The notes under the pieces were generated by a model. That model did no database searches and had not been told where the DNA came from. It saw only the letters and a list, made by a program, of their open reading frames with translations. Positions 1-25,998 of a stretch of 25,998 bases of DNA are shown here, piece by piece. A program made the translations under genes and the position numbers. The DNA lies in NCBI GenBank assembly GCA_965656495.1, contig CBFHKU010000016.1:1-25998 (forward strand), read 5' to 3'. This stretch comes from Coraliomargaritaceae bacterium. GTDB taxonomy: Bacteria > Verrucomicrobiota > Verrucomicrobiia > Opitutales > Coraliomargaritaceae. Each line of letters begins with the position of its first letter. The first letter of the stretch is position 1.

Positions 1-430
1 TGGTTGGAGCGATTAACGAGTTGGATAAAGGTCTCGATGACGAGGCTGCCGCCCGGCAAGCGGTCGATGGGGTGCTTGCTGATTTAAAGACCACCGAGCA
101 GGGTACTTTGGTTGGAGCGATTAACGAGTTGGATAAAGGTCTCGATGACGAGGCTGCCGCCCGGCAAGCGGTCGATGGGGTGCTTACTGATTTAACCACC
201 ACCGAGCAGAATACTTTGGTTGGAGCGATTAACGAGTTGGATAAAGGTCTCGATGACGAGGCTGCCGCCCGTACTGCTGCCAACAATGCGATCCGCACTG
301 ATTTTGCTGCTGCTGATACGACTCTCCAGACGAGCATCAATAATGAAGCTGCCGCCCGGCAAGCGGCGGACGGTAATCTTGCTGATTTAACCACCACCGA
401 GCAGGGTACTTTGGTTGGAGCAATTAATGA
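1..430 (+). repeat. 108-bp (36-aa) coding tandem repeat in the adhesin stalk
   Basis: TGGTTGGAGCGATTAACGAG starts at 1, 109 and 217; third copy is partial (to ~270); a diverged partial copy lies at ~348-430. Unit LDKGLDDEAAARQAVDGVLxDLxTTEQxTLVGAINE. Confidence 0.95.
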
Positions 431-740
431 GGTTCATGCTGCTTCCGCGATGAACAGCGCAACGAATCAAAGACTCGAATCCCGAATCAATACCAACAGT
501 GGCCACATCAGCCGCAATACCCGAGGTATCGCGATGGTAGCAGCACTCACTCACACCACTATTCTTCCTGGTATGACCCATGCCCTGGACATCAGCGCTT
601 CACACTTCGAAGATGAAACCGGAATGGCACTCAGCTACTCCCGTCGCGTCAGCGAAGGGGTACAGGTCAACTTCGGTGCTGCATCCACAACTGACTTTGA
701 AGAGGCTGTGGTGCGTGCCGGCATCGGTTTTCAATGGTAG
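1..740 (+). CDS. Trimeric autotransporter adhesin (YadA-like), C-terminal part; 5' end lies outside the window
   Basis: Frame is open from the window edge (VGAINELD from nt 3). Repetitive coiled-coil stalk, then RGIAMVAAL helix and four amphipathic strands ending AGIGFQW, as in the YadA membrane anchor. Confidence 0.85.
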   Translation, partial: VGAINELDKGLDDEAAARQAVDGVLADLKTTEQGTLVGAINELDKGLDDEAAARQAVDGVLTDLTTTEQNTLVGAINELDKGLDDEAAARTAANNAIRTDFAAADTTLQTSINNEAAARQAADGNLADLTTTEQGTLVGAINEVHAASAMNSATNQRLESRINTNSGHISRNTRGIAMVAALTHTTILPGMTHALDISASHFEDETGMALSYSRRVSEGVQVNFGAASTTDFEEAVVRAGIGFQW

Positions 741-767
741 GTTCTTTGCTTTCATAATCGAGTTGCG

Positions 768-797
768 GGCCGCCAATTCATATTGGCGGCCTTTTTC
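768..797 (+). terminator. Intrinsic terminator after the adhesin gene
   Basis: GGCCGCCAAT-TCAT-ATTGGCGGCC, a 10-bp perfect stem followed by TTTTT. Confidence 0.8.
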
Positions 798-801
798 TTG
801 A

Positions 802-1464
802 ATGATCCATCGCCCATACATTCTAATCTTTATACTGCTCTTGCTTATGAGTGCCTGTGTCAGGGTGCGCACGGACGCTCCAGAAGCGCCGAGCTTTCAC
901 AACAATCTTCCCAAGTATGCCCTGCGCATTAAAGGCCAAGTAAGTCATGCCGAAGGATTGAGCCAGTTGCCGCAAAAGGTTTACGTCTTCCCGCCATTAT
1001 GGGTCGATGCGTCATTCCAGCCCCTGAATCAGTATCGTTCGCGTGTCGGGCCAGGAGATAAACTGTGCTGGACTTCGAGTGCACCCGCTGCAGGTGAAAT
1101 CCAAGAGACTCTGATTCGGGCGATGCGAAAAAAAGGTTACCGGAATTTATCATTTGATCAACTCGCCCGAAATGAATCGGACCACTCGGTTGCAGTCATG
1201 AATCTGTATTTTTCCAAAATCCGACCTGAAAAATGGCAGGATCAATCGACCGGGCGCTGGCTCGCATCGCTGCGAATCACCGCCTCGAGCTATCCTGCTT
1301 CGCTCGAACCGCTTCAAAAGCGCGACCTCATACAAATTGATGCCATTATTGTCTTTAATGACCAAGCACACTACCGCGATGCCGTAAAGCGGAGTTACCG
1401 GTATGTTACGGATCAAATGATGTCTGAGGGCAGCTTCAATAAAACGCTCTCCTTACTCGAGTAG
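802..1464 (+). CDS. Hypothetical lipoprotein
   Basis: 220 aa; hydrophobic signal ILIFILLLLM followed by lipobox-like SAC. Confidence 0.7.
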   Translation: MIHRPYILIFILLLLMSACVRVRTDAPEAPSFHNNLPKYALRIKGQVSHAEGLSQLPQKVYVFPPLWVDASFQPLNQYRSRVGPGDKLCWTSSAPAAGEIQETLIRAMRKKGYRNLSFDQLARNESDHSVAVMNLYFSKIRPEKWQDQSTGRWLASLRITASSYPASLEPLQKRDLIQIDAIIVFNDQAHYRDAVKRSYRYVTDQMMSEGSFNKTLSLLE

Positions 1465-1726
1465 CGATTAAATTGAACGTATTCGTTTTATGAAAGCTCC
1501 CAAAGCGATGACTACCCTTTGTCTTGAAAAGGATGAAGCGATATTAGCATAAGGATGGAGTACCATTGCTTGCCTGTTTGATAAAGAATCAGTCTATTGA
1601 AGTTACAAACTTTGTTTATACCTGTTTTTAAACAGGCTACGCATTCGTTCCGCGGCTTCAAAATCGATGGAATCCGATTGCCATCTCGCCGTTCATTCCT
1701 CAGACAAGGTGCACGAATTTTGAACT

Positions 1727-3691
1727 ATGAGTATCATTGAAAAAATTGAAGCGGCGGGCGCGTCCGGCGATTTGCTGGAAAGCACCGTGAAGCATTTGAA
1801 CACCTGGACGCAGGCGGATTACCTCCCGGAATGGGTGGGGGCGAGTATCGCGGAATTGGTAGAGCAGGGCGCGTGGGAGGAGTTGAATGATCGCTTCTAC
1901 CGCGAGTTGGCGTTTGGAACGGGCGGGATGCGGGGCCGCACCATCGGGAAGGTCAGCACCTCGGTCGAGCAGGGGCCGCCCAATGCGAGCGGGGCACCCG
2001 CCTACGCCGCGGTGGGAACCAATGTCCTCAACGATTTCAACATCGTGCGTGCCACCATTGGGCTTTATGAATACGTCAGCGCGTACCTGATCGGAACCGG
2101 TTGCTACGACCGTCCGCGATTTGTGATCGCCCATGACGTTCGCCATTTCTCCCGTCATTTCTGCCTTCTGGCGGCCTCGACCTGGAACCGCCTCGGGGGG
2201 CAGGCGCTCATTTTTGACGGACCCCGTTCGACCCCGCAACTGAGCTTTGCGGTGCGCGAATACGGGGCGCATTGTGGTGCGGTCATCACCGCGAGCCACA
2301 ACCCCCCGCACGATAACGGTTTCAAGGTTTACTTCGGGGACGGCGCGCAGGTGGTGGCGCCGCACGCCGAAGCGATCGTGGCGCAGGTGCAGGCGGTCGG
2401 CCTGGAAGCAGTCCCCGCTTTCCTCGAACTGGATCTTTCGCAGATCATCACCCTGAGTGATGAGGCCGATGCCGCTTACCTCGCGGTCTTGGAAGCGGGT
2501 GTCCTTGATACGGAAGTGATGGCGCAGCAGGCACCGAAGGTGGTCTTCTCTCCGATTCACGGCACGGGCGGTATCAGTTCCATCCCCGCTCTCAAAAAAC
2601 TGGGCGTGGAGGTAATCGAGGTGCCCGAGCAGGCGGTGCAGGATGCTCGTTTCCCGACGGTGCAATCCCCGAACCCCGAAAATGCGGAGGCTTTAAAAAT
2701 GGCGATGGAAAAAGCGGAGGCCACCGGTGCCTCGATGGTTCTGGCGACGGATCCCGACGCGGACCGGATGGGCGTGGCGGTGCGCAACGCCGCCGGGGAG
2801 CTCCAACTTTTAACGGGGAATCAGATCGGTACCCTCCTCGCGGAATACCGTATTGCCACCCTTAAGGAATCGGGCGTCATCCCCGAGGCGGGCAGCGAAC
2901 GAGTCGCGCTCATCAAAACATTTGTCACCACGCCGATGCAGGAAGCACTGGCGACGGCGCACGGTATCAAGACCGTCAATACCCTCACCGGTTTTAAATG
3001 GATCGGGGAAAAAATGGCGGACTATGAGGCGGAGATGGAAGCGGGTCTGCTGGAAGCGGAGGGCATGGCGCTGGATTATGATCGCTGTGATCCGTGGACG
3101 CGCGCGGAGTTGCTGATGGAGTATTCCACCTTCTTTGTCTTTGGGGGCGAGGAAAGCTATGGTTACTTGGCGAGCGACCGGGTGCGCGACAAGGACGCAA
3201 ACGCGGCGGTGGTGATGTTCTGCGAAATGGCGGCTTACCTGCAGGCGCAGGAAATGACGATTCCGGAATATCTGGATTCCCTCTACCTACAGCACGGGTA
3301 TTACCTCGAAAGCACCATCAATATTTATTACGAGGGCGCGGCGGGCAGTGAAAAGATCGCGGCGATTCTCGCTTCGTATCGCGCGGATGCTCCGGCGGCC
3401 TTCGGCGATATTCAAGTGACGGGCTTCACGGATTTCGGGCGCACCGAGAGCGTGGATGCCGACGGAAAGCCGATTCCCGCGCAGGATTTCTACGTGCTCG
3501 AATTGGATAACGGGTATAGTTTCGCGGTGCGCGGATCCGGCACGGAGCCCAAGATTAAATTCTATCTCTTCGGGCGTTCTGAGGTACAGGATGCGGGTGA
3601 ACTCGAAGCCGTGAAAGCGGCAACGGCAGCGGCGATGGAATCCCTAGCGGCGGCGATCGAGGCAGATGCCCGTCAACGCGCGGAGGGGTAG
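1727..3691 (+). CDS. pgm: Phosphoglucomutase/phosphomannomutase (alpha-D-phosphohexomutase family)
   Basis: Motifs FGTGGMRG, ITASHNP (phosphoserine), ATDPDADR (metal loop), GGEESYG and RGSGTEPKIKFY. Confidence 0.93.
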   Translation: MSIIEKIEAAGASGDLLESTVKHLNTWTQADYLPEWVGASIAELVEQGAWEELNDRFYRELAFGTGGMRGRTIGKVSTSVEQGPPNASGAPAYAAVGTNVLNDFNIVRATIGLYEYVSAYLIGTGCYDRPRFVIAHDVRHFSRHFCLLAASTWNRLGGQALIFDGPRSTPQLSFAVREYGAHCGAVITASHNPPHDNGFKVYFGDGAQVVAPHAEAIVAQVQAVGLEAVPAFLELDLSQIITLSDEADAAYLAVLEAGVLDTEVMAQQAPKVVFSPIHGTGGISSIPALKKLGVEVIEVPEQAVQDARFPTVQSPNPENAEALKMAMEKAEATGASMVLATDPDADRMGVAVRNAAGELQLLTGNQIGTLLAEYRIATLKESGVIPEAGSERVALIKTFVTTPMQEALATAHGIKTVNTLTGFKWIGEKMADYEAEMEAGLLEAEGMALDYDRCDPWTRAELLMEYSTFFVFGGEESYGYLASDRVRDKDANAAVVMFCEMAAYLQAQEMTIPEYLDSLYLQHGYYLESTINIYYEGAAGSEKIAAILASYRADAPAAFGDIQVTGFTDFGRTESVDADGKPIPAQDFYVLELDNGYSFAVRGSGTEPKIKFYLFGRSEVQDAGELEAVKAATAAAMESLAAAIEADARQRAEG

Positions 3692-3726
3692 AGAATGTTG
3701 AACATCGAACCTTGAGGGTTGTATCA

Positions 3727-3844
3727 CGTGGAAGCGACACTCTTGTCGCTTTGCTTGTACGGCTTGGGTTGAAAAGCGACAAGAGTGTCGCTTCCACGGC
3801 TTGTACGGCTTGGGTTGAAAAGCGACAGGAGTGTCGCTTCCACG
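3727..3844. repeat. REPIN-like element 1: inverted 26-bp REP pair plus a tandemly duplicated right arm
   Basis: CGTGGAAGCGACACTCTTGTCGCTTT (3727-3752) has its perfect reverse complement at 3773-3798 with a 20-bp spacer; 3753-3798 is duplicated at 3799-3844. Each unit has an internal hairpin AAGCGACA...TGTCGCTT. Confidence 0.85.
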
Positions 3845-3881
3845 GCTTGGGTTGATTGTCGAACGTTGAGGGGGATTTGTT

Positions 3882-4210
3882 GGTGGGAAGGCGTATAGGT
3901 GGGAAAGTGGGAAGGTATGAAGGTGGGAAAGTTGGGGTTAGTCTTAATCTTAATCCTAATCTTATTCTTACTCTCAATAAGCAAAGGGTTGTGTCTCGTG
4001 GAAGCGACAATCTTGTCGCTTTGCTTGTACGGCTTGGGTTGAAAAGCGACAGGATTGTCGCTTCCACGGCCGGTGGTTGAATATCGAACGTTGAAGGGGA
4101 GTGAGATTAAGATTAGGATTAGGATTAAGAATAAGATTAAGAGAAGGTGGTTCGAACTTCCAACGTTCAACTAACAACTAACAACCTCCCTCAACTTCCA
4201 ACGTCCAACG
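3882..4210. repeat. Degenerate simple-sequence repeats with 6-, 7- and 8-nt periods
   Basis: Octamers GGTGGGAA-like 3882-3929; hexamers TTAATC-like 3938-3973 and inverted GATTAA/GATTAG 4099-4140; heptamers CAACGTY/CAACTAA-like 4154-4210 (GAACRTY-like copies also at 3693, 3854 and 4079). Confidence 0.85.
3997..4068. repeat. REPIN-like element 2
   Basis: REP at 3997-4022 and inverted REP at 4043-4068 with the same spacer GCTTGTACGGCTTGGGTTGA; 270 bp from element 1. Confidence 0.85.
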
Positions 4211-4245
4211 CTTTAATTTTGGCAAATATGGATCTGCGGGGTTTT

Positions 4246-4261
4246 TGGCATGGTTTAGGCT
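4246..4261 (+). promoter_or_regulatory. Candidate sigma-54 (-24/-12) promoter of the urt-ure operon
   Basis: TGGCATGGTTTAGGCT has the GG-N10-GC spacing of TGGCACG-N4-TTGCW, 45 nt upstream of the urtA ATG; the -12 half is imperfect. Confidence 0.45.
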
Positions 4262-4306
4262 CCATGGGTTGTGCCTCTGGCATCTAACCTGAACTTAAAA
4301 TCAACA

Positions 4307-5569
4307 ATGACTATATTATCGAAATCAATAAAAAGACTTACGGCGGGTGCGGCCGCGTTCCTTCTCCTTGGAACTTTAAGTGCTCGTGCTGACGAAACTG
4401 TTAAAGTTGGCATTCTTCACTCGCTGAGTGGAACGATGGCTATCTCTGAAACCTCGCTTCGCGATGTGCTCCTTTTCACGTTTGACGAGATCAATGCGAA
4501 CGGGGGTGTGCTCGGCAAGATGATTGAACCGGTCGAAGCGGACGGTGCCTCGGATTGGCCAACCTTCGCGGAAAAAGCGGAACAACTCCTTGCGGTTGAT
4601 AAAACTGCGGCAGTTTTCGGTTGCTGGACTTCGGTGAGCCGCAAGTTCGTGCTCCCGGTGTTCGAAAAATACAAGGGCCTGCTTTTCTATCCGGTGCAAT
4701 ATGAGGGTGAAGAGGAATCACCCAATATTTTCTACACTGCGGAAGCGGTTGGACAGCAGGCGATCCCTGCAGTGGATTATTTGCTGGAAGAGGGCTACAC
4801 GAAGTTCTACCTCATCGGTACGGACTACGTTTACCCGCAGACCACCAACATCGTGCTGTTTGAATACCTCCTCTCAAAGGGTATTCCGGTTGAAAACATC
4901 GGGGGCGGCATCCGTTATGAAGGTGATGTCGCGGTTTCCGCGGGTAATTACACACCGTTTGGACACACCGATTTCCAACAGATCGTCGCTGAGATCAAGG
5001 ACTTCGCCGCTTCGGGTGATGCCTGTGTCATCAACACCATTAACGGTGATGCCAACGTTCCTTTCTTCAAGGAAATCGCGGCTTCCGGTCTGACTTCTGA
5101 GGACTGCCCGATTGTTTCCTTTTCCCTCTCGGAGGATGAATTCCGCAGCCTGCCCACCAAGGACTTGGTCGGCCACCTCGGTTGCTGGACTTACTTCATG
5201 TCAATTGATAGCGATGCCAACAAGGCCTTCAAAGCCAACTTCCAGGAATGGCTCGCCACGAAAGCACCTGCCGCCGTGCAAAAGGAAGGTCGTGTGACCT
5301 GCAGCCCGATGGTGCTCTCCTACAATGGCGTATATCTCTGGAAGGCCGCAGTTGAAAAAGCAGGCACCTTCGATCCCGAAGCGGTGATCAAGGCGCTTGA
5401 GGGCGGCATCTCCTTCGATGGTCCCGGCGGAACGGTGACCACTCAGAAGAACCACCACCTTACTAAGAGTGTCTACATTGGGGAGACGCTGGAAGACGGA
5501 CAGTTCGACATCCTTGAGGTTATACCGGACGTCTATGGCGAGCCTTGGCTGAAAGGTACTTTTAAGTAA
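4307..5569 (+). CDS. urtA: Urea ABC transporter substrate-binding protein
   Basis: Signal peptide, then [30 protein letters not shown] and [14 protein letters not shown] 4307 preferred over GTG 4271. Confidence 0.95.
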
Positions 5570-5610
5570 GACAGCTTAGCTTTTACAAGTGTAGTTGTAG
5601 TTTTGCTTGT

Positions 5611-5644
5611 TGGGCTTGTGGGGTGGTTCCCACAAGCCCACTTT
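5611..5644 (+). terminator. Intercistronic stem-loop between urtA and urtB (weak terminator or mRNA stabiliser)
   Basis: TGGGCTTGTGGG-GTGGTT-CCCACAAGCCCA, a 12-bp perfect stem followed only by CTTT. Confidence 0.65.
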
Positions 5645-5728
5645 GCAAATGAAGGGGCCCAATTTTTTCGGGCAAATTTGATTGTGCACAGAATCTGCTA
5701 AGCGAGTTGTGTGCCTACCGCAAACTTC

Positions 5729-7372
5729 ATGAATTTAATAAAACGATCGATCCTGACAGTTGCGTGTCTGGCTTGCACGGGCCTCTCGCTCCGCGCGGAG
5801 GCCACCGCCAGTGCCCGCGAAGTATTTGCCGATTTGATTCTTGCCGCGCCGGAGGAACAGGTCGTCTGGGTGGAGGTGCTGAGCGGTTACGGCGATCCCG
5901 TGATCTCAGAAATCTATGCCGCATGGCGGGCGGGCGGAATTTATACATTAGAGAGCGGGGGCAGTCTGCGTTTACTCGAGTTGGATGGTGAACAGGAGTG
6001 GACGGCGGTGCGCACCGGCGAGGCGGTGCAATTGACCGAAGCGGAGGCGAGCAGCGCCACCAAGAATCGACCCTCCCGGAAGTTGCGCAAAGTGATGAAG
6101 GGTTTGATCGACACCCTCGGTTTGAAGGCGCCGGATGCGGCGACACGGATCGACTCTGCGATTAAGATGGGCCGCAGTCAAAAGAGCGAATACCTCGAGC
6201 CCCTGCGCCAACGGCTTGAGGTAGAGAGCGATGCAAAGGTGCAGGCGGCATTGCGGGAAGCGTTGGCAATCAGCCTTTTAGAGAATGGCGACCCCGGCGA
6301 AGTGCTCGCGGCGGTGGGGGAATTGGCGGCGATGAAATCCATTCCCGCAAAAGATTTTATTGACAAAATATTGGCGAAGGAGACTGCGGGGGAGGGCAAT
6401 GAAACGGAATTAAGTCAGGCCTGCACCCAAGCGCTCGTAACGATTGAACGTCACATTAAGACGATCGAATTTTACGGTAGTTTTTTTCGCGGGTTCAGCA
6501 CGGGGTCGGTGCTCCTGATTGTATCCTTCGGGCTCGCTATTACGTTCGGTTTGATGGGCGTCATCAACATGGCGCACGGGGAATTTGTGGCAATCGGTGG
6601 TTACGTGACCTTTATGGTGCAACGGGCATTCGCGGATGTATGGGGTGCGGGGAGTGCCGCGTTTGAATGGTATTTTGTGGTGGCTTTACCGGTCAGTTTT
6701 CTGGTGGCGGCGTTGCTGGGGCTCCTGCTGGAAAAATCGGTGATACGATTTCTCTATCGCCGTCCGCTGGAATCCCTGCTCTGCACTTGGGGGATTTCGA
6801 TGGTCATGCAACAAGCCTTTCGTCTGATTTTTGGGGCGGCGAATGTACAGGTGAACAATCCCAACTGGCTGATGGGCAACCTCACTTTCGGCGGCTTTAA
6901 TATGAGCTTCACGCGACTCTTTGTGCTGCTCTTGGCGCTTCTGGTGGTTTTCCTGACCTGGCTCTTGTTGCGAAAGACAAATCTGGGCCTGCACATTCGC
7001 GCGGTCATGCAAAACCGTGAGATGGCAAGCGGACTCGGTATTCCGGTAGCCCGCGTGAATTCCCTAACCTTTGCGCTGGGTTGCGGGCTCGCCGCGCTTG
7101 GCGGTGCGGCGCTTTCACAGATCGGGAATGTCGGGCCGCTCATGGGGCAAGCCTACATCGTCGATAGTTTCATGGTGGTGGTGATCGGCAGCGTCGGGAA
7201 TCTCCTTGGCGCGGGTCTGTCCGCGATGGGGATCGGTTTGGTCGACCAACTCCTGCAGCCCTCGCTCGGTCCGGTCATGGGCAAGATAACGGTCTTTGCC
7301 GTGATCATTCTCTTTTTGCAATGGCGGCCCGGGGGAATTTTCCCGACCCGTTCCCGCAGTCTTGAAGATTAA
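5729..7372 (+). CDS. urtB: Urea ABC transporter permease with N-terminal periplasmic helical domain
   Basis: [44 protein letters not shown] and [10 protein letters not shown]. Alternative start GTG 5711. Confidence 0.93.
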
Positions 7373-7392
7373 AACCGACCCGGATTTCAGCC

Positions 7393-8511
7393 ATGCTCAA
7401 GCGCGAAAATACCAACGAATTTGTCATTCTGGCACTGATCACGGGGCTCTTGATGCTGGTGCCGCTCCTCAATGCCTGGGGGCCGGCGGAGGGGATTTTA
7501 TCGGTGAATTCCTTTCAGGTTTCCCTCTATGGTAAATATCTGACCTACGCGGTGCTCGCGATGAGCCTGAACCTGCTTTGGGGCTACACGGGGCTCCTGT
7601 GTTTATGCCAGAGTTTATTTTTCGCGCTGGGCGCCTATATGATGGGGATGTATCTCATGCTCATGATTGGGGAGCGCGGCGCCTACCAGAGTGTGCTTCC
7701 GGACTTCATGGTTTTCCTCGGTTATCAGGATTTGCCGCTGCACTGGAAACCCTTCTACAGTTTTTGGTTTGCGAGTGGGGCGGTCCTTTGGGTGCCCGGA
7801 CTCCTCGCGCTGATCTTTGGTTTCCTCGCTTTCCGTTCCCGCATCAAAGGGGTGTATTTCTCGATTCTCACACAGGCGCTGACCTACGCCGCCTGCCTGA
7901 TGTTTTTCCGCAATGACTTCACCTTTGGCGGCAATAACGGCTTCACCGATTTCAAAGATATACTTGGGTTTGATCTGAATGCGGACGGCACGATCCGGGG
8001 CCTCTTCATTGCGACCGTGATCCTTTTGGTGCTGACCTATCTGAGCACGACCTTCCTCCTGAAATCGAAGTTTGGAAAGATCCAGCAGGCGATCCGGGAT
8101 TCTGAAAATCGCGTCCGTTTTTCGGGTTACTCGACGACCTCCTACAAGTTAATGATCTTTGTTTTTTCCGCGATGCTTGCCGGCGCGGCGGGGGCTCTCT
8201 ATGTCCCGCAGGTCGGAGGGGTGAACCCCAGCGCGATGGAGGCGGCGAAGTCGCTGGAAGTCGTGGTATGGGTTGCAGTTGGGGGACGCGGCACCAAGTG
8301 GGGCCCCGTGATCGGGGCGGTGCTGGTTAATTTCCTCAAGAGCTATACCACACAGGCTTTTCCGGATTATTGGCTCATCATCATGGGGGGTCTCTTTGTG
8401 ATGGTGGTGCTCTTTTTCCCCGATGGCGTGATGGGGCTCGTGCGCGATGCCCGCGCCGCCCTCAAAAAACGTAGCGCCGCTACCCAAATCGAATCTACTG
8501 AAAATGTCTAA
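7393..8511 (+). CDS. urtC: Urea ABC transporter permease
   Basis: [48 protein letters not shown] and WVAVGGRGT. Confidence 0.95.
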
Positions 8512-9316
8512 TCCCGCCGCACCATTACACCGTGATACACCCCTGATCCTTTCGGTCTCGGGGGTCACCAAATCCTTCGATGGTTTCAAGGCGATTGACG
8601 ACCTCAATTTCTATTTGGAAGAAGGGGAACTGCGGACCGTGATCGGCCCCAATGGCGCCGGTAAAAGTACCTTTATGGATATTCTGACAGGACGCACCCG
8701 CCCCGATGCGGGTAGCGTTATCTTTCACGAGCAGAATGGCCGCGATTACAACCTCGCCAAACTGCGCGAGTTTGAAATCAACCGCCTGGGAATCGGGCGG
8801 AAGTTCCAAACCCCCAGTATTTATAAATCCCACACCGTTTACGACAATCTCGTGCTGTCCCTCGATCATCCCCGTGGGGTGCTGGCGGCGTTGCGCTACC
8901 GTGAATCCGCGAGCGATCGCGAACGCATCATGGAGGTGCTGCAGTTGATCCGACTCGAGAACCGGAAAGACGAATTGGCGGGTTCGCTCTCCCACGGACA
9001 GAAGCAATGGCTGGAAATCGGCATGCTCCTCGCGCAAAACCCCCGCATCCTCCTGATTGATGAACCCGCTGCCGGGATGAGCGACGAGGAGACCGAGCGC
9101 ACCGGGGAACTCCTCCTCAGCCTCGAGAAAAAACACAGCCTCGTCGTTATCGAGCACGATATGGAATTCATCCGCCAAATCGCCCGCAAGGTCACGGTCC
9201 TGCACCAGGGCCATGTCCTGAAAGACGGCTCCTTTGAGAGTGTCAAAAGCGACCCCCGCGTCATCGAGGTTTACCTCGGTCGGCAGGGTAAACAAACCGC
9301 CCAAGCAAATGATTAA
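8504..9316 (+). CDS. urtD: Urea ABC transporter ATP-binding protein
   Basis: Walker [34 protein letters not shown] and IEHDM. ATG 8504 overlaps the urtC end. Confidence 0.95.
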
Positions 9317-9322
9317 GTGAGT

Positions 9323-10048
9323 ATGACCGACACCGCCATCCCTTCCACGCCTCTGCTTTCGGTCGAGGACCTCAGCGCAAGCTACGATGAATCGTTGATC
9401 CTGCGGGGGATTTCGATGGAGGTTCCGCGCGATTCGGTGGTGGCGCTCTTGGGGCGCAACGGGGTGGGGAAGACCACCCTTCTGCGCAGTATCATGGGGC
9501 TTTTGCCGCAGGCTCAGGGGTCCATCAACTTCGACGGTGCGGCGATTGAAAATTTGCGGGCCGACCAACGGGTGCGCCTCGGGATGGGATATGTTCCGCA
9601 AGGGCGGGATATTTTTCCCAATCTCACGGTGGAGGAAAACCTCAAGGTAAGCCTGAGTATTTCAGGGGCGGTCGGCGCGGAACGTTTGGATCAAGTCTAT
9701 GAACTCTTTCCGGTGCTCAAGGATATGCTTGCCCGGAAGGGCGGGGTGCTTTCCGGCGGGCAACAACAACAGCTCGCCATCGGGCGCGCCCTCCTCACCA
9801 ATCCCCGCCTCCTCATTCTGGACGAGCCCACCGAGGGCATTCAGCCGTCCATCATCGATCAAATCGAAGACGCCATTCATACCCTGAAGAATGAAGGCGA
9901 TCTCAGTATAATTCTCGTAGAGCAGTATTTGGATTTTGCCAAAGCGGCGAGCGATACTTTTTATATTTTAGAACGTGGAGCGGTGGTTCAATCCGGCGCT
10001 TCCGAATCCCTATCAACTGGCCTTATCGAACAATACCTTACGGTTTAA
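9323..10048 (+). CDS. urtE: Urea ABC transporter ATP-binding protein
   Basis: GRNGVGKTT, GYVPQGRDIF, LSGGQQQQLAIGRAL and DEPTEGIQPSII. Alternative start GTG 9317. Confidence 0.95.
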   Translation: MTDTAIPSTPLLSVEDLSASYDESLILRGISMEVPRDSVVALLGRNGVGKTTLLRSIMGLLPQAQGSINFDGAAIENLRADQRVRLGMGYVPQGRDIFPNLTVEENLKVSLSISGAVGAERLDQVYELFPVLKDMLARKGGVLSGGQQQQLAIGRALLTNPRLLILDEPTEGIQPSIIDQIEDAIHTLKNEGDLSIILVEQYLDFAKAASDTFYILERGAVVQSGASESLSTGLIEQYLTV

Positions 10049-10054
10049 ACCCTC

Positions 10055-10357
10055 ATGCACCTTACCCCACGAGAACAGGAAAAACTGATGGTCGTAGTGG
10101 CGGCTGACCTCGCGCGCCGCCGCTTGAATCGCGGCGTCAAACTCAACCATCCCGAGGCCGTTGCCCTCATTACCTATGAAATTATGGAGGGGATTCGCGA
10201 CGGGCGCAGCGTCGCGGATTTGATGAGCTACGGCACCACCATCCTGCAACGCTCCGATGTCATGGAAGGAATCCCGGAAATGATTCACGAAGTTCAGGTC
10301 GAAGGCACCTTCCCTGACGGCACCAAACTCGTCACCGTTCACAATCCCATCCGATGA
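10055..10357 (+). CDS. ureA: Urease gamma subunit
   Basis: [11 protein letters not shown]...GVKLNHPEA...[15 protein letters not shown]; 100 aa. Confidence 0.98.
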
Positions 10358-10671
10358 TCCCCGGCGAATACAAGTACTCCGATCCCGAAGCCCGCCTCTC
10401 CGGAAATACCGGGCTTGAAACCCGCACCGTGGCGGTGACGCATTCCGGGGATCGTCCCGTGCAGGTAGGCAGTCATTTTCATTTTTATGAAGTGAACGAA
10501 GCGCTGGAATTTGACCGCGCTGCGGCACGGGGGTTTCGTTTGAACATCGCCGCGGGAACCGCGGTGCGCTTTGAGCCGGGTGATCAGCGTGAGGTGGAAC
10601 TGGTGGCGCTCGCCGGCACCCGTGAAGTCTATGGCCTCAATAACAAAATCGACGCGCCGCTCGATTCCTGA
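10354..10671 (+). CDS. ureB: Urease beta subunit
   Basis: MIPGE...[17 protein letters not shown]...[13 protein letters not shown] overlap with ureA. Confidence 0.98.
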
Positions 10672-10694
10672 ACTTTTAAAAACGACCCTAAGCT

Positions 10695-12428
10695 ATGAGC
10701 CTCGAATTTACCCGCCGTCAATACGCTGAAATGTTTGGTCCCACTGTAGGCGACCAAGTCCGACTCGCCGATACCGAGCTTTTTATTGAAGTGGAACGCG
10801 ACCTCATCGCGGAGTCCGGCGGTTACGGCAACGAGGTGAAATTTGGCGGCGGCAAAGTCATTCGCGACGGAATGGGGCAATCGCCGCTCGCGCAGGGCGC
10901 GGACTCGCTGGATCTCGTCATCACCAATGCCACCATCATCGATCCGGTGCTGGGAGTCATCAAGGCCGACATCGGGGTGAAAGACGGGCGCATCGCGGGC
11001 GTGGGGCATGCCGGCAATCCCCTGATACAATCCGGTATCAGTGAAGGGATGGTGATCGGCGCGGGCACGGAAGTCATCGCGGGGGAGGGTCATATCGTGA
11101 CGGCCGGTGGTTTTGATTCCCACATTCATTTTATTTGTCCCCAACAAATTGAGGAAGCGCTCGCGAGCGGGGTGACGACCATGACGGGGGGCGGGACCGG
11201 TCCGGCGACCGGAACGAATGCCACCACCTGTACCCCCGGCGCCTGGAACATCGCCAAAATGCTGGAGGCCGCGGAAGCCTTTCCCATGAACCTGGGTTTT
11301 ATGGGCAAGGGCAACGCCTCCAATCACGAGGCCCTCCGCGAGCAGGTGCGGGCGGGTGCGATGGGTCTCAAACTCCATGAAGACTGGGGCACCACTCCGA
11401 GCGCCATCGACCACTGCCTCAGCGTCGCCGACGAACTCGATATACAGGTCGCGATTCACACCGACACCCTCAACGAATCCGGCTTTGTGGAAACGACCAT
11501 CGCGGCGTTTAAAGACCGGGTCATCCACACCTTCCACTCGGAGGGCGCCGGGGGCGGACATGCTCCCGATATTATGAAGGTCTGCAGTCTCCCGAATGTC
11601 CTGCCATCCTCAACCAATCCCACCCGGCCCTTTACCGTCAATACCATCGACGAGCACCTCGACATGCTCATGGTATGCCACCACCTCGACTCCAGAATTC
11701 CCGAGGATGTCGCTTTTGCGGAATCCCGCATCCGCCCGCAAACCATTGCGGCGGAGGACATCCTCCATGACCGCGGCGCGATTTCGATCATGTCCAGCGA
11801 CAGCCAGGCGATGGGTCGGGTCGGAGAGGTCATCATCCGTACCTGGCAGACCGCCGATAAAATGAAGCGCCAGTTCGGGAAGTTGGAATCTGACGCGCAT
11901 CCCGCTGCCGACAATTTCCGGGTCCTGCGTTACATTGCAAAATACACCCTCAATCCCGCGATCGCCTGTGGTTGCGCTGCGGAAGTTGGGAGCCTGGAAG
12001 TCGGGAAGCTCGCCGACCTCGTGCTCTTCAAGCCGGCGCTCTTTGGAGTGAAGCCGGAGCTCGTCCTGAAGGGCGGCTTCATTGCGCTCGCCAATATGGG
12101 CGATCCCAACGCTTCCATCCCGACGCCGCAGCCGATGTTCTACCGTCCGCAGTTTGGATCTTTTGGGAAGGCCACCGCGCGCACCGCCATTACTTTCCTC
12201 AGCCAAGCGGCGCTCGATGCCGGAATCGGGGAGCAACTCGGTCTCGAAAAAATCCTGCGCCCGGTGCAAAACACCCGCACCATTTCCAAACACGATATGT
12301 TGCTGAACGATGCCTTGCCCGAGATTGAGATCGATCCCGAAACCTACACGGTGCGTGCCGACGGCGAAATCCTCACCTGCGAACCGGCAACGGTGCTTCC
12401 CATGGCGCAACGCTATTTTCTCTTCTAA
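10695..12428 (+). CDS. ureC: Urease alpha (catalytic, Ni-binding) subunit
   Basis: [60 protein letters not shown], ending PMAQRYFLF. Confidence 0.99.
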
Positions 12429-12442
12429 AAATCCCTCTCCCC

Positions 12443-12901
12443 ATGTTGCACATCACCGAAGCCTTGTCTCCCGTCCCCGAGGGAACCCGCGTGAGCGTGT
12501 GTGTCGACCGTCACCAGTTGGCGCGTCGTCGTTGGCGCGGCACCGCCGAGGACGGAACGGAGTTTGGGATCGATGTAGTTGAGGCGCTCCGTCATGGCGA
12601 TGCGATTCATGCCTGCGGGGATAAAGTTTACTGTATTGAACAAAGCGCCGAGGGTTGTTGCCTCGTGCCCCTCAAGCAAGCGCCGGACGCTGCCCATCTC
12701 GGTTGGCGGATTGGCAACCTCCATTTTAAGGCGGCTTTCTCGGAGGAGGGGATTCTTGTCTCTGACGATTCGGCGGTGGTGCAGATGCTCGAGCGCGAGG
12801 GGATTCCCTTCACGCGGGTGCAACGTATTTTTCAACCGGCCCGGCAGGGGGGCCATTCTCACCACCATGACCACGCGCACGCGCATGAGCACGAGCACTG
12901 A
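12443..12901 (+). CDS. ureE: Urease accessory Ni metallochaperone
   Basis: RRRWRG, LRHGD, GWRIGNLH motif and C-terminal tail [15 protein letters not shown]. Confidence 0.92.
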   Translation: MLHITEALSPVPEGTRVSVCVDRHQLARRRWRGTAEDGTEFGIDVVEALRHGDAIHACGDKVYCIEQSAEGCCLVPLKQAPDAAHLGWRIGNLHFKAAFSEEGILVSDDSAVVQMLEREGIPFTRVQRIFQPARQGGHSHHHDHAHAHEHEH

Positions 12902-13613
12902 GACAGCGCCACTGCAGGGTGATGCCGATTGGGTGCCTGCCCTGCTTCAGATCAGTGACCCGCTCTTTCCCACCGGTGCCTACGCCCATTCGATGGGCTT
13001 GGAGGAATGGGCGGCGACCTGTGGCTACCGGGACGCCGAAGATTTAATGGCTTTTTTTCGCAACCATGCCGGGCCGGCGCTCGCCGCTTGGGAATTGCCC
13101 TACCTGCGCTTTACCCGCAGCGCCCTTGCTGCTTCCTCCGGTTTGGATGCGGTGCTGGAAATTGAGGCGGAAGTCGATGCGTTTAAATGGGCGGCAGAAA
13201 TCCGAGAGGCGAGCATTGCGCAGGGTCGGGGGCGCTTGCGTCTCCTGCAGAAGCTCTGGCCCGGCGATGCGGCCCTCGCCGCTTACAAGACCGCCTTTGC
13301 GGAGGGTCGCGCCCGAGGGCACCACCTCGTGGTCTCGGCCTATCAATTTGAATTACTCCAAGTTCCGCTCCGCGCGGGGCTGATGGCATACGCGTACCAA
13401 AGCCTCGCAAATTTTGTCTCGGCCTCGGTGAAACTCCTGCGCATCAGTCCGGAGTCCGCGCAAGTGGCGCTCCGCGATGGATTGGAGCGTTTGCCTGCCT
13501 GGGTGGATGCCGCTCTGGAGGTTGAACGCGCCGAAGCGGGTTGGTTTGCGCCCGCCTTCGATATTGCCGCAGCGCGTCATGCCTCTAGTTTTTCACGACT
13601 CTTTATATCCTGA
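12885..13613 (+). CDS. ureF: Urease accessory protein
   Basis: [21 protein letters not shown], ending SRLFIS; ATG 12885 overlaps the ureE tail. Confidence 0.93.
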
Positions 13614-13626
13614 AATCTGCTTAACT

Positions 13627-14256
13627 ATGACTGAAAAAACTCCCATTCGTCCCGTCCGTGTCGGTATCGGTGGCCCGGTTGGTTCCGGAAAAACGATGCT
13701 GCTCCTGCGCCTCATCGAGGTTCTCAAAGACCGTTACTCGCTGGTCGCGATCACCAATGATATTTATACGAAGGAAGACGAGCAATTCCTCGTGCGCAAC
13801 AGCGTCCTCGAAGCGAGCCGTATTTTGGGTGTCGAAACAGGAGGCTGTCCACATACTGCGATCCGTGACGACACCAGCATCAACGAAGTGGCGGTGGAGG
13901 ATTTGCTCCAACGGCATCCCGATACACAGGTGGTGCTCATGGAAAGTGGCGGCGATAACCTCTCCGCAACCTTCTCGCCCGATTTGGTGGACACCTTCAT
14001 CTACATCATCGACGTCGCGGAGGGTGATAAAATTCCCCGCAAGGGCGGGCCTGCGATTCGTTACTCCGATCTCCTCATCATCAACAAGACCGAACTGGCG
14101 CCGCACGTCGGGGCCGATCTCGCCGTGATGGAACGGGACTCAAAGGCGATGCGCGGTGAGCGCCCCTTCCTTTTTTGTGACCTTAAATCCTACCAGGGGC
14201 TGGAGGCATTGGTGGAATGGCTCGAGAAAGAAAGCTTCTTTCCGCTCAATTCCTGA
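13627..14256 (+). CDS. ureG: Urease accessory GTPase
   Basis: [48 protein letters not shown] and INKT. Confidence 0.97.
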
Positions 14257-15116
14257 TGCCGGATCCCGGAACAAAGCCCGCCTCGGCACGGGTTGCGGTT
14301 TGCGGCGGAGCGCGTCTGCGATTCGCGACCCGCGATGGGGTCGGGACGCGTCTCTTGGAGCAAAGGGTGCGACCGCCCTTGCACCTTGCAAAAGCATACC
14401 ATGAAAACGACTGGGCGATCAGTCTCTTGACGAGTCCAACCGCAGGGCTATTGGAAGGGGATGCCCTGAATATCGATACCGAGCTTGGGCCCGGTTCCCG
14501 CGCCGCCCTCATCAGTCCGGCGGCGTGTCGCGTTCACACCATGACCGATGGGGTCGCGCGTATTCAGCAAAAATATTCCCTCGCGGCAGGCTCCGCCCTC
14601 GATGTTTGGCCCGCCCCCCTCGTGCTGCAAAAAGACGCGGCCCTCCATCAGGAAACCGAGATTGATTGTGCCGCCGATGCGACCCTGTTTTTTACCGAGA
14701 TCCTTGCGCCCGGTCGCGCCGCCCACGGCGAATCCTTTCAATTCCGGGAATGGCGATCCCGCCTCCGCCTCCGCCGCGCCGGTCAACTCGTGGCATTTGA
14801 AAATTTCCGTTGTTCCCCCGAAGCGGGTGAGCCCGCGGATTGGCGGCAACATTATCCCCAAGGCCTCTACGCCAGCATCTACTATTTGAGCCCCCAGTCA
14901 TACGGAACCTCGGTGGAAGCCTTGCACCAGCTCGACATTGCAGAGGCGACCATCGGCGCGAGCCCGCTCCGCGAAGGCGGAATCGCCATCAAGATTTTAG
15001 CAGCGAGCGGCATCCAATTGCGGCGCAGCATTTTAGCGGTTCGTGAGCTGCTTATCCCGCAAACCGGTCTGGGCTTCCCGCCCGCACTGCAACGCGCCCA
15101 GACTTTTTTCTACTAG
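14256..15116 (+). CDS. ureD: Urease accessory protein UreD/UreH
   Basis: PPLHL, SPTAGLLEGD, EILAPGRAAHGESF; TGATG coupling to ureG; last gene of the operon. Confidence 0.88.
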   Translation: MPDPGTKPASARVAVCGGARLRFATRDGVGTRLLEQRVRPPLHLAKAYHENDWAISLLTSPTAGLLEGDALNIDTELGPGSRAALISPAACRVHTMTDGVARIQQKYSLAAGSALDVWPAPLVLQKDAALHQETEIDCAADATLFFTEILAPGRAAHGESFQFREWRSRLRLRRAGQLVAFENFRCSPEAGEPADWRQHYPQGLYASIYYLSPQSYGTSVEALHQLDIAEATIGASPLREGGIAIKILAASGIQLRRSILAVRELLIPQTGLGFPPALQRAQTFFY

Positions 15117-15168
15117 CGGCGGCGAGATCGAACCCGACCGCTTCAAAAATTGCGAGGATAGGGCGCTT

Positions 15169-15606
15169 TTAATCCAGCGCTTCCCAATCCGCGAACATCG
15201 CGGCTTGTCCGACCACCGCGCCTACCGCGTCCAGTAAATTCCAGACCCGCGCCCCCGCGATTTGAAAGCGCCGGCCGCTCGCGCTCACCCGCACCCCGCC
15301 GTAATTATCTGCGCAACCCCGTTCCGCCACCGCTTTAAGGAACCGTTCCCGTTCCTCCCGGTGCAGCGGTTCCGCCGAGCAACGCGAGGGCAGGGCGGTC
15401 AGGGCATCCCAATCCATCTCAAACAAGGCCTGCGCCGCGGCATTCCCGTAATTAAAAACCGGATCCGCCTCCGTCCCGTGCGACAATACCACGAAATCCG
15501 CCGCCATCAACGCCGCCGCTTCACCCGCACCCCGCGCCACCAAATCCTCCCCAAAACAACGGCGGTAATTGTCCAATAACAACTCAGTGTGCGCGGAAAG
15601 ATCCAT
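15169..15606 (-). CDS. Stand-alone MEKHLA (PAS-like) domain protein
   Basis: FVVLSHGTEADPVFNYGNAAAQALFE, LPSRCSAEP, YGGVRVSASGRRF, ARVWNL and GQAAMF. Confidence 0.9.
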   Translation of the reverse strand: MDLSAHTELLLDNYRRCFGEDLVARGAGEAAALMAADFVVLSHGTEADPVFNYGNAAAQALFEMDWDALTALPSRCSAEPLHREERERFLKAVAERGCADNYGGVRVSASGRRFQIAGARVWNLLDAVGAVVGQAAMFADWEALD

Positions 15607-15710
15607 CCCCTAAACCCTCCGCATCCACCATCGAAGTGCAACCGTTTTTGTGGGCCAATGAGAAGCACCGTGCTGCGTACGCGTAAAACGCAGTCTGAAT
15701 GCTGGGGTCG

Positions 15711-15852
15711 CTAGGCCTTGCGGTATTTGTGTAGGATTTCGCGGGGGATGTGACAGGGGTCGTCGGGGCAGCGGCTCAAGCGGTTCTGGTGTTCGGGGGC
15801 GCTTTTGAGGTAATGGGTGAGGGGTGCGATTTCGAGGGCGATTTGTGCGGCG
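15711..15852 (-). pseudogene. msrA: Orphan duplicate of the msrA 3' end
   Basis: 15718-15852 matches 17022-17156 over 135 bp with 3 mismatches; TAG stop at the same offset (YRKA* versus YRND*). Confidence 0.93.
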
Positions 15853-15888
15853 CAAACGGAAGTGGATGACGGGGAGGGCGGAAAGCTG

Positions 15889-16218
15889 ATGACCTGGCGT
15901 TTTGAATCGACTTGCACCACGCCGGCAACGGTGCGCACGACCACCACGCACCACACCAATAGTCACGGTCGGGTGCATGGCAACAGTCACACTCACGCGC
16001 ACCATACCGCCACGCAACACGTGGTGCACGGGCAAACGCACCACAGCCACAGCCATTACCATGGCAACAATCAGGTCAATACTCACGGTAATCAAGTGAG
16101 CACCACGACCTTCACGCCTGAGACCACGACCACGAATACCTACACCCGTTCCTTTTATACTGACCCAGACGGTTACATTTATGACTTCGCCTGGAAGGGT
16201 TGGCACCCAAGTTACTGA
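15889..16218 (+). CDS. His/Thr-rich small protein; possibly the 5'-truncated remnant of a longer gene
   Basis: 109 aa from ATG 15889 (GGAGGG upstream), 17 His. The frame stays open upstream (QTEVDDGEGGKL) to the msrA-duplicate junction at 15852. Confidence 0.55.
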   Translation: MTWRFESTCTTPATVRTTTTHHTNSHGRVHGNSHTHAHHTATQHVVHGQTHHSHSHYHGNNQVNTHGNQVSTTTFTPETTTTNTYTRSFYTDPDGYIYDFAWKGWHPSY

Positions 16219-16318
16219 GTTGGATTCGGCACAGCTTTCAGCGTTTTCATAGCCAAGCCGAACAAATCGAGTCATTGGGTTAATCCGTCTCGTTGGGTAA
16301 AGTTTTGATGATTTGTTA

Positions 16319-16347
16319 TTGACGCAGAATGACTGGTCATAAACACT
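16319..16347 (+). promoter_or_regulatory. TA promoter with palindromic operator
   Basis: TTGACG (16319)-17 bp-AACACT (16342); ATGAC-TG-GTCAT palindrome at 16329-16340 in the spacer; ATG follows after 7 nt. Confidence 0.55.
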
Positions 16348-16354
16348 AGTTATT

Positions 16355-16579
16355 ATGCAAATAACGGTGACGGAATTCAAGGCAAAGTGTCTGCGCCTCA
16401 TTGATGAGGTCAGTAAGACCGGTTCAGTGCTGGAGATTTCAAAGCATGGCAAGCCAGTGGCGAAAATCGTGCCGATCCAAGCAGAACGACCCTGGGAGCA
16501 ACTGCGTGGTGTGGGTCGTTTCAAGGGCGATGCCATGGCACCGGTAATCTCAAGCGCGGAGATTGAAGCACTGAAGTAA
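16355..16579 (+). CDS. Phd/YefM family antitoxin
   Basis: MQITVTEFKAKCLRLIDEV...ISKHGKPVAKIVP; 74 aa; TAATG overlap with the toxin gene. Confidence 0.92.
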   Translation: MQITVTEFKAKCLRLIDEVSKTGSVLEISKHGKPVAKIVPIQAERPWEQLRGVGRFKGDAMAPVISSAEIEALK

Positions 16580-16983
16580 TGGATGCTCCGCTGCTTGATA
16601 CCCATGTTTGGCTTTGGTGGCTCCTAGGTGATGCACGTCTCGGCGCGCGTGAGGCTGAGTATCTGGACAAGCTGCCAGCGGATAACCGCCCCTATCTTTC
16701 TGATATTAGTTTATGGGAGGCGGCGCTTCTGGTGGATCGTGGGCGCCTGCAATTGGATCAACCGCTGGAAGACTTTCTGGGAATCGCGGGCTCACCAGCC
16801 ACCGTGCAGCTTTGTCGAATCGATCTTGCCACAGTGGTTGAGATGAACGCTCTTCCAGAGAGCTTCCACCGCGACCCCGCAGATCGTATCATTGTCGCGA
16901 CGGCGCGTGCCAGAGGTTTGAAATTGGCCAGTTTCGACCGATTGATTCTCGATTCGCGATTGGCTGAACCCTGGCGTTTGTAA
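16579..16983 (+). CDS. vapC: VapC/PIN-domain toxin
   Basis: LLDTHVWLWW, SDISLWE, HRDPADRIIVATA and SFD. Confidence 0.93.
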   Translation: MDAPLLDTHVWLWWLLGDARLGAREAEYLDKLPADNRPYLSDISLWEAALLVDRGRLQLDQPLEDFLGIAGSPATVQLCRIDLATVVEMNALPESFHRDPADRIIVATARARGLKLASFDRLILDSRLAEPWRL

Positions 16984-17014
16984 GTCCGGTCGCAGCGGGC
17001 TTTGAGTGATTCTG

Positions 17015-17503
17015 CTAATCGTTGCGGTATTTGTGTAGGATTTCGCGGGGGATGTGACAGGGGTCGCCGGGGCAGCGGCTCAAGCGGTCCTGGTGTTCGG
17101 GGGCGCTTTTGAGGTAATGGGTGAGGGGCGCGATTTCGAGGGCGATTTGTGCGGCGTCGGGGCGTGCTGCGATGCAGGCGCGGGCTGCTTCGAGATGGGC
17201 GGGGTCGCGGCTATAGATTCCGGTGCGGTATTTTTTGCCGGTATCGGGGCCCTGCCGGTCGTGGCTGTAGGGGTCGATGATTTCAAAGAGGTATTCGATG
17301 CAATCCGCGACCGTGATTTGATTGGGGTCGAAGGTGATGCGCACGCACTCGGCATAGCCGTCGTAGGGGCCGTCAAGGGTTTGAGTGGTGCCATTGGCGC
17401 GGCCCGCCTCGGTGGCGAGCACCCCGGGGAGATGACGCACGAATTCCTGTACGCCCCAAAGACAGCCGCCCGCTAAAAAGATTTCCTGTGGTGCCTGATC
17501 CAA
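17015..17503 (-). CDS. msrA: Peptide-methionine (S)-S-oxide reductase
   Basis: AGGCLWG (variant of GCFWG), GYAECVRITFD, RQGPDTGKKYRTGIY, APEHQD and CHI; TTG start. Confidence 0.9.
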   Translation of the reverse strand: MDQAPQEIFLAGGCLWGVQEFVRHLPGVLATEAGRANGTTQTLDGPYDGYAECVRITFDPNQITVADCIEYLFEIIDPYSHDRQGPDTGKKYRTGIYSRDPAHLEAARACIAARPDAAQIALEIAPLTHYLKSAPEHQDRLSRCPGDPCHIPREILHKYRND

Positions 17504-17519
17504 TGTTCCGTATGCCTCT

Positions 17520-17552
17520 ATTGTTAACCTAAGAAATAAATCACTTAATAAT
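17520..17552. promoter_or_regulatory. Candidate BirA (biotin repressor) operator
   Basis: ATTGTTAAC-N15-CTTAATAAT versus consensus wwTGTtAAC-N15-GTTaACAww; left arm perfect, right arm 7/9; upstream of a bioP-like operon. Confidence 0.45.
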
Positions 17553-17588
17553 TGAAATTTCGATTTCTTTCATGCAAAAGCTTTAAGC

Positions 17589-19472
17589 ATGACTAGCAAA
17601 ACATCTTTTAAGTCTATTTTCCTTTTCACCTGCGCCCTCGTGGCGGGTTTGAGCGGTGCCGAGCCCGAGACCGCGAATGAGGATTCCGAGATTTATATGC
17701 TGCCGACCCTAACGGTGCGGGGGCAGGAGACTGCGAATGTGCTGCCCGCATCGACCTTTGAATCGGTCGTTTCGAATCTCGATTTTGATCCGCGCATTGA
17801 TTTCCAGTCGCGCAACATGGCGGAGGCGCAGGGGGACGTCAGTATTCGCGGGGGGATTTTTGAGGGCACCGGACTCCAGGTTGGGGCGGCGACCCTGCTG
17901 GATCCGCAGACGGGGCATTACAGCACAGAGTTGCCGATCGCGCCGGAGATGTTGGGTGAGCCCAAAGTGCTTACAGGGGCGGATAACGCCCTTTATGGAT
18001 TCAATAGCACCGCCGGTACGCTATCGTATCAATGGAGTGAAATGACTCCCGGTGGAAGTGTCACCCTCGGCGGCGGTGAGAATCAACTCAACTTTCAACG
18101 TTTACACAGTGCCTGGGTTGAGCCCCTCCACGCTGATGGCAAATGGAAATGGGGTTATGAGGCGGAATATTCCCGTTCTGAAAGTGATGGCACGGCGGAG
18201 TATAGCGATCACGACTTCAGTCGTGTCTCTGTAAGGGTGCAGTTGGTGGGACCTCACTCCCAGACGGATTTATTTGCGGGTTACCAATCGAAGTTCTTTG
18301 GTCAATTCGGGATGTATACCGGGGAGCAATACCTTAGCTATAGCCCTTACGAAACTGAATACATCAAAACACGTTTATTTATTCTAAACCACCAGCAGGA
18401 CTACGCCGAAGGCAGTAAGTGGCAAGCCACTGCCTACTATCGTAAGAATGGCGACCATTACATCTTCAATCGCTTTGCGCCGAACAATACCTTTGTGCAT
18501 GAGACTGAAGTTGGTGCTTTGGGGCTGTCGGGACTCCATGCCCTCGATGCTCCGTTTGCCCTGAATTACAGCCTTCAGCTTACACATGATTCAATTGAAT
18601 CCAATACCTTGGAAGCCGGTAATTTTACGAGTCGCAGCTACTACAAACTGAGCCTGGTGCCGCAATATCGCCACGTTTTGAATGGGCAGCGGGAGCTTCT
18701 TTTCAAAGCGGGACTCTCGGTAGACGACACGAACCGGGATGCCTCGGAGTGGTCACCTATTGCGGAAATTAGCCTTCTCACCGACCGGGGCATGGGCAAA
18801 TCCGAGCGGCTCCACCTGTCCTATGCCAAGACCACTCAAGTTGTAGGCTATGGGGCAATTGGTGGCAGTGAAACCAGCGGACTGTTTCGCAGTAAGCATG
18901 ATTTGCTCCGCGAAACTGCTCAAAATTTGGAACTCGGCTATTCCCTGAATCGACCCCGATGGAGCTTTGATGGCGCTATTTTCTATCGATGGGATAAGGA
19001 TTTAGTGGATTGGACGTATGCGGGGGTGGGGGCACGCTCCGCTGAAAACATGGACCTCGAAACCTTCGGCATCGAGCTGATCGGCTCGAGGCGCTGGGAC
19101 GCGATTGAAGCGATTGCGAGCTATACCTACCTCGACAAGGACGAAAGCTACGGCAACGCAAGCGTTGACGCGAGCTTCTACGCCCTGAACTACGCGAAGC
19201 ATCGCATCACCCTCGGGGCGATCTGGACGCCGAATGAGATCCTTGAGTTGCGGATCGACAACGAGTGGCGCAATCAGGAAGCCAATGCGCTTCGCAGTAG
19301 TGATAATGAAGCGCTCTTCACGCATATCGGCCTTAGTGTTTTCCCGCCCGAGTTCGATAATTTAGAGCTCTTCGCGGCCTACGACAACGCCTGGGATGAC
19401 GACTATCAGGATGTGCCCGGCACCCCCGGCAGAGGGAGTCAGCTTTCCTGCGGTGCGATTTATCGTTGGTAA
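17589..19472 (+). CDS. TonB-dependent outer-membrane receptor
   Basis: Signal peptide, TonB-box-like LPTLTVRG, plug motif QGDVSIRGG...DPQTGH, PGTPGR near the end and terminal YRW. Confidence 0.9.
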   Translation: MTSKTSFKSIFLFTCALVAGLSGAEPETANEDSEIYMLPTLTVRGQETANVLPASTFESVVSNLDFDPRIDFQSRNMAEAQGDVSIRGGIFEGTGLQVGAATLLDPQTGHYSTELPIAPEMLGEPKVLTGADNALYGFNSTAGTLSYQWSEMTPGGSVTLGGGENQLNFQRLHSAWVEPLHADGKWKWGYEAEYSRSESDGTAEYSDHDFSRVSVRVQLVGPHSQTDLFAGYQSKFFGQFGMYTGEQYLSYSPYETEYIKTRLFILNHQQDYAEGSKWQATAYYRKNGDHYIFNRFAPNNTFVHETEVGALGLSGLHALDAPFALNYSLQLTHDSIESNTLEAGNFTSRSYYKLSLVPQYRHVLNGQRELLFKAGLSVDDTNRDASEWSPIAEISLLTDRGMGKSERLHLSYAKTTQVVGYGAIGGSETSGLFRSKHDLLRETAQNLELGYSLNRPRWSFDGAIFYRWDKDLVDWTYAGVGARSAENMDLETFGIELIGSRRWDAIEAIASYTYLDKDESYGNASVDASFYALNYAKHRITLGAIWTPNEILELRIDNEWRNQEANALRSSDNEALFTHIGLSVFPPEFDNLELFAAYDNAWDDDYQDVPGTPGRGSQLSCGAIYRW

Positions 19473-19497
19473 TCCATACTGCGTTTAAGAAGGGACC

Positions 19498-20373
19498 ATG
19501 CACTACCTCGCCATCGTTTCTCTCATTTGGGCTTTTTCCTTTGGCCTGATTGGGAGTGCTTTGACGGGAGTGGATTCCTTTCTCGTCGCGACCCTGCGGT
19601 TGGGTTGCGCGACGCTGGTGTTTCTGCCCTTTTTACGACTGCAATCCATCGACGGAAGGAACGGGCTCCGACTTTTCCTCTATGGCGCGATTCAATTCGG
19701 GCTCATGTATGTCTGCTACATGAAGGCCTATCAATATTTGCCGTCACACCTCGTGGCGCTCTTCTCGATCCTCACTCCGGTCTATGTCGTCCTGATTCAC
19801 GATCTCCGCAGCCGGCAGTTTTCCACGCGCTATCTCCTCGCGGCGTTCCTCTCGGTCGCAGGGGCAGCCGCGATCAAAATACAGGGCGTCCCCACCGGTT
19901 CGATCTGGATTGGGTTCGCCCTCATGCAAGTGGCGGGGCTGTCCTTCGCCTTTGGGCAAGTCGCCTACCGCGATTGGAAGCGCGAGCATCCCGCCGTTCA
20001 CGACCATGCCGTTTTCGCGCTCCTCGCCCTCGGTGGTACCTGCTGTGCCGGACTCTGCAGTTTGTTTTTTGCCAACCCCGAAGCCCTCGCCATCAACCCC
20101 TCCCAATGGCAGGCGATTCTATACCTCGGCTGCATCGCCTCCGGGCTCGGCTTCTTCCTCTGGAACAAAGGCGCCAGCCGCAGTAACCCCGGCACCCTTG
20201 CCGCCTTCAATAACGCCTTAATTCCACTCGCGATGCTCTTTTCCCTCTTCATCTTCGGCGAGATCGAAACGGTCTCCGCTCAGGCCCTGCTCCGCCTCGC
20301 GCTCGGCGGATCCCTCATTGCGGGCGCTGTCATCGTGGCGACGCGGAAGAAAAGCCCACCTGCAACGGGCTGA
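19498..20373 (+). CDS. EamA/DMT transporter, YigM/BioP (biotin transporter)-like
   Basis: About 10 TM segments; IWAFSF, VDSF...LR, LVFLPFLR, GAIQFGLMY, LTPVYVVLIHD, ASGLGFFLWNKGA and GTLAAFNN recall E. coli YigM. Confidence 0.8.
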   Translation: MHYLAIVSLIWAFSFGLIGSALTGVDSFLVATLRLGCATLVFLPFLRLQSIDGRNGLRLFLYGAIQFGLMYVCYMKAYQYLPSHLVALFSILTPVYVVLIHDLRSRQFSTRYLLAAFLSVAGAAAIKIQGVPTGSIWIGFALMQVAGLSFAFGQVAYRDWKREHPAVHDHAVFALLALGGTCCAGLCSLFFANPEALAINPSQWQAILYLGCIASGLGFFLWNKGASRSNPGTLAAFNNALIPLAMLFSLFIFGEIETVSAQALLRLALGGSLIAGAVIVATRKKSPPATG

Positions 20374-20504
20374 ACTTTGGCGGTGGGCGAGTTGCCCGCT
20401 TCGGTTTTGATGCGGTCGTCGGCGGCGATGCGGGCTCTTATTTCAGCGCAGGGGTGTCAAAATAGGCGGCTTGATTTCTTACCAAATATGTGCGAAAGTA
20501 AGGA

Positions 20505-20780
20505 ATGTCAGTTTTGCAAGCCAAAGTCACCTCCAAGGGGCAAGTCACGCTGCCGAAGCAAATCCGGGAATCCCTTTCGATTCGGACCGGGGATCGGCTT
20601 GAGTTTTCACTGGACCCCTCAAACAAGATTTTGATCAGGAAAAAGAAGAAGCCAGGTTCATCGGCAGGGTGTGCAAAGCATCGGATCAGGCCCGGACAAA
20701 AGCCAATTACCGCAGCACAGATGGATGCAGCTATTCAGGATCATATGCGGAAAAAGTATTCACATCTAATTGTAAAGTAA
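20505..20780 (+). CDS. AbrB/MazE/SpoVT family antitoxin
   Basis: AKVTSKGQVTLPKQIRESLSIRTGDRLEF. Confidence 0.92.
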   Translation: MSVLQAKVTSKGQVTLPKQIRESLSIRTGDRLEFSLDPSNKILIRKKKKPGSSAGCAKHRIRPGQKPITAAQMDAAIQDHMRKKYSHLIVK

Positions 20781-21158
20781 GTGATCGCCTTTGATACCAA
20801 TCATTTGCTTCGCCATGTTTTGGATGATGATCCCAAGCAGGGTGCTCATGTTTGTGCGTTGATCGAGTCTGCTGTCGCCGCTGAAGCGCAGATACATCTT
20901 TTAGATTTAGTTTTAATGGAAGCCTGTTGGGTTCTCCAAAGTGTCATGGGGTTGGATCGGGATGGATGGAGTCAAGTCCTGGATGACCTCTTGCAGGATC
21001 CTGTGTTCTGCTTCGATGATTCAAATCGATTGCGGAAAGCCCTGGAAAGATATAGAAAGGGCAGGGCGGGTTTTGATGACTATCTGATCTTGGGTCACTC
21101 CGAGTCCATCGGTGCAAAGCTCGAAACCTTCGACAAAAAGCTCAAAAAGGAGATTTGA
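20781..21158 (+). CDS. vapC: VapC/PIN-domain toxin
   Basis: MIAFDTNHLLR...DDPKQ, VLMEACWVL, AGFDDYLI and TFDKKL; abuts the antitoxin stop. Confidence 0.9.
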   Translation: MIAFDTNHLLRHVLDDDPKQGAHVCALIESAVAAEAQIHLLDLVLMEACWVLQSVMGLDRDGWSQVLDDLLQDPVFCFDDSNRLRKALERYRKGRAGFDDYLILGHSESIGAKLETFDKKLKKEI

Positions 21159-21303
21159 TTAAGGACGAAAAGGGGGACCTTTGAGCAGCTTTAGCCCGTG
21201 AAAGAACGCTGCGGTATGGCAATCATTTGACAGGCGGAATGAAAGTTATCAAAAATTGGGCTTATTTAAATCCACCCTATAATTGTTAAGTATTAAGCAA
21301 TAT

Positions 21304-21669
21304 ATGAACAAAGACGAAATCCTAGCTCTCTTCGATAACTGGAATAACGCCCTCAAGACCGGCGATCCCAAAAAAGTAGCCGCGCTGTATTCCAAGGAAG
21401 CAATCCTCCTTCCCACCGTTTCCAATCAGGTCCGTCACAATCACGAGGAGATTGAGGACTACTTTGTCCATTTTCTTGCAAAGGTACCCGAAGGCACAAT
21501 TAACGAAGCCAATGTCCGGATCCATGATTCCATCGCAATCAACTCAGGGGTCTACACCTTCACCTTTGCCGATGGAGCCTCTGTGCAGGTACGCTTCACC
21601 TTTGTTTACGCCAAGAACGGCGCCACTTGGGAAATCATTGAGCACCATTCCTCCAAGATGCCCGAGTAG
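21304..21669 (+). CDS. COG4875/SgcJ-EcaC NTF2-like protein; probable iota-class carbonic anhydrase
   Basis: WNNALKTGDP, ILLPTVSN, IEDYFVHFL, SGVYTF, RFTFVY and C-terminal HHSSKMPE. TATAAT at 21278 upstream; no signal peptide. Confidence 0.8.
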   Translation: MNKDEILALFDNWNNALKTGDPKKVAALYSKEAILLPTVSNQVRHNHEEIEDYFVHFLAKVPEGTINEANVRIHDSIAINSGVYTFTFADGASVQVRFTFVYAKNGATWEIIEHHSSKMPE

Positions 21670-21706
21670 AGAGCCGGGCATCTTTTGAAAGCCCTGCGTG
21701 CAGCGA

Positions 21707-21838
21707 GCTGAAATGGTGGAGGTGGCGCGACGAGTCGCAGCCTACGGAGTTGTGAACACTTACTTGTTCGACTTCAGTTCCCGGATGATCGTTTTCGGAT
21801 TCTGTATAATAGCCGTTGCCGCCTCTGTCTGGTTCAGC
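21707..21838 (-). mobile_element. Two degenerate or truncated attC sites with a cassette-gene remnant between them
   Basis: Minus strand: GCTGAAC-CAGAC-AGAGGCGGCAACGGCTAT (left half, overlapping the upstream gene's stop); then IIQNPKTIIRELKSNK*, ending in GTCGAAC-AAGTA-AGTGTTCAC, whose right arm does not match. Confidence 0.5.
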
Positions 21839-22193
21839 CTTTAGTCTGTGTGTATGCTTGCTTGTCCAAAACATCTCCTTCCGGACTTAAAATTATCAGT
21901 TCTTTTCCGATGGGAATGATTACTTTTAAGATTTTACCGTTCGGGTCTAATTGATTCGCCCTCAGAAGAGTTCCATCTTCTGAGTAGTATGGAATCTCTG
22001 TATATTTCTTTTTACCTTTGCTGTCGTAGACGGTGAACTCTGTCACGATTCCTTCTTTGTTTGTTTTGTAGACTCCGCGGGTCTTGACGCTCCCGTCATC
22101 ATTGTAGGTAAAGTAGTCAGGTTTCTCTTTCCCTTGACTGAGTCCACTCAGGAGTAAGAGGGGGAGTAAGTAGAGCAATGTTTGTTTCATCAT
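21834..22193 (-). CDS. Secreted hypothetical protein with beta-hairpin repeats (MORN/YwqK-like); gene cassette
   Basis: Signal peptide; recurring YNDDGS, YDSKGK, YSEDGT, LDPNGK and LSPEGD; AT-rich. Confidence 0.7.
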   Translation of the reverse strand: MMKQTLLYLLPLLLLSGLSQGKEKPDYFTYNDDGSVKTRGVYKTNKEGIVTEFTVYDSKGKKKYTEIPYYSEDGTLLRANQLDPNGKILKVIIPIGKELIILSPEGDVLDKQAYTQTKG

Positions 22194-22209
22194 GATATTC
22201 TCTTTTTCA

Positions 22210-22273
22210 GGATAAGGCGGGGCATGATCGCGGCGCGTTAGCGAGGACGGTCACCTCCAGTGACTGGTTAGGT
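22210..22273 (-). mobile_element. Degenerate attC site
   Basis: Minus strand: ACCTAAC-CAGTC-ACTGGAGGT left half containing the TAA stop of the upstream gene; right arm and R' box decayed (CTTATCC). Confidence 0.55.
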
Positions 22274-22603
22274 CTTATACAACAAGATAATTGCGATGAC
22301 CAATTGGAGGAATGCAATGACAACTCCAATTATCATCAATCCTTTGAATTTTTTTTGCGTCTTAGAATTTTCAGTATTTAGTTTAGCAATTAATCGTTCC
22401 AACTGAATGTAATGTATTGATGTCGCCATAACATTGGGAAAATGTCTGACACGCTCATTCTGGATTCCCTCTTTAACTAAAATCCTAAGAATTTCTTTGA
22501 GTTCTTGATCTTTTTTCTCAAAAACCGCCCCCTCCATAAATTCCTCTCTAGCTTTAATAATGCTATCCGGAAGTTCTTTTAATTCTTCGTTTTCCTTACT
22601 CAT
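22268..22603 (-). CDS. Hypothetical protein with a C-terminal transmembrane helix; gene cassette
   Basis: 111 aa, charged helical N-part and hydrophobic GLMIIGVVIAFLQLVIAIILLY tail; bounded by complementary GTTAGGT and ACCTAAC. Confidence 0.75.
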   Translation of the reverse strand: MSKENEELKELPDSIIKAREEFMEGAVFEKKDQELKEILRILVKEGIQNERVRHFPNVMATSIHYIQLERLIAKLNTENSKTQKKFKGLMIIGVVIAFLQLVIAIILLYKT

Positions 22604-22610
22604 AAAATCT

Positions 22611-22666
22611 ACCTAACGTCGAAGACAGGCGCGGCGATAGCCTATGCCTGCTCTGGCTTGTACGGC
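22611..22666 (-). mobile_element. Integron attC site (56 bp, near-intact)
   Basis: Minus strand: GCCGTAC-AAGCC-AGA[G]CAGGC...GCCTGTCT-TCGAC-GTTAGGT. Two 5-nt spacers, extrahelical base at position 4 of L'', canonical GTTRRRY. Starts 2 nt after a stop and ends 7 nt before the next ATG. R'' has TAC instead of AAC. Confidence 0.75.
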
Positions 22667-22668
22667 AC

Positions 22669-23133
22669 TTATTTGTTGTATTTTTTACGCAAAGCAGACT
22701 GACTAGCTGCTAATTCTTCAGGTGATGCACCTTTGAACTTCTTCAAGACATATCGGTAAGCATCAACAATGGGAATCCTTAGATTGCTTGCCTGTTCATA
22801 GAAACAATCCACTTCTTCTGTGATGTCACCGAATCTGAAACCACTAATCATGAGACGATCTAAAGCAGGATAGGCAGCCCGAGCATTATCCTTCTCCTTT
22901 TGTACACTATCCATCTCAGATATAAGTAGAACAGCACCGTCTTCTACCCCTGAGAGATACATAATTTTTGCTTGAAGGTCTAATTTGATCCAAGGCTTCC
23001 CGTTCATCATCGAGAACGCAAAGACATCTGTCGTGAATCTTGTCTGTCCTTCTTGATCCTCAGCGGTCAGTACTACAAGTACTGATACAAATATACATAT
23101 TAATGATACGAGAGCTATTCTTTGTGTGTTCAT
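22669..23133 (-). CDS. Secreted/periplasmic hypothetical protein; gene cassette
   Basis: 154 aa with signal peptide; helical; weak resemblance to Rap1a-like immunity proteins (NGKPW...MYLSGVEDG...VDCFY). Confidence 0.7.
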   Translation of the reverse strand: MNTQRIALVSLICIFVSVLVVLTAEDQEGQTRFTTDVFAFSMMNGKPWIKLDLQAKIMYLSGVEDGAVLLISEMDSVQKEKDNARAAYPALDRLMISGFRFGDITEEVDCFYEQASNLRIPIVDAYRYVLKKFKGASPEELAASQSALRKKYNK

Positions 23134-23311
23134 TTTTTTGATTTCCTACTTGTCATCAAGCAAGGCATTTACGGCTTCCCAGATAAGCACACTAAAATTG
23201 AAAATTCAAATAAAAACCCTACTTAATATTGGGTTATTAACTTGTCAGATATCCTGCGCCGACTGCCGCAGACCTGCTTGCCCGTTAGCGTGGACGTCTC
23301 AATGGACGCGC

Positions 23312-23372
23312 AAAGATGACATGTTTGGAGTGTCGGTTTATCAACACTGGCATCGGCTATCATGTCATCTTT
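23312..23372. repeat. 61-nt palindromic element, copy 1 (inverted relative to copies 2 and 3)
   Basis: AAAGATGACATG-N37-CATGTCATCTTT with inner hairpin TGTCGGT-N8-ACTGGCA. Confidence 0.85.
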
Positions 23373-23472
23373 CTCAATGCACGAGCGTCGCTTTGCGTAA
23401 TGCTTCCAGCGATGATCGCTGTGCTGGAAAAATAGGTAGTTAAACTCAGAGTTGAGATGCGGGTGTTATCGC

Positions 23473-23506
23473 CTTGACTCATAACTTGACTAATACTTGA
23501 CTAATC
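23473..23506 (+). promoter_or_regulatory. Triple direct repeat (candidate operator) directly upstream of the Fic gene
   Basis: CTTGACTCATAA, CTTGACTAATA and CTTGACTAATC at 23473, 23485 and 23496; each contains a -35-like TTGACT. Confidence 0.6.
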
Positions 23507-23509
23507 GTG

Positions 23510-24523
23510 ATGGCATTTATCCCGAATTTTAGCATCTCCTCAAAGCTTCTTCAGCAGGTTGAAGCGATTGCTGCGCTGCGTGAAAGGATCAGCGCGGCAA
23601 GTATTGATTTGGCGTGGATTCCGGCACTTCAGAAGGACAGCAGAGCGCGAAATGCCCATGCATCTACCGCAATTGAGGGCAACCCTCTGACTCTTGAACA
23701 AGTTCGGGCAATTGAGGCAGGTCGTGAGGTTCTGAGCTCGGACGAAAAATCCAAGCGCGAAGTATTGAATTATTTTGCGGGGCTCAGGTTCATCGAGCAG
23801 CAAACGAAACTTGAGCGTATTCGTCATGAGCACCTTTTCGAGCTACACCGCATCCTTGCGGATGCGGTAATGGATCAAGGTAAAGCGGGGTGCTATCGCA
23901 CGATCCAAGTCCGTGTCGCTGAGCATTACCCGCCTCCGGCGCAGGATGTCTCAGCACTGATGCTGGAACTCCTGGATTGGTGGAATGACGAAGCACCAAA
24001 ACTTTCGCCTGTATTGAGCTCGTCGATACTCCATTATCGATTCGAGGACATTCACCCATTTGCCGATGGCAATGGTCGCACCGGCCGCGCTTTGGCGCTT
24101 TGGGAGCTCTACCGGCGCGGCTTTGATACCCATCATATTTTTTCGGTCGATGAATACTATTGGGAGAATCGACACAAATACTATGAAGTGCTCGCCGATG
24201 TGCCCAAGAAGTATGCGGGCGAGCTCAGTGATTGGTTGGAATACTCTGCCGAAGGTCTGAGGCTTAGTCTTGAGAGGGCCTGGATGAGAATCCAGAAGAT
24301 CGGTGGAGCGTCTCGAAGTAAGATCCTCATAAAGCCGAAGCAGGAAAAACTTCTTTTGCTGCTACGAGATCATGGGTCTATGGCACCCAAAGAAATTTGG
24401 GAAGCGCTCTCTATTTCCCGGCAAGGTGCTATGGATATAATCAATCCACTTCTTGAGGCAGGCATAATTAAAAAAGTTGGTTCGAAGAAGACCGGCCAAT
24501 ACCAACTTGTGAATGGCGGCTAA
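23510..24523 (+). CDS. Fic family protein with N-terminal inhibitory motif and C-terminal winged HTH
   Basis: Canonical HPFADGNGRTGR; STAIEGN fits (S/T)xxxE(G/N); C-terminal PKEIWEALSISRQ...GQYQL. Alternative start GTG 23507. Confidence 0.93.
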   Translation: MAFIPNFSISSKLLQQVEAIAALRERISAASIDLAWIPALQKDSRARNAHASTAIEGNPLTLEQVRAIEAGREVLSSDEKSKREVLNYFAGLRFIEQQTKLERIRHEHLFELHRILADAVMDQGKAGCYRTIQVRVAEHYPPPAQDVSALMLELLDWWNDEAPKLSPVLSSSILHYRFEDIHPFADGNGRTGRALALWELYRRGFDTHHIFSVDEYYWENRHKYYEVLADVPKKYAGELSDWLEYSAEGLRLSLERAWMRIQKIGGASRSKILIKPKQEKLLLLLRDHGSMAPKEIWEALSISRQGAMDIINPLLEAGIIKKVGSKKTGQYQLVNGG

Positions 24524-24631
24524 GAAAAGGAATAAGCGGGCATGTCGTTATCTTTGCAATAAGGTCTTGGAATAGCTGCTGCGCCGCTTTTCTACCTTAT
24601 GATAAAAGAGGTCATAAAAGCTCATTCTAGG

Positions 24632-25604
24632 TCAGGAAGTTCGTAGGAAATTGGAGGAATTTAGAGTAGGATAAGCCTAATATATCATTGAGGCCAACAA
24701 AGGTCTTACTCCTTGGATGTTTCAGCGGTGTTAGCCTGTAGAAACACCCTCCGCAGACTAATGCTCTGCATTGTCGCTTTTACGACAACTGCAGGATATT
24801 GAAAACCTCTGCTGCGCTCTCCGGTTGAATCAGGACTACCTGCGTCTCCGGATAACCAGCATGAGAGCAACAAATCCAGAAAGAAGGGCAAATGTGCTTG
24901 GTTCCGGCACAGCCGTGACACTGTGCAATACCCATTCTCCGCCCACGATTTCTCCTTCTCCGCCCATAAGGGTATTGGTTCCTATGTGAGTGAAGCTGCT
25001 ATTGTAGAAAATCCGGACTTGAGCCACATTACTCACAATCGAGTTAACTGTGGCAGTTCCATCACCCTGATGGAGTTCCAAATCTGCCAGATCAAAAAGC
25101 AAAGTTTTGCTTTTCTCCCCAATTGCTAAGGTCTTTGTTGAAGAATTGCCTGTTACTGCCCAAGGGCCACTTTTGCTACCGTTGGAAGAATATGCGATCC
25201 GCATGTCGTAATTCACATAATCGCTATCGATGTGGCTGACCACCGCTACCAGTGAGGAGATGCCTGACCAGTCGCCAGTCCAATTAGAAGACGAATTTAG
25301 AACAATAGCTTTACTTCCATTTATTTCAATACCGTTTTCTTCTACATCATCGTATTGCGAACTGGTTTGAAAATATCGACCTTGGCCGTACCCCCAACCA
25401 TCTCTATCGTTTATTGAATCGTAAGAAGATCCGGTGAAATCAGTCGTGGTGCCTACACTAATTGCGGCATGGCCGATAAGTGGAAAGAAAATAATAAATA
25501 GGGTAATATATTTTATTTTGTTGACGCTTCTTATCCTTTTTCCTCCTGTCAACACTGAAGTTTTCATTTTCAGCCAAAAGCATCGGTTTCAGGAAGTTCG
25601 TAGG
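24632..25604. repeat. 16-bp perfect direct repeat flanking the PEP-CTERM gene
   Basis: TCAGGAAGTTCGTAGG at 24632-24647 and 25589-25604. Confidence 0.8.
24836..25567 (-). CDS. PEP-CTERM sorting-domain surface protein
   Basis: Signal-like KIKYITLFIIFFPLIGHA, Ser/Thr/Gly-rich body, C-terminal VPEPSTFALLSGFVALMLVIRRRR. Start uncertain. Confidence 0.92.
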   Translation of the reverse strand: MKTSVLTGGKRIRSVNKIKYITLFIIFFPLIGHAAISVGTTTDFTGSSYDSINDRDGWGYGQGRYFQTSSQYDDVEENGIEINGSKAIVLNSSSNWTGDWSGISSLVAVVSHIDSDYVNYDMRIAYSSNGSKSGPWAVTGNSSTKTLAIGEKSKTLLFDLADLELHQGDGTATVNSIVSNVAQVRIFYNSSFTHIGTNTLMGGEGEIVGGEWVLHSVTAVPEPSTFALLSGFVALMLVIRRRR

Positions 25605-25616
25605 CAGAGAAAGGGA

Positions 25617-25677
25617 TAAGACGACATGGGATGAGTTGCCAGTGGTGTTAGACTGGCACTTGAACCATGTCATCATT
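25617..25677. repeat. 61-nt palindromic element, copy 2
   Basis: TAAGACGACATG-N37-CATGTCATCATT with inner TGCCAGT-N8-ACTGGCA. Confidence 0.85.
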
Positions 25678-25741
25678 ATGCCGGATACGGGGAGGGGACC
25701 ACCAAGGGTGAGAGTCACTCCCTCTTTTTGCGGAGCAAACA

Positions 25742-25763
25742 TGGTACTCGGGGAGGGACTTGA
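25742..25763 (-). mobile_element. tRNA 3'-end fragment (tRNA-Leu-like); probable att site of a tRNA-integrated island
   Basis: Minus strand TTCAAGTCCCTCCCGAGTACCA = T-loop, 3' T-stem, acceptor strand and CCA (apparently 1 nt short); no tRNA 5' half adjoins it. Confidence 0.6.
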
Positions 25764-25921
25764 ATTCTCCCCGCTGTAGTCGTAGAGATGGCTTCCCTAC
25801 TGATAATCTCAGTATTTATCGAGAATAGCCGTAGAATCTGTTTGCAGATTTTCGCATCCTCTAGCAGAAAAATTGGCACGAATCTGGCACGATTTATCAA
25901 GTCATTTGTACAGGAGCGCTT

Positions 25922-25974
25922 AAAGATGACATGGGAGGAGTTGCCAGTGGTGATAAACTGACACTCCTACCATG
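25922..25974. repeat. 61-nt palindromic element, copy 3 (right arm broken after CATG)
   Basis: AAAGATGACATG-N37-CATG, then unrelated sequence; 44/53 gapless identity to each of the other two copies. Confidence 0.85.
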
Positions 25975-25998
25975 AAGAATCAGAACCAACAACTCACT

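Follow-up and report, generated by a model that had tools for sequence, protein, structure and literature searches.

The locus analysed here probably encodes a previously undescribed system, spanning both membranes, that scavenges biotin when it is scarce, because a predicted BirA site appears to control both a TonB-dependent receptor of the outer membrane and a protein related to the inner-membrane transporter BioP in a genome without biotin-synthesis genes. Judging from the sequence, we have good confidence that the pair forms a biotin-scavenging operon whose receptor imports free biotin, and high confidence that the ligand is some biotin-containing form. The window, that is, the whole stretch of DNA that was analysed (25,998 nucleotides), contains the following features of interest.

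17015..17503, minus strand: msrA paralogue (PRK05528 type), divergent, matching NF004038 above cut-off
17520..17552, no strand assigned: predicted BirA operator, inverted repeat ATTGTTAAC-N15-CTTAATAAT, between the divergent msrA-like and receptor genes
17589..19472, plus strand: TonB-dependent outer-membrane receptor (PF00593, AlphaFold model, own clade), candidate biotin receptor
19498..20373, plus strand: EamA/DMT permease, orthologue of E. coli BioP (YigM) by 37% identity and tree clade, candidate inner-membrane biotin importer
20382..20400, plus strand: terminator-like hairpin past the permease, weak, from a consensus scan only

The host is a marine-type Opitutales bacterium with a genome of 2.06 Mb (completeness 99.4%), and its nearest named relatives are Opitutales. 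When the sequence was re-read, the layout given in the original prediction (a box, a 627-aa TonB receptor and an EamA permease 25 nt downstream) was found as described. The box lies 36 nt ahead of the receptor ATG at position 17589, and a gap of 25 nt separates the receptor ORF (627 aa) from the EamA ORF (291 aa). The two genes are probably co-transcribed. The hairpin past the permease is consistent with a two-gene operon; the terminator evidence is weak, because the scan found 4 hairpins where 5.0 were expected in shuffled sequence. The promoter scan of the window gave 1 match against 2.1 expected. Only 6-8% of the words were present in two marine RNA runs, which yielded five short contigs, none spanning the receptor-permease junction. 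A search of the plasmid collection gave no match.

The 627-aa ORF matches the TonB barrel domain (PF00593, E 3.6e-9), and its product has a signal peptide (read by eye), a plug, a beta-barrel and a C-terminal Trp. The AlphaFold model shows the plug and the barrel with a mean pLDDT of 85. Solved TonB receptors share only 10-16% identity with the window receptor, and its sequence matched no NCBIfam model and no PDB sequence at E<=1. A search of the E. coli K-12 chromosome gave only generic TonB matches (E 4e-12 or weaker), and a search of the ESM Atlas only TonB clusters without names. In a phylogenetic tree, the family is separated from BtuB, CirA, FepA and YncD as a clade of its own. About 40 near-invariant positions, many of them polar or aromatic, are common to all three receptor clades, and the family-invariant residues include H110, Y243, R285, D289, Y291, H304, R349, W475 and Y531. 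The near-invariant residues may line a ligand pocket. As for energising components, 3 TonB_C and 6 MotA/ExbB matches were found in the host genome.

The permease is an orthologue of E. coli BioP and a putative biotin importer. The original prediction had noted its resemblance to YigM, with a grouping outside the YigM clade counting against it; the resemblance amounts to 37% identity over 257 aa (NP_418271, E 2e-51 to 5e-53), while none of the other nine E. coli EamA proteins in a test set of 10 did better than E 0.006, and in a quick tree BioP nests among the Opitutales permeases with a support of 97. The score against TIGR00950 was 165 bits, under the cut-off of 230. According to the available part of PMC4049904, BioP transports free biotin. 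The permease gene was located inside 17 of 37 unique receptor loci, and it co-occurred with the receptor in 33/39 and 38/48 receptor genomes of two sets, often apart from the receptor gene or tail-to-tail with it. A box of its own was absent from all 30 permease loci searched, so the permease comes under BirA control only through the operon, and not everywhere. BioY exceeded the cut-off in one of the 61 relatives and in one of the 23 distant receptor genomes (G147), the latter having no BioP-like gene.

The operator is conserved. The original prediction had warned of two mismatches in the right arm and of AT-rich DNA, and the intergenic stretch around the box is indeed 71% AT. Compared with the lineage consensus ATTGTTAAS-N15/16-STTAACAAT, the window box has one mismatch, itself a common variant. 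Of the 36 unique regions upstream of orthologous receptors (40 close-homologue loci minus three duplicates and one incomplete locus: L027, L033, L036, L041), 29 had a site with no more than three mismatches to ATTGTTAA...TTAACAAT, against 11/1080 base shuffles of the same regions, which answers that warning. The spacer of the orthologous sites is fixed within one base, and their distance to the start codon downstream is 32-39 nt in most cases. The right arm of the window box runs into TTGA, which may be the -35 element, and the promoter region of the divergent msrA gene must overlap the operator.

A site profile (matrix) trained on 14 bio-operon sites only was then used with a scoring threshold of at least 10 bits. 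The window site ranked first in the host genome, with 22.8 bits versus 15.4 for the next site. The threshold was reached by 31 of the 36 orthologous receptor regions versus 5/1586 background upstream regions, a test that is not wholly independent because some of the training sites had been located with a pattern taken from receptor sites; position ahead of biotin genes was not a criterion in their selection. An exact-pattern search of 61 genomes located this motif at a distance of 24-64 nt ahead of bioB or the first gene of the bio operon (bioA being assigned by homology and position). Among 20 bioB-positive relatives, with flanks of 1.5 kb, 14 had a clear site at the operon or upstream of it, 2 a weak one and 4 none; the bio-operon site of genome G048 was placed by coordinates only. 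The box thus recurs before both orthologous receptors and bioB/bioA operons, as the original prediction expected of a true BirA site, and control of the receptor by BirA is very likely. Genomes G008, G020 and G028 have an HTH-bearing BirA yet no good receptor box.

The host BirA consists of HTH_11 (E 1.4e-13), BPL and BPL_C domains, so that the N-terminal HTH needed for operator binding, whose presence was to be verified, is there. Its top NCBIfam matches are models of bifunctional BirA, below their cut-offs. In E. coli, a BirA dimer driven by biotinyl-AMP represses at the operator (available text of PMC6391492). A BirA operator consensus with a spacer of 14-16 nt is cited second-hand in the retrieved part of PMC8449670. 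In 65 receptor-positive genomes, BirA matched from the N-terminus in 49 and by the catalytic domain only in 15, and a contig end cuts the remaining one; HTH_11 was found in none of the 12 short frames scanned out of these 15. We compared this with the receptor boxes of 40 further loci across the phylum, counting sites with no more than two mismatches to TGTWAAS-N14-17-STTWACA, which occurred in 11/1500 random windows. Boxes were present in 20/29 loci with an HTH-bearing BirA and in 0/11 with an HTH-less BirA. Of these 11 loci, 7 belong to a single genus; the G300 locus is at a contig edge, and G053 and G111 may contain frameshifts. The birA gene adjoins the receptor gene in 4/20 distant genome loci (divergent in G283 and G089, upstream on the same strand in G310 and G261) and in 6/80 metagenome loci. 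In the distant clade named Kiritimatiellia, the box arms are TGTAAAC...GTTTACA, as in E. coli bioO.

By gene content, the host is a biotin auxotroph: its genome contains no bioB above cut-off, no bioA, bioD or bioF orthologue detectable by tblastn, and no BioY. Three host ORFs carry the biotin-attachment motif and also match PF00364; their sizes suggest AccB, a pyruvate carboxylase and one small carrier protein. Because bioA/B/D/F and BioY are absent yet biotin-carrier proteins are present, the host needs the finished ring and not a precursor, and the ligand should carry that ring, since a precursor is useless without BioB. The suggestion that the receptor takes up biotin or a precursor therefore divides: its first half is supported by the BirA HTH, the recurrence of the box and the grouping with BioP, and its second half does not fit the lack of bioB/A/D/F in the host.

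The distribution of the receptor was compared with that of bioB in 301 genomes of the phylum. The receptor was found in 74 and bioB in 173 of them, with both in 6, the receptor only in 68, bioB only in 167 and neither in 60. When one genome was taken from each of 24 other families in the order, 10 had the receptor, 8 had bioB and none had both. In two families, the receptor was present in 26/27 (f23, of the Opitutales) and 9/9 (f44) sampled genomes, and bioB in 0/27 and 0/9, respectively. Fisher p-values for such counts overstate the significance, because kin genomes are not independent. As 60 of the 128 bioB-less genomes have no receptor either, it is not the sole route for biotin. In the bioB-positive receptor genomes that were examined further (G004, G006 and G020), bioA/D/F stand beside bioB.

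According to the available part of PMC9561691, seawater contains biotin at <1.2 to 700 pM, so active uptake through the outer membrane would pay. In the mechanism that we propose, scarcity of biotin would cause BirA to leave the operator, and the receptor and permease genes would be transcribed. The receptor would bind free biotin at the cell surface, and TonB-ExbBD would draw it to the periplasm, from where the BioP-like permease would carry it to the cytoplasm; there BirA would attach it to carboxylases. Once biotinyl-AMP is in surplus, BirA would dimerise at the operator, and transcription of the operon would stop.

Homologues of the receptor extend beyond these bacteria. As many as 39 of 80 metagenome loci form one clade about 40% identical to the window receptor, with members named Woeseiaceae and Woeseia oceani. 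In a FastTree tree, this apparent-Woeseiaceae clade nests within the Opitutales receptors, which suggests transfer. A site within two mismatches was present in 0/37 of its loci with upstream DNA, and the neighbouring genes included no biotin gene, being a hydrolase, a GST and a DDAH-like gene.

Several other explanations of the locus were considered. The most substantial is that the receptor is controlled by BirA and its ligand is a biotin derivative (biocytin, a biotinyl peptide or biotin sulfoxide) instead of free biotin, which we regard as unlikely. The ligands of TonB receptors are often larger molecules than biotin. An M3 peptidase gene, mostly the next gene, occurs in the fetched stretch of 14/20 Opitutales receptor loci, and a different M3 peptidase follows the receptor in G147. 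The msrA paralogue was detected in 12 of 61 genomes, all of them receptor-positive, and in 9 it is divergent from the receptor. Against these points, the M3 peptidase has no signal peptide by eye, lies in a conserved block and is single-copy elsewhere in the host, and we treat it as housekeeping synteny and not as a part of the system. A role of the msrA paralogue as biotin sulfoxide reductase is unsupported, as the gene has no clear box when it is apart from the receptor; it is possibly a passenger. Moreover, the substrate of BioP is free biotin (PMC4049904, part available). It is more improbable that BirA controls the receptor and the substrate is a different nutrient, tied to biotin status, or a set of several vitamins. 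Published BirA regulons sometimes contain non-biotin genes such as fabF, acpP and others (PMC5343134, in the part available), and the box-less apparent-Woeseiaceae clade retains the invariant residues of the family, but this explanation does not account for the near-exclusion with bioB, the pairing with BioP and the repeated adjacency of birA.

We give a very low probability to a BtuB-like vitamin B12 receptor with a box that belongs to something else. Several homologues are named 'vitamin B12 transporter' by JGI and NCBI, and BtuB chains topped the structural comparison (Z 30.8, rmsd 3.1, 553 aligned). However, FhuA ties with them (Z 30.4), the identity to BtuB is 12-15%, the family stands in a clade of its own, and another host receptor (C1:84981-86270) is nearer BtuB, with a long-branch warning on that placement. 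Neither the window nor 35 homologous loci contain a cobalamin riboswitch; for the host itself this test is weakened, because its genome has no cobalamin riboswitch anywhere. A riboswitch of any kind was likewise rejected as the regulator, none being present in the window or in the 35 homologous loci, and the only match in the Rfam scan of the window was an sRNA inside ureC. Desthiobiotin or an earlier precursor as the ligand is an even more remote prospect. Seawater contains desthiobiotin (PMC9561691, part available) and bioB is kept in 6/39 receptor genomes, but the host and 68/74 receptor genomes have no bioB and could not use it, and G004, G006 and G020 possess bioA/D/F as well. Uptake of a precursor may be a side activity of the receptor. 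The least credible explanation, to which we assign a negligible probability, is a chance match of the box in an AT-rich promoter: the base composition would favour one, but conservation of the site refutes it: the arms are conserved, the spacer and position are fixed, the site stands before bio operons, and it is lost where BirA has no HTH.

With the receptor read as an importer of free biotin, we consider it probable, with a little more reserve than for this locus itself, that the whole family is dedicated to TonB-energised import of biotin across the outer membrane, is spread over Opitutales and Kiritimatiellia and was passed to marine Woeseiaceae, and that its gain let whole families drop biotin synthesis and live on picomolar biotin. 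If true, biotin joins the vitamins with a known active route through the outer membrane, and the widespread annotation 'vitamin B12 transporter' would be corrected. The receptor is a candidate for the step by which picomolar biotin gets through the outer membrane of Gram-negative auxotrophs, and it occurs in the culturable genera Coraliomargarita and Lentimonas. Its gene could be used in marine metagenomes and transcriptomes as a marker of biotin limitation and scavenging, and it bears on the entry of biotin-tagged cargo into Gram-negative cells. New are the ligand assignment and the combination; the components themselves all belong to known kinds.

The known prokaryotic biotin importers BioY and YigM are inner-membrane proteins (available parts of PMC6593275 and PMC4049904), and the retrieved part of a survey of gut bacteria lists only BioY/N/M and YigM for biotin uptake (PMC6593275). 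In agreement with the original prediction, which named no well-characterised TonB receptor for biotin, none was found described in the full-text literature searched, which includes few subscription papers. Such a receptor is likewise absent from the retrieved portions of PMC9123166, PMC3400609, PMC12448291, PMC8449670 and bioRxiv 2023.03.17.533168. The nearest regulatory counterpart is the E. coli bioO/BirA pair, with the same group II BirA with an N-terminal HTH. The inverted repeat TGT(T/A)AA-spacer-TT(A/T)ACA is present at the receptor promoter, and its arms match those of bioO (TGTAAAC...GTTTACA) almost identically, whereas the spacer is shorter, with 15-17 nt in the receptor boxes versus 18 in bioO. 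In the available part of the study of BirA regulons by Leyn et al. 2016 (PMC5343134), yigM is a target in 3 genomes and the list of 19 target genes contains no outer-membrane receptor; in contrast to those regulons, the host site governs uptake genes only, in an auxotroph. The window permease shares with E. coli BioP its clade, the EamA/DMT family and 37% identity. In gut bacteria, BioP belongs mostly to prototrophs (PMC6593275, part available), while here it occurs in auxotrophs and is coupled to an outer-membrane receptor. The ECF system BioY/BioMNY also salvages biotin in auxotrophs, through an inner-membrane protein unrelated to the BioP-like permease. BtuB (B12) and PqqU (PQQ) differ from the window receptor in sequence (12-15% identity, with BtuB in a separate clade), in regulation (here a protein repressor, not a riboswitch) and in the inner-membrane step (here a secondary permease, not an ABC transporter). 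Nevertheless, these compact plug-and-barrel receptors are its best structural matches, and the principle is shared: a cofactor in short supply is taken up actively.

The candidate biotin operon lies next to a methionine sulfoxide reductase gene (msrA) and among several other features, which are listed below by position in the window.

3-740, + strand: repetitive ORF, open at the contig start
4271-15116, + strand: an apparent gene cluster for urease and a urea ABC transporter, judged from the translations
15717-15851: 135-nt repeat of the 3′-terminal part of the msrA paralogue, 98% identical to the 16999-17156 region
16579-16983 and 20505-21158, + strand: PIN-domain toxin-antitoxin modules (domain matches)
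17015-17503, - strand: PRK05528-type msrA paralogue with a GCLWG motif

The msrA paralogue is divergent from the predicted BirA operator, and its sole start codon is TTG. The PRK05528-type gene was found in 12 of the 61 relatives, every one of them receptor-positive, and is divergent from the operator in nine. A canonical msrA is also present in the genome holding the window, on contig C6. The copy of the 3′ end lies about 1.3 kb upstream in the window, where the full gene is absent; either this segment was duplicated locally or the repeat is an artefact of the assembly. The PIN-domain modules bracket the candidate operon on either side. Within the ORF of the urease large subunit, an Rfam match to 5_ureB_sRNA was recorded (10859-11157), and the C-terminus of the ORF at the contig start, judged by eye, resembles an autotransporter anchor.

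Two overlapping BirA-like sites, offset by 16 nt, precede the biotin-synthesis operons of G028 (L060) and G012 (L061). At five Opitutales loci (L182-L184, L186, and L030), the right arm of the operator lies directly against the ATG, and the match to the consensus is weaker. In two genomes without bioB, the receptor match is broken into several frames (G032:C6 and G257:C12), which may represent frameshifts or decay.

In a genus of family f44 whose BirA lacks the N-terminal HTH, seven loci with box-less receptors (L163, L167-L170, L173, and L175) have a divergent ilvD gene and share a conserved stretch of 105 nt, in which no Rfam match was found at the three loci scanned. Many upstream regions of the box-less, apparently Woeseiaceae clade (L282-L332) share TGTGGCACA, located about 45-55 nt before the start, which is probably an extended -10 element.
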